Source: Candidatus Krumholzibacteriia bacterium
Lineage (GTDB): Bacteria; Krumholzibacteriota; Krumholzibacteriia; Krumholzibacteriales; Krumholzibacteriaceae
Length of the DNA stretch: 64,000 nt
Direction of reading: 5' to 3'
Assembly (NCBI GenBank): GCA_963836185.1
Contig: CAWIIQ010000001.1
Location: 160,001-224,000 of the forward strand
Shown here: piece by piece, positions 1 through 64,000 of the stretch
Numbering within the stretch: the stretch's first letter is position 1
How the letters are laid out: each line of letters begins with the position of its first letter
The notes under the pieces: model-generated
Seen by the model: only the letters and a program-made list of their open reading frames with translations
Told to the model about the DNA's origin: nothing
The model's database searches: none
Made by a program: the position numbers and the translations under genes

Positions 1-1824
1 CATGTAGTCAGGTGCCGCCTTGCCGGCAAAGATGTATGTGCGCGGGCAGGGAGTGTACGCGGGATCCTCCTTGAGCCGAAGCCATGAGTACATCACGTGG
101 AGGATGTTGAGAAGCTGCCTCTTGTATTCGTGAAAGCGCTTTATCTGGACGTCGTATATCGATGCCGGATCGATTTTATGCCCCGTAAGCCTGTCTGAGA
201 GTTTCGCGAGCTTTTCCTTGTTCGCGTTTTTGACGCCGGTGTAGCGCTCCATGAATTCTTCGTCGCCGGCGAATTCCTCTATGCGCCGCAGCTGCTCGAG
301 ATCGGTCACCCAGCCGCTGCCGATCTTCTCCGTTATCAGAGACGCCAGCCCGGGATTCGCCGCCAGCAGCCAGCGCCTCGGTGTTATCCCGTTCGTCTTG
401 TTATTGATCCTGCCGGGGAAGATCTCGTTGAAATCCTTAAGCAGGAATTTTTTCAGAAGTTTCGTGTGCAGCCCGGCGACTCCGTTCGTGGAGTGAGTGC
501 CGACCACGGCGAGATGGGCCATCCTGACCTTGGCAGCCGGATCACCGGTGACTATCGAGACCCGTCCGAGCCTCTCCGTGTCGCCCGGGTATCTCAGGGA
601 GACCCTCTTGCGAAACATCACGTCTATTCTGCGTATGATCTGAAGGTGACGGGGGAGCAGCCTCTCGAACATCGAAACCCGCCATTCCTCCAGAGCTTCG
701 GGCAGAAGGGTGTGATTCGTATATGCGCACGATCTGGTCGTTATATCCCATGCCTTGTCCCAGCTTACGCCGTGCTCGTCTATCAGCAGCCTCATCAACT
801 CCGCGACAGCGAGTGAGGGATGAGTGTCGTTGAGCTGTATCGCTGCCTTGTCGGGAAACTCGTCGAAATTCCTGTGATTGACCAGGTATCTTCTGATGAT
901 GTCCTGTATCGAGCAGGACACAAAGAAGTACTGCTGCATCAGCCGCAGCTCGCGGCCCTCGAATGTGCTGTCGTTGGGGTAGAGGACCTTCGAGATATTC
1001 TCGGAGAGGTTTTTCTGCTCTACGGCCTTGAGATAATCGCCGTTCTGGAAATAGTCGAGATCGAATTCCTGTGTCGCCTGCGCGGCCCAGAGCCTCAGCG
1101 TGTTGACCGTGATGTTGCCGTACCCGGCGATCGGTGTGTCGTAAGCGACCCCCATGATATCCCTCGTGCCGGTCCACTCGCGAAGCGTCTTCCCGTCCGG
1201 CCCCCACTCCTCGTTGACCTTTCCGAAGAACTTGACGACGAACGAATACTCAGGCCGCTCGATCTCCCACGGATTGCCGTACTTGAGCCACTCATCGGGG
1301 CACTCGCGCTGGGCGTTGTCCCTGATCTCCTGCTCGAAGATCCCATATTCGTACCGGATGCCGTAACCGACGGCCGGTATCATCAGCGTTGCCATAGAAT
1401 CGAGGAAACAGGCGGCCAGCCGCCCCAGTCCGCCATTGCCCAGGCCGGCGTCGGGCTCCTGGTCGATCAGTCTCTCGATATCGAGGTCGATCTTGTCCAT
1501 CGCTTCGCAGGTCGGGCCGTATATGTCGAGATTGATCAGGTTGTTGACCAGGGCCCTGCCCATCAGGTATTCGGCGGAGAGATAGTAGACGCGTTTCACG
1601 TCTTTCTGATGATAGACCTGCTGGGTCTTGATCCACTGTTCGACGAGCCTGTCGCGCGCGGTCAGGGCGAGGGCGAAATAGAGATCCCTCAGCGTCGCTG
1701 TGAACTGGTCCTTTGACCGGGAGTATTCGATATGGTTGGCGAAATCATTCAGGATACCGGCAGCATCGTACGACTTGTGAAAGATCCCCCATTTTTTGAA
1801 AATCTCACTTCTGCTCATCGGCAT
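1..1824 (-). CDS. glgP: Glycogen/starch phosphorylase, 5' part (runs off the window start)
   Basis: Not in the ORF track because there is no stop in the window. Manual translation from ATG 1824 (GGAG RBS) gives MPMSRSEIF...VKRVYYLSAEYLMGRALVNNL...GLGNGGLGRLAACFLDS...IQLNDTHP...KTNGITPRRWL...IQIKRFHEYKRQLL. Confidence 0.95.
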   Translation of the reverse strand, partial: MPMSRSEIFKKWGIFHKSYDAAGILNDFANHIEYSRSKDQFTATLRDLYFALALTARDRLVEQWIKTQQVYHQKDVKRVYYLSAEYLMGRALVNNLINLDIYGPTCEAMDKIDLDIERLIDQEPDAGLGNGGLGRLAACFLDSMATLMIPAVGYGIRYEYGIFEQEIRDNAQRECPDEWLKYGNPWEIERPEYSFVVKFFGKVNEEWGPDGKTLREWTGTRDIMGVAYDTPIAGYGNITVNTLRLWAAQATQEFDLDYFQNGDYLKAVEQKNLSENISKVLYPNDSTFEGRELRLMQQYFFVSCSIQDIIRRYLVNHRNFDEFPDKAAIQLNDTHPSLAVAELMRLLIDEHGVSWDKAWDITTRSCAYTNHTLLPEALEEWRVSMFERLLPRHLQIIRRIDVMFRKRVSLRYPGDTERLGRVSIVTGDPAAKVRMAHLAVVGTHSTNGVAGLHTKLLKKFLLKDFNEIFPGRINNKTNGITPRRWLLAANPGLASLITEKIGSGWVTDLEQLRRIEEFAGDEEFMERYTGVKNANKEKLAKLSDRLTGHKIDPASIYDVQIKRFHEYKRQLLNILHVMYSWLRLKEDPAYTPCPRTYIFAGKAAPDYM

Positions 1825-1843
1825 GGCAAATCTCCGTCTGGTA

Positions 1844-2479
1844 TTATTGTTTCTCTGTCCCTGTCAGCGGCCGCAGCGACCTGTCAAAAGCCCCTGAAGG
1901 GTCGAAGGTCTGCAGCTTGAACGTCGATCCGTCAGGTATCATCCCCGCCACTCCGTCCATATCGGTGTCGGAGAGGAGGGAGGATACGCGCGTCGTCCTG
2001 AACTCGTGCTCGATCCCGCATCGGGAGAGCAGGTCGATCGATCTGGTGATCTCACCGATCGGGGCGCTGACTCCGCACAGCCTGTCGTAAGACAGGGGAG
2101 GGGCCTTTACATCCATCGAGACGAAATCGACGAGACCCCCGGATATCAGGTCCTCGAGCACATCCGGCCTGCTGCCGTTCGTGTCGATCTTGATCCTGTA
2201 CCCGATCTCCCGGACCTTGCGCAGAAAAGCGGCAAGGCCCTCCTGCAGGGTGGGCTCGCCGCCGGTTACGACCAGGCCGTCGAGCTTTCCCGCGCGGGAA
2301 TGGAGGAAGGATAGCACATATTCTTCGGGGATGAGAAGCCCATCGTTCGGCGCGTCGGGGATGAGCCGGCCATTGTGGCAGAAGGGGCAGCGGAAGTTGC
2401 ATCCCTGCGTGAAGACGATCGCTGCCGAGCGGCCGGGGAAATCGCTGAGGCTGAATTTCTGGAATCCGCCGATTCTCAT
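1844..2479 (-). CDS. nrdG: Anaerobic ribonucleotide reductase activating enzyme (radical SAM)
   Basis: MRIGGFQKFSLSDFPG...GCNFRCPFCHN (CxxxCxxC), TGGEPT, IDTNGS. Its ATG overlaps the nrdD stop (ATGA). Confidence 0.93.
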   Translation of the reverse strand: MRIGGFQKFSLSDFPGRSAAIVFTQGCNFRCPFCHNGRLIPDAPNDGLLIPEEYVLSFLHSRAGKLDGLVVTGGEPTLQEGLAAFLRKVREIGYRIKIDTNGSRPDVLEDLISGGLVDFVSMDVKAPPLSYDRLCGVSAPIGEITRSIDLLSRCGIEHEFRTTRVSSLLSDTDMDGVAGMIPDGSTFKLQTFDPSGAFDRSLRPLTGTEKQ

Positions 2480-4624
2480 TGAATCGAATACCTCTTCCTC
2501 ATCTCGAATTCGGCCTGTTTCCCTTCGTTCCACTGATCGACCGGCCTGAGATAGCCGACGACGCGTGAATAGATCTCCGTCTCTCTCGCAGCAGTCCGGG
2601 CAGCGTTCGATCTCTCCGCTGATGTACCCGTGCTCGGGGCATACGGAAAAGGTCGGGGAGATGGTGAAATACGGGAGCCTGTAATTGTCGCACACCTTGC
2701 GCACAAAGTTTTTTATCGCCTCCGGGTCGGCGACTGCTTCGCCGAGGAAGACGTGGAGGACCGTTCCGCCGGTGTACTTCGACTGGATCTCGTCCTGCAG
2801 ATCGAGCGTCTCGAAGACATCGTCCGTGAAGTCGACAGGCAGCTGGCTCGAGTTTGTGTAGAAAGGCTCGGTCCCCTTCGCCGGCCCGCTGTCGCTGGCG
2901 CATCTGATGGAGGGGAATTTTTCCCGGTCGATCCTCGCGAGGCGGTAGGCCGTGCCCTCGGCCGGCGTCGCCTCGAGGTTGTAGAAGTTGCCCGTCTCTT
3001 CCTGGAAGATCCTGAGTTTCTCCCTCATGAAGTCGAGCGTTCTGCCCGCGAACTCAGCGCCTTTCGGATCGCCGATCGAAACGCCGTGGAAATTGAGGCA
3101 TGCCTCATTGAGGCCGACGAGCCCGATAGTGGAGAAATGGTTGAACCAGTAGCAGTCATGCCTCTCGCGCATGTTGCGAAGGTAGTATTTCGTGTAGGGA
3201 TAGAGGTTCTTTTCCGTGAATCCCTCGAGGACCTTGCGTTTCGTCTCTAGGCTCGTTCTGGCGATCTCCATGAGATGTCCGAGTCGGCCGAAGAACTCTT
3301 CCTCTGTCTCTGAAAGGTGGCCGATCCGCGGCATGTTGATCGTCACCACGCCGATCGATCCGGTCAGCGGATTGGCTCCGAAGAGGCCGCCGCCCCTCTT
3401 CTCGAGCGACGTGATGTCGAGCCTCAGCCTGCAGCACATCGAGCGGGCATCATCGGGAGAGAGGTCGGAGTTGACGAAATTGGCGAAGTAGGGGATGCCG
3501 TACTTTCCGGTCACCTCCCAGAGGCGCTCTAGACCGGGGGCGTCCCAGTCGAAATCGGACGAGATGTTGTACGTCGGTATCGGGAAGGTAAAGACGCGGC
3601 CGCGGGCGTCTCCCTCGGACAGCACCTCGAGGAATGCCCGGTTGAGTATCACCATCTCCTCGCCGAATTCCCCGTACGTCTCCTTCATCGGTTTGCCGCC
3701 GATGATGACCGGTTCCCCGGCGAGAGTGGAGGGGGGCTGCAGGTCGAGGGTGAGGTTGGTGAACGGCGTCTGGAACCCGACTCTCGTCGGTACGTTCACG
3801 TTGAAGACGAATGCCTGCAGCGCCTGCTTGACCTGCTTGTAAGAGAGTTTGTCGTAGCGGATAAAGGGCGCCAGCAGAGTGTCGAAGTTGGAGAAGGCCT
3901 GTGCGCCGGCCGCTTCGCCCTGGAGCGTGTAGAAGAAATTGACGATCTGCCCGAGCGCGGTGCTGAAGTGTTTTGCCGGGGAGCTCTCCGCCTTGCCCGC
4001 CGCTCCCCGGAAACCGCTGCGCAGAAGGTCGTGCAGGTCCCACCCGACGCAGTAGACAGACAGGAGGCCGAGGTCGTGTATGTGGAGCGCGCCGGCCGAG
4101 TGCGCCTCGCGGACCTCCGCCGTGTAGATCTTGTTGAGCCAGTATGTCTTGCTGACCTCGCTCGAGATGTAGTTGTTCAGGCCCTGGAGAGAGTAGGCCA
4201 TGTTGCTGTTTTCCTTGACCTTCCAGTCGAGTTTCTCGAGGTAGTTGTCGATCAGGTCGAGGTCGGCCTTCTTGATCATCTCCCTGATCCGCGAGTGCTG
4301 GTCGCGGTAGAGGATGTAGGCCTTGGCGGTCTTCTTGAAGGGGGATGTCAGCAGCACGTCTTCGACGACGTCCTGGATCTCCTCGACAGTTGGTACATCG
4401 TTCTGTGCCATTACCTGCGTCAGGCCGAGTACGCGGATAGTCAGCTTGCGCGCCATCTCCTCGGTGAACTCACCCGAGGCCCGTCCGGCCTTGAGGATAG
4501 CCCTCGTGATCTTGTCCGCGTCGAAATCGGCGATACGTCCGTCTCTCTTGCGGACCGATGTGAATGTCGAGGAAGGTTCCCTGTGGACTGCCTTCTTCTT
4601 TCCCCTCGTAGAAGTGGACTGCAT
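2476..4624 (-). CDS. nrdD: Class III anaerobic ribonucleoside-triphosphate reductase with N-terminal ATP cone (one frameshift near 2590)
   Basis: ATP cone (VRKRDGRIADFDADKI), SMCCRL, LEATPAEG, YTGGTVLH, CPEHG...CPDC. The glycyl-radical motif YSRVVGYLRP lies in the frame of ORF 2476..2706. AGGA RBS precedes ATG 4624. Confidence 0.93.
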
Positions 4625-4898
4625 ACGATTCCTTTCGTCCGGCTGAGGCAGCGGGCGATTACCACGCGCCGGCGTTCCTGTCGCCTGATGTCTGTCAAAG
4701 TGGCCTTGGCTCACACAGACGCTTCCGCGGCCCCATGCCCTCGGGTCCCGGTCGCGTCCTTCGAATAGAGAAAAAGTCTACCTGGCGGCAGAGGGGCTTT
4801 GAGTAGTCCTTGCAAGCATATGTGCCTTATCTTCTGCCTGTCAGGCCTGCCCTTCCCTCGAAGGCTTCGGCCCAATATATCCGCGAGTGGTCTCGCGG

Positions 4899-5084
4899 GC
4901 CGCCGGCAGGTCTTCGGACTCGCAGGCTGGTATCGGTACCGGCCTACCGGCCGCGGCTTCCCGGCTCCCTGGCGGGGGCCAGTGCCATCGTGCGGCTTTC
5001 GTTCCTGCTCACCGCTGCGGGGCAGTCCCGGAATCTCACCGGGTTCCTGTAAGCACTCCCATATATGGAGTGGTTACCGGCGGC
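4899..5084 (-). ncRNA. Cobalamin (AdoCbl) riboswitch upstream of nrdDG
   Basis: Minus strand shows P1 GCCGCCGG/CCGGCGGC, AGGAACCCGGTGAGATTCCGGGACTGCCCCGCAGCGGT, GGCACTG...CCGGGAAG and a B12 box GAGTCCGAAGACCTGCC. Confidence 0.92.
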
Positions 5085-5103
5085 AAGGCACAATATATAG
5101 TGG
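5056..5103. promoter_or_regulatory. Tandem NrdR boxes
   Basis: gcaCaATATATaGtgg (5088-5103) matches the consensus acaCwAtATaTwGtgt at 14/16 positions. A weaker box, ctcCcATATATgGagt (5056-5071), lies 32 bp away. Both are upstream of an RNR operon. Confidence 0.8.
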
Positions 5104-5121
5104 GTGTAAAAGTCGAGTCAA
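5092..5121 (-). promoter_or_regulatory. sigma70 promoter of the nrdDG leader
   Basis: TTGACT (5121-5116) followed 16-18 nt later by TATATA/TATATT, overlapping the strong NrdR box. The predicted TSS lies just before riboswitch P1. Confidence 0.65.
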
Positions 5122-5292
5122 CGAAAAACTGAAATTCATGTGAAAGTTGATCCATACTGCTGGCACAAGGGCCGCCCGGCCCACCGGTTTTGACGGTAGA
5201 CATGCTCCGAAATATATGGTATAAAAGAAGTAGGGGTTATAAGCGGACGACTGGTTCAGGAATAATCAAGGCTTTCCGGGTATCTGGGAGGG

Positions 5293-5718
5293 ATGATAAT
5301 GACCGGTCCGGGGGAAATATCAAAGGGACGCAAACGGATCCTGTTCATGGACGATGAGGAGATGCTGCGCAGCGTTGTCTCCAGGATGCTCGAGATCATG
5401 GGGTACGATGTCGTGGCCGCGGCAGACGGGGACGAAGCCTTGCGGCTCTATATCGAAGCATCGGAGAACGGGTCCCGTTTCGACGCGGTCATCCTCGACC
5501 TGAGCGTGCAGAAAGGTATGGGTGGAAGGGAAACGGCGGCGAAACTTGTAGAGTACGATCCCGGAGTGATAGCTCTTGTCTCAAGTGGCTTCGTCGGCGA
5601 TACGGTGCTGCAGAACTATCGTGAGTTCGGATTCAGCGGCGTGATCCCCAAACCATACACCTCGGATGAGCTGCGCGACGGATTGAGCAGGGCGCTTGTT
5701 CCCAGGGTGGCATCCTGA
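5293..5718 (+). CDS. Stand-alone response regulator receiver (CheY-like)
   Basis: ILFMDDEE, VILD (phospho-Asp), VSSG and IPKPY motifs, with no output domain. Confidence 0.88.
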   Translation: MIMTGPGEISKGRKRILFMDDEEMLRSVVSRMLEIMGYDVVAAADGDEALRLYIEASENGSRFDAVILDLSVQKGMGGRETAAKLVEYDPGVIALVSSGFVGDTVLQNYREFGFSGVIPKPYTSDELRDGLSRALVPRVAS

Positions 5719-5859
5719 TACGAAAAGGCGGCTGCCGGGCCTCCTCTGCTCAATAAATATCTTCACAATTTCGACTCTCTTAACATGCTGTCAATAAAGG
5801 CAATGCGATTTGTAACGCCTTCCCGGATTAAGATATAGAAAAATAATTCTCCAAGGGGG

Positions 5860-5889
5860 TTGACAAGGGCCTCTCTATCCTAGTATCGT
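5860..5889 (+). promoter_or_regulatory. Putative sigma70 promoter of gdhA
   Basis: TTGACA at 5860-5865, with a TAGTAT/TATCGT -10-like element downstream. Confidence 0.45.
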
Positions 5890-5961
5890 TCCTCTCCCGG
5901 CTGCTTCCGGCCGCCGGGGTCATACCGTTCAAGAAGTGCCCCATCGGGGCGTGGTGCGTGA

Positions 5962-10046
<4,085 letters not shown>

Positions 10047-10066
10047 CTCCGTTTTCCTTTCGTTCG

Positions 10067-10867
10067 TTATCTCATTATCACGAGTTTACGGGTCAGGACC
10101 TTTTTGCCGCACACAAGGCGGTACAGGTAAACACCCGAAGAGACATTGCTCCCCGCTTCGTTAAGGCCGTTCCAGTGCAGCGTGTGTCTGCCGCCTTCCA
10201 TCGGCTGGTCTGCAAGGGTCCTGATCTTTCTCCCCTGAACATCGAATATCTCGAGGCGGACCCTGTCGGGGCCGGGCATGTAGAACGAGATCGAAGTCGA
10301 AGGATTGAAAGGATTGGGAAAATTCTGATAAAGGGTCAGCGGTATCGAGGGCACGTCGACGGTAAGGGTGAAGGAGAGGAACTCCCTGTCGCCCTGGACT
10401 CCTCCTACCTGGTAGGTGTATGTCCGGCCGGGCAGCGCAGACTCGTCGAGGTAGATGTTGGTGCCCGCCGTTCCGAACAACTTGTCGTTGAGCCTCTCGA
10501 ACCGGTCGGGGCGTTCACCATCGCCGCGATAGATGTTGAAGCCGTCGAGCGAACCTGTCGCCGAGGCGATCCACTTCAACTCGACCGCGCCGCTGCTCAG
10601 GTACCCGGAGAATGATGCGATCGCTACCTCGACCGATGAGGATAGTCCCGCGATCTGCCAGAATCCTGGCAGTACGGTGTTGTCCGGGCCGGTCTTGTAG
10701 AAGATATGCCCTTCACCGGCAGTAAACCATACCCTGTGACTCCCGCTCGCTGTTCCCCCCATGCTTCCCTGCACGTCGTGCAGCACCTTGTATTGTGCCG
10801 ATACGGCGAGAGGGCACAGCATGATAAGGGGGACCAGTACGAGCAGTGCCCGTCTCATCTCTCTCAT
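10067..10867 (-). CDS. Secreted protein with FlgD-Ig / T9SS-like C-terminal domain
   Basis: Signal peptide and LYQNFPNPFNPSTSISF...VSSGVYLYRL...TRKLVIMR. Confidence 0.85.
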   Translation of the reverse strand: MREMRRALLVLVPLIMLCPLAVSAQYKVLHDVQGSMGGTASGSHRVWFTAGEGHIFYKTGPDNTVLPGFWQIAGLSSSVEVAIASFSGYLSSGAVELKWIASATGSLDGFNIYRGDGERPDRFERLNDKLFGTAGTNIYLDESALPGRTYTYQVGGVQGDREFLSFTLTVDVPSIPLTLYQNFPNPFNPSTSISFYMPGPDRVRLEIFDVQGRKIRTLADQPMEGGRHTLHWNGLNEAGSNVSSGVYLYRLVCGKKVLTRKLVIMR

Positions 10868-11038
10868 CGAGACCTCCTGGCTGAATTACTAAGATTCCCA
10901 TGACATAATGTTCAAGTGAACGGATATCGGCCGTGGTAATCCCCGTGTGTTTTTATGTGTTATCAACCACTTACGGATTCACGATTGCATATGTCGAGAA
11001 GGCAGGGCAAGAAAAATCAGGAATTTTTGATGATCGGC

Positions 11039-11083
11039 TTGACAGGCATCCGCTTAATGTATTAGTATTAGTAATCATTACTA
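11039..11083 (+). promoter_or_regulatory. sigma70 promoter with an adjacent Fur/PerR 7-1-7 box
   Basis: TTGACA 11039-11044 and TAGTAT about 11063-11068. Perfect inverted repeat TAGTAAT-C-ATTACTA at 11069-11083, just upstream of a Fur-family gene. Confidence 0.8.
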
Positions 11084-11103
11084 TTATTAAGTGAGGAGAT
11101 GAT

Positions 11104-11508
11104 ATGAAACCCGGTCCGAGAATGACAAAACAGCGGCAGGTGATCCTCGAGGAACTGCGGATGATGCACAATCACCCGACGGCTGATGAGCTGTACGAGA
11201 AGGTCCGCGCGAGACTCCCGAAGATAAGCCTTGGAACGGTATACAGAAATCTCGATCTGCTTGCCGGTGCGGGGATTATCAGGAGGCTGGAGAACACCGG
11301 CTCGCAGATGCGTTTCGACGGGGACCTGCACGGCCATCCGCACATCAGATGCATTTCATGCGGGAAAATAGTGGATATAGACGCTGAACCGGAGCCGACC
11401 GAGTGCGACCACAGGATCGTTGCCGGCTCGGGATTCAGGCTCGTCGAGCGCAGGGTCGAATATGTCGGTATCTGCCTCGACTGCGACACGAAACAGAAAG
11501 AGATGTGA
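11104..11508 (+). CDS. Fur-family repressor, probably PerR-like
   Basis: RMTKQR, HPTADELY, ISLGTVYRNL, HPHIRCISCG and CLDC. Heads an oxidative-stress operon. Confidence 0.9.
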   Translation: MKPGPRMTKQRQVILEELRMMHNHPTADELYEKVRARLPKISLGTVYRNLDLLAGAGIIRRLENTGSQMRFDGDLHGHPHIRCISCGKIVDIDAEPEPTECDHRIVAGSGFRLVERRVEYVGICLDCDTKQKEM

Positions 11509-12344
11509 GCAGGGTGAATATCGGCGCCGCAGAAGGAAGAAAGCTCAAGAAAGCGCTGGAAGACCTCTACAAGAGGTACGACAGGAAAAAATATGTCGAT
11601 CCCGATCCTCTGGTCTTTCTCTATGATTATCCGGATATCCGTGACAGGGAGATTGCCGGGCTGATCTCCTCGTCTCTTGCCTTCGGCGGAGTCAGGCAGA
11701 TAATGGCCAGTGTCGGAAAGGTTCTCTCCCCGATGGGAGCTTCTCCGCGCGAATTCGTGATGAACACGAACGTGAAAAGACTTTCGAAGATATACGAAGG
11801 ATTCAAACACAGGTGGGCAACATCGGATGACATCGTACAGATGCTCGATGGAGTAAGGACGATGACAGAAAAGTACGGTTCACTCGAAAAGGGCTTCACG
11901 GCGGGGATGGATGAGGACGATGAAGATGTGATTCCCGCGATGACGAGATTCGCCTCGAGAGATAGTCTGCGTCGGCAGCGGCGCGGGCGTCTGCCTGATA
12001 CCCGATCCGTGCCGCAAGAGCGCCTGCAAGAGGCTCAACCTCTTTCTGCGTTGGATGGTCAGAAGCGACAATGTCGACCCGGGAGGATGGAGACGGAGTG
12101 CCCGCCTCGAAGCTGATAATACCGCTCGATACCCATATGTACAGGTTCGCTTCGCTGCTCGGCATGACCGGGCGGAAACAGGCGAATCTCGCGACGGCCA
12201 GGGAGATAACCGCGGAATTCGCGATGATCTCCCCGGCGGATCCCTGTGAAGTACGACTTCGCGCTGACGAGGCTCGGGATAAGGCGCGACGACGACCGCG
12301 GCGAACTGATGGCGAAACTCGGCATCACGGCCGCGGCCGGATAG
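11505..12344 (+). CDS. TIGR02757/DUF2400 family protein (several frameshifts, about 11955-12245)
   Basis: DPDPL, DREIAGLISSSLAFG, SACKRLNLFLRWMVR, IPLDTH and KYDFALTRLGI, spread over three frames. Confidence 0.8.
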
Positions 12345-12352
12345 ATGGAGTG

Positions 12353-13609
12353 ATGATGGAGTTTATTCAGGAAATACTGCTGCAGACCTGGGAGACGCTC
12401 AGGGAGATGTCCCCGTTTCTCCTCTTCGGATTTATGATAGCAGGGATCCTTTACGTTTTCATAAAGCCGGAGCTAGTAGAGAAGCATCTCGGAGGAAAGG
12501 GCACGGCCCAGGTCGTGAAAGCATCTTTGCTCGGGGTGCCCCTGCCCCTGTGTTCGTGCGGGGTGATCCCGGTTGCCGCCTCCCTGAGGAGGCACGGCGC
12601 GGGGAAGGGAGCGACGACATCGTTTCTGATCTCTACTCCTCAGACCGGAGTCGACAGCATAATGGTGACGCTCAGTCTTCTCGGTCCGGTATTCGCCGTG
12701 TTCAGGCCCCTTTTCGCCTTTATCAGCGGGGTCTTCGGCGGTTCGGTCGTCAATCTTCTCGACAGGGAGGATGACAGCGAGGCTCATGAGCATCCCGTCT
12801 GCACCGACTGCGACGAGGACGGCAGCCACAGGAGCGCCGGCATCGGCGGCGCGATGAAATACGGCTTCCATACTCTCCCGAGGGATATCAACAGGGCGCT
12901 GATAATCGGTATAATACTCGCCGGGTTTATCGGAGCTCTCGTTCCCGATGATTATTTTGCCTCGATTCTCGGCGGCGGCATCATCGCGATGCTCGTGATG
13001 ATGGCTGTCGGGATCCCCATATATGTTTGCGCAACGGCATCTGTGCCGATCGCCGCCGCTCTTATTGCCAAGGGCGTCTCGCCCGGCGCGGCTCTTGTCT
13101 TCCTCATGACGGGCCCCGCGACGAACGCGGCGACTATCATGACGATATCGAAGGTGATGGGAAGGCGCACAGCGGTGATCTATCTCGCCACGGTGGCGCT
13201 CAGCGCGATAGCGGGCGGGCTGCTCCTCGACGCGATATACCAGGCCGGATCCTTTCAGGGCGCGATGGAGCATCCGTGGATGCTTCCCGGCTGGCTCAAG
13301 AGTGTCAGCGCGGTCCTGGTCGTCGCCGTGATAGCCGGCTCCTTCTTCCGTATCCCGGAGAAGCAGCCGGAAATCGAGGATAACGAGGGTAACAGCATGA
13401 AGTTAAAGATAGAGGGAATGACATGTGAGCACTGCGTGGACAGCGTGACGAGGGCTCTGAAGGAAAGCCGGGGCGTCAAAACGGCCCTGGTGGATCTGAA
13501 GAAAGGAGAAGCAGTCGTGACTGGCGGGGACATGGACGTATCCCTGCTCAGGGAGGCGGTAGAGAGCCTCGGATATAAAGTGACCGGATCGGACGATTCC
13601 GGGACTTGA
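12353..13609 (+). CDS. SO_0444/DUF318-type metal permease with C-terminal HMA domain
   Basis: GVPLPLCSCGVIP, STPQTGVDS, YVCATASVP, GPATN, several TM helices, and C-terminal GMTCEHC. True start is likely ATG 12353 or 12356. Confidence 0.9.
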   Translation: MMEFIQEILLQTWETLREMSPFLLFGFMIAGILYVFIKPELVEKHLGGKGTAQVVKASLLGVPLPLCSCGVIPVAASLRRHGAGKGATTSFLISTPQTGVDSIMVTLSLLGPVFAVFRPLFAFISGVFGGSVVNLLDREDDSEAHEHPVCTDCDEDGSHRSAGIGGAMKYGFHTLPRDINRALIIGIILAGFIGALVPDDYFASILGGGIIAMLVMMAVGIPIYVCATASVPIAAALIAKGVSPGAALVFLMTGPATNAATIMTISKVMGRRTAVIYLATVALSAIAGGLLLDAIYQAGSFQGAMEHPWMLPGWLKSVSAVLVVAVIAGSFFRIPEKQPEIEDNEGNSMKLKIEGMTCEHCVDSVTRALKESRGVKTALVDLKKGEAVVTGGDMDVSLLREAVESLGYKVTGSDDSGT

Positions 13610-13663
13610 TAGATAGGTCGAACAGGAGTACACTGATTAACCCGATTCCTAAGGAGGAAACAA

Positions 13664-14238
13664 ATGTCAATTGAAGGGCACGAAGACCGAGAAGAACATC
13701 CTCGCCGCGTTCACCGGCGAGTCGCAGGCACGCAACCGCTACACCTATTTCGCCAGCAAGGCGAAGAAGGAAGGATTCGTCCAGATCTCCGAAATATTCA
13801 CGGAGACGGCGAACCAGGAGAAGGAGCACGCCAAGAGACTGTTCAAGCTTCTCGAGGGCGGAGAGGTCGAGATAACCGGGAGCTTCCCCGCGGGTGTCAT
13901 CGGCACTACGCAGGAGAACCTGATGGAAGCGGCCGGCGGGGAGAACTACGAGTGGACGCGAGATGTATCCCGGGTTCGCAAAGATCGCCCGCGAAGAGGG
14001 CTTCGACGAGATCGCCGTGATCTTCGAGTCGATCGCCAATGCGGAGAAGCAGCACGAGAAGAGATACAACGACCTGAGGGAAAATATCGAGAACGGTTCG
14101 GTCTTCAAGAAGGACAAGCCGGTCGTCTGGCGCTGCCGCAACTGCGGGTACACCCATACCGGCGAGGAAGCTCCCGACCAGTGCCCCGCGTGCGCGCACC
14201 CGAAGGCGCATTTCGAGGTCCTCGGGGAGAACTGGTAA
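13664..14238 (+). CDS. rbr: Rubrerythrin (frameshifts near 13670 and 13960)
   Basis: KGTKTEKNILAAFTGESQARNRYTYF, EKEHAK, MYPGFAKIAREEGF, WRCRNCGY...CPACAHP. Confidence 0.93.
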
Positions 14239-14290
14239 ACGAACGGAAATATTTTCGAAAGCGATTCCAATAACGTGAAAGGAGCCTGAA

Positions 14291-14669
14291 ATGGCAAAGA
14301 GACTGGAAGTTTACAAATGCGACATGTGCGGCAACATCGTTGAGGTCCTCACCGGCGGAGCGGGCAAGCTCGTCTGCTGCGGGCAGGAGATGAAGGTATT
14401 CGAAGAGAAGACCGCCGATTCCTCGACCGAGAAGCATGTGCCCTGTGATCGAGAAGATCGACGGCGGATACAAGGTCGTTGTCGGCAGCACGCTCCATCC
14501 GATGGAGGAGAAGCATTACATCGAGTGGATCCAGCTGATGTCGGGCGACGCGTCGATCAGGGCCTTCCTGAAGCCCGGCGACGCCCCGGAAGCTGTCTTC
14601 ATGTGTGATTTCGATGATGTCTCGGCCCGTGAGTACTGCAATGTACACGGGCTGTGGAAGGAGGAATAG
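14291..14669 (+). CDS. dfx: Desulfoferrodoxin / superoxide reductase (frameshift near 14443)
   Basis: YKCDMCGN...[30 protein letters not shown]. Confidence 0.93.
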
Positions 14670-14675
14670 ACAGAA

Positions 14676-15228
14676 ATGATCCCCGACAAGATCACAAAGG
14701 CCTTTAACGAGCAGATCATGCACGAGTATTTCTCGGCGTATCTCTATCTCTCGATGGCCGCATGGCTGGAGACCGAGGGCCTCGAGGGAATGGGGCGCTG
14801 GATGCGCGTGCAGGCCCTGGAAGAGATGACTCACGCGATGAAGTTCTTCGATCATATTCTCGAGAGAGGGGGCGAGCCGGAGCTGCTCGCCATCGAGAAA
14901 CCTCAGGCAAAGTGGGATTCGGCGCTCGACAGCGTTCGAGAACGCGCTCGCCCACGAGCAGTTCATCAGCGGCAAGATCAACGACCTGATGACCCTCTCG
15001 ATCGCAGAGAACGACCATGGCTCCAGGACGATGCTGCAGTATTTCGTCGATGAGCAGGTCGAGGAAGAGGACAACGCTTCGAAGAACGTCTACAACCTCC
15101 GGATGGTCGGCGACAAGGGGCAGGGGCTCCTGATGCTCGACCGTGAATTCGGTGCGCGGGTCTTCAAGCTTCCCGCTGACTCCGGTACTCGGTACAGGGG
15201 CGGAGTAACGGACCGGAATGAACGATGA
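14676..15228 (+). CDS. ftnA: Non-heme ferritin (frameshift near 14932)
   Basis: NEQIMHEYFSAYLYLSMAAW, EEMTHAMKF, LQYFVDEQVEEE. Confidence 0.9.
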
Positions 15229-15301
15229 TCCGGGATGACAGGGGGAGGCATGGACCTCCCCCGCGTCCCGGCAATACAAGTTTCAAGGAAGGAACCTGAC
15301 G

Positions 15302-16528
15302 ATGAAGGCATGCAGAGCTGTGCAGATTTCCGACAATGTCTACTGGGTCGGAGCGATCGACTGGGACATCAGGAACTTTCACGGCTATTCGACCGATCGC
15401 GGCACGACGTATAACGCTTACCTGATAATGGCCGAGAAGGTCACCCTCGTGGATGCCGTCAAGGCGAACTTCCGCGATGAGCTGCTTGCCAGGATCAGTT
15501 CGGTCATCGATCCGGAGAAGATCGACTATATCATCTCAAATCACGCCGAGATGGACCACTCGGGCTGCCTCCCTGACATCATCGACAGAGTCAAGCCGGA
15601 GAAGGTCTTTGCCTCCGTCAAGGGCGTCGAGGCTCTCGAGCAGCACTTCGGGCTGAAGGATATCACCGCCGTCGAGGACGAGGGGGAGATCGACCTCGGT
15701 AACATGAAGGTCACCTGCCTCGAGACGAGGCTCCTTCACTGGCCCGACAGCATGGTCTCATACCTTGCCGAAGACAAGATCCTCTTCTCCCAGGACGGCT
15801 TCGGGATGCATCTCGCCTCGAACGAACGTTTCGACGACGAGCTCGACGATTACGTTCTCTACTACGAGGCGGCGAAGTATTACGCCAACATCCTTCTTCT
15901 CTATTCCCACATAGCGGCGAAGATCATCAAGAGGCTCGAAGGCAGCGGACTCGATATACAGACGATCGCTCCCGACCACGGGCCGGTCTGGCGCTCGAAG
16001 ATCCCGTGGATCATGGATCTTTACAAGAAATGGTCGGCCAGGGAGCTGAAGAAGAAAGCGATCATAGTGTACGACTCGATGTGGGACAGCACCCGTATGA
16101 TGGCGCGCGCGATAGAGGACGGCCTGACCGAAGGCGGTGTGCATGTCAAGGTGCTCAGCGCGACCGGGACGAGCCGTGCCGAGGTCGTCACCGAGCTGAT
16201 CGATGCCGCCGCGCTGATAGTCGGCTCGCCTACTCTCAACAACCACATCTTCCCGACTGTCGCCGATATCCTCACATACATCAAGGGGCTCAAGCCGAAG
16301 GGAGTCGTCGGCGCGGCGTTCGGTTCGTACGGGTGGAGCGGAGAGTCCGTCCGCGTGCTCAATGCCTGGCTCGAGGATATGAAGGTCGAGCTGGTGGGGG
16401 AGGGAGTCAGGGTACAGTACGTCCCCAAGGCCGAGGACCTCGAGAGATGCAGGCAGCTGGGGATGGATATTGCGAAAAGGATCGAGGGCCTGCCCGATCC
16501 CCTGATCGTCACAAAGGTCTGCACCTGA
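15302..16528 (+). CDS. fprA: Flavodiiron protein (A-type flavoprotein, O2/NO reductase)
   Basis: GTTYNAYL, NHAEMDHSG, HWPDSM, APDHG, flavodoxin segment YDSMWDST and AFGSYGWSGE. Confidence 0.93.
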   Translation: MKACRAVQISDNVYWVGAIDWDIRNFHGYSTDRGTTYNAYLIMAEKVTLVDAVKANFRDELLARISSVIDPEKIDYIISNHAEMDHSGCLPDIIDRVKPEKVFASVKGVEALEQHFGLKDITAVEDEGEIDLGNMKVTCLETRLLHWPDSMVSYLAEDKILFSQDGFGMHLASNERFDDELDDYVLYYEAAKYYANILLLYSHIAAKIIKRLEGSGLDIQTIAPDHGPVWRSKIPWIMDLYKKWSARELKKKAIIVYDSMWDSTRMMARAIEDGLTEGGVHVKVLSATGTSRAEVVTELIDAAALIVGSPTLNNHIFPTVADILTYIKGLKPKGVVGAAFGSYGWSGESVRVLNAWLEDMKVELVGEGVRVQYVPKAEDLERCRQLGMDIAKRIEGLPDPLIVTKVCT

Positions 16529-16560
16529 CAGAGCGTCAGGATATTCTATAAAACATCAAT

Positions 16561-16597
16561 GGGCCCCGGTTTACATGACCGGGGCCCTGCTGTTTTT
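16561..16597 (+). terminator. Rho-independent terminator after fprA
   Basis: GGGCCCCGGT-TTACATG-ACCGGGGCCC followed by TGCTGTTTTT. Confidence 0.7.
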
Positions 16598-16602
16598 ACC
16601 CG

Positions 16603-16645
16603 TTGACAGAATGCAGTTTCATCGCTATATTGGTATATAAGTACC
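16603..16645 (+). promoter_or_regulatory. sigma70 promoter and possible Rrf2 operator
   Basis: TTGACA-17 nt-TATATT (16603-16631), followed by a short inverted repeat GGTA-TATAAG-TACC. Confidence 0.65.
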
Positions 16646-16669
16646 GCAATACTCAAATAAGGAGATGGC

Positions 16670-17119
16670 GTGTCAGGCTCACTGAGAATATCCGAAGCGG
16701 CCGCACTGGCTCTGCATACGATGGTCTACCTGGCGGGAGACCCGTCGACTCAATATTCGGCCGGGAATCTGTCGAGGGTGATCTGCGTATCGGAGGCTCA
16801 CCTGGCCAAGGTCCTCCAGAGACTGGCGAAAGAGGGGTTGCTCGTTTCGGTCAGGGGGCCGAAAGGCGGGTTCCGGCTCGCCCGGAAGACAGATGAAATA
16901 ACGCTGCTCGATGTATTCGAGGCGATCGACGGCCCATACGAACCTTCAGAATGCCTCATGCACGACCGGACATGCGGTCAGATGGGCTGCCTGTTCGGCG
17001 ATCTGCTCGGCAATATAAACAGGCAGGTCAGGGATTACCTGGGAGGCCGCAGCCTCGAGGACGTCAAGTGGGTCTATGATTCATCAGGCGACAGGAAGGA
17101 AAATTTCAATGAAGCGTAA
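16670..17119 (+). CDS. Rrf2-family transcriptional regulator (three Cys, likely Fe-S)
   Basis: HLAKVLQRL, SVRGPKGGFRLAR, ITLLDVFEAIDG, CLMHDRTCGQMGC. Confidence 0.92.
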   Translation: MSGSLRISEAAALALHTMVYLAGDPSTQYSAGNLSRVICVSEAHLAKVLQRLAKEGLLVSVRGPKGGFRLARKTDEITLLDVFEAIDGPYEPSECLMHDRTCGQMGCLFGDLLGNINRQVRDYLGGRSLEDVKWVYDSSGDRKENFNEA

Positions 17120-17981
17120 GATAATCACTATCGATGACGAGAAGTGCAACGGATGCGGAGCGTGTATTCCGGACTGCCCTGAGGGAGCGCTGCAGATGAT
17201 CGACGGCAAGGCGAGGCTGATCAGCGATCTCTTCTGCGACGGCCTCGGCGCCTGCATAGGAAGCTGCCCTGAGGGTGCTATAACGGTAGTGGAGAGGGAG
17301 GCCGAGCCTTACGACGAATCGAAGGTGATGGCCAATATCGTCAAACACGGCGTCAACACCATCAAGGCCCACCTCGCTCACCTGCAGGATCACGGTGAGG
17401 ATGAGTTGATGCGTGAGGCGATCGCCTATCTCGTGGAGAATGACATAGAGGTCCCCTCTGAATTCCTCGATTCGAAGTGCGCCTGCGATGAGATCGGTGA
17501 AGCGCCCGGCGGACAAGGCCCTTCCGGCGGTGGTTGTCCCGGTGCGAGACTGATGGATCTCGGCAAGCCCGCACCCCCACGCCCGGAGGAGACCCAGACA
17601 TCGGCAGGCCAGATGTCCTCACGGCTGAGCCAGTGGCCAGTTCAGATCATGCTGATTCCGCCGCATGCCCCATTTCTCAACGGTGCCGACCTGCTCTTCG
17701 CGGCTGACTGCGTACCGTTTGCCTACCCCGAGTTCCACGAGAAGCTTCTGAAGGGCCGGGTATGCCTGATAGGATGCCCCAAATTCGATGACGCGCAGCT
17801 TTATCTCGACAAGATCACAGAGATCTTCAAGCTCAACGATGTCAAGTCGATTATGATCGCCTACATGGAGGTCCCATGCTGCGGCGGTATGGTAAGGATA
17901 ATCGAGGAAGCGCTCAAGGCCTCCGGGAAGAATATCCCGCTGGCGAAGCAGAAGATCGGCATCAAGGGCGACGAGCTCTAG
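17109..17981 (+). CDS. 2x[4Fe-4S] ferredoxin-domain protein with conserved C-terminal Cys domain
   Basis: CNGCGACIPDCP, CDGLGACIGSCP, GCPG, LSQWPVQ, AADC, GCPKFDD, MEVPCCGG. Confidence 0.88.
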   Translation: MKRKIITIDDEKCNGCGACIPDCPEGALQMIDGKARLISDLFCDGLGACIGSCPEGAITVVEREAEPYDESKVMANIVKHGVNTIKAHLAHLQDHGEDELMREAIAYLVENDIEVPSEFLDSKCACDEIGEAPGGQGPSGGGCPGARLMDLGKPAPPRPEETQTSAGQMSSRLSQWPVQIMLIPPHAPFLNGADLLFAADCVPFAYPEFHEKLLKGRVCLIGCPKFDDAQLYLDKITEIFKLNDVKSIMIAYMEVPCCGGMVRIIEEALKASGKNIPLAKQKIGIKGDEL

Positions 17982-19084
17982 GCGGGATGCAGGTCGTCGA
18001 GCCAGGTCGCGTCCGGATCGAACTTTCTCTTGAAGAACTTTCCGTTGTTCTTCGGGTTGTGCGCCTGGTGGAACCTGAAGTAGATGTACTCCTCGTCCAC
18101 TCCGGATATGGCGATTTTCCCGTCCTTGTGTGACATGACGTAGCGGTACCTCTTGCTGTACCCGTCCATCATCGAACGGGCCTGCTCCACTATCCTGAAT
18201 CCCCGCACCAGGGGCACCTGGAAGATCTTCTTGACGCGCTTTACGGGCCTGCACTGGAAGACGTAATAGGGGATCACTCCCATCCCGGTGAGAGTCTGCT
18301 GCAGATCGGCCATGGTCCCGGGATCGTCGTTTACCCCCTTCATCAGCACCGTCTGGTTATTGGTCACGACGCCTGCCCGCTGAAGCGTGTTTATCGCCCG
18401 CCGCGCAGCCGGGGTGAGTTCTCTCGGATGATTGAACTGGGTGCTGACAAAGATCCTCTTCTTCTTTATCGATGTCTCCTTGAGCAGCTCGTACAGTTCC
18501 CTGTCCTCGGAGATGCGCCGCGGCATGGTCACCGGTACCTTGGTGCCGAGGCGGATGAAGTCGAGATGATCGATATCGGAGAGCTTTTCGATGAACTTCC
18601 TGACCATCCGGGTAGGCAGCGAAAGAGGATCCCCTCCGCTGAGGAGGACATTGTTGATCTCGGTATGTTTTTTGATGTATCTGACAGCGTCTGTGAACCT
18701 GTTGACAGTCTCATCCGTCGGCAGTCCGACGAGCCTCTTCCTGAAACAGTACCTGCAGAAGGTCGTGCATTTGTTCGTCGTAAGAATCAGCGCGGTCTTT
18801 GTGTACTTGTGCTGAAGGCCGGGCAGTTTCGTGTTCTGCTGCTCTCCGCTCTGGTCGTAGATCCCGGCGCGGTCGAGTTCGCCATCCGACGGAACCGTCA
18901 TCTTTCTGAGCGGATCATCCGGATTGTTCCAGTCGATCAGGGCGGCATAATATCTCGTTATGCTCATCGGATGCCTGTCGATCACCTTCCGGAGCTTTCT
19001 TTTCTCCAATCCAGTGATGTCTGTAAGTTCTGCCAGATCTTCGATAGTAGTGATATTATTTCTGAATTCTTCTTCCCATGCCAC
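17978..19084 (-). CDS. KamA-family radical SAM aminomutase-like protein
   Basis: GLQHKY, CTTFCRYCFRKR, LSGGDPL, TQFNHPRE, NQTVLMKGVND, PYYVFQCRP. GTG 19084 has a GGAGG RBS, so the ORF-track start at 19213 is probably too far upstream. Confidence 0.88.
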   Translation of the reverse strand: MAWEEEFRNNITTIEDLAELTDITGLEKRKLRKVIDRHPMSITRYYAALIDWNNPDDPLRKMTVPSDGELDRAGIYDQSGEQQNTKLPGLQHKYTKTALILTTNKCTTFCRYCFRKRLVGLPTDETVNRFTDAVRYIKKHTEINNVLLSGGDPLSLPTRMVRKFIEKLSDIDHLDFIRLGTKVPVTMPRRISEDRELYELLKETSIKKKRIFVSTQFNHPRELTPAARRAINTLQRAGVVTNNQTVLMKGVNDDPGTMADLQQTLTGMGVIPYYVFQCRPVKRVKKIFQVPLVRGFRIVEQARSMMDGYSKRYRYVMSHKDGKIAISGVDEEYIYFRFHQAHNPKNNGKFFKRKFDPDATWLDDLHPA

Positions 19085-19251
19085 GTCGCCCACCTCCCGT
19101 ATTGAAACGCGGTGCGTCTTCCAACGCATGAACTGGCCTGTCAAGGATATGCGGGTATAGGATACCGAAGCAAACCAGCGGGAATGAAGTGCGGGATTTT
19201 TCCACAACTTCACCTGAAAAATAGCAGATACGGGCCTTTATTACTATATTT

Positions 19252-19293
19252 AAAAAGAAAGGAGCCGCGCCCTTCACAGGACACGGCTCCTTC
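19252..19293 (-). terminator. Rho-independent terminator closing the Lon/sigma-like/anti-sigma operon
   Basis: Minus strand GAAGGAGCCGTGTCCT-GTGA-AGGGCGCGGCTCCTTTC followed by TTTTT. Confidence 0.8.
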
Positions 19294-19313
19294 AGCCCGG
19301 ATCTTCGCAGGAG

Positions 19314-19979
19314 TTACTGATTCGAAGATTCCGTCTTCACGCGTATCTTTGAGTCCTTTGAAATTGAGAAGCCCGCTAAATCCGTATCGAGCAGTCCATT
19401 CTGGCCGGTTATCAGAACTTTGCCGTCGACTACCACCTCGACGCCGCTGGTATTGATTCCCCTCTCTCCGACCAGGATATATGAGCGGTTACCATTGGCG
19501 ATGTTGGTAAATTCACTCAGGAAATAATTGCCGTCACCCGAGCAGAACCTGACGGGTTCTCTTTCAGGCCGCTCGGTAGCCGCTGCCAGCTGCGGCTCCT
19601 CTTCAAAAGGTCGTGTGTACGGCTCGTAGAACAGCTCGATCCCCTCCGACACGGATTCAGTAGTTTCAGAAGGAACCAACGATACATTATGCATGAGGAT
19701 ATCGAATCGTTCGTCGATATCTGCAGTTTCAACCGCCTGGCGATAGTAGCTGACGAATTCAATCAGCTCCTTTAGCGTTTCTCTGCACATCTCGCATGCC
19801 TCCAGATGGGATCTGAGATCCCCTTCACCGGGCTGAAACAGATCCGCCACAAGTGCCGCCGGATCTTTTCCCGGAGCGTCTTCTGCTCCGGCCCCTCCAA
19901 GTGCTCTAATGGCAAGTGCTTCCAACCTTCCCCCAGGGATACACCCTTCGGGCGTCGCATTTTTACACACTTGTCTCAC
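19314..19979 (-). CDS. Soluble zinc-finger anti-sigma-like protein
   Basis: N-terminal Cys plus HLEACEMC (HxxxCxxC, ZAS/zf-HC2), no TM helix, an acidic linker with QLAAATE, and a beta-rich C-terminal domain. Confidence 0.65.
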   Translation of the reverse strand: MRQVCKNATPEGCIPGGRLEALAIRALGGAGAEDAPGKDPAALVADLFQPGEGDLRSHLEACEMCRETLKELIEFVSYYRQAVETADIDERFDILMHNVSLVPSETTESVSEGIELFYEPYTRPFEEEPQLAAATERPEREPVRFCSGDGNYFLSEFTNIANGNRSYILVGERGINTSGVEVVVDGKVLITGQNGLLDTDLAGFSISKDSKIRVKTESSNQ

Positions 19980-19997
19980 CCCTTTACTGGAGACATT

Positions 19998-21083
19998 TCA
20001 TATATCTGCACGAATCTTTCTCAAAAAATTATCCCAGAGCACCTTCCAGAAGTTCTGGAAGCTCCCCATGTGCTTCTCTCTGTACAGTTCGGCGTCGCAT
20101 CCGGCGATGTGCCTGCCCAGAGCTTCATGGTGCTGGACCTTGCTGCCGTGGACTATGATCTCCTCGAGCATGTCCCATCCAGCCTTTTCGTAAGCGCCCC
20201 GGTATTCCGCCGAGCCGCCACTTCTCCAGCCATATGTCGCGGAGGTCTCGTCGAGGGCCTCTCTGGCCAGAAGGAGCATCTCCTTCTGAAGGTACTCCTG
20301 CATCGGGTCGATCTTCGTGGTCTCGATCCGGGGAGGGATGAAACGGGTGCTGATCAGCTCGAATACCGCGGTGCGAAGAGTCGAAATATGGATACAGCTG
20401 CCGTATATTTCGGTTCCCAGGAGCCAGTCGAATATCAGGCCTACCAGCCGTCCGGGTTTTTCTGATCCACGCAGGAGAGGCGCGCAGCCGGCGATGATCT
20501 CATCCGCCGAAGCCTGCCGCCCGGTGGATTTCCCCGGCGCTTCGAGGTCAGTTACGATATCGGCGTTTCGCCTGTATCTCGGGTCAGCCGTGATATGCCG
20601 GGCAACGGCCGAGAAGACATAGTGCAGCAGCTTCTTCTCGGTCTGGGATATCTCTTTGAGGGTATGGCTCAGATTGACCCCGGATATGCCCCTGAGGAAG
20701 AAAAAGAGGTCTCTCTTCTCGATCTTGTCGTCTCCGGAAAAGAATCGAAGGATGAGATTCGTGATTTCCAGGAAATTGTCCTCCCCCCTCGTCGAGTAGG
20801 GGATCTCTGCGGTGCTGTGCGCTATTTCATCGAATTCGTATGACACGGTGCTGAGAAAGAACCAGGAGGATCTCTTCGATTTCATCTCGAGCTCGGCGAC
20901 CGCCATCGCGAAGAGAGCGAGATAGATCATCTTGATGTCCCGGCGGACCGACAGTTCGGCCCCGTCGATCTCACCATCCATCAGCTCTGCGCCGGCCAGT
21001 GGCGAGAATACATCGCGGATATTCTCTGCCGCCTTGTACAGGCGTTCGAGATCGACGCCTTCAAGAATGTTTGAGTCGTTCAC
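19998..21083 (-). CDS. Hypothetical helical protein, possibly a divergent sigma-factor-like protein
   Basis: 361-aa ORF whose GTG start overlaps the upstream stop (GTGA), sitting directly before a ZAS protein. The resemblance to sigma region 2 is weak and by eye only. Confidence 0.55.
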   Translation of the reverse strand: MNDSNILEGVDLERLYKAAENIRDVFSPLAGAELMDGEIDGAELSVRRDIKMIYLALFAMAVAELEMKSKRSSWFFLSTVSYEFDEIAHSTAEIPYSTRGEDNFLEITNLILRFFSGDDKIEKRDLFFFLRGISGVNLSHTLKEISQTEKKLLHYVFSAVARHITADPRYRRNADIVTDLEAPGKSTGRQASADEIIAGCAPLLRGSEKPGRLVGLIFDWLLGTEIYGSCIHISTLRTAVFELISTRFIPPRIETTKIDPMQEYLQKEMLLLAREALDETSATYGWRSGGSAEYRGAYEKAGWDMLEEIIVHGSKVQHHEALGRHIAGCDAELYREKHMGSFQNFWKVLWDNFLRKIRADI

Positions 21084-23118
21084 TTGTTCTTTCCCGCAAG
21101 ATGTTTCAGGTACGACCTGTTGACCGTCGGTTCGGCCACCCAGTTTTCGCCGTTCCAGTAGCGAATGCCCTCGAGGAGAGCTTTTTCATCGTCTTTCTCT
21201 TCCGGAAAATCCAGATAGGTCAGGCTGTCGACGCGGCCGCTGCTGCTCCTGACCACCTTGACTATCTCCGCACCGGTAAAGGTCATGCCATCCTCGATCG
21301 TGAACAATACTTCTTCGGTCCTGCTCTTCACCCTGACACGGAGGCTGTCGTCATTTTTCATGATGCGGGTGTGCAGGGGCCAGACACGGGAGACATACCT
21401 CTCGAACCGGTGATAGGGCGGAAGCTTGACATAGTATTTCGCTATATCGGTCTCCATCCCGGTGAGGGCATAGCAAGCTCCGCGAGGCGACGATCCTTCG
21501 ACGTTGCCGGGATCGAGGACGACTATGACATTTGCGTTCAGCGCTATGTTGTATCCTGTCAGCAGCAGTTCTTCCCTTCCGTCACCATCGATGTCCCAGG
21601 CAGCCATCTCCTGCATGATCCCCTTGTGGAAGAATGCCTCGAAAGATCCGTCATCAAGCGAGAACCTGACCAGGGAAGCAGGCGGTTCTGTCTTGTGATG
21701 GGTTCCCACAAAGAGATGTCCCGGCCCGAATTCCTCGCTGAACGGAGATGTCGATTTTATCATCTGCAGACTGATCCTGTGCGCTGTTCTGTCCATGCCG
21801 GAATCTAATATGGACGCTTCGTCATAGACATGCCTTCGTAGCGAGTTGTCCGCGCCGGTCGAATACCAGGATGAACAGCTTGTTTCGATCAGGATCGCTG
21901 TCATCTGAGTGCCACGAGTCAGCCACGGCCGCCAGTATTTCCTCGCCATCATCCTCCAGAAAATCCCCGAAAGAGATGTGCATGTACGCGCTCGACTTCG
22001 ATATATCAAATCCAACGTCATATGAAGCGATCAGGATTCCTCTGGCGCTCCTCATGAGCAGCCTGGTTTTGTTGTGACTGACCTGTGTTATGGTGCTGTC
22101 TATTTTTATGCCGCTATGTTCAAGATAAGATCTGTTCATCGTGGGGTCCGGCGTCCATTCTTTTCCATCCCAGTACCGGACACCTTCCATGAGCTCATTT
22201 TCATCTGTTTTCTTTCTGGCGTATTCGAGACTGGTGATGCTGTCAGGCGCCTTCCCTGCGCGCATTGTATGGCTCATGACCACTTCGGCACCGCAGATCC
22301 TCATGTCGTCCGCGAAGGAATACTTGACGTCTTCAGCGCGGCTTTTTATCGAAAGGTTCAGAGTATCGGCATCGTCGAGGATCGATACCCCTAATGGATA
22401 CATGGGGCCTGTCAATCTCTCGAACAGGCGGAATTCGGGGAATCTTATATAGTACTTCGCGATGTCGGCATTCATATACGGGACGTTATAATTGTAGCCT
22501 CCTGGGGATGAACCTGCCATGTGTGCGGGGTCTAACACCGCTGCGATGGAGGCGTCGAGGGCTATGTTGAATCCGGCAAGAAAGATCTCTCTCTTCCCGT
22601 CTCCATCGAAATCACGGGCTGTCATTTCGGGGCAGTATCCCTTGTGAAAGAACGCCTCGAATCCGCCTCTGATGACATCGGCTTTTATAACGGCGGCAGG
22701 AGTGAAGGTCCCGTAGTGCGTGCATACGGCTACAATGCCCTTCCGCAGCTCATCAAGAAAAACGGCGTTCGAAGCGATCATCGTTATAGGCTTTTCATAC
22801 GCCCAGGGATCCATCTCTTTCCCCATGACCTCTTGCTGATCGTATGCATTGTGGTGCATCAATCGTCCTTCATCGTTGAAGACGAAGAAGTGCAGCCTGT
22901 CGAAATTTGATTTTTGACGGCGGAACTGGCGTGATTCCACTGCGATTGCCAGAATCTCTTCTCCCGGATGATCGTCCAGGTCGTGACGATAGATCCGGAC
23001 GTGCGGGCTCGCCGGGTAGATGTAAAACTCCGCCTCGTGGGTCGTCAACAGACGCGCGTACTTGTTGTGCATGATCAACTGGCCACCCTTGACCTCGACA
23101 GTATCTACTTTCCGGTCG
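21080..23118 (-). repeat. Intragenic tandem duplication of a ~335-aa extracytoplasmic domain
   Basis: Shared blocks in the two copies: GEEILA, FEAFFHKG, DGDGxxE, NIAL, VLDP, GSSP, DIAKYY, KSR, EG(V/I)RYW(D/N)GxxW, PT(M/V)NRSYL. Confidence 0.9.
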
Positions 23119-24371
23119 AGGTACGGTGGCAGGATAAATAGGACCAGCACGGCGAGCAGCAGGGGAACCAGGCTCGCTGCCAGATGCTTTCTCCACATGA
23201 ACAGCCTCTGAAGCAGCGGCTTGCCGATGGGCGTCCTGCGCCGGGCTGTCAGATCTGGATCGAGGAATATCCCGGCCACATCCGTAACGGGTACGAGATC
23301 GATCTTCCTCGCCGGGTACTCTCGGGAAAGGGCGGCAAGTTCCTTCTCTGCCGTATCGAGATTCCCGACAGGGAGGATCAGCTTCGAGAACCTCGAAAAG
23401 AAGGCGGCCCGCATCTTTTCGGCGATATGTGAATCTTCAACGGTCAGGATATTCCCGCCAGGGTCCACTTTGCCGGTAAAAGATGTGACATCGTCGAAAA
23501 TCAGTGTCTGCCTGTAGAGGTCGAGCCTGCTGAGGACGGATATGAGCAGGGCAGCGATGGCAAGACCCGCGGATCCCCCGGACAGCCTCTGGATCGCCGA
23601 AGCGGGGAAGGAGGCGATTTCGGGGAGAGATATCCTGTATTCCCTGGGCACTCTCAGGATACCTTTCATCCCCATCATGGAGGCTGCGTAATCCTCTCCG
23701 ACTTTTACGGCGGTACGGATCTGGCTCTCGAAGGTACTTTTAGGCTCGGCTGAGATGTTGTCGAAAGTGATTGCCGGATCGTATTTCCTCCGGACGCTCC
23801 ACTCACCGGTGATCCTGATCTCGACGCGTGCCTTTACGACACGGCCCGTACTGAAGGGTGTCTTTCCCGTGTTGTATGTCGATACGAGGGGGAGGCCGAC
23901 CGTACCCCAGGCGTTTTCCCTGAAGAAACCTCCAGTTCCGGTCTCGCTCCTGCCGTCAGTATCTGTATTCGGCCCGTTCGCGGGCCGGTTCCCGTCCAGG
24001 ACAGCCGAGATCGAATCGATCTCCGCCCGGATCCTCGATAATCCCTCTTCGACTCCGGCAGGGATATAGTCGCCTGTTGCCAGCGCGATGTCCCCGGTCA
24101 CCTCGTTAAGTGACAGCAGACCCTTGTATCCAAACGAGATATATGCCCCTGAGATGATCGTGTCCATGATGATGGGAGTGAAGCGGGCGAGCTGGGCGGC
24201 GTAGAAGGCCGGATTGGCGCTCTTGAGCTCCGCAAGCAGGATAGCGGCGGGCTCAGAGAGGGACAGGCCATCCTTCTTCCCCTTGAGTTTAAGGTAGAGG
24301 TGCTGAAGGAGGTCGTCGATTTCCCTGATCGACAGGTCGAAGTCGTTGGTCAATTGTGCCCCGCCTGGCAA
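21080..24371 (-). CDS. Membrane-anchored Lon-type (S16) Ser-Lys protease with duplicated extracytoplasmic FG-GAP-like domain (frameshift near 21842)
   Basis: LSGGSAGLAIAALLIS (Ser codon 23571-23573), FTGKVDPGGNI, IAEKMRAAF (Lys codon 23415-23417), LILPVGN and DLVPVTDV. One TM (LAASLVPLLLAVLVLFILP), then two similar domains with DFDGDGKREI/DIDGDGREEL. No AAA+ Walker motifs seen. Confidence 0.78.
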
Positions 24372-24479
24372 AGTCTCCCGCGGGTACCCCCTCCGCGGCG
24401 GCTCAAATATTTAAACCGGTTAATTCTAACCGATAACAGGCATCCAAATCAAGGAATTGAGAAAATCCGTCATTGATAC

Positions 24480-24524
24480 TTGACAGGCAACGATACGAGT
24501 AGTATCTTTACTATGGTTATAGTA
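24480..24524 (+). promoter_or_regulatory. sigma70 promoter plus BlaI/MecI-type operator
   Basis: TTGACA-17 nt-TATCTT (24480-24508), immediately followed by the palindrome TACTAT-GGTT-ATAGTA (24509-24524). Confidence 0.78.
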
Positions 24525-24551
24525 GAACGGCCGGTTTCACAGGGAGAGGCT

Positions 24552-24950
24552 ATGGCAGGACAGGATAAACTCACTCCCGTCGAATGGGAAATAATGGAGG
24601 CGGTCTGGGCCCTGGGCGAGGCTCCCTCGGTCCGGGAAGTACTCGAGAATGCCTTTCCGAATGGTGAGAAGGCATACACGACTGTTCAGACGGTCATGAA
24701 CATACTCGAGAGAAAAGGATTCCTCGAAAGGAAGAAGACGGGGATGGTCAACTTCTACAGGCCGCTCCGCTCAAGGGAAGATATGGAGCGCGAGGAGATG
24801 TCATCTATCGTCGCGAGGATATTCGGGGGATCGAAGCCGGCACTGGCCAGCTCGCTTCTCTCCCTCGAGGGGCTCGAGCTCGGCGAGCTCGAGCAGATAA
24901 AGGAAATGCTGGCCAGGCGCGAGAAGGAGCTGAAGGAGGATACGAAATGA
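24552..24950 (+). CDS. BlaI/MecI/CopY family repressor
   Basis: LTPVEWEIMEAVW, AYTTVQTVMNILERKGFL, IFGGS. GGAGAGG RBS before ATG 24552. Confidence 0.92.
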   Translation: MAGQDKLTPVEWEIMEAVWALGEAPSVREVLENAFPNGEKAYTTVQTVMNILERKGFLERKKTGMVNFYRPLRSREDMEREEMSSIVARIFGGSKPALASSLLSLEGLELGELEQIKEMLARREKELKEDTK

Positions 24951-26551
24951 TCCAGATGCTCAACAGCGCCGGAGCGACCTGGGGGGAGTTCTTTCTTCTC
25001 GCCGTAGTGCAGAACACGATATTTCTCGGTCTTGTCATCGCGGCTCTTCATATTTTCCGCAACGCGCCGGCCCGGGTGAGATATCTCATAGCTTTCACCG
25101 GTCTTGTGAAACTCGTGCTGCCCCCATTCCTGCGTATCCCTTCGATCATGACGATTCCGGAGGAGGGTGTCGGTGGTTACGGCAGCGTGATACCGTTTGT
25201 GAACGGTTCTGAAAGCGGATCGGTCTCGACGGTCATATCGGCAGGAGAGAATCTCACTGCTGCCGGAGTGTTTCTCGGGATCTGGGCCATTGTCGTTATT
25301 GCGGGGTTGGTCCTTCCCGTAGCGGCATCGGTCAGGCTCGCGCTGAAGTTGAGAAAAGCAGGACCTGTAGATCCAGGGGATATTCCCTGGATATCAGGTA
25401 TCGGGAACGTGCGGATCCTCAGGTCCGATCGCATCGCGATGCCGATCACCGTAGCCTATCTGCCGGGTCGCATATATGTCCCGATGGCATGGGACGAATG
25501 GACCATGAGCTGCCGCAGGATGGTCCTGATGCACGAGAAGGCCCACATGCAGAGACATGACGGACTCGTACTTATAATGCAGATAATCGCGAGAGCGATC
25601 TATTTTTTCCATCCGCTCGTCGCAATCCTCGATCGCAGGCTCTCCGAGTACAGGGAGATGGCATGCGACGACGCGACGGTAGGAGGGGACAGAGACTCCG
25701 GTGTGGAGTATTCCAGGTACCTGGTTGAAATCGCCGAATCGATCGTACGGGGTCCTTCCGTATGCGGCTCGGCGTCCGCCCTGATCAGGCGGAAGAATGA
25801 ACTGCTCAGAAGAGTAAGTTATCAGCTCGAGGAGGGCAGAATGCGTTCCATTTCAAAGACCAGGATAATGATACTGATGGCGGCGATAGTGCTGCTGGCA
25901 GTATCCCTTTCGTGGTACCGCGGCGAGGCGGATACCATTGACCCGCAACCGGCACCTCCGGTGCAGCCGGATCCTGCGGCACATCCCGCTCCCGTCGCGC
26001 CTCCGTCGCAGGAGAACTCAAAGAGGGCGATCAACGTGTCGCTCGCGAGCGATGGAGCCGAGGTCGACGGAAAGTCGATCGATTTGTCACTGCTCGTTGA
26101 GGCGCTCAAGTCAGTGGGAGGAGATGACCCGGAGAACGTCATGGTGAGGTTCGTATGTGCCGATGATGTGTCGATGGGGCAGGTCCGCATGTTTCACGAA
26201 GCCTTGGGAGAGGCCGGTATCGACAAGATCCGGTACGGTAAAAGTGATGGTGAGGGACTTACCATCCAGCTTCCGCCCCGGGAGGCGCTCGACCGGCTGG
26301 CGGAAATGCCGGAAACAATGATCATCGATGTGGTGGTCGGAAAGAACGGCGGTGTCGTTGTCGGTGCCCGGAATGTGGAGATAGATGAGCTGAAGGGTGT
26401 TATCGAAAAGAAACTCGAAGAGACACCTGTTGCTATCGTCGTGATCCACAATGATGAGGCAACGAGTTACGGTGATTTCACGAAGGTGCTTGCGCTGGCC
26501 AAGAAGGCGGGTGCGGAGCGGATCGTTGTTAAGTACGGAAAAGAAGAGTAA
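24947..26551 (+). CDS. BlaR1/MecR1-type M56 metallopeptidase sensor with two C-terminal ExbD/TolR-like domains
   Basis: TM helices, VLMHEKAHMQRHD, YFFHP, REMACDD, a Pro-rich linker, and two ExbD-like units (ADDVSMGQV...AGIDKI; NDEATSYGDFTKVL...AGAERI). Confidence 0.85.
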   Translation: MIQMLNSAGATWGEFFLLAVVQNTIFLGLVIAALHIFRNAPARVRYLIAFTGLVKLVLPPFLRIPSIMTIPEEGVGGYGSVIPFVNGSESGSVSTVISAGENLTAAGVFLGIWAIVVIAGLVLPVAASVRLALKLRKAGPVDPGDIPWISGIGNVRILRSDRIAMPITVAYLPGRIYVPMAWDEWTMSCRRMVLMHEKAHMQRHDGLVLIMQIIARAIYFFHPLVAILDRRLSEYREMACDDATVGGDRDSGVEYSRYLVEIAESIVRGPSVCGSASALIRRKNELLRRVSYQLEEGRMRSISKTRIMILMAAIVLLAVSLSWYRGEADTIDPQPAPPVQPDPAAHPAPVAPPSQENSKRAINVSLASDGAEVDGKSIDLSLLVEALKSVGGDDPENVMVRFVCADDVSMGQVRMFHEALGEAGIDKIRYGKSDGEGLTIQLPPREALDRLAEMPETMIIDVVVGKNGGVVVGARNVEIDELKGVIEKKLEETPVAIVVIHNDEATSYGDFTKVLALAKKAGAERIVVKYGKEE

Positions 26552-26554
26552 CGT

Positions 26555-26587
26555 AAAAAGGGGCTTCCGGATCATCCGGAAGCCCCT
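26555..26587 (-). terminator. Terminator between convergent genes
   Basis: 13-bp perfect stem AGGGGCTTCCGGA-TCA-TCCGGAAGCCCCT, with the U tract on the minus strand. Confidence 0.85.
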
Positions 26588-26595
26588 GGCATCTT

Positions 26596-29500
26596 CTACT
26601 CGTACTTGAAAGACTTGTCTGGATATTTCGGGGGATCGGGTACGTCGACCGGCTCTTTCTTTATCAGCTCCTTGAGGTGCTTTATCGCCGCGTCGAGCTG
26701 GGCGTCCTTCCCCTTGAAAGTGGCATGAGGCAGGTTGTCGACTATGATGTCGGGGTCTACGCCATGCCCCTCGATCAGCCACTCGCCCTCCGGGCCGTAG
26801 ACTCCTGTCTCGGCGGCCGAAGCCATTCCCCTGTCGGCAAGCCATGTCCTCATCGAGAGCCATATCTCGCCTCCCCACGTCCTCGTTCCGATCACCTTGC
26901 CCAGGTCGAGACGCCTGAACCCCTCGGTGAAAGCCTCGCCGTCGGAAGCGGTGCGCTCGTTGCAGAGAACGACGATGTGTCCCCTGAAGGCGTACTGCAT
27001 GTTCCATGTCGGAGAGCCCTTGCGCGGCTTCCAGTAGAACCATGCCTGGCGGATCAGCTTCTCGAGTATCCAGCTGTCGATATTGCCGCCGCGGTTGTGG
27101 CGTACGTCGATGATCAGCCCCTTGCGGTTGAAAACGGGATAGAAGTTGCGCACCCACTCGGAATAGTTTCCTCCGCCCATCGCGCGGAGGTGGACATATC
27201 CGATATCACCGTCCCCTTCTTCCTCGACTATCATCCGGCGCGTATACTCCCATTCGTTATAGCGGAGGTTGCTCTCCTGCCTCGGCGTGATCGGCTTTAC
27301 CACCGTCTCGACCGTCTCCTTCTTTCCTTTCGGCATGATTGTGAGAAGGACCTGCCTGTCAGCCTGGTTTTTCAGGAGCACGGCCGGGTCCTCTACGCTG
27401 AGGACTGAGATCCCGTTGATCGCAGTGATGACGTCGCCCTCGCCCGCCTTTACTTCCGGCCTCGCGAGAGGGGAGAGGTACTCGGGGTAATCGGGCTCTG
27501 TCTGGTAGATATGCTCGATCCTGTACCCTCCGGCCTTCTCGTCCCTTGTCAGCCTGGCGCCGAGCGAGGCGGGGCTGACCTGGTCCTCACCGCTGCGCCG
27601 GTCGCCTCCGAAGACGAAAGTGTGAAGGGCGGAGAGTTCGCCGACGAGATGAGCGATCAGGTCGTTGAGCTCGTTACGGTCGGTGACACGGTCGACGACG
27701 GGCAGATGCCTCTCGAGCAGGCCTTCGTAGTCTACGCCGTGCATGCCGGGATCGTAGAAGAAATCCCGCTCGAGGCGCCACGCCTCGATGAACATCTGTC
27801 GCCACTCATCGCGCGGTATCACCGAGAAATTCCAGGCGGAGAGGTCGACCTTCTCCTTCGCGAGTTTCGACGGGGGAGAGGTCGAGGCGTCTATGACATA
27901 GACGCTGCTGCCCTTGCGAACGATCAGTTTCTTTCCGTCGCCCGAGATGTCGTATCCGGTTACGCCGTCGAGCAGGGTCTTCGTCTCGATATCGTCGTTT
28001 GTTATCCCTATAGCCTTGAGGTTGCGTTTCCCCTCGTATGTGATCTCGCGGTCGACGACAAAGATCGCCTTGTCGTTGACCTTCATGCTCGAGTAAGCGC
28101 CGGCGGGAACGGGGACCTCGACCGCACGTTCGATGAGGCCATCGAGCTCTATCTCGACCTTAATGCCGTCGTCTTTCTCCTTCTCGTCATCCTTTTTCTT
28201 ATTTTCATCCTTTTTATCGTCCCCGTCCTTCTTTCCATTCTTCTCAGCGAGGTAGACCTCGTCATCGGGGAGGAAGGGCGAGCGCAGACCGGACTGAAGC
28301 GCTGTCATGTAGATCTTCGTCGTCTTGTCGAAGAAGGGCTCAGGCTGTCGTGGCCCCCACGGGGACCGAACGAGCGACCTGAAATTCCTGTCGGAGAGGA
28401 AATATATCCACTTGCCGTCGGGGGACCAGACAGGGTTCTCGCTGTCGACACGGTCGGTCGTCATAATCGTGATCTTGCCCGTGTCGAGACTGTAGAGATG
28501 TATCCGTGAATGCTGGTTCTCCGCGTTCGCCACGTAAGCGAGCCACCTGCTGTCGGGGGACCACGCGAATCCGTAGAAGCCGTATCGCTCGGAGGTGGCG
28601 ATACGCTTGTTCTTCTTCTTTTCGACGTCGTAGATCCAGAGCTCATAGTTCTTGTCATCGTAGACGAAATGCTTGCCGTCGGGGGACGGGACCCCTTCAT
28701 ACCGGAAGACTTTTCCGTCCGAGGTGAGAGCCTCCTCCATCCCCGGCACGATGGCGTCGAGCTTGACGAACTCGAGTTCACCTGTCTCGTCCGAGAGGGC
28801 GAGGATCGACTTGCCGTCAGGCATGAAGGCGGCATTGCGGTACCGCACGCTGTTTTTCCTCGTGACCTGGGCGAGACGGCCTTTCTTTACCGGCGCGGTA
28901 AATACGAGCCCGCGGGCTGTCATGACGATGCGGCTGGCGTCGTGAGAGATGCCGAGCGAGGTCATGTAGTTGACCGGGTTTTTCACCCATCGTTCCCTTG
29001 TCTGGTCGAAATCGGAGGCGAGGGTGATATCCAGCCTGCTGTCCTCGCCCTTTTCAATGTCGTAGAGGAAGAGGTCGGCGACTCTCTGGTAGACGATCTT
29101 TCCGCCGTGCAGCGAGGGATGGTTGATATCCCATCCGCTGTGAGTCGTGTGCTGCACGAGATCTCCGCCTGATTCGTCCATCGACCAGATATTCATCGTG
29201 CCGTCACGGTCGGTCACGAAGTATACGCGGCCGTTCCACCACATCGCCGCCTTGCTCGTGCCGGTGTAGTCGGCGGTCAGGGGGACGGCCTCGTTCTTGC
29301 CGGGGCCGAACTTCCACAGGTTCTGCGCCGTGCCCCCTGTGTACCTCTTCGTCTGGCTCCCCTGGAACGGCAGCCTGGTGAAATAGAGGGCGCCGTCACC
29401 GCCGTACGATCCGTCGCTCGCCTGCGCGAGAGGAACGAGCTCGATATTCCCCGAGTCGAGATCGATCGCGGCGAGCTGCATGTCCGGCAGGGTAGAGAAT

Positions 29501-29871
29501 TTATACGTGCTGTACAGGATCCTGCCGTCGGGCGTCCATCCGGAGACAAGAGCGGTTCCGCCCTCGAATGTCCGCCTGACGGGGAGCCCGCCGTCTACAG
29601 GTATCGTGTAGACCTCGGTCGGGCCTTCGTACTGGGCGGAGAAGGCGATGAGGGTCCCGTCGGGGGAGATCTCGGCGTTCGTCTCCTGGCCGTGGTGTGT
29701 GGTAAGGCGCCTCGCCATCCCGCCATCGGCGCCGACGATCCATAGGTCGCCCTCGGCGGTGAATACGATCGTATCGTCGTGTATGGCGGGGAACCTGTAG
29801 TAGCCGAGGTTGCCCGCGGCGTTGAGCGTTACAGGTATGATCAGAAAGAGAAGCAGAAGAAGGCGTTTCAT
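26596..29871 (-). CDS. Tricorn protease homolog (S41, beta-propellers and PDZ), secreted
   Basis: Signal peptide, GYYRFPAIH, SPDG repeats, VGELSALH, IIDVRHNRGG, TASDGE, GTRTWGG, IEGHGVDPDI. Confidence 0.95.
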   Translation of the reverse strand: MKRLLLLLFLIIPVTLNAAGNLGYYRFPAIHDDTIVFTAEGDLWIVGADGGMARRLTTHHGQETNAEISPDGTLIAFSAQYEGPTEVYTIPVDGGLPVRRTFEGGTALVSGWTPDGRILYSTYKFSTLPDMQLAAIDLDSGNIELVPLAQASDGSYGGDGALYFTRLPFQGSQTKRYTGGTAQNLWKFGPGKNEAVPLTADYTGTSKAAMWWNGRVYFVTDRDGTMNIWSMDESGGDLVQHTTHSGWDINHPSLHGGKIVYQRVADLFLYDIEKGEDSRLDITLASDFDQTRERWVKNPVNYMTSLGISHDASRIVMTARGLVFTAPVKKGRLAQVTRKNSVRYRNAAFMPDGKSILALSDETGELEFVKLDAIVPGMEEALTSDGKVFRYEGVPSPDGKHFVYDDKNYELWIYDVEKKKNKRIATSERYGFYGFAWSPDSRWLAYVANAENQHSRIHLYSLDTGKITIMTTDRVDSENPVWSPDGKWIYFLSDRNFRSLVRSPWGPRQPEPFFDKTTKIYMTALQSGLRSPFLPDDEVYLAEKNGKKDGDDKKDENKKKDDEKEKDDGIKVEIELDGLIERAVEVPVPAGAYSSMKVNDKAIFVVDREITYEGKRNLKAIGITNDDIETKTLLDGVTGYDISGDGKKLIVRKGSSVYVIDASTSPPSKLAKEKVDLSAWNFSVIPRDEWRQMFIEAWRLERDFFYDPGMHGVDYEGLLERHLPVVDRVTDRNELNDLIAHLVGELSALHTFVFGGDRRSGEDQVSPASLGARLTRDEKAGGYRIEHIYQTEPDYPEYLSPLARPEVKAGEGDVITAINGISVLSVEDPAVLLKNQADRQVLLTIMPKGKKETVETVVKPITPRQESNLRYNEWEYTRRMIVEEEGDGDIGYVHLRAMGGGNYSEWVRNFYPVFNRKGLIIDVRHNRGGNIDSWILEKLIRQAWFYWKPRKGSPTWNMQYAFRGHIVVLCNERTASDGEAFTEGFRRLDLGKVIGTRTWGGEIWLSMRTWLADRGMASAAETGVYGPEGEWLIEGHGVDPDIIVDNLPHATFKGKDAQLDAAIKHLKELIKKEPVDVPDPPKYPDKSFKYE

Positions 29872-29994
29872 CCTTACCCCCTGGGAGAGTTGATAGAAGC
29901 CGCCCGGGCACGGCTGGGTTTGTGAACTGTGGACTGAGGATTATACAACAGGGAGACGGGGATGAATCCAGAAATGTTTCAGCGGCGGGCCTGG

Positions 29995-30261
29995 CTATCT
30001 CAATATCATTCCGATTATCGCGAAGATGAGGGCGAGGTTCATCGCCGTTATATATACGTAGAACCACGGGCCTGCGTGGCCGTTCTCGTTCTCGCTCGAT
30101 GTGATGACCTGGTAGTCATGGACGTACTTGATGATCATCATCCTGAAGAAGATGAAGCTGATCTTGTGGCCGCGGGCAGAGAGGAATGAGGCGATTTTTA
30201 TCGCCGAGACAATACCCACTGCGATGCTGACCAGTGCCGCCGCCAGAAATAAGGTACTCAT
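29995..30261 (-). CDS. Small membrane hypothetical protein
   Basis: 88 aa with 2-3 hydrophobic segments and an AGGAGG RBS. Confidence 0.7.
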   Translation of the reverse strand: MSTLFLAAALVSIAVGIVSAIKIASFLSARGHKISFIFFRMMIIKYVHDYQVITSSENENGHAGPWFYVYITAMNLALIFAIIGMILR

Positions 30262-30366
30262 GTCGCCCCTCCTTTAGACTGTTCCCGTGTTCCGTGAAGG
30301 AGACGCGCCGCTGTCGGGCGGCGCGACATCCTTCATTCATTACAGATTACAACCTGTGGGCAGTAA

Positions 30367-31668
30367 TTATTCAATATCAATCGTCTCCGCCCGAAGATCG
30401 CCGTAGATGACCCTCCAGCGGCCGTCCTCGAGTTTCCAGCGCATCAGGACCTTGTCGTGATCGGTGGCTCCGACTGTAGCGCCGTTATATTCGACTTCTA
30501 CGCCCTTCTCCACCATCCCGGCGTAGAATGTGCTGAGACCGCGGACCTTGAAGAAGACCTTTATCTCGTCAGGGCCCCACTCTCCATCTTCCTGGAGACG
30601 GTCGCGGTCCTTGCGGATCTCGCTCGCCGCCGTGTCGAAGGCGGGATCGCCGGGGTACCTTCCGTTTGAAAGGGTAGCGTAGGCCCGGAGTCCCTCGATC
30701 GCTCCTTCCTCGCCGTCCTTTGTTTCGCCGAAATCGAGGGTGCCGTATCCATCGGGGACCTCGAATTCGAAATCCTCCTTCGACAGGGACGCGTTCCACT
30801 GGAAGTCGGTGTATTTCTCGCGGACATCGACCTTTCCATCGTCCGACCTGAACTCCCTCTCTATCAGCACGGGCCAGTTCGTCGACGCGTCGACCCAGAG
30901 GCGGACCGAGCCCTCCTCGTACTGTCCGGCCCACATCGCCGGGTCGTCGACCTCGATCCCCGAGGCGGTGACTCCGTCGATCTCACGGGTGCCTATCTCC
31001 TCGTAGTCGTAAGAGTGGAAATACTCGACCATATCCTGTGCGCTGGTCATGTCGGTCAGGCTCTTTGCGTCGCGGCCTGTCAGGCCGATCGTCACGTATG
31101 CCTCGTCCTTGTGATGGAGGAGGTGGACCTCCTTTTCACCTGCCCTCAAAAAGGTTTCGGCGGAGAGCTTGCCGTCGATGTACATGACCTTCTTCTGACC
31201 AAATTTTTTCGAATGATAGGCTATTATTTCCATGCTGTCCCAGGGGGTCGCCACCCGGTCTATCCGGCAGATGAAATCCTGCGCGTCGCGGACCTGGGCG
31301 ATGACATCCGCCCACGCGACGTCGCCGCTTCCGCCCCTGAATATGACGTTCCATCCGACTAACAGGACAAGCGCGGCTGCCGCGGCCAGAGCGATCCTTA
31401 CCGGCCAACTCAATGACGTTCTTTTTCTGCTCTCAGTCTGCGCTGCGATAGATTCCATGACTCGTTCCTCCAGCTGTTCGATCCTCGTGTCCATAGATCG
31501 AGTCATTCCGGTCAGCAGCATGTCGTCCTCGAGAAGAGCGTCGCGGTACTCCCTGCACACGGCGCATTCGGCGATGTGTTCCTCGATTCCCGCGGTCTCT
31601 TCGGCGGGAAGTTCCGAGTGCAGCATCTCCTCGAGTTTTTCCTGGATCTCGACGCAGCGGTCGTTCAT
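30367..31668 (-). CDS. Transmembrane anti-sigma factor (zf-HC2) with periplasmic LolA-like region
   Basis: HIAECAVC, TM helix IALAAAAALVLLVGW, AWADV motif. Start overlaps the ECF gene stop. Confidence 0.85.
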   Translation of the reverse strand: MNDRCVEIQEKLEEMLHSELPAEETAGIEEHIAECAVCREYRDALLEDDMLLTGMTRSMDTRIEQLEERVMESIAAQTESRKRTSLSWPVRIALAAAAALVLLVGWNVIFRGGSGDVAWADVIAQVRDAQDFICRIDRVATPWDSMEIIAYHSKKFGQKKVMYIDGKLSAETFLRAGEKEVHLLHHKDEAYVTIGLTGRDAKSLTDMTSAQDMVEYFHSYDYEEIGTREIDGVTASGIEVDDPAMWAGQYEEGSVRLWVDASTNWPVLIEREFRSDDGKVDVREKYTDFQWNASLSKEDFEFEVPDGYGTLDFGETKDGEEGAIEGLRAYATLSNGRYPGDPAFDTAASEIRKDRDRLQEDGEWGPDEIKVFFKVRGLSTFYAGMVEKGVEVEYNGATVGATDHDKVLMRWKLEDGRWRVIYGDLRAETIDIE

Positions 31669-32207
31669 TTCGAACCTGCCTGTTTCTCAAGGATCCTGCG
31701 CAGTTTCCTGCGCGCCCTGCTCAGCCTTGTGCACGCTCCGGCGTGGCTTATCTCGAGTTCCTCCGAAAGCTTCTTCGCGCTCTTTCCATCGAAGTAGAAT
31801 AGCATCAGCGGAGTGCGGTACTGCTCCGGGAGTTCGGCCAGAGCCTCGTGCAGCGCCGAATAGTCATCGGCATCCGGCTGCGGGTCTTTCATTCTTTCTT
31901 CCAGGAGCTCACGGCGCCTCGCTCTGACCCGGATATGATCGCGGCAGAGGTTTCTCGCGATGTGTGTGATCCACGGCCCGAACGATTCACCACTGCGAAG
32001 GGCGCCGATGCTCGAGAATCCCTTTACAAAGGTTTCCTGCGCTATATCGTCGCTGTCTGTCGTGTTTCCCAGGATTCCGATGCACACGGCGTAGACCCTT
32101 CTCGAATGCCTCCGGACCAGGCCGGCGAATGCCTGCCTGTCCCCGTCTCGGCTTGCTGTGACCAGATACTCGTCTGTTCTCTCGTTCACGGGAGCTCCCT
32201 TTCTCAC
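31665..32207 (-). CDS. ECF RNA polymerase sigma factor
   Basis: GDRQAFAGLVRRH, DDIAQETF, FGPWITHIARN, LPEQYR, TRLSRARRKL. Confidence 0.93.
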   Translation of the reverse strand: MRKGAPVNERTDEYLVTASRDGDRQAFAGLVRRHSRRVYAVCIGILGNTTDSDDIAQETFVKGFSSIGALRSGESFGPWITHIARNLCRDHIRVRARRRELLEERMKDPQPDADDYSALHEALAELPEQYRTPLMLFYFDGKSAKKLSEELEISHAGACTRLSRARRKLRRILEKQAGSK

Positions 32208-32462
32208 ATACAGGACGAGTGGGAGGGCCGGATCATGTCAGGAATATTGTTCTGATAATGTCCGCGAGGAGTGTATCATACCCGAAACCCCTATTTGCAA
32301 TCTTTACATATTCGGCGGGAATATGATATAATCCCTGTATAAGTGGTGAAAAAACAACTTCTTGCATTTTAAATACGAGCGATGGCCGTCCAATAACATT
32401 CTGTCGGGTGTCAACGTTGGATTACATCATGGTACTGCCCGGAAAGGAGCCCGTTACCGATC

Positions 32463-35400
32463 ATGATCGATAATCCCCTTCGGCCGATTCCGGGACTCGT
32501 ATATCTCCTTGTCTCTATCACGCTGATCGTGCTCATCTGCCCGGCTCCCCTTCATGCGCAGGACCCGGTGATGGATTTTATTATCGCCGCTGACTCGATC
32601 TACCGGGACAGCGGTGAAGACGCGCTGGCGTGGTATGTCGGTGAAAACAAAGCCATCGTCGGTGCGGCGGTCCATCAGCTGATAGATATCGCGATCATCG
32701 TCGGCGATCAGGGAAGCGCCGCCGATGAGAAGGACAATATGGAATTTGCCGCGATCGTCGCCCGCATCTACCGTGATGCCGGGGGAGACCCGGCACCGTT
32801 CGACCTGGTCGGTGTCTACCGCGGGTGGACCCCCGGGCAGCGGAAGTCCCGGGCGAAGGCGAAGGCTCTCGAGGAGGAGGCGGCCGAAGCCCGCAAGGCC
32901 AAAGAGTACGAAAAGGCAGCAGGCCTCTTCGCGCAGGCGCTGGATATATACAGAGAGACAGGCGACACGTATTCCGAGGCGATAGTCTACGGGAGTTACG
33001 GCGTCCTCTACTGGTACGCCGGCGATTTCGATTCGGTTTTCGAATATTACAGGCAGGCCCTGGCGGCCCGCCGCGTGATAGACGACGGTATCCTCGAGGG
33101 AAGGACTCTCAACGGTATCGGCACGGCCAATTTTATCACTGGCAGGTACGATTCGGCTGAAGTCTATTATCGCCGGGCGATCGATCTGCGGCGCGAAACG
33201 GGTGATCTGGGAGGACTGGGCACATCGCTGACATATCTCGGAAATACATACTCGAGGATGGGACGTCTCTCCGCCGCCCGCGATTCTTACGAGGAGGCCG
33301 CACTCCTCGTAGGGAGCCTCGGGAACGAGACCCAGCAGATGGACCTGCTCAACAGTGTGGCGAACCTCTACGCGGAGATGGGCAGGCTCTCCAGGTCGGA
33401 CGAATCGTACCGCGAGGCGCTCGGTATCGCTGTTTCAACGCAGAACGTTCCGTACGAGATCGCGATCCGGATGAACATCTCGCTCAACGCCGTCAACGAG
33501 GAACGATACGGAGAGGCGATGAGGGAACTCGATACGGTCGGCACGCTGCTCGAGAGCACCCCCGATCCGGTATATTCGGCTGAACTCTTCAAGGTCCGCG
33601 GACGCGTCTATTACAAGACCGGTGAGCTCGAACACGCGAGGGACGATCTGCTCGCCTTTCTCGCCGCGGCGAAGGAGCTCGAGAATCCCGTGCTCGAGAC
33701 CGAGGCGATGGTGAACATTGGGTACCTCTACTTCGGCCTGAGAGCGTTCGACAGGGGACTGGTTTTCGCCGATTCGGCCCTGGTGAAGGCCGGGCAGCTC
33801 GATTCAGCCGAGCTGCTGAACCATGCCCATTCCCTCGCGGCTCAGCTTGAAGAAGCGCGCGGAAACTATCCGGAGGCCCTCGGCCACTGGAAGTCGGCCC
33901 TCGAGTTCAACCGGGAAGCGGGGGCGGAACAATGGATGGTCCTCGACGAGATCGGCATAGCGACAGTCACGGCCCGGTCCGGTGAGACGGAAAAGGCCCG
34001 GGGCCTCTTCATCGGCCTTCTTCCGCGCGTCCGCGAGACAGGGATGAACGAGCTCGAATCGAATATATGGATGGGGATAGCGCATACTTTCGAGGATTCT
34101 GATCCTGACAGCGCGAAACACTATTACAAGCGCGCCCTGTCGTTGATAGAAGAGACAGGTATGGAAACGGAAAGCGCGGAGCTCGGCGCTGGCCTTCTCG
34201 GCGGGTCGGTCAGATTCTACTACGAAGAGGTCGCGCGGTATTTCGCCCGGATGGCCGCACGGACGGGAGATGAGGAGTGGTCCTCGGAGGCGTTCAGTAC
34301 GATCGAAAGGGCAAAGTCGAGAGGGCTTCTCGAGCTCCTCGAATCCTCGCTCTCCATGGAGTATTCCGGTCAGGAGGATGCGGTCCTCGATTCGATATAT
34401 GGCCTCGATCCGGCATCGGCATCTTACAGGGCGGACCTTGAAAGGCTCGAGCGCGACTACAGGAATATAAGAGAGGATAGGGTCGCGGCGGCGACAGGGA
34501 ACCTTTCCGCCGCCACGGATATCGTCGACCTCGGATCGGTCAGCGATCTGCTGCCGAAGAAGACGGTGATGTTCGCCTACGCGCTTGGGGACAGCGCCTC
34601 GCAGCTCTGGGTCATCGACCGCAAGGGGCACGATCTCTACGAGCTCCCGGGAAGGGCCGAGCTGTCCCGTGACACCGGCATGCTTGCCGAGGCTCTTGTC
34701 AGGCCTGGAGCGGGCGACGCGCGCCTGAAAGGGCAGGCCCGGAAACTGTACAGGACGCTGATCGAGCCCGGCGGCAGGCGTCTCGAGAAAGCGAAGTATC
34801 TCGTCATCGTTCCAGACGGGTGCCTCTTCGAAATCCCCTTCGAGGTACTGCTCGAGGAGGATATCGATGAGGGCGCCGCGTGGGACGGTATGCCTTTCCT
34901 GGCCCGATCGCGTTCCCTGATCTACGCCCCCTCGGCGTCTGTCTTCGTGGGGCTCCGCGGGAAGAAGAGGATGAAGAAGTACGATACGGATATCCTGGCT
35001 GCCGGTGATCCCGACTATTCATACCTCGGTGAAGGCAGTGAGCGTCCTTTAAGGCCGCTTCCCAATACCCGCGCGGAGGTCGAGGGGATCTCAGGACTAT
35101 TCAAGGAAGATAGGCGGATAATACTTACCGGTACCGGGGCGAGCGAAGCCGCGATAAAGAGGAACATCACCGATCATCCTTCACGCATGATACATATCGC
35201 GGCGCACGGCCTGGTCGACCCCGTAACGCCGGCCGCATCGAGCATCGCCCTTTCGGCCTCGCCGGGCGACGGGGAGGACGGCTTTCTTCATACGCTCGAG
35301 ATACTCGCGCTGCCCGTCGAGTCTCGCCTCGTCGTACTCTCGGCATGTGAAACGGCGACCGGCCGCGTGAGCAGGGGAGAGGGCGTCGTCGGATTAAGCA

Positions 35401-35633
35401 GGGCGTTTCTCGGCGCCGGCGCGTCGGCGGTGGTGTCGAGCCTCTGGGCGGTGCCCGATGAATCGACCGCCGAGTTGATGAGATCTTTCTACGGTTACAT
35501 GGCGGGAAAGAAGAAACCCGCCTTTGAGGCGATAAACGAGGCCCGCAAAGAGCTTCTAGAGAGCGGGGAGTATTCACATCCGTTCCACTGGGCCTCATTC
35601 ATCGTAATAGGTACGGAGAAGTCACCACATTAA
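32463..35633 (+). CDS. TPR-CHAT (caspase/separase-like) protease with N-terminal signal peptide
   Basis: Hydrophobic N-terminus ending PLHA-QD, many TPRs, ERAKSRGLL, IVPDG, IHIAAHG (His), VVLSACETA (Cys), SSLWAV, HPFHWASF. Confidence 0.92.
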   Translation: MIDNPLRPIPGLVYLLVSITLIVLICPAPLHAQDPVMDFIIAADSIYRDSGEDALAWYVGENKAIVGAAVHQLIDIAIIVGDQGSAADEKDNMEFAAIVARIYRDAGGDPAPFDLVGVYRGWTPGQRKSRAKAKALEEEAAEARKAKEYEKAAGLFAQALDIYRETGDTYSEAIVYGSYGVLYWYAGDFDSVFEYYRQALAARRVIDDGILEGRTLNGIGTANFITGRYDSAEVYYRRAIDLRRETGDLGGLGTSLTYLGNTYSRMGRLSAARDSYEEAALLVGSLGNETQQMDLLNSVANLYAEMGRLSRSDESYREALGIAVSTQNVPYEIAIRMNISLNAVNEERYGEAMRELDTVGTLLESTPDPVYSAELFKVRGRVYYKTGELEHARDDLLAFLAAAKELENPVLETEAMVNIGYLYFGLRAFDRGLVFADSALVKAGQLDSAELLNHAHSLAAQLEEARGNYPEALGHWKSALEFNREAGAEQWMVLDEIGIATVTARSGETEKARGLFIGLLPRVRETGMNELESNIWMGIAHTFEDSDPDSAKHYYKRALSLIEETGMETESAELGAGLLGGSVRFYYEEVARYFARMAARTGDEEWSSEAFSTIERAKSRGLLELLESSLSMEYSGQEDAVLDSIYGLDPASASYRADLERLERDYRNIREDRVAAATGNLSAATDIVDLGSVSDLLPKKTVMFAYALGDSASQLWVIDRKGHDLYELPGRAELSRDTGMLAEALVRPGAGDARLKGQARKLYRTLIEPGGRRLEKAKYLVIVPDGCLFEIPFEVLLEEDIDEGAAWDGMPFLARSRSLIYAPSASVFVGLRGKKRMKKYDTDILAAGDPDYSYLGEGSERPLRPLPNTRAEVEGISGLFKEDRRIILTGTGASEAAIKRNITDHPSRMIHIAAHGLVDPVTPAASSIALSASPGDGEDGFLHTLEILALPVESRLVVLSACETATGRVSRGEGVVGLSRAFLGAGASAVVSSLWAVPDESTAELMRSFYGYMAGKKKPAFEAINEARKELLESGEYSHPFHWASFIVIGTEKSPH

Positions 35634-35693
35634 AGCGGCTGCCGCCCACCTTCCCGCGGAGCGGCCGACATTGAAATCAGGAGGGGGAACCTG

Positions 35694-38600
35694 ATGAGGA
35701 CTGTAACGGTTTTCTGCTGCGTCATCTGTATCATTCTATCCATTCTTACACCTTCGATTATTCACGCGGACGAGAATCAGCTCGTCAAGATGATGCCAAT
35801 AAAGGGAGGAGCTCCTCCAGGCGCGCTCAGAGTGACGTCACCTGGAAGCTCGGGTCCGCGGCTTGTAGCTTACCTGGACGCGGGCCTGACGCAGAGGACC
35901 GCTTGCCTCGCAGTCGGTGATACCGCGAATGTATACGTGGTCGTTGAAAATATCACCGGACCGCTCGAGAGTATAAGATACATGCTGGCCCTCGCGCCCG
36001 ACTTTTCCACCATCCTGGAGGAAACAGTCGAGGCAGGCGCCGCTACAGGTGATGCCCTCAGCGGAATCAATATTGATTTTGCGGCGCCGGCCGACGCATC
36101 AGGTCAACTGCTTCTGCAGACTTTAAAGATCTTCATTTCGCATGATTGTTCCGGGGGATGTGACGACGCAGACTACGGGGTTTACTTCCGCTCTCATCCG
36201 GACGACATGGGCGAGTTTGACGCGACCGCCGAGGTCACCTGGCGCGGACGGATCGTGGTTTACAGCCACAGGTCCCTCACCTGCGATGATGACGGTATGC
36301 CGAATCTCGAAATAGTCTCATTCACAACACCGGACACCGCGATGCTGAATGATGACATCGTGTCCGGACTCAGCCTTACAGTGCGGAATTCCGGTGCGGA
36401 CGATATGAATGATTCGTACGGCCTTGTTCTCCGCATCGTCGAAGATACGACCACGACCAGTGGTGCGACTATCGCTTCAGCGTATGCTCTCGCCCCCCTG
36501 CCGGCAGGGGGAACCGCTTCCATCACATTCGACAGCGCCGTCATCCCTCTGGGGCTACCAACGGGTCCTTTTTATTTCAACGTATTTCTGGAGACGAGCC
36601 TGTACACCTACGAAGAGGACGAGGCGGACAATTATCTGTGGAACCCCGTAGAGTTAATCCCAGATCCTGCGATAGACACGACTTACATCTATGCGGAGGA
36701 TTTCCAGGACGGGGACGGGGGATGGACCGCGGTCGATCTCAATCAGCAGGTCTCTCATTGGCAGCAGGAGGTATACGATGACGCGGGGACGCCGAGAAGC
36801 GTTCTGTGGTGCGGGACGGACGATCCTTCCTTCGCGACTCCTCCCGGGTACGGGAACAGTTGGATCGAAGGGATCGTAAAACAGTTCACGATTCCTTATG
36901 GAGCGCCGACGCTGAGTTTCATGATCCAGTACGACTCCGAACCGGGCTACGACTATACCCGTGTCCAGATCTCGACAAATGGCGTGGATTTCAGCGATCT
37001 CTACACGTTTTCCGGATCTTCGGGCGGGTTCGTCCAGTATGATGCCGACCTTTCCCCGTATGCCAACCAGGTCGTCTGGATAAGGTTCCATTTCACATCC
37101 GACAGCGGCTATTCGGATGAGGATGGCAGTTACGTTTCAAACGGCGCCGTGCGTATCGACTGGGTCTTGATAAGCGATGGAGGCGGCGACGATTTCAATG
37201 CCGGGCTTGACGGGTGGGAACCGGTAGTGCCCGCTTCTCCCGGAGGCGAGTTCCGGCTCGTGTACGATCCGCTCTGCTCGATGGACTATCCCTGCGACCT
37301 GAACGCATCTACCGGCGAGCCCCAGGTGATGTGCAATACATGGGTCGCGTACGACCCCGTTTACGAGAGATTTACGCAGGGAGATGGTGGATTTATCAAC
37401 ATCGTGATCGAATCGCCCGAATTCTCTATTCCGGCTGACGCGATGGATATCATGCTCGAATTCGACGCATATATGGACCTTCCCCTCGGGGGCAATGTCT
37501 TCTCCTCCTGGTATGTGATGTTCGATAATGACGGGAACTGGATAAACGACAGTATGCTCTTGTACGGATCGTACGGATGGTATACCAAACGTATAAGCCT
37601 CGCTCAGTATATCCCACCGGGGGCGAGCAGTATGAAAATACGGCTCGGAGCGATGGAGCATTCGGGCAACACACAGACCCAGGAGCATACAGCCGCTCCA
37701 TATTACGACAATGTCAGGGTATTCGGGATAAGGACCACGGCAGACGGTATCGACATGTCGTCTTTTCCAAGGGACTGCCTGGTGTCTGACGGCGACTGGG
37801 ACGGTGTCGGTGACCTTGCAGATATATGTCCGGCAGAGGATTCGGCTCCGTTCGACCGGGACGGTGACGGGTGCATCGACGGGGCTATCGGAAGCAGGCA
37901 CATCGAGTACGTCTCTGGAGATACACTCGAGTACAAGATATTCCTTTACGGCCATCCCGACATCAGCGACGGCAGCGATATTACCGCCGTGCAGAACGGC
38001 TTCGACGCGTGGAACGCTGTAGGGGGCACCGATCTCACGGCCGTATACGCCGGGACCGTGTCGGATCCGAGGGCGAAGGCGTTCGATGGCATCAACATGG
38101 TGACCTTCTCCGATCCCGAATTCGATTTCCCGATGGGAGTCCTTGCGGTCGGGACATCGACATCTTTCGTCGACCCCGAAAGGTACCAGGAGCATTCTAT
38201 CAGGCCGGGACAGATCGTCGACGCCGACATCATATTCAACCCGAACATGGCCTTCAGCACACCGACCGCCGGTGAGGGCACTGACATACAGAGCGTTGCC
38301 ACTCACGAGGCGGGCCATCTCTTCGGCATCTCGCATTCGGCTGTGCAGACCTCGACGATGTTCTTCGTCCTGCCTCCGGGCACCGAGGCATCCACTCTCG
38401 AGGCGGAGGACAGGATGATGTTCCGTAAGGCTTACGCCGACGAGACGGTGATGGCCTCGGCGAGCAGGCTGAAAGGCACTGTGACAGATGGGGAGACGGG
38501 TCAGCCGGTGCCGGGCGCTATAGTCTACGCGATCGACGCCGCCACGGGCGATTCGCTGGCGAGCGATTTCACGATGGAAGACGGCACTTTTGATTTCTTC

Positions 38601-41600
38601 AGCCTCCCCGACGGCGATTATTACGTCGCGATACATCCTCTCAATGGAAGCTCGAGGATAGGCTACCTGCAGGCGGCAAACATCAACGCGTATATCCGGG
38701 ACATCTACGTCGACCTGTTCGTCCCCGAGTACTACGACGCGGCCGAATCGAACAACGATGACGAGACGGCGATGACGGCCGTTTCAGTGGCTTCGGGTTC
38801 GACCGCGAACATCGCCATCATCACCAATATCGATGAGGAAGGGCCGACGGTCGTGGAGACGTCGCCGGCTCAGGGCGAGACCGGGGTGAAGATCGACGCC
38901 TCGATACTGATCTCCTTCTCCGAACCGATAGATGTCGGGACGCTGCAGGGGAATTTCAGCCTGCGCGACACGGCATCCGGCGAGGCGATCGGAGGGAACG
39001 CGGCGTCGCTCGACGATGATTCGACGCTGGCGTTTATCCCCGCGAGCAATTTCGAGTTTGAGAAGATATACGAGCTGAGACTCGAGACGGGCCTTTCCGA
39101 CAAGTTCGGGAACGGGCTCGCGCTACCTTACTCGGTTTTCTTCACCACAGAGGTCAAACCCGATGTGGGCCTAATGAGCATCATGCCGCGAAAGGGAGTC
39201 GAGGGCGCGGTGGCCGTTATCAGTGGGTACGGCTTCGAGGCCGCTGCTGCGGGGAACACCGTCGATTTCAACGGGACAGAGGCGGTGATCACCGACGCGA
39301 GCGCCACGAGGCTCGTAGTCGAGGTGCCCGAGGGCGCCGTTACGGGTAATGTCACGGTCGAGAACCTCGTCGAGGGAAAGACGAGCAACGCCCTTTCGTT
39401 CACTATACTTTCCGCCGAGGAGGTAGCTCGCGGCTATGAAGCCGGCCTTGCTCCGCTCGGGGCCCATCCCAGGGCGATGGCGGTCTCTCCCGATGGAGTC
39501 GTGATGTTCGTCGCTACAGGGGACGGATATTCGGCGGTCGTGGTAGATCCAGGTTCGGCGGACTATCTCTTGACCCGGGCATTTGCCGTGCCCGGGGGTC
39601 TGGACGGGATAGACGTCACCTCCGACGGCAAGCGTGTCTACGCGATCAGCAGTGAGAACGGGAAACTATACCGCATAAACGGCGAGATGGGGGCCGGAGG
39701 CCTCGATGACCTCGAGGTCCTCAGCGAGATCTCCATGGGGGCGGAGCCGCTCGGGATAATGATAGAGCCCGCGGGCCGCAAGGCATACGTGACGACTTCG
39801 GACAATACCGTGGATGTCTATGATGTCAATCCATCGAGCGCGACATTCGACATGCAGGTCAGCAGGATCGGTTCAGTCGGTGTGAGCCTGAGGGGATGCA
39901 TGACCCTGGATCCGTCAGGCGACATGCTGCTCATACCGACAGGCGAAGGGAAACTCGCTGTCTGCGACACGAGGGGCGACACCCTGGTCGCCTCGATCGA
40001 CGTCGGGCTCGATCCGAGGGACGTGACCGTCGATCCTACGGGGACGAGGGCTTATGTCACCGATGAAAACGGAGTGGCCACAGTCGTCTCTCTCGATATG
40101 CTCGAGAAGGTCGCCGAGGTGCCGACAGGCGGATCGCTCCGCGGAGACGCCGTCACACCGGCCGGCTCGTTCCTCTTTTCGGTCAACCGCGAACTTAACT
40201 TTTACGATGTCATAGACCTGAGGCAGACGAGCCAGACATACCGCAGCGTCATCGCCAATATCAGCCTTCCAGTGAATCCGGTCGATGTCGAGCTCTCGCC
40301 CGACGGGCAGTACGCCTTCGCGATATGCGAGCAGGACATGGTGCTTGCCGTCAACGCGATAGGCGTGGGGCCGACGGTCCATACGATATCCCCTGTCGCC
40401 GGCCCCGAGGGAACGGTGGTCGTCATCGCCGGCACCGGGTTCAGCAGCGATTCCACGGTGGTCGTCTCGTTTAACGGCGTCACTGTCGATCCGGATGTCA
40501 GGAGAGAGAATGTTCTGGTCGCGACCGTTCCGGCAGGAAACGTCACCGGGCCTCTGACAGTTATCGGCGGGAATCCTTTCACTCCTGATGCCGTCTCGAA
40601 CGAGCTCTATTTCGAGGGGCTCTCGGCGATTCCGGGGGACGCGTTCAGAATGGCCGGCCAGGCAGTGGTCCCGGGCCTTTCGGGGAGATCTGTGTATGCT
40701 GACCGACTCGGGCGACATGTCCCTGTTCCTCCTGGAATCCGGTCCTGACCAGCAGCTCTGCGCCTTCGACACCGATCCGTCGAGCGATACATATATGCAG
40801 GTCCTGGGCACGGCGGGCATGCCCGCGGGCTGCTTCGATAGATGAGATCATCACACTGCCTTCCGGTAATCTCGCGCTTGCGCTGGACCGCGGCGCTGGA
40901 AAGACTGGAGAGATCGATCATATCCCACTTGTCGACATCGGGCAGGTTGAGCCCTGGATTCATGACAGGTGCCGGCTCGATAGATGTCTCCGCGATGACG
41001 CAGGGTGTCAGCGGCGCCTGTATCGATCCGTCGGGCGCGCTTCTCGTAGTGGCCGAGTACGGCGACCCGGGAGGTATTGCCGACGCGACCATCCACCTCT
41101 ACCATGTTCGATTCTCAGGGAGACGGAAGTTTCGTTCCGGCTGGCAGCATTCCCATCGCTGGCACGCCAGTCGAGGATCCCGTATTCCATCCATCGGGCC
41201 TGTACTGCTACCTGCCTGTGGCCGATGGCGGCGGGCCCGCGGATCGCCGTGCTCGATACCGATCCTGAAAGTCCGCTGTACCTTACGAAACAGCGGTGAT
41301 GCCTCTTCCCGGCTCGCCTGCCGGCCCTGTCCCCGCTATCGATATCGTTCACGCCGGACGGGCGAGCGGTGCCTCGTCCTCACATGCGATGAGGGCGGAA
41401 CGGAGCAGAGGGATGTCGTCATGGTCGATACCTCCGACCCGGCCGCTCCGGCGGTGAGCCATGTGGAAACGCTGGGCGGCGGCGGTGCCGGAGACTGTCA
41501 TATCGACGTCTCCCCGCTCGGCAGCCGCGCGGTAGCTTCGATAGAAGGCGAAGGGCTCTATCACCTCGAGATCGTCACCGTCGAGGACTCGGTATATTCC

Positions 41601-44201
41601 ATCGGGGGCTACACGGCGGCCGCTTCGATTCCGGCCGGCGACTATTCCGCCGACGGATCGAAGTATTTCTGCGTACTGCCTGAAAGTGATTCATTCGAGG
41701 CGCTCGATTTCTCGGACGCCCGGACTCTCGAGATCGTTTCGGGGAACAGCCAGAGCGGAGTGGCCGGATCGCTTCTTCCCGCGCAGCTGCGCGTCAGGGT
41801 GACCACGTCGATCAGGCGCCGGGCTCGAAGGTGTGCCTGTACGATTCACCGTTTATACGGATAACGGGTATTTCTACAGCAACGGGGATACGGTCAGGAC
41901 CGTGACAACCGATGACGATGGAAGGGCCGGTGTCGAATGGGTGCTCGGCCCGGGCACGGGAACGCAGCATGTGCGGGCCTTTTCGTCCGGCCTGACCGGC
42001 TCGCCGGGAGTATTTTCCGCCGCGGCGCTTGCAGATCCGGAAACTCTTCCGCTGCAGTTTGTCGAGGCGATCCCGTTCGATTCTACGACAGGGGTCAGTG
42101 CTACTACCGCTGTTCGCCTGACATTCAGCAGGCCGGTAGACCCGGCGTCTGTCGATACGACGGTATGCTCGATCACGGAATTCGGCGCGCCCGATCCGGT
42201 CCCCGCGCTGATAGGTTTCTCCGACGGCTATCGCCGCGTCTCGATTACGCCGCGGATGCCTCTCGAGGCGCTTACCGAATATTCGCTGGAGGTGGCAGGA
42301 GGGATCCTCGATGGATCCGGAGGGCCTCTGCAGAATCCGGGAAGGACTGTCTTCAAGACGACCGATCCGCCGCCCCTGCGGATCGACGCTATCTCGCCGC
42401 CCAGCAGCATCAAGGGGATGCAGGTCGTTATCTCGGGCCAGGGATTCGACCGCGATCCGGAGAACAACACAGTCTACTTCAATGACAAGGTCGCCGGAGT
42501 GAACGGGGCCGCCGATGACCATCTTACTATCCTGGTCCCATACGACGCGGAGGGCGGAAACAACGTGGTGCGGGTCGAGACCGGGGGGCAGACATCGAAC
42601 TCCCTGATCTTCAGGGTCCTGTCAGCCGATGTCAGCACTCTGGACGATGACGTATTGAAGAATGTCGGAACAGGCTCATCGACAAGGAGCGTTGTCGTCA
42701 CCCCGGATGGCGCCCTCATGTACGCGGTGAGCCCGACGGCCAATACAGTCATCGTGATAGACATCATGTCGCTCCAGCCGCTGGCCTCTATTCCTGTCGG
42801 CGAGAATCCTTTCTCGATAACGCTCGATCCCGACAGGAGACAGGGCCTATGTAAGCAATTTCCTCGATCACACCGTTTCCGTGATCAACACGGGGCGGTA
42901 CTCGCAGGGATTCAACACGGTAGAAGAGACGGTCGAGGTAGGGCTCAACCCGATCGATGTGCTTGTCACGCCTGACGGGAACAGGCTTGTCGTATCCAAC
43001 CTCGGATCGATGGACCTGAGCATAGTCGATACGGACAGGATGAGCGAGACATACAACATGGTGCTCCATAGTGTCGGTACGGGGACGACGACGAGGACGA
43101 TGACGGTGACTCCCGACGGCGGCCTGCTCTACATAGGCACAAGCGACGGATACCTCGTCGTCAGCGTGCTCGATTTTGGCGTACTCAAGTCGGTCGGCAC
43201 GGGAAGCACGACAAAGTCTGTCACGGTGACGCCTGACGGAGCGCTTCTCATTCTGCTGACCGCCGAGGGCGATGTCCTCTTCATCGACATCGCGGAAGGA
43301 AGCCCGACCGAGGATCATGTAGTCGGCAGCGTCGGAACGGGCACGACGGTAAGATCGGTTACCCTGACTCCTGACGGCGGCCTGCTATATCTCGTGCTGG
43401 AGATGATCGACGCTATCCTCGCGGGCCAGATCGACATACTGACATCCGCCGGGGCGGCCAGCGGCGCGGAGTCCCCTGTCGACATGGTCACTGTGACTGT
43501 CATAGATACGGTCTATGCCGGTGAGGATCCGGCCGAGATCGCGTTCGCGCCGGGCGGGATCGGATATAGCGGTGATCACTAACGCCGGTGACAATACAGT
43601 ATCTATCTACAATCCCGGCGGCATGCCTGTCGGAATCGCCATTTCCAGTTTCGAGGCGAACCTGGCCGAAGATTCCGCTCTTCTCGAATGGCGGACGAAT
43701 TTCGAGGAAAGGATGACGGGATTCCATGTGCTTCGGTCCGAGTTCGCCCTCTTCGGGTACGAGCGTGTGACCGGCGAACCGGTCGCCGCGAAGGGCATAC
43801 CCTCGGATTACAGTTACAGGGATCAAACAGTGCAGCCCCGCAAGAAGTATTACTATAAACTCGAGGCGGTGGGAGAGCTCGGCAGCAGCGAGGAATTCGG
43901 GCCTGTCGAATTCATCTTCATGCCGAGGTTCGTCATGTACCAGAACGTTCCCAACCCGTTCAATCCGGCGACCAAGATCAGTTTCTCCATCCCTGAAAGC
44001 GGCCATGTCGACCTGCGTGTGTATGATGTGGCCGGGCGCCTTATCAGAACGCTCGTCGATGGAAAACTCGCCGCGGATCGCCACGAGGTGATATGGGACG
44101 GCACGAACAACGGGGGAAGAAGGGTTGCGAGCGGCGTCTATTTTTACAGGATCGAAGCGGGGAAACATGAGATGACGAAGAAGATGGTCCTGTTGAGATG
44201 A
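35694..44201 (+). CDS. Giant (~2,800 aa) secreted multidomain protein: CARDB, TSP3-like Ca repeats, matrixin (M10-like) protease, Ig/Big, IPT/TIG, YncE-like beta-propellers, FlgD-Ig tail (multiple frameshifts 40.7-43.6 kb)
   Basis: Signal peptide, DGDWDGVGDLADICP, HEAGHLFGISHS with a Met-turn (STMF), ISFSEPID, TPDG blades and final YQNVPNPFNPATKI...TKKMVLLR. Consecutive ORFs join in shifted frames. Confidence 0.8.
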
Positions 44202-44266
44202 TTATCAGCATGAACAGCGATGAAAAGACCTGGGAGAGTCTGATGTCTTTACGAAAGGAAAATGAG

Positions 44267-44818
44267 ATGAAGAGGCAGATCGGAAGATCGATCATGGTGA
44301 TGCTGATGATTCTGATATTTTCACAAGTTCTCAGCGCGACGCAGATAGTCCTGGTCAGTTCCAGGGAGATGGCGGAAAACTCGGCTCTCGTGCTCGCGGG
44401 AAGGGTCTCCGGCCAGGAATCGTACTGGAACGAGGATCATACGAAGATATTCACCCGGACCACGATCCTCGTTGACGAGACATACAAGGGGGGTCACAGT
44501 CCAAGGATCGAGCTGATACAGCTCGGTGGTATAGTGGGGAATATCAAGGTCACCGTCGAGGGAGCGATCCTGTGGCGGGACGGTGATGAGGTGCTCCTCT
44601 TCCTCGAGCCATACGGGGATACTCCGTCCTTTCAGGTCGCCGGCCTTTCCCAGGGCAGGTTCCTGATAGAGCGTGATCCTGATACGGGAGAGAGATTCGT
44701 CAGGCGGCCGGCCATCGACGGGGTGGAGCTTCTTCAGTCGGATGGTAAAGCGGAAAAAGGTGACGGATCGGTCGAAAAGGTACGCCTGGAGCAGTTCGTT
44801 TCAGAGGTGATCGAATAG
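44267..44818 (+). CDS. Secreted hypothetical protein resembling the N-terminal domain of bacterial matrixins
   Basis: Signal peptide and SALVLAGRV...IFTRTTILVDETYKG...GGIVG...GDEVLLFL...VAGLSQGRF. Confidence 0.65.
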   Translation: MKRQIGRSIMVMLMILIFSQVLSATQIVLVSSREMAENSALVLAGRVSGQESYWNEDHTKIFTRTTILVDETYKGGHSPRIELIQLGGIVGNIKVTVEGAILWRDGDEVLLFLEPYGDTPSFQVAGLSQGRFLIERDPDTGERFVRRPAIDGVELLQSDGKAEKGDGSVEKVRLEQFVSEVIE

Positions 44819-44833
44819 GAGCAGGCGACTCGC

Positions 44834-45256
44834 TCAGTCCTCATCGACGGGTCTTGTTCTGTCCGCCTTGAGCCGGCTCCTGCGGCGCTTGTCTTCGAGG
44901 CGTTTTCGTTTTACGCCAGCGGGGACCCCTCTCTTTTTCCTTGGGGGGATGCGCACAAGCGCTTCGCGGAGCAGTTCCGCGAACCTTTCGGTCGCCGCTT
45001 CACGGTTCATCTTCTGTGTGCGGTGCTTCTGAGAGACGACCCGCAGAATACCCTCGCGTGAGATCCTCGTCGGCAGCCTCTCGAGTATCCTCTCTCGCTG
45101 ATCGTCGGTGAGGCTCGGTGAACCGATGACGTCGAACCGGAGCGTTACCCGGGTATTGAGCTTGTTTACATTCTGCCCTCCCGGCCCGCTTGAGCGCGAG
45201 AAGCTCAGTGAGATCTCGTCCTCCGGTATCGACAGATTCGAATCGATCAGTATCAT
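44834..45256 (-). CDS. arfB: Alternative ribosome-rescue peptidyl-tRNA hydrolase
   Basis: SRSSGPGGQNVNK, RTQKMNR and a basic C-terminal tail. Confidence 0.93.
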   Translation of the reverse strand: MILIDSNLSIPEDEISLSFSRSSGPGGQNVNKLNTRVTLRFDVIGSPSLTDDQRERILERLPTRISREGILRVVSQKHRTQKMNREAATERFAELLREALVRIPPRKKRGVPAGVKRKRLEDKRRRSRLKADRTRPVDED

Positions 45257-45355
45257 ATCACCTTTCCACACTTAAATATTGATTCATCTCCACGCAAGGG
45301 TACATCATGAGAGCGCCTGAAGGGAAATCGATAATTCAATGAAAGGTGTCCGCCT

Positions 45356-46249
45356 GTGAGGCGCGTTGCGCGATTGAATATCCTGCCGGTGTTCATCATG
45401 GCGCTCGGACTGACCATCTCTCCGGGGATTGTCGCTGATGCCGAAGCAGGCGGCGGTGCGGGCGGCATCGAGGTAGTGTTTCTGGCCGGCGAGGGATTCC
45501 TGATAAGCTGCGGCCATTCAAAGGTGCTGATAGACGCTCTTTTCGATCTCAATGAACCCGGCGGGAAACCGCCGAGGGCGCATGACCACCTGTCTCCCGA
45601 AGGGATGACGCGGCTTACAGCCGCGGGAAAGCCGTTCGACAAGGTAGACGCTGTCCTCGTCACGCACGCCCACGACGATCACTTCACTGCCGGGTGCGCC
45701 GCGAGTTACATGCGCTCCAACGGGTGGGCCGTGCTGGCCGGCCCGGGAGCCGTGATCGATGAGCTCACCGGATACTCATGGCTCGAGGGTGAGGTGGGAG
45801 AGAGGCTCATCCCGGCTGATGTCTCCCCCGGCATGATAGATACGATGGTCATCGACGGGCTCACCATATATGCACTCGGGATAAGACACACGGGATGTGA
45901 GAGCGGAGCCGGCCCTGAATCTCCATGTATCGATCATGTAGCGTGGCTGGTCGAGACTGAGGGGTGCAGGATCCTTCATCTCGGCGATGCGAAGGTCTCC
46001 GGGGAGGAGTTCGAGCAGTTTCCCTGGCTCCCCGCTCTGGAGGTCGATATCGTCTTTCTGCCCTTCTGGTTTCTGCAGCAGGCCGGGGGGGTCGATGTCA
46101 TCAACAGGCTGATAGCGCCGAAAACGGTCGTCCTGATGCACTGGAACAGCTGGAACCGCGACGCTGTAGTAGAAGAATTCGAGCATAACCGCGACAGGCT
46201 CCCTCCGACTGTGATCTTCGGGGAGGCGTTCGAGAAACTGAGATTCTGA
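45356..46249 (+). CDS. Secreted MBL-fold metallo-hydrolase
   Basis: Signal peptide, VLIDAL, THAHDDH, ILHLGD, LMHW. Confidence 0.85.
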   Translation: MRRVARLNILPVFIMALGLTISPGIVADAEAGGGAGGIEVVFLAGEGFLISCGHSKVLIDALFDLNEPGGKPPRAHDHLSPEGMTRLTAAGKPFDKVDAVLVTHAHDDHFTAGCAASYMRSNGWAVLAGPGAVIDELTGYSWLEGEVGERLIPADVSPGMIDTMVIDGLTIYALGIRHTGCESGAGPESPCIDHVAWLVETEGCRILHLGDAKVSGEEFEQFPWLPALEVDIVFLPFWFLQQAGGVDVINRLIAPKTVVLMHWNSWNRDAVVEEFEHNRDRLPPTVIFGEAFEKLRF

Positions 46250-46414
46250 GACCTTCCCCGCACCCCGATAATAGATGACAATTCCAGTGGGTAGGACGGG
46301 GTATCTATCCACCTATTGCCTGTTGTAAACGAGCGGGAAGAGTTATAGAATGACTCCAGCCCGACACCTGAAGAGCTGCGTCATGGAACCCGGAAACACA
46401 AGCGGAGGTATGAG

Positions 46415-47782
46415 TTGAGAGATCAACGCGTTATTACTGTCTTGATATCCCTGGTGGTCCTGACGGCGCTCTTTTTCCCCTCACGGGCTGACGAGGGAAA
46501 GGGTGGCACTTTCGGGACTCAAAGTTTCGATGACTACGAGCGCCCCCAGACATGCCGGACCTGCCACGTCGATATCTACGAGCAATGGTCGCAGTCGGCC
46601 ATGGCGATGGCGTTCACCCATCACTGGGACGAGATAGAGTATTTCGACCTCGCAGTCAAGCATGCCGAGAAGAACCCCGAGCTCAAAGGAGTCGTTGAAG
46701 GGTGCAACGGCTGTCACGCCCCGATCGCCTGGGTCTCGGGTGAGGGAAGTCCCCCGAGGCCGGGAAACGGCAGCAAAGCGGACGAGGGAGTCTCGTGCGA
46801 TTTCTGCCACACGGTCACGGGAAGGACCGGCGATCCCTCTTTCAATTTCAACTATACCGTCGATCCGGGAAACGTTAAGCGTGGAAACCGCGAGGGGGGG
46901 GACAGCCCCCATCACAAGACGGAGCATCTCGATTTCATGCGTACGGCGGAATACTGCGGGATCTGCCATAACGAGAAGGATCCCTACGGCATCTGGGTAA
47001 AGTCCACCCATCTCGAATGGAAAGAGGGGCCATACGCGGCCGAAGGCGTCCCCTGCCACAGGTGCCATATGCCCGGCGCCGAGGGGCGCAGCGCGAACAC
47101 GTCGAAACGGGAATTCCCCGACATCGCGCAGCATCTCTTCCACGGCGCTCACGATCCCGGCAAGGTAAAGGGTGCGATAGAGATGAGGATGAATCCTGAC
47201 ATCCGCGAAGTCGAACCTGGTGACGTTGTCGTGATAAGCGTCCAGCTCTTCAACGGCAAGTGCGGGCACAAGGTGCCAAGCGGGTCGGCCGAGGAGAGGC
47301 AGCTCTGGCTTCACGTCTCCGCGCATTGTGCCGGAGGAAAGGTCTATCATCTTCCCGTCGACCTGAAAGGATTCGAGGGAGAGCGGGAGACGGTCACGAG
47401 CAACGAGCTGGCCTACCAGGATATGGGAGAGATGCTCGGCGATCCATCATTCGCCGGGCTGCCCCGTGACGCGCTCGAGTTCGAGGGCGACAGGATATTC
47501 TGCCTCCCCTATTTCGATCCGCAGGGGCGCAGGACGATCGCTCAGTGGAACACGAAGACACTCGGAACCGATTACCGGATCGGGCCGAGAGAGACGAAGA
47601 TAGAGACTTTCACGTGGACGGTGCCTGATGACGTCGAGTTTGGAACGGTCGTCGTCAGGGCGGAACTCAACTATCGCCGCCTCGTGAAATCGGTCGCCGA
47701 ATTTCTGAAAGTGCCGGAGGACGAGACCGAAGCGATCCGCGTCAACGACGCCGAGACCAGCTTCGAGGTCGTCGATTACTGA
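46415..47782 (+). CDS. Periplasmic pentaheme c-type cytochrome
   Basis: Signal peptide, five CxxCH motifs (CRTCH, CNGCH, CDFCH, CGICH, CHRCH), then a GHKVPSG...RQLWL C-terminal domain. Confidence 0.9.
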   Translation: MRDQRVITVLISLVVLTALFFPSRADEGKGGTFGTQSFDDYERPQTCRTCHVDIYEQWSQSAMAMAFTHHWDEIEYFDLAVKHAEKNPELKGVVEGCNGCHAPIAWVSGEGSPPRPGNGSKADEGVSCDFCHTVTGRTGDPSFNFNYTVDPGNVKRGNREGGDSPHHKTEHLDFMRTAEYCGICHNEKDPYGIWVKSTHLEWKEGPYAAEGVPCHRCHMPGAEGRSANTSKREFPDIAQHLFHGAHDPGKVKGAIEMRMNPDIREVEPGDVVVISVQLFNGKCGHKVPSGSAEERQLWLHVSAHCAGGKVYHLPVDLKGFEGERETVTSNELAYQDMGEMLGDPSFAGLPRDALEFEGDRIFCLPYFDPQGRRTIAQWNTKTLGTDYRIGPRETKIETFTWTVPDDVEFGTVVVRAELNYRRLVKSVAEFLKVPEDETEAIRVNDAETSFEVVDY

Positions 47783-47804
47783 CGTATTATTCAGGAGTGA
47801 GTCG

Positions 47805-48194
47805 ATGTCTGTAGAATTCAGGATCGACAAGGACGAGGGGATCGTCTACGGGACAATTAAGGGTGAAGTGGATGTCGAGGAGGTTCTGGCCGGCCTGACA
47901 GCGATAGTCACGAGCGGGGAGTACAGTCCCGGCCTCAACGGCATCACCGACCTCAGGGACATGAAATGGGAGTCGAACCAGGGTGATTTGCGGCGGCTCG
48001 TCCATTTTCTCATAGAGCACAGGAAGAAGATCGGCAAGTCCCGGTCGGCGATCGTCGTTTCGGGTGACAGGACATACGGTATGTCCCGGATGTTCGAAGT
48101 CTTCTCGGAACAGGCCCCGATCAATGTCCGGGTCTTCCGTGATTTCGACAAGGCGAAGAGATGGGTGCTCGAGGGGAACGCCGGAGAGGAATGA
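47805..48194 (+). CDS. Hypothetical protein, STAS/SEC14 (SpoIIAA-like)
   Basis: ITDLR, AIVVS..RTYGMSRMF, VRVFRDFDKAKRWV. AGGAG RBS. Confidence 0.7.
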   Translation: MSVEFRIDKDEGIVYGTIKGEVDVEEVLAGLTAIVTSGEYSPGLNGITDLRDMKWESNQGDLRRLVHFLIEHRKKIGKSRSAIVVSGDRTYGMSRMFEVFSEQAPINVRVFRDFDKAKRWVLEGNAGEE

Positions 48195-48195
48195 G

Positions 48196-48624
48196 ATGGC
48201 GCTGGTAGACTGTCCGGAATGCGGAGCCAAGATAAGCGACAAGGCATGGGCATGCCCCGGATGCGGACATCCTGTCGGGGGCGGCCTTATGAGTATCCCT
48301 CGATGGTGCTGGCTGGGGTACGAATGGAAGAGCAGGTCGAATATCGGCGGCATTCCCCTGGTCCATATCGCGTTCGGGTGGGACCTGCAGAAGGGAACGC
48401 TCCGTGTGGCGAGAGGGATAATCGCGATCGGCCAGTTCGGAATAGGCGTCATAACGATAGCGCAGTTCGGGGTCGGGCTGCTTTTCGCCCTGGGACAGTT
48501 CGTAGCGGGAAGCTGCGCCATCGGCCAGTTTGCCGCGGGGATCTTCTTCGCGCTGGGTCAATTCGCCGCCGGGATGAGCGCCATCGGCCAGTTCACGGCG
48601 ACGAGGGATAGTTCAGGAATGTGA
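48196..48624 (+). CDS. Zinc-ribbon membrane protein with GQF repeats
   Basis: MALVDCPECG...CPGCGHP, GIPLVHIAFG, ARGIIAIGQF and repeated xGQF motifs. Confidence 0.75.
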   Translation: MALVDCPECGAKISDKAWACPGCGHPVGGGLMSIPRWCWLGYEWKSRSNIGGIPLVHIAFGWDLQKGTLRVARGIIAIGQFGIGVITIAQFGVGLLFALGQFVAGSCAIGQFAAGIFFALGQFAAGMSAIGQFTATRDSSGM

Positions 48625-48652
48625 TATCTGAATATTGAAAGGGAGGTAGGTT

Positions 48653-49852
48653 TTGTCGATCCGATCGGTCAGGCTGAAATCGTCCGTTCTGGTCATCATC
48701 ACTCTTGTTACGGCAGCGGCAGTGCTGATACCGGATGATGCGGGAGCGATCCCTGCGTTCGCGCGCAAGTACCGGATGTCGTGCACCACATGTCACGCTC
48801 CCGTGCCGAGATTGAAGGCGTACGGTGAGGAGTTCGCCGGAAACGCTTTCAGGCTCGAGGACCAGGAACCGAAGAGGTTCTATCCCGACACGGGCGATGA
48901 GCTGCTTACGCTGCAGCGGGAGCTCCCTATCGCTGTCAGGTTCGATGCCTTTTTCCTCTACGACTATCAAAAAGATTCCAACATGACCGATTTCCAGACC
49001 CCGTTCGGAATGAAGCTGCTCTCCGGCGGGTCGATATCGGAGAACATCGGATATTATTTCTATTTCTACTTGTCGGAGATGGGTGAGATCGCCGGTGTGG
49101 AGGACGCATACGTGCACTTCAATGACATGTTCGGGTCAGACATCGACCTGATGGTGGGGCAGTTCCAGGTATCCGATCCACTCTTCAAGCGTGAGCTGAA
49201 GCTCACATACGCGGATTACTATATCTACAAGATCAGGGTGGGGGATACTGCGACAAACCTCACCTATGACCGCGGGCTGATGTTTACCTACGGCGCTGAT
49301 ATGGGACTCGACGCGGCCTTCCTCGTGGTAAACGGCAACGGTAAGGGAGAGGCGGTCAACGGGTACCTCGATGAGGATAACTGGAAGAACTTCATGCTGA
49401 GGCTCTCGCAGTCGCTCGGCCCCGTCCGGGTGGGCGCGTTCGGCTATACATGCAACTCCGAGGTGAACAACGGAGGCACGATGGTGCGGAACGCGCACTG
49501 GTACGGCGGGGCGGATGCCACCTTCGACCTGGAAGATAAACTCCAGCTCAACGTGCAGTATGTATACAGGGAGGACGAGAACCCGTGGTTCGAGGTCGCC
49601 GGGGGCACGAAGGTGGAGACCAATGGCGGCTTCGCGGAGCTGATCATCGCCCCCGGGGGAGAAAACGGCAGGCACTGGATAGTGCTGCTGTACAATTACA
49701 TAGATTCGCAGCAGAAAGATCTGAATCTGAACGCGGGGACCCTTTCCTACAGCTGGCTGCTGAAGCGCAACGTGAGGCTCCTGGCGGAGGGCACATATAA
49801 CGATACGCAGGAAACATTCCGGTTTACCGGTGGATTTGTTTCGGCCTTTTAG
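48653..49852 (+). CDS. Cyc2-like monoheme cytochrome-porin fusion (outer-membrane beta-barrel)
   Basis: Signal peptide, then AIPAFARKYRMSCTTCHAPVPRLKAYGEEF, amphipathic beta-strands and a C-terminal Phe. Confidence 0.82.
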   Translation: MSIRSVRLKSSVLVIITLVTAAAVLIPDDAGAIPAFARKYRMSCTTCHAPVPRLKAYGEEFAGNAFRLEDQEPKRFYPDTGDELLTLQRELPIAVRFDAFFLYDYQKDSNMTDFQTPFGMKLLSGGSISENIGYYFYFYLSEMGEIAGVEDAYVHFNDMFGSDIDLMVGQFQVSDPLFKRELKLTYADYYIYKIRVGDTATNLTYDRGLMFTYGADMGLDAAFLVVNGNGKGEAVNGYLDEDNWKNFMLRLSQSLGPVRVGAFGYTCNSEVNNGGTMVRNAHWYGGADATFDLEDKLQLNVQYVYREDENPWFEVAGGTKVETNGGFAELIIAPGGENGRHWIVLLYNYIDSQQKDLNLNAGTLSYSWLLKRNVRLLAEGTYNDTQETFRFTGGFVSAF

Positions 49853-49938
49853 GGTATAGTCCGGTTCCAGCGGCGATGAGCGCCGCTTCCGGACGGTCAA
49901 AACCTGGTGTACTGTAACATGAAGAAGGAGGATGCCTG

Positions 49939-50412
49939 ATGGCAGTTCTTCAGCCTTCCGATATCGTCGACATCGGAATCGAAAAAGAGATCAAGCGCCG
50001 CGACTTCTACGCGCTTGCCGCCGACCAGTTCTCGGACAACGCCGATCTGGCCGAGCTCTTCGGCAAGCTTCGCGACTGGGAAGAGGCGCATATCAAGAAA
50101 TTCGAGAAGATCCGCGAAGAGGTAAAGGGCGGTCACTACGCCGAATCGTACCCCGGCGAGATCCATGAATATATGGCCGCTGTCGTGAACAGCGATCTTT
50201 ACGAGAATCTCGACGCCGAGTCGTTCGCCATGACGGTCAAGACCCCGGAAGAGGCTCTGGACGCGGGCATCGGATTTGAGAAGGACGCTATACTTTTCTT
50301 CGGCGGACTGGCCAACTTCGTTGAGCCCAAGGCGAGAGAGGTCGTCCAGGAGCTGATCGCCGAAGAGCAGCAGCACATGCTCCAGCTCTTCGAGATGAAG
50401 AAAAGGCTGTAG
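49939..50412 (+). CDS. Ferritin-like/rubrerythrin-family diiron protein
   Basis: GIEKE...FY, WEEAH, GFEKDAILFF, EEQQH. Confidence 0.85.
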   Translation: MAVLQPSDIVDIGIEKEIKRRDFYALAADQFSDNADLAELFGKLRDWEEAHIKKFEKIREEVKGGHYAESYPGEIHEYMAAVVNSDLYENLDAESFAMTVKTPEEALDAGIGFEKDAILFFGGLANFVEPKAREVVQELIAEEQQHMLQLFEMKKRL

Positions 50413-50552
50413 GATCCCGGAAACCATATACGCGGCCTCAACGTAATTAAAAAACGCTGATTGACACGCATGCCATCGCGGAATGCGACGGTGTGCGACC
50501 ATTGTAGATAAAGGATAGTCCCATCCAACCCCGTCACCCATGGAGGTGAGAC

Positions 50553-52280
50553 GTGAAATCGTTCTTCAGGTCCTTTTTCGCTACACTGCTGGCTATAATC
50601 CTTGTGTTTGTAGTCATCATCGCTATCGGCGCGTCCAAGAGTTCAGACAAGCCGAAGATCGAAGACGGCTCGTGGCTCGTCATCGACTTGTACGGCGGTA
50701 TCACGGAATACGACCCGCCTTCGAATATCATGGGCGAGGTCATGGGAGGCAAGGGGGAGACTCTCACGAGAATTCTCTGCAACCTCGACAAGGTCTGTGT
50801 AGACGACCGGATCGAGGGCGTGATCTTCAAGATGTCGTCGAGCAACGGAGCCGGGCGCGCGATGCTCGAGGAGATGCGAGGCGCGGTAAAGAAGGTCCAG
50901 GCGTCGGGCAAGAAGGTCTATGGCTATTCCGATTCAATGGACAGGCATACGTATTACCTCGCCAGCGCATGCGATTCCCTCTTCATGCCCCCGACCGCAT
51001 ACATGAATTTCATCGGGATGTCGGCCACCACCGAACATGTCAAGGGGATGCTCGAGAAGCTGCATATCAAGCCGGACCTCCACAGGATCAAGGATTACAA
51101 GAGCGCCGCTGAGATGATCACCCGCGAGGATATGTCAGAGCAGACTCGCGAGATGAGGAACTGGATGATCGAAGATCTCTGGGATATCTACTGTGCTGCC
51201 CTCGAGGAGGACCGCGGATTCACCGAGGAGAAGATAACAAAGGCGATGGAAAAGGCTCTCTTCCCGATCGAGGACGCGGTCGAGTGGGGATTCGTAGACG
51301 GTGCGATCTACTGGGACGAGCTTGCCGATATGCTGAAGGGCGACAATGAAGAGCTCGAGACAGTCGGCCAGTCCACCTACGCCAAGGTCGAGCCGAAGGA
51401 ACTCGGTCTCGACGGCAAGAAGAAGATCGCGGTGGTCCACGCACAGGGGATGATAGGCGGCCGCAAGAGCAAGATCGATCCGATGTTCGGGCTGCTTATG
51501 GGGCACGAATCGGTCAACGCGCAGATTCGCAAGGCCCGCAAGGACGAGGATGTCGTGGCGATTATTTTCCGTGTCAACAGCGGTGGTGGAGAGAGCCTCG
51601 CCAGCGATATGATGGGGCATGAGGTCGCCATCACGGTGAAGGAGAAACCGGTCATCGTCTCGATGGTCGATGTCGCAGCTTCGGGCGGGTACATGATCTC
51701 GTACCGCGCCACGAAGATGATCGCCCTTGAGAATTGTGTCACCGGGTCTATCGGTTCGATCAATATGAAGTTTAACGTTAAGGGATTCTATGAGATGTTC
51801 GGCATCACCCATGACACAACGTCAAAGGGACCGAATGCACTGTTTTATTCTCCCTTCCGAAATTTCACGAAGGATGAGCGCGAGATCTTCGAGAAGGATC
51901 ACTGGAGAGGCTTCAACGAATGGCTGCAGGATGTCGCAGACCACCGCGGTATGACCTTTGAAGAGGCCGAGAAGCTAGCTCACGGCCGCGTGTGGACGGG
52001 CCGTCAGGGTACGGCCAACGGCCTGATCGACGGGACAGGCGGCCTCGACAGGGCGATCGAGATGGCAAGAGAGCTTGCCGAGGTCGAAGAGGACGAGAAG
52101 GTCTCCGTCGTGCATTATCCGCTGCAGAAATCGTTCTTCGAGTCGATCATGGCCGGCGGCGGGTTCTCGGCTGCCGCGAAATATGTCGTATGGCGTTATC
52201 TCCAGGACGATGTCGCCGAGACATGGAACATGGTCACCAGTCGCCGCATGAACATGATGCAGGAGATGGACATCAGGTAG
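50553..52280 (+). CDS. sppA: Signal peptide peptidase SppA (67K type, S49)
   Basis: N-terminal TM, YYLASACD, YKSAAE, RVNSGGG, VAASGGY, TGSIG, GRVWTG. Confidence 0.92.
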   Translation: MKSFFRSFFATLLAIILVFVVIIAIGASKSSDKPKIEDGSWLVIDLYGGITEYDPPSNIMGEVMGGKGETLTRILCNLDKVCVDDRIEGVIFKMSSSNGAGRAMLEEMRGAVKKVQASGKKVYGYSDSMDRHTYYLASACDSLFMPPTAYMNFIGMSATTEHVKGMLEKLHIKPDLHRIKDYKSAAEMITREDMSEQTREMRNWMIEDLWDIYCAALEEDRGFTEEKITKAMEKALFPIEDAVEWGFVDGAIYWDELADMLKGDNEELETVGQSTYAKVEPKELGLDGKKKIAVVHAQGMIGGRKSKIDPMFGLLMGHESVNAQIRKARKDEDVVAIIFRVNSGGGESLASDMMGHEVAITVKEKPVIVSMVDVAASGGYMISYRATKMIALENCVTGSIGSINMKFNVKGFYEMFGITHDTTSKGPNALFYSPFRNFTKDEREIFEKDHWRGFNEWLQDVADHRGMTFEEAEKLAHGRVWTGRQGTANGLIDGTGGLDRAIEMARELAEVEEDEKVSVVHYPLQKSFFESIMAGGGFSAAAKYVVWRYLQDDVAETWNMVTSRRMNMMQEMDIR

Positions 52281-52307
52281 GACACTCCTGTCGTTATCTG
52301 TGATTCC

Positions 52308-52337
52308 GGGGCCGCGGCATCCGCTGCGGCCCTTTTT
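52308..52337 (+). terminator. Rho-independent terminator after sppA
   Basis: GGGGCCGCGGC-ATCC-GCTGCGGCCC followed by TTTTT. Confidence 0.82.
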
Positions 52338-52439
52338 ATATCAGGCGAAGGCAGCCCGGCCGTCCCGACCAGGTTGACACCGCCGCCGTCATGCGTGTAA
52401 TCTCACGCGGTACCCCGATACCTTGAGAGGAGAGACCCG

Positions 52440-54530
52440 ATGAAGAATCAGTTCAGATCGATCCTTGTGCTGTTGTCGGCCGTTCTCATAACGGCTGTTT
52501 TTGTATCAGCGGTTTCCGTGTCGGCCGGCGAGGAGAAGGAGAAACGCGCCTTCACGGCCGAGGACATATGGAAGATCTCGCGGCTCGGTTCACTCAAGCT
52601 GTCGCCTGACGGACGGCTGGCTGCGGTCGCAGTCACGAAATACTGCATCGACGAGAACAAGGGAGCCGGAGATATCTGGCTCGTAAATACGGACGGGAGC
52701 GGGTCGAGGAGGTTCACTACCGGTGAGACCTCGGAAAGCTCCCCTGCCTGGAGCCCGGACGGGAAATGGCTCGCTTTCACGGCAAAACGCGAAGATGAGA
52801 AGTCACAGCTTCAGATCATTCCGCTCGGCGGAGGAGAGGCCGAAGAGCTCACCGACATGCCCCTCGGTGTTTCGAGCCCGAGATGGCTTCCCGACGGGAA
52901 GCGTATCGTGTTTGTCTCTCCCGTTCTGCCGGGATTCGAAGAGGACCTCGACTCGATGAAAGTCGAGATCGAGAGGCGGGGCGAGAGCAAGGTCTCGGCG
53001 AAGGTCACCGAGAATGTCTTCTACCGCTACTGGGATCACTGGCTCACGGACGGTTATGTCAACCATCTATTCCTGATCGATGTCGAGACGAAGGAAGTGA
53101 CCGACCTGATGACGGGGTGGGACCGTTTGACCGGCGCAAGCGGGCTCGGGTACGATGTCTCTCCCGACGGCGGAGAGATCGCGTTTTCTGCATTCCGCTA
53201 CGGGGCCCCGTACGATTCACTGACTACCGATATATATCTTCTCGACGTTGAGAGTCCCGGCAAGCCGAAGAATCTCACCGCGAGAAACCCGGCCAACGAT
53301 TTCTCGCCGTACTATACACCGGACGGGAAGTACATACTCTACGGCGCGCAGAAGATAGTCGGGTTCTACGGCGATCGCGTGAGGCTGGTGCGATACGACC
53401 GCAAGACTCACGGAAAGAAACTGCTGACCGAGTCGTTCGACCGCTCGCCCTCCGGCTGGGTGACCGACGCGAAGACAAAAACGATATACTTCCACGCCGG
53501 GGACCGCGCGATGGGCTCTCTCTTCTCGGTCAGGATCGACGGCGGAGAGGTAAAGGAAATATATCGAAGCGGGTTCAACAACTCGATCGGAGTAACGCCG
53601 AACAGCAGGCTCGTCTTCCTGCACCAGGACAATGCGCAGCCGAACACGGTCTATTCGATAAAGACTAACGGCGGCGGACTGAAGAAGCTCACCGATTTCA
53701 ATGATGAGGACCTCGCCGATATCGAATGGGGCAGGATGGAGGATGTCTGGTTCAAGGGCGCCGGGGGCGATGACGTGCAGATGTTCGTTATGTATCCGCC
53801 TTTCTTCAATGCCGACGACCAGACGAAGAAGTGGCCGCTGCTCGTGCTCGTCCACGGCGGCCCGCACGGGACCTTCGGCGATGACTTTCACCCGAGGTGG
53901 AATACGCAGGCCTTCGCCGCGCCCGGTTACGTTCTCGCGATGGTCAACTTCCACGGCTCTTCGACATTCGGCCAGGAATTCACAGACGCTATCACGGGCG
54001 AGCACGGCCGCAAGCCTTACCTCGACGTCATGGCGGCGGTAGATGTGATGCTCGAAAAGGGCTTTATCGATGAAAGCAGGATGGCGGTCGCCGGCGGAAG
54101 CTACGGCGGATATCTCGTCAGCTGGATCGCGACGCAGACCGACCGGTTCGCCTGCATAATCAATCATGCCGGCGTATTCGACCTGCTCGTCCAGTTCGGG
54201 TCCGACTGGACCTTCGGCAGGCCCCGCGCGTACGGCGGGAATCCGTGGGACAACATGGATGACGTGATCCGCTGGTCACCCGCGCATAACATGGAGAAGT
54301 ATGTAACGCCGACCCTCGTCGTGCACGGTGAGCTCGATTACCGCGTGCCTGTGGGCAACGGGCTCGAGGCGTACGGGATGCTCAAGCGCAAGGGCGTGCC
54401 GGCAAGGCTGATATATTTCCCCGATGAGAACCACTGGGTGCTCACTCCGCAGAATTCGATCTTCTGGTACGGTGAGTTCCATGGATGGCTCAAGCGCTGG
54501 ATCGGCGTCGGCCCCGACGTGGCGTGGTAA
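52440..54530 (+). CDS. Secreted S9 family peptidase (acylaminoacyl/dipeptidyl peptidase)
   Basis: SPDG propeller, VHGGPH, GGSYGG, HGELDYRV, DENHWV. Confidence 0.94.
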   Translation: MKNQFRSILVLLSAVLITAVFVSAVSVSAGEEKEKRAFTAEDIWKISRLGSLKLSPDGRLAAVAVTKYCIDENKGAGDIWLVNTDGSGSRRFTTGETSESSPAWSPDGKWLAFTAKREDEKSQLQIIPLGGGEAEELTDMPLGVSSPRWLPDGKRIVFVSPVLPGFEEDLDSMKVEIERRGESKVSAKVTENVFYRYWDHWLTDGYVNHLFLIDVETKEVTDLMTGWDRLTGASGLGYDVSPDGGEIAFSAFRYGAPYDSLTTDIYLLDVESPGKPKNLTARNPANDFSPYYTPDGKYILYGAQKIVGFYGDRVRLVRYDRKTHGKKLLTESFDRSPSGWVTDAKTKTIYFHAGDRAMGSLFSVRIDGGEVKEIYRSGFNNSIGVTPNSRLVFLHQDNAQPNTVYSIKTNGGGLKKLTDFNDEDLADIEWGRMEDVWFKGAGGDDVQMFVMYPPFFNADDQTKKWPLLVLVHGGPHGTFGDDFHPRWNTQAFAAPGYVLAMVNFHGSSTFGQEFTDAITGEHGRKPYLDVMAAVDVMLEKGFIDESRMAVAGGSYGGYLVSWIATQTDRFACIINHAGVFDLLVQFGSDWTFGRPRAYGGNPWDNMDDVIRWSPAHNMEKYVTPTLVVHGELDYRVPVGNGLEAYGMLKRKGVPARLIYFPDENHWVLTPQNSIFWYGEFHGWLKRWIGVGPDVAW

Positions 54531-54549
54531 CGAACAGAGAGGGACAGAT

Positions 54550-56263
54550 ATGAATTCAGGGATATTCCTGCTGCTTCTGATACTGGTCCTGGGGGTCGTG
54601 CTTCCCGAGGACGCCGGATCGTACGACAGGCTGACTGGACGGATGGATGCCTCGCGATCAGAGGTGATCGCCGGGCACGGTATCGTAGCCTGCTCACACC
54701 CGCTCGCGGCGCAGATCGGGATAGACATCCTCAAGAAAGGCGGCTCGGCTGTCGACGCGGCTATCGCAGTCAACGCCGCACTCGGGCTGATGGAGCCTGT
54801 CGCTAACGGGATCGGCGGAGACCTCTTCGCGATTCGTTTGGGACGCGAAGTCACAGAAGCTATACGGCCTCAACGCGAGCGGGCGCTGCCCCGAACTGCT
54901 TACGATCGAAGAGGCGAAGAAGGCGGGGTACGAGAAATATCTTCCGTACACCGGTTTTGTTCCGCAGACGGTTCCCGGCTGCGTCGATGGCTGGTTTGAG
55001 CTCCACGAGAAGTTCGGCAGAATTGCAATGAAGGATATACTCGCTCCGGCGATAAAGCATGCCGAGGAGGGATTCCCCGTTACCGAGGTGATCGCCCACT
55101 ACTGGGAGCTCGGAAGCAGAAGGCTGAAGGACCAGCCGAACTTCGCGGCGACCTACATGCCAGGCGGCACGGCGCCGCGAAAGGGAGAGATCTTCCGTAA
55201 TCCCGACCTTGCGAATACTCTCAGTCTCATCGCGAAGAAGGGGCGCAAAGCATTCTACGAGGGTGACATCGCGAAGACGATCGACAGTTTCTGCCGTGAG
55301 CACGGTGGTTACCTGCGGCTCGCCGATTTCGAGAAACACACGTCGACATGGGTCGAGCCGGTCGGGACTGACTACCGCGGATACGATGTCTGGGAACTTC
55401 CGCCGAACGGCCAGGGGATCGCTGCTCTTCAGATCCTCAACGTTCTCGAGGCATATGATATCGCCGCGATGGGATTCGGCAGCGCCGATTACCTGCATTA
55501 CCTGATAGAGGCGAAGAAGCTCGCCTTCGAGGACCGCGCGAAGTTCTACTCCGATCCTGAGTTTAATGATATCCCGGTCGACGGCCTCGTCTCGAAGGAG
55601 TACGCGGATGTCCGCCGCGCGCTTATCAGCGCCGACAGGGCACTGAGAAAGATCGACGCCGGCGATCCGATACTTGAGACGGGAGAGACGACATATCTCG
55701 TCGTCGCCGACAAGGACCGCAACTTCGTCTCCCTGATCCAGAGCAATTACGCCGGATTCGGTTCGGGCCCCGTGCCTGACGGCCTCGGATTCTGCATCCA
55801 GGACCGCGGCGCCCTCTTCAACCTCGATCCGTCGCACCCCAATTCGCTCGAGCCGGGCAAGCGCCCTTTCCACACGATCATCCCCGCGATGGTGACAAAA
55901 GACAATAAGCCGGTCTTTGCCTTCGGCGTGATGGGCGGATCGATGCAGCCGCAGGGCCATGTGCAGGTCCTCTGCAACATCCTCGATTTCGGGATGGGGA
56001 TCCAGGAGGCGGGCGACGCCCCGAGGATAAGGCACTACGGCTCATCCCAGCCGACGGGTCAGGTGATGACAGACGGAGGCCGGGTCGTGTTCGAGAGCGG
56101 GATCCTGCCAGAGGTGATTCGCGAGCTCGTCGCGCGCGGTCACACGGTCGGCAAGGAGAACGGCGGGTACGGCGGCTACCAGGGAATCTGGTGGGACTGG
56201 GAGAAGAATGTCCTGATCGGCGGCACCGAGTCGCGCAAGGACGGCTGTGCTCTCGGGTACTGA
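54550..56263 (+). CDS. ggt: Gamma-glutamyltransferase (frameshift near 54835)
   Basis: GGSAVDAAIA, GIGGDLF, ELPPNGQG, GETTYL (nucleophile Thr), KRPFHTIIP, MGGSMQPQGH, SRKDG. Confidence 0.93.
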
Positions 56264-56307
56264 GCCGACAGCCATTGAAAACATCGCGCAGACACGACTT
56301 TCGATAA

Positions 56308-56337
56308 AGACCCACTCCCGGCGCCGGGAGTGGGTCT
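56308..56337. terminator. Perfect 30-bp palindrome between convergent genes, probable bidirectional terminator
   Basis: AGACCCACTCCCGGC-GCCGGGAGTGGGTCT. Confidence 0.7.
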
Positions 56338-56406
56338 GGTCTTATTCGACTGGATCGAGTATCTGTCCGGCAATGCCGCGGATATTGAGCTTTATCCGCG
56401 GTTCCC

Positions 56407-58126
56407 TTATTCCAGGTTCAGGTAATGCTCCGGCCAGTCGCCGGGGAACGCGATCGTGTAACTTACCCTGATCTCAATTTTTTCACCGGCCGCGGGATTG
56501 AGGTTCCATGTCGTGATACCGTCTTCGCGGCTCTCGTCCGGCTTAAGCGATATGTCGACATCATCGACCTTGACCTCTTTCATCGTTGATACTGGGATCC
56601 TGTCCTGGAGGACGATCTCGGTCGCTTCCTTCTTGAAATTCTCGAGGGTTATCAGGTAGTGGTACCTGATCTTCTTCCACTTCTTTCCTTCCTTCTCGAC
56701 ATACTCGCGTTTCTCGAGCTTGTGCTCGACCTTCACGTTCTGGTCGACTCCAAGATGCAGGGGAAACTCCTGCCCGTCGGCGAAGGTCTCGAGGGGCTGC
56801 CTGCCGACGAATGTCGAGCTCTTGCCCCCGCCCGGCGCCTCTGTATCGATGTAGACCTCAGCGATGCCGGCGAGGATCGGTGCGCCTAGCGAATTGGTGA
56901 CGAGCCCCTTGATGAAGACGTCATCTGCGCAGCCTCGGAGCGGTGTAAAGCGAAAGTTCGGCGGGCATCGTCCCTTCGGTGATTCGGATACGCTTCGAAT
57001 CGGCCCCCGACACAAGATCGACCATGGCCGGTACCCTGAAGCTCGCGGCGAACTCTGAAGAGAAGATCTCCGCTTCAAAATGATCGGCGCGTCCCCCGCG
57101 TACGTGGTCCTCGTCTCCGGTTTTAACGATACCGCCCCTGTCAGCGACCGGCTCGACCATATCGTGCGATTCCATTTCCATCATCTGCGCCTTCTTCGCC
57201 CTTGGCATTATCCTGCTGAGGTAGTGCGGCTGCAGCTCGGGAGGCGCGGCGCCGGCATGCGGCATCGCGGTCGACAGTGTGATATCCACACCATTCCAGT
57301 CCTCTCCCGTACTCTGTTTGATCCTCGAGTTATAGACGAGAGCTACACCCTTGCTGCCGGGATCGAAGCTGATCCTGTACTCGGGTACCCATGCCGTTCC
57401 CGGGACGATATATTTCAGTTCCAGGGTCAGTTCCCCGGCCGATTCCACCGCGCAGTCGATGGCCACACGGTAACCCGTGCGCGTGCCCCGTTTCACCAGA
57501 TCTAGCTCCTGCCTTATCCAGGCTATGTCCTTGCTGATATCCTGTTTCTTCAGGTTAAGCGAGTAGATCTTCGCGTCGGAACCTGTTCTCTCATTCTGGA
57601 GAAAATCCATAAGGGCCTTCCAGCCCTCCACCTGGAATATCTCAGCCGGAAACTCTTCCGACGGCTTCTGCTGCATCGGCAGTTTGCCGAGCTGTTCGAC
57701 AAACTGCAGGCGGATCTGCAGCGCGTTTATTTCTATATCGATCGAGTCCCTGCGTATCGCGAGCGTCTCGAGCTTCTCGAACAGTTCGGTATACCTCGGA
57801 TTTTCGGCAGGGTCATCCTGGACACGGATCACATCGGTGCCGATGATGCTGACCGCCGCGGAACCGTGCCCCTCGACCTGGAGGGAGGAGGTATTGAAGC
57901 TGTGCGGCAGGTCATCGCATACGATGCGTACCTGCCCGGCCTTGAGTGAGAGCTTGCCCGATCGTGTGACCTGGGCCTGGTTCTTGTAGACCGTCGCGGA
58001 TATGATATCGGTCTTCAGCGCTGCTTCCTTCTGCTTGCCCGCGAAGCTGCCGGAAGATGCGGCCGCGGTAATGAGGATCAGCGCGATAAGGATGCCCGGC
58101 AGATATCGATTGAATGAAAACGACAT
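56407..58126 (-). CDS. DUF4139/DUF4140 (mucoidy inhibitor MuiA-like) secreted protein (frameshift near 56930)
   Basis: ATVYKNQAQVTR, coiled coil, WVPEY, QSTGEDW, LSTAMP, FVGRQ, LGVD, LQDRIPVS. Confidence 0.87.
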
Positions 58127-58159
58127 TTCTTCCCCCTTGGTTGAATATTGCCTCCATTG

Positions 58160-58205
58160 AAAACTGAAAACGCCGGGATGTCAATCCGAATGGACATCCC
58201 GGCGT
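58160..58205 (-). terminator. Intrinsic terminator ~35 nt upstream of the DUF4139 start
   Basis: 13-bp stem ACGCCGGGATGTC/GACATCCCGGCGT followed by TTTCAGTTTT on the minus strand. Confidence 0.78.
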
Positions 58206-58322
58206 CTCCTGCTACCGCGGGCGGTCTATGTAGCACTAACGCTGGGTGGAACGGTCGGTCGGGCGTCAGCAAATATCTATTTTATGGATGGCAAATGCGA
58301 TCGTGGTATCGAAGTGGGTCGT
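58160..58322 (-). ncRNA. Candidate ~160-nt sRNA or transcription attenuator
   Basis: Lies between a near-consensus promoter and a strong intrinsic terminator. It contains two hairpins with C-rich loops and no convincing ORF. Confidence 0.5.
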
Positions 58323-58328
58323 TGATTA

Positions 58329-58357
58329 AATATAATGAACTCAGGGCGCGAAGTCAA
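58329..58357 (-). promoter_or_regulatory. sigma70 promoter (minus strand)
   Basis: TTGACT (58357-58352), 17 nt, TATATT (58334-58329). Confidence 0.7.
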
Positions 58358-58460
58358 ATCCGTGGCAGGCGGGGATATGCCGCCCCCCCCGCCTATAGTA
58401 GCATTATTCGCAACGATATAAGTTGAACGCGGTCCTTCCAGGCTGTATCCTTCTTCTGTC

Positions 58461-59807
58461 ATGATATCCAACAACGACATAATACTCGACAGTATTGCCG
58501 ATGGAGTCTTCACCATCGATCTCGACTGGCGTGTCACATCCTTCAATGCAGCCGCCGAGAGGATCACGGGGATGTCGAGGGAAGAAGCGGTCGGGAAATT
58601 CTGCGCCGAGGTCTTCAGGGCGACCGTATGCGAGGATTCGTGTGTTCTGCGCAGGACGATGGAGTCCGGTGAGCAGGTGATCAACGAGGAGATCTCGATC
58701 GTACGCTCAGATGGTGAGACGATACCGGTGAGTATCTCCACCGCGCTGCTGAGGGATGCCGATGGAGAGATCGTCGGCGGCGTCGAGACATTCCGTGACC
58801 TCTCGATGATCGCCGAGCTTCGCAAGGAGCTCCGCGCCTCCCGCACATTTCACGATATCATCAGCAAGAACCACCGGATGTTCGACCTGTTCGACATCAT
58901 GCCCGACCTCGCAGAGAGCGAGAGCACGGTCCTTATCGTCGGTGACAGCGGTACGGGCAAGGAGCTCTTCGCGAGGGCCGTTCACGACCTCAGCCCGAGA
59001 AGCGCCGACCCGATCATAACGGTCAATTGCGGAGCGCTGCCTGACACCCTTCTCGAGGCGGAGCTGTTCGGATACCGCCAGGGCGCTTTCACCGATGCCC
59101 GCAAGGACAAGCCCGGCAGGTTCGCGCTGGCGGAGGGGGGGACGATCTTCCTCGACGAGATCGGGGATATATCTCCCGCCACCCAGGTGAAACTACTCCG
59201 CGTCCTGCAGGATCGGGTCTATGAGCCTCTCGGGGCGACCGAGTCGGTGAAGGCCGATGTGAGGGTCATCGCGGCGACGAACAGGGACCTCGACGCGATG
59301 GTCGAGGAGGGGACGTTCAGGCGGGACCTCTACTACAGGATCAATGTCGTCCGCCTGAGGATCCCGCCCCTGCGGGAGCGGAGGGAGGATATCCCTCTTC
59401 TCGTCGATCATTTCATCGGGAGGTTCAACCGGCTGCGCGGCCGTGATGTCACCGGGGTGACGGCGGAAGTGATGTCGGCGCTGATGGGGCATGACTATCC
59501 CGGGAACGTGAGGGAACTGGAGAATATCATAGAGCATGCCTTTGTTCTCTGCCGCTCGGGCATGATCGGTATGCGTCATCTGCCCGACAGGTTCAGGCTC
59601 GATGAAGGGGAAGCGCGGCCGGTCGACACCGCCAGCCTGCCGGAGCTCGAGGGACGTTTCATCCTCGAGGCGCTCAAGAGGAATGGATGGAACAGGGAGC
59701 AGACCGCTCGCGAGCTCGGTATGCACAAGACGACCCTGTGGAGAAAGATCAGGCGCCTTGGCATCGAGCTTCCCTCCAGGGACGGCAGGAACCGCCTTCC
59801 GACCTGA
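58461..59807 (+). CDS. PAS-domain sigma54-dependent activator, OrpR-like
   Basis: PAS with CX8CX3C, GDSGTGKE, ELFG..GAFTDA, FLDEIG, PGNVREL and a Fis-type HTH. Confidence 0.9.
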   Translation: MISNNDIILDSIADGVFTIDLDWRVTSFNAAAERITGMSREEAVGKFCAEVFRATVCEDSCVLRRTMESGEQVINEEISIVRSDGETIPVSISTALLRDADGEIVGGVETFRDLSMIAELRKELRASRTFHDIISKNHRMFDLFDIMPDLAESESTVLIVGDSGTGKELFARAVHDLSPRSADPIITVNCGALPDTLLEAELFGYRQGAFTDARKDKPGRFALAEGGTIFLDEIGDISPATQVKLLRVLQDRVYEPLGATESVKADVRVIAATNRDLDAMVEEGTFRRDLYYRINVVRLRIPPLRERREDIPLLVDHFIGRFNRLRGRDVTGVTAEVMSALMGHDYPGNVRELENIIEHAFVLCRSGMIGMRHLPDRFRLDEGEARPVDTASLPELEGRFILEALKRNGWNREQTARELGMHKTTLWRKIRRLGIELPSRDGRNRLPT

Positions 59808-59971
59808 GCCAGCCTGTATATGTTTGCATAGATGCACACATAGGGATAAATTTACAGTAGCGTATATGCAACCCTATGGTTGTTTGATGCAGTATTCCGC
59901 CACGATTGTAATTCCAGTAACACATTGATAAAATATCTGATACAGGGTTAGTGCCTGTGAATGTCTTGTCC

Positions 59972-59986
59972 GGGCACGAAAGATGC
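59972..59986 (+). promoter_or_regulatory. sigma54 -24/-12 promoter of the ORP cluster
   Basis: GGGCACG-AAAG-ATGC versus consensus TGGCACG-N4-TTGC, located ~28 nt before the first ORP gene and downstream of a sigma54 activator. Confidence 0.6.
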
Positions 59987-60013
59987 CTTGCGTTGTGGTG
60001 AGGCATATTTGCA

Positions 60014-60441
60014 ATGAAAGTAGCATTACCAATAAGAAATGGCAGGATCTCACCGGTCTTTGACGTGGCCGTCCGTATCATCATGGTCGAATTCGATGGG
60101 GGGAGCCTGCTGGACGCTCTGAATTCTCGATCAGGGAGAGCGGCGGCGAGGTGAGGGTCGAATTGCTCGAGGAGCTGGGAGTGACGACCCTGATCTGCGG
60201 CGCGATCTCGAACCAGACCGCCCGTATCGTCGAGCGCTCCGGCATCGAGTTGATGCCATGGTTCGTCGGAGAGATCGACGAAGTCATAGAGGCTTATCGC
60301 ACAGGCTCGCTCGACAGCGAAAGCTTCATAATGCCCGGATGCAGGCGCGGACGGGGAAACAGGCAGGAAAACAGACAGGGAAGAAGATTCAGCTGCCACG
60401 GTGAGAACCGTATGGGCGGCGGAAGGAGGAACAGGGAGTGA
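60014..60441 (+). CDS. NifB/NifX (Di-Nase) family protein (frameshift about 60100-60140)
   Basis: MKVALPIRNGRISPVFDVA..., then LGVTTLICGAIS...FIMPGC in ORF 60151..60441. Confidence 0.8.
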
Positions 60442-60800
60442 AGATAGCTATCTCAGCAGCCGGGAGAAACCCGGACAGTCCGATGGATGCCCGGTTCGGA
60501 AGGGCCGGATACTTCCAGATATTCGATGCCGATACAGGTGAATACGAGATCATCGACAACACCACATGCAGGGACGCGATGCAGGGGGCGGGTGTCCAGG
60601 CGGGCGAGCTTGTCGCCAACCAGGGAGTGTCCGTTCTCATCACGGGGCACTGCGGGCCGAAGGCCTTCAGGGTACTTGCCGGCGCCGGTGTCAAGGTGTT
60701 GCTTTGCGGTGGCGGAACGGTGGAAAACGCACTGGAAAAATACAGGAATGGCAGCCTCGAAGAGGCAGCCGGACCGGATGTTGACGGCCATTGGGGCTGA
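60438..60800 (+). CDS. NifB/NifX family protein (Orange-protein-like)
   Basis: MKIAISA, DARFGRAGYF, GAGVQA, ITGHCGPKAF, GHW. Confidence 0.9.
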   Translation: MKIAISAAGRNPDSPMDARFGRAGYFQIFDADTGEYEIIDNTTCRDAMQGAGVQAGELVANQGVSVLITGHCGPKAFRVLAGAGVKVLLCGGGTVENALEKYRNGSLEEAAGPDVDGHWG

Positions 60801-60814
60801 AAGGAGGCAGTGAC

Positions 60815-61213
60815 ATGCCAGGAGGAGACAGGACAGGACCGAGAGGTGAAGGATCGAAAACAGGAAGGGCTGCGGGCTACTGCAGCGGAAATGATTCCCC
60901 CGGGTCCGCCAATGCGGGACCGGGCTATGGAGGAAGAGGCGTCCGCGGCGGAGCGGGCGGCGGTATGCGCGGAGGAATGGGCGGCATGATGGGTGGCGGA
61001 CGCGGCAGGGGGTACAGGCACATCTACCATGCTACCGGACTTCCCCTGTGGATGCGCGGCGGAAGGTATCCTGCGGATCAGGGCGGCACTGTCCGTGCGG
61101 CTGACGATATCGAATCCCTGAAGGAGGAAGCTGATCTTCTCGAGGCGAGGCTGAAGTCGATAATCGACAGGATCAGGGATCTCGGAACGGATTCCGGGAA
61201 GGATAACGGCTGA
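60815..61213 (+). CDS. DUF5320 family protein
   Basis: MPGGDRTGPRGEG.KTGRAAGYC, Gly/Arg-rich tract, YHATGLPLW and a C-terminal coiled coil. Confidence 0.85.
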   Translation: MPGGDRTGPRGEGSKTGRAAGYCSGNDSPGSANAGPGYGGRGVRGGAGGGMRGGMGGMMGGGRGRGYRHIYHATGLPLWMRGGRYPADQGGTVRAADDIESLKEEADLLEARLKSIIDRIRDLGTDSGKDNG

Positions 61214-61216
61214 TCT

Positions 61217-62116
61217 ATGAGAATAGCTGTTGCAAGCGGCAAGGGGGGAACGGGAAAGACAACCGTAGCAGTCAACCTGGCCGTTTCGGCTGCGAGAGTT
61301 GGCCTCCGGGCGGCGTATGTGGATTGCGACGTGGAGGAGCCGAACGGTCACATTTATCTCAAGCCCGAGAAAGGTCTTTCCCTCCCCGTTGCCGTCGAGG
61401 TTCCCGGCATCGACGAAACAAAATGCACCGTTTGCGGTAAATGCGGCAGTATCTGCGAGTTCAGGTCGATTGCCGTACTGGGTGACCGCGTGATGGTCTT
61501 TCCAGAGCTGTGCCACGGCTGCGGCGGGTGTTTCCTGGTATGCCCGGTCGATGCGCTCAGAAGAGAAAAGCGTCTTGCCGGAAGGGTCGAAACAGGAATT
61601 TCAAAGATCGCCTCGAACGGCGGCGGCCGTTCCGGTCCCGTGGAGAATGCAGATATCTCATTTGTGCAGGGGATCCTCAGGGTGAAGGAAGCGATGCCTC
61701 TGCCGGTCATCCGTGAGGTGAAAAAGCTGATTCCAGACCGGGATATCGTTATTGTCGACTGTCCGCCGGGTAACTCCTGCCCGATGGTAGAATCGGTACG
61801 TGGTGCGGACAGGGTGATCCTGGTCACCGAGCCGACACCGTTCGGTCTCAACGATCTTGAGATCGCCCTTGAGACGGTCAGAGAAATGGGTATCCCGGTC
61901 GATATAATAATGAACCGGTGCGATTCCGAAAGGGAGATCCCGGTTTTGAATATCGGCGGCGCAAGAGCCGAAGTGATAGCGAGGATCCCTGAATCCTGCG
62001 AGATGGCCCGGATCGGGTCTACGGGGGGGATGGCTTCCCTCGAATCGGCTGAATTCGAAGAAATCATGAAAAAGGTCCTGGAAAAGATCCTGCGGGCTTC
62101 AAGGGGGGCGCGGTGA
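61217..62116 (+). CDS. MinD/ParA-type P-loop ATPase with inserted 2x[4Fe-4S] domain
   Basis: [57 protein letters not shown]. Confidence 0.92.
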   Translation: MRIAVASGKGGTGKTTVAVNLAVSAARVGLRAAYVDCDVEEPNGHIYLKPEKGLSLPVAVEVPGIDETKCTVCGKCGSICEFRSIAVLGDRVMVFPELCHGCGGCFLVCPVDALRREKRLAGRVETGISKIASNGGGRSGPVENADISFVQGILRVKEAMPLPVIREVKKLIPDRDIVIVDCPPGNSCPMVESVRGADRVILVTEPTPFGLNDLEIALETVREMGIPVDIIMNRCDSEREIPVLNIGGARAEVIARIPESCEMARIGSTGGMASLESAEFEEIMKKVLEKILRASRGAR

Positions 62117-62994
62117 TGAAGGAACTAGTGGTGATCAGCGGAAAAGGGGGAACGGGCAAGACGAGCATTGCGGCTTCACTGATCGCCCTGTCGGGCCGTG
62201 TTGTCGCCGCCGACTGTGATGTCGATGCGGCCAACCTCAATCTTGTCGTAAAGCACGATGTGCGCAGGAGTACACCCTTCCAGGGCGGTAAAAAAGCCGT
62301 CATCGACGAAACCCTCTGTTCGTCATGCGGAGAGTGCGAGAAACTGTGTCGATTCGACGCCATCAGCAGTCATAACAGCAGGTTTCATATAGATAAATTC
62401 GCTTGTGAAGGGTGCGGCGTATGTGCATATTTCTGTCCCGAACGAGCCATAGAACTGCATGTCGAGGATGGCGGAGAGTGGTTCCTCTCCGATACGGATT
62501 CTGGGCCGATGGTCCATGCCAGGCTCGTGCCGGGCGGAGAGAATTCGGGAAAGCTCGTCACGATCGTCCGCAATGAGGCGAAGAGCGCGGCTGCGGCCGG
62601 TGGATTCCGCACCATCCTCGTCGATGGAGCTCCAGGAATAGGATGTCCGGTAATAGCTTCGATCACAGGCGCTGATGCCGTGCTTATAGTGGTCGAGCCA
62701 ACGCTGTCCGGGATGCATGACATGAAGCGTGCCCTTGAGCTTGCCGGGTATTTCGGCGTAAAGGCATTGCTGGCTGTTAATAAATACGATATCAACGAGG
62801 AGATCGCATCGGAGATCTCCGAATACGCTGCCGGCAGGGGAGTACCCGTTGCGGGCCGTGTACGATACGATCCCGACGTTACGCGAGCCCAGATCAATGG
62901 GATGAGCGTCGTCGAATACTCCGACGGGCCGGCCGCAGCCGATATAAGGCGTCTCCGGGAGGCTGTCGTCGAACACCTGGCACTGGAGGAATGA
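62113..62994 (+). CDS. Second MinD/ParA-type ATPase with 2x[4Fe-4S] domain
   Basis: [57 protein letters not shown]. Confidence 0.92.
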
Positions 62995-64000
62995 TGAACG
63001 ACAAGATGGAAAAAGAGAAGCTCGACAAGAGGCTAGCCAGGATCAAGCACAAGATCCTTATCCTTTCCGGAAAGGGAGGGGTCGGCAAGAGCACTGTGGC
63101 AGTCAATTTCGCAGTTGCTCTCGCGGCAGCGGGCAAAAAGGTCGGATTGCTCGATGTAGACATACATGGCCCCAGCGTTCCCAAGATGCTCGGCCTCGAG
63201 AACATGCCCCTCCACGGGACAGGCGAATCGATCTCCCCTCTGGAGGTCGGTGATAACCTGCGGGTCATGTCGATAGGACTGCTCCTCAGGGATACAGACG
63301 ACGCGGTGATCTGGCGCGGCCCGATGAAGATGGGAGTAATAAAGCAGTTCCTCTCCGATGTGGAATGGGGAGATCTCGATTACCTCGTGATAGATTCCCC
63401 GCCGGGAACCGGAGACGAACCCCTCTCTGTCGCACAGCTCATTCCCGATGCGGACGGCGCCGTGATCGTAACGACTCCCCAGAGCGTGGCTCTTATAGAT
63501 GTCCGTAAATGCGTCACATTCTGCAGACAGCTGAACATTCCCGTGATCGGAGTCGTTGAGAACATGAGCGGGTTTGTCTGCCCGCACTGCGGCGAGAAGA
63601 CCGATCTCTTCAAGACCGGCGGAGGCGGGGAGATGGCGGATGATATGGAGATCCCGTTCCTCGGAGCGGTCCCCTTCGATCCCGCGATCGTGCTTGCGGC
63701 CGACCAGGGCGAGCCGTTTGTCATCAAGCATCCCGAAACTGAGACGGGCAAGATCTTCGCGGCTCTTGTCGCCCCTCTGCTGTCATTGAAAAAACGCGAA
63801 GTCGCCGCGGTATCTTCCGCCTGCGGAAGCTGCTCGTCATGCTCCGACGGGGCGGGAACGATGAAGATCGCGGTCCCGGTCGACAGCGGCAGGGTGAGCG
63901 GCCATTTCGGGCACGCGGAAAAGTTCGCGATATTCGATGTGGACTGTTCCAGCAACGCGATCACCGGTTCGAGCGAGGCCTCACCGCCTCCTCACGAGGA
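62991..64000 (+). CDS. Mrp/NBP35 Fe-S carrier ATPase with C-terminal NifB/NifX domain (MrpORP-like), runs off the window end
   Basis: Manual translation gives [49 protein letters not shown], then MKIAVPV...[10 protein letters not shown]. Confidence 0.9.

Follow-up and report, generated by a model that had tools for sequence, protein, structure and literature searches.

In the SigW-RsiW and sigmaE-RseA systems, the anti-sigma factor spans the membrane and separate site-1 and site-2 proteases are employed. BlaR1 and MecR1 instead place an outer sensor and an inner protease in one membrane protein, and a soluble regulator is destroyed; BlaR1, a zinc metalloprotease of the M56 family, crosses the membrane several times and targets a repressor. 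In archaeal LonB the ATPase domain provides the membrane anchor, and no sensor ectodomain is known. The nearest described system to the locus analyzed here is the antiviral CalpL-CalpT-CalpS system of type III CRISPR loci, in which CalpL cuts CalpT inside the sequence LAAA and thereby exposes an LAA degron (bioRxiv 10.1101/2024.05.08.593097).

The window, which is the whole 64,000-nt stretch that we analyzed (160,001 to 224,000 of contig CAWIIQ010000001.1, Candidatus Krumholzibacteriia bacterium), carries a minus-strand trio of genes, and all coordinates below are positions within it (Table 1). The trio resembles CalpL-CalpT-CalpS as described in two preprints (10.1101/2024.05.08.593097; 10.1101/2021.12.06.471393) in having an ATPase-less Lon domain with a Ser-Lys dyad behind an N-terminal domain, a two-domain soluble anti-sigma-like protein with an LAAA linker, a putative sigma partner, and a three-gene cluster. 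By the same sources, CalpL is a soluble protein whose SAVED domain senses cA4, whereas gene 1 has a predicted membrane helix and a propeller instead, and CalpT combines a MazF-like domain with DUF2080, whereas the N-terminal domain of gene 3 is ZAS-like. In contrast to the CalpS system, gene 2 is a three-domain protein with no ECF profile match. With SigW-RsiW and sigmaE-RseA the trio shares a predicted zinc-binding anti-sigma domain, encoded after the sigma-like gene, and the last removal step would proceed by Clp via an Ala-Ala end, as for RseA (VAA); however, gene 3 is a soluble protein, and gene 1 unites the sensor with the protease. Unlike BlaR1, gene 1 is predicted to cross the membrane once and to pair a serine protease of the Lon type with a propeller as sensor, its probable target being anti-sigma-like, and no Pfam match to an M56 metalloprotease or a penicillin-binding sensor was found in it. 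Gene 1 has the proteolytic fold and dyad of LonA and LonB (MEROPS S16) but not their AAA+ module. Our reading, to which we assign a probability of roughly two in three, is that a ligand-activated receptor protease cuts the anti-sigma, that ClpXP degrades the remnant, and that a divergent sigma factor is released.

Table 1. Features of the three-gene locus, in window coordinates
Feature	Position	Strand	Description
Sigma-70-type promoter-like site	24423..24452	(-)	Upstream of gene 1; TTGATT, 18 nt, TAGAAT
Gene 1, receptor protease	21080..24353	(-)	~1090 aa whole; N-terminal helical domain, Lon domain, membrane helix, two propeller repeats
Gene 1 N-terminal helical domain	23997..24353	(-)	~120 aa; helices predicted
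Lon (S16) proteolytic domain	23238..23912	(-)	Without AAA+ module; Ser267 codon 23573-23571, Lys319 codon 23417-23415
Predicted membrane helix (single)	23127..23183	(-)	Residues 397-415; hydropathy 2.72; preceded by basic residues, N-terminus predicted inside
Ectodomain repeat 1	22116..23120	(-)	Partial beta-propeller, FG-GAP-type motifs
Ectodomain repeat 2	21083..22115	(-)	Tandem duplicate, 42% identical; interrupted by frameshift
Gene 2, divergent sigma-70-like protein	19998..21083	(-)	361 aa, mostly helical
Gene 2 domains			Sigma-2-like, residues 6-148; middle ~100 residues without clear match; C-terminal helical, residues 256-361 (sigma-4-like, weakly supported)
Bipartite promoter-like motif	19984..20012	(-)	CGTGCA, 16 nt, CCAGTA; overlaps last gene 2 codons, precedes gene 3
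Gene 3, soluble zinc anti-sigma-like protein	19314..19979	(-)	221 aa; Cys13, H58xxxC62xxC65, linker, C-terminal beta-rich domain
Leu131-Ala-Ala-Ala134	19578..19589	(-)	In the linker of gene 3; cleavage predicted after Ala133; predicted hidden ClpXP degron
Intrinsic terminator-like hairpin	19258..19293	(-)	16-pair stem then T run; ends operon

A conserved three-gene module

A preliminary description of this DNA had noted three co-oriented genes closed by a terminator, and we verified both the coordinates and the layout: genes 1 and 2 share a GTGA overlap (21083-21080), and an 18-nt gap separates genes 2 and 3 (19997-19980). The promoter-like site upstream of gene 1, a consensus match only, is similar across five aligned congeners. 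The genes stay linked elsewhere, as the same description had suggested checking. The triad is complete at 14 of 16 loci, the same 13 genomes out of 42 in the family carry genes 1 and 2, and all six congeners carry the module. One genome (G020) has an unlinked gene 1 without the first 180 residues. In a second phylum the module recurs with an altered gene order, sigma-ZAS-receptor, in 14 of 16 fetched loci, the other two being truncated by contig ends. Among 80 distant loci, a zinc anti-sigma-like gene follows the sigma-like gene in 64 or more. The three-gene module is real and conserved, and is kept together across two bacterial phyla. Within the window its neighbors are housekeeping and regulatory genes, and an unrelated BlaI-M56 pair adjoins it.

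The window had been reported to contain no cas genes and no SAVED domain. Our search for a CRISPR link covered Cas1 and SAVED. The genome, which is 92.5% complete, gave no Cas1 match, with the control positive in 7 of 14; the SAVED search was blank in a setting where its control was also undetected anywhere, and the C-terminal part of gene 1 is a helix and a propeller. The literature that we searched, judged mostly from listings, with subscription journals and the CalpL preprint supplements (which may hold gene-neighborhood figures) largely outside it, returned nothing describing the module.

The receptor protease

The Lon domain of gene 1 superimposes on 1rr9_A with Z 18.9 (rmsd 2.3, 181 aligned), and its catalytic Ser aligns with that of archaeal Lon; at the sequence level gene 1 scores under the Pfam Lon_C cut-off. 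No AAA+ module is present in gene 1, where merely ~120 helical residues precede the protease, and both dyad residues are in place, so that the AAA+-less Lon domain first proposed is upheld. Of the close homologues, 27 of 28 retain the Ser and 28 of 29 the Lys; 17 of 17 further homologues keep both residues despite a drifted flanking motif. Loss of the dyad among homologues had been named beforehand as grounds for abandoning the proposal; it is intact in 44 of the 45 homologues that cover both sites. One tandem copy of gene 1 has lost both catalytic residues, with an intact copy beside it. By analogy with the N-domain of CalpL, we infer that the N-terminal domain of gene 1 may be the docking site for gene 3.

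The single membrane helix and the two FG-GAP-like ectodomains of the preliminary description were likewise recovered, the latter as tandem repeats. A hydrophobic helix after the catalytic Ser (residues 263-281) was considered as a membrane helix and rejected, as it belongs to the Lon core; CalpL is reported to have been mispredicted once in like manner. Repeat 2 is found in five of seven genomes of the genus, and single-repeat homologues are 755-770 aa long. Related genomes also encode this ectodomain type joined to HTH regulators, as seen in all 4 of the 4 proteins inspected. Mean identity among homologues is 29% for the ectodomain and 40% for the protease, indicating that the ectodomain diverges faster, and both receptor and ectodomain duplications are seen.

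These last features, with the patchy distribution in the family and the antiviral role of the nearest known system, could point to a defensive purpose for the same biochemistry, in which a product of a phage, predator or rival would be the signal for the ectodomain and the freed sigma would arrest growth like CalpS. Such a purpose would be compatible with our main reading. We regard it as unlikely, however: PADLOC returned nothing under E 0.069 for eight proteins, Cas1 was not found in the genome, no gene 1 relative occurred in the viral contigs searched, every congener carries the module, and the window neighbors are housekeeping or regulatory.

One feature of gene 1 does not appear in the preliminary description. 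The reading frame is broken near 21842, so that a frame of 849 aa (21822-24371) is followed by a second part running to 21080, while relatives encode an unbroken protein of 1084-1106 aa with one base fewer at the break position. The start is more likely TTG at 24353 than the codon at 24371. We consider the one-base frameshift near 21842 to be probably an assembly error. If it were genuine in this genome, the receptor would end after 843 residues, which would concern this copy only and would be compatible with the main reading; the broken assembly frame fits this, as do the matches to sequencing runs (small shares only), in which one DNA contig stops at 21841 and none bridges the frameshift. 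But the difference from relatives is a single base, the part past the break is still 53–61% identical to them, and frameshifts also interrupt the nearby rubrerythrin and ferritin genes and the gene 2 paralogue, as happens in error-prone assemblies, making a genuine frameshift quite improbable. An 843-residue receptor would resemble the single-repeat homologues in retaining protease, membrane helix and a complete ectodomain.

The sigma-like protein

When the predicted gene 2 structure was compared with 48,161 chains, the top three were sigma chains by entry title, as were all of ranks 1-26 among 898 chains. Residues 6-148 matched 9m84_F (Z 7.6, rmsd 2.7, 90 aligned) and 7lq4_A (Z 7.5, rmsd 3.3, 107 aligned); these scores, both below 8, are middling and lie within the range that the comparison tool calls common. 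Full-length alignments reach the C-terminal end of the sigma chains, but with rmsd 14-22, and the C-terminal domain alone best matches globin-like bundles. Foldseek gave no match at E 0.001 or better, sigma matches were found in 0 of 31 family members with Pfam and 0 of 48 with NCBIfam, and searches of solved-structure sequences with gene 2 alignments returned no sigma match. The ESM Atlas held nothing usable for gene 2 and, for a distant relative (P0072), leads only: clusters in which 14–32% of members carry sigma Pfam domains (score 0.84-0.85). The gene 2 profile reached 5.9% at most against the genome's own ECF sigmas, the weak match being collinear across region 2. The two subfamilies of gene 2, compared by profile with P0072 left out, matched at 98.8% (E 1e-16).

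The bipartite motif before gene 3 is conserved with fixed spacing, and it may be the target of gene 2. A regulon search on contig 1 with a weight matrix yielded 12 sites above 16 bits, two of them training sites, against 0-8 in shuffles, and none was convincing. Searching 43 genomes by pattern recovered only a minority of the known sites and is not informative on the regulon. Five second-phylum genomes contained 13 motif sites compared to 4 in controls, with no clear theme. In the RNA libraries of one study, which had no control, contigs span gene 3 alone (19295-19914) and end at the terminator; they would fit an internal promoter but are not counted here as evidence.

The sigma-like character proposed for gene 2 thus stands at the level of structural ranking and not at that of Pfam, NCBIfam or Foldseek matches: the models favor a divergent sigma factor with Z ≤7.6, which is not proven. 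Gene 2 might instead only mimic the shape of a sigma, or be an activator that binds DNA and works with another sigma, with gene 3 still cut by the receptor. The lack of sequence-level matches, the Z scores under 8, the ~100-residue middle domain and the globin-like C-terminal bundle would suit such a protein. Against it, the sigma chains that occupy the top structural ranks are aligned end to end, the weak ECF profile match is collinear over region 2, the next gene is zinc anti-sigma-like even in distant loci, and the motif before gene 3 has two boxes and a fixed spacer; we therefore find a non-sigma gene 2 improbable.

The anti-sigma-like protein and its linker

Gene 3 is, as first described, a soluble HxxxCxxC protein, with no membrane helix detected. 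An alignment of 30 members, chosen in part for the motif, shows C13, H58, C62 and C65 to be invariant, and relative to the ZAS pattern the spacing from Cys to HxxxCxxC is extended by an insert of ~20 residues. Its profile matches RsiW as the best solved-structure match (E 0.002). Pfam zf-HC2 is matched by 14 of the 30 members, the window's own gene 3 not being one of them, and 25 relatives consist of just the 90-aa zinc domain.

The linker sequence LAAA is the motif cut by CalpL in CalpT, and hence we predict a cut after Ala133 and a degron. Ala132 and Ala133 are two of only seven invariant columns in 16 homologues; LAA is present in 15 of 15 second-phylum partners, and Ala-Ala is kept in all 31 homologues from receptor-bearing genomes. 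LAA sits in a variable inter-domain linker and survives in lineages less than 30% identical. Three genomes (G016, G024 and G020) have a disrupted zinc domain in gene 3 but retain LAA and the C-terminal domain. Among homologues without a neighboring Lon, 1 of 39 has LAA, but the LAA-less proteins form one clade, so that this contrast counts as a single event. Five whole genomes without a neighboring Lon gave just short matches, in 810-844-aa frames that we take as ordinary Lon. Both ClpX and ClpP are found in the genome.

It is unlikely that Lon acts on something other than gene 3 (gene 2, the receptor itself or a protein encoded elsewhere) or only as a scaffold, with LAA being structural or cut by another protease: the single joint loss of LAA and Lon, the dyad-dead gene 1 copy and the decayed zinc domains would agree with this, but the dyad is otherwise kept, the inactive copy has an intact neighbor, and LAA persists across divergent lineages between two domains, as in CalpT.

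Proposed mechanism

The receptor-Lon, anti-sigma and sigma reading of the preliminary description is supported: of the grounds for abandoning it that had been named beforehand, the three examined here (dyad, gene linkage and structural matches of gene 2) all favored it. It needs one refinement: a linker cut would expose a ClpXP degron and would probably not free the sigma directly. In this mechanism, the N-terminal zinc domain of gene 3 would hold gene 2 until binding of a ligand to the outer propeller activates the cytoplasmic Lon domain. The ligand may cluster receptors, such that one Lon domain would cut substrate docked on a neighbor, as in CalpL filaments. Cutting of the gene 3 linker after Ala133 would leave an acidic tail ending in LAA, and this exposed end would direct gene 3 to ClpXP. 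Released gene 2 would then redirect RNA polymerase, and the freed sigma could transcribe more anti-sigma via the internal promoter, resetting the switch.

On a broader scale, we lean slightly toward an undescribed signalling class, found in at least two phyla, in which single-pass propeller/Lon receptors destroy a zinc anti-sigma via an LAA degron and release an unclassified three-domain sigma with its own promoter code and feedback; this class may be the stock behind the CRISPR CalpL logic. The model is directly testable, since cut site, degron and promoter are each named, and a modular ectodomain with a single pass and a proteolytic output makes an attractive part for synthetic sensors. If correct, it would place receptor proteases next to kinases, cyclases and intramembrane proteolysis as a means of signalling across the membrane, would extend the protease-degron-sigma logic of CalpL beyond CRISPR, and would reveal an extra sigma family missed by curated profiles, with hundreds of members now labelled hypothetical.

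Organization of the locus

The three minus-strand genes, their GTGA overlap and 18-nt gap, and the terminator-like hairpin lie where the preliminary description had placed them, on contig 1 of a genome estimated to be 92.5% complete. That description treated gene 1 as one gene; its location and domains hold, but a break that divides it into two frames in the assembly was missed. Relatives encode gene 1 as a single protein of 1084–1106 residues, with a one-base difference near 21842. Nearby genes for rubrerythrin and ferritin, as well as the second copy of gene 2 in this genome, are split likewise, so judging from sequence comparison the frameshift is likely an assembly error; no independent contigs bridging the break were found. 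Were it real, the first frame would by its sequence retain the protease, the membrane helix and one whole ectodomain.

Coordinates of the triad, its surroundings and related loci
Feature	Position	Strand	Observation
Gene 1	21822-24371, continuation to 21080	-	two frames in assembly
Gene 2	19998-21083	-	361 aa
Gene 3	19314-19979	-	221 aa
Two-box promoter-like motif CGTGCA-N16-CCAGTA	20012-19984	-	synonymous conservation, motif comparison
Terminator-like hairpin	19293-19258	-	
Rubrerythrin, desulfoferrodoxin-like and ferritin genes	13664-15200	+	frameshifted; two compared with a relative, pointing to indel errors in assembly
BlaI-family repressor and M56 peptidase fused to ExbD-like domains	24480-26551	+	divergent from triad; linked to it in some relatives only
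Tricorn-like protease	26596-29871		label from sequence reading
Ordinary ECF sigma, then membrane-anchored zinc anti-sigma-like gene	30367-32207	-	labels from sequence reading
Second, distant whole triad in the window's own genome (L033)	G000:C1:418260-422382		24–31% identity; dyad, LAA and promoter-like motif intact; gene 2 frameshifted in assembly
Tandem receptor gene pair in genome G016 (L024)	L024:5450-10019		first copy lacks both catalytic residues

Conservation of the triad

The genes remain together across genomes, as a neighbourhood comparison shows: the triad was complete in 14 of 16 fetched loci, the second own-genome copy included, while one of the remaining loci is interrupted by a contig end and the other lacks an adjacent gene 1. 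Genes 1 and 2 are carried by the same 13 of 42 family genomes; in genome G020, gene 1 is unlinked and truncated. The gene 2 profile links at 98.8% to a wider family bearing the labels KSB1 or Calditrichota, where a zinc-motif gene comes next after gene 2 in at least 64 of 80 loci (39 long, 25 short) and no Lon was found in flanks of up to 8 kb. These Lon-less pairs (L051–L130) keep a constant position on the chromosome, in most cases following a sigma-54 response regulator, and their sigma-like gene is followed by a two-box motif that is strongly conserved. A search of 151 genomes of this second phylum returned 18 matches covering both protease and ectodomain, and the order sigma-like gene, zinc gene, receptor was present in 14 of 16 such loci fetched, contig ends interrupting the other two.

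Gene 1 encodes a predicted receptor protease

In an AlphaFold model of gene 1 (residues 7–755, pLDDT 81.5), an N-domain made of helices is followed by the Lon proteolytic domain, one helix and a partial beta-propeller (best structural Z 11.9), and this modelled architecture leaves no space for an AAA+ module. The protease domain superposes on E. coli Lon (1rr9_A; Z 18.9, rmsd 2.3, 181 aligned), and in a profile alignment Ser267 and Lys319 coincide with the equivalent positions of archaeal Lon structures, bearing out the AAA-less Lon domain with an intact dyad first read from the sequence. The single predicted membrane helix (hydropathy 2.72) is preceded by a basic stretch, and FG-GAP_3 matches the ectodomain in 9 of 12 members. 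Among close homologues, Ser is retained in 27/28 and Lys in 28/29, one fragment lacking the Ser region; all 17 further homologues keep both, with the flanking GGSAG drifting to GDSWG, GRSLE or GTSLG. The sole close homologue without the dyad has lost both residues and stands in tandem with an intact copy (L024); it could act as a co-receptor or a decoy.

Gene 2, a candidate sigma factor

No sigma profile of Pfam or NCBIfam matched the gene 2 family. A comparison of the predicted model (pLDDT 83) with 48,161 solved chains put chains of sigma-factor or transcription complexes in the first three positions, matched over residues 6–148 (Z 7.6, 7.5 and 7.4), with many further sigma chains below. Against 898 Foldseek candidates, ranks 1–26 went to chains whose entry titles identify them as sigma, mostly with end-to-end alignments (Z 5.3–6.5). 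Since these scores fall in the range that the alignment tool terms common, and globin-like bundles are what the C-terminal domain matches on its own, the modelled likeness is an enrichment, not proof. Compared with the genome's 13 ECF sigmas, the gene 2 profile gave a weak but collinear match across region 2 (5.9%, E 0.006). Gene 2 probably represents a new sigma family.

Gene 3 carries a predicted zinc domain and a conserved LAA linker

Cys13, His58, Cys62 and Cys65 of gene 3 are invariant across 30 aligned members, partly selected for the motif. The top match of its profile to solved structures is the anti-sigma RsiW (E 0.002); zf-HC2 matches 14 of the 30 members and does not match the window's own protein. 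Because 25 distant loci keep just a 90-aa zinc domain, this domain is, by sequence, the core module.

The linker to the C-terminal beta-rich domain reads FEEEPQLAAAT, and Ala132 and Ala133 are among seven invariant columns in 16 homologues (identity down to 26%). LAA is present at one more distant locus and in the linker of 15/15 second-phylum zinc proteins from receptor loci, whereas 1 of 39 long zinc proteins of Lon-less loci has it. A tree of 44 selected sequences places the Lon-less loci in a single clade, so this contrast counts as one event, and the retention of LAA across deep Lon-linked lineages is the stronger fact. In bioRxiv 10.1101/2024.05.08.593097, CalpL is reported to cut CalpT in trans within filaments; the cut falls in 202-LAAA, between A204 and A205, and leaves an LAA terminus that acts as a degron required for CalpS release. 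Another CalpL likewise cuts after a conserved Ala (10.1101/2021.12.06.471393).

A promoter-like motif precedes gene 3

Synonymous conservation within gene 2 peaks over its final ten codons (0.78 vs 0.54), where the Arg358 codon is CGT in 14/14; these codons form part of a two-box motif, CGTGCA-N16-CCAGTA. This pattern, derived from the same 17 loci in which it was counted, occurs in 16 of them with the 16-nt spacer unchanged, also where gene 2 ends elsewhere. With a matrix built from seven close loci, the site took ranks 1, 1, 1 and 24 among 6,000–36,000 positions in four distant loci; in the reverse test it took ranks 1–13 in seven loci. Another motif of similar geometry (TTTCCGT, 13 nt, TG, 3 nt, GTAT) follows the gene 2 stop in 57/79 KSB1-labelled loci versus 7/14,700 control windows, and is retained also when displaced from the stop. 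Clade-specific motifs of this kind would be consistent with a sigma factor that drives transcription of its inhibitor; a regulon search with the motif found none.

Proposed mechanism

From the observed anatomy, gene linkage and motifs, we infer every interaction of the following scheme. At rest, the zinc domain of gene 3 would keep gene 2 bound. Binding of a ligand to the propeller would cluster receptors, whose Lon domains, by analogy with CalpL in filaments, could cleave gene 3 in trans, on the C-terminal side of Ala133. The resulting N-terminal fragment, with its acidic tail and LAA end, would pass to ClpXP (the ClpX and ClpP genes adjoin each other in this genome), its degradation would free the sigma-like protein, and the putative internal promoter would supply fresh anti-sigma to reset the system. 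We put the whole mechanism at roughly two in three. Counting against it are the middling sigma scores, the unlinked, truncated gene 1 of G020, and the decay of gene 3 in genomes G016, G024 and G020 (loci L024, L027 and L028), where stops or frameshifts break the zinc domain although the Ala-Ala linker, C-terminal domain and promoter-like motif are intact.

Relation to known systems

The triad would work by a logic like that of CalpL-CalpT-CalpS without being a member: gene 1 lacks the SAVED domain of CalpL, CalpT has a different anti-sigma fold from gene 3, and that system is tied to CRISPR, whereas a search of this genome for Cas1 found no CRISPR link. A purpose in defence is possible, if less likely: it would suit the patchy spread and an ectodomain diverging faster than the protease (29% vs 40% identity), but a PADLOC search of eight proteins and a Cas1 search of the 92.5%-complete genome were blank. 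RsiW/RseA cascades share the ZAS domain and the Clp end-step proposed here and differ in proteases and topology. BlaR1 combines sensor and protease in one protein, as predicted for gene 1, with a different protease and topology.

Our literature search found no description of the module, nor do the available portions of PMC11229360 and PMC8195603 cover it; within that literature, gene 1 would be an undescribed receptor class. In 5 of the genus's 7 genomes the protein carries two copies of its ectodomain, and in other genomes one. The same ectodomain occurs in 450–500-aa proteins with an HTH domain, membrane helix and propeller (L199, L200 and L201) in many other genomes of the phylum, often in multiple copies; the four checked all had the HTH domain at the N-terminus. 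Proteins of this kind are by sequence probably one-component membrane regulators. Exchanged in this way between DNA-binding and protease outputs, the ectodomain therefore has the appearance of a sensor module.
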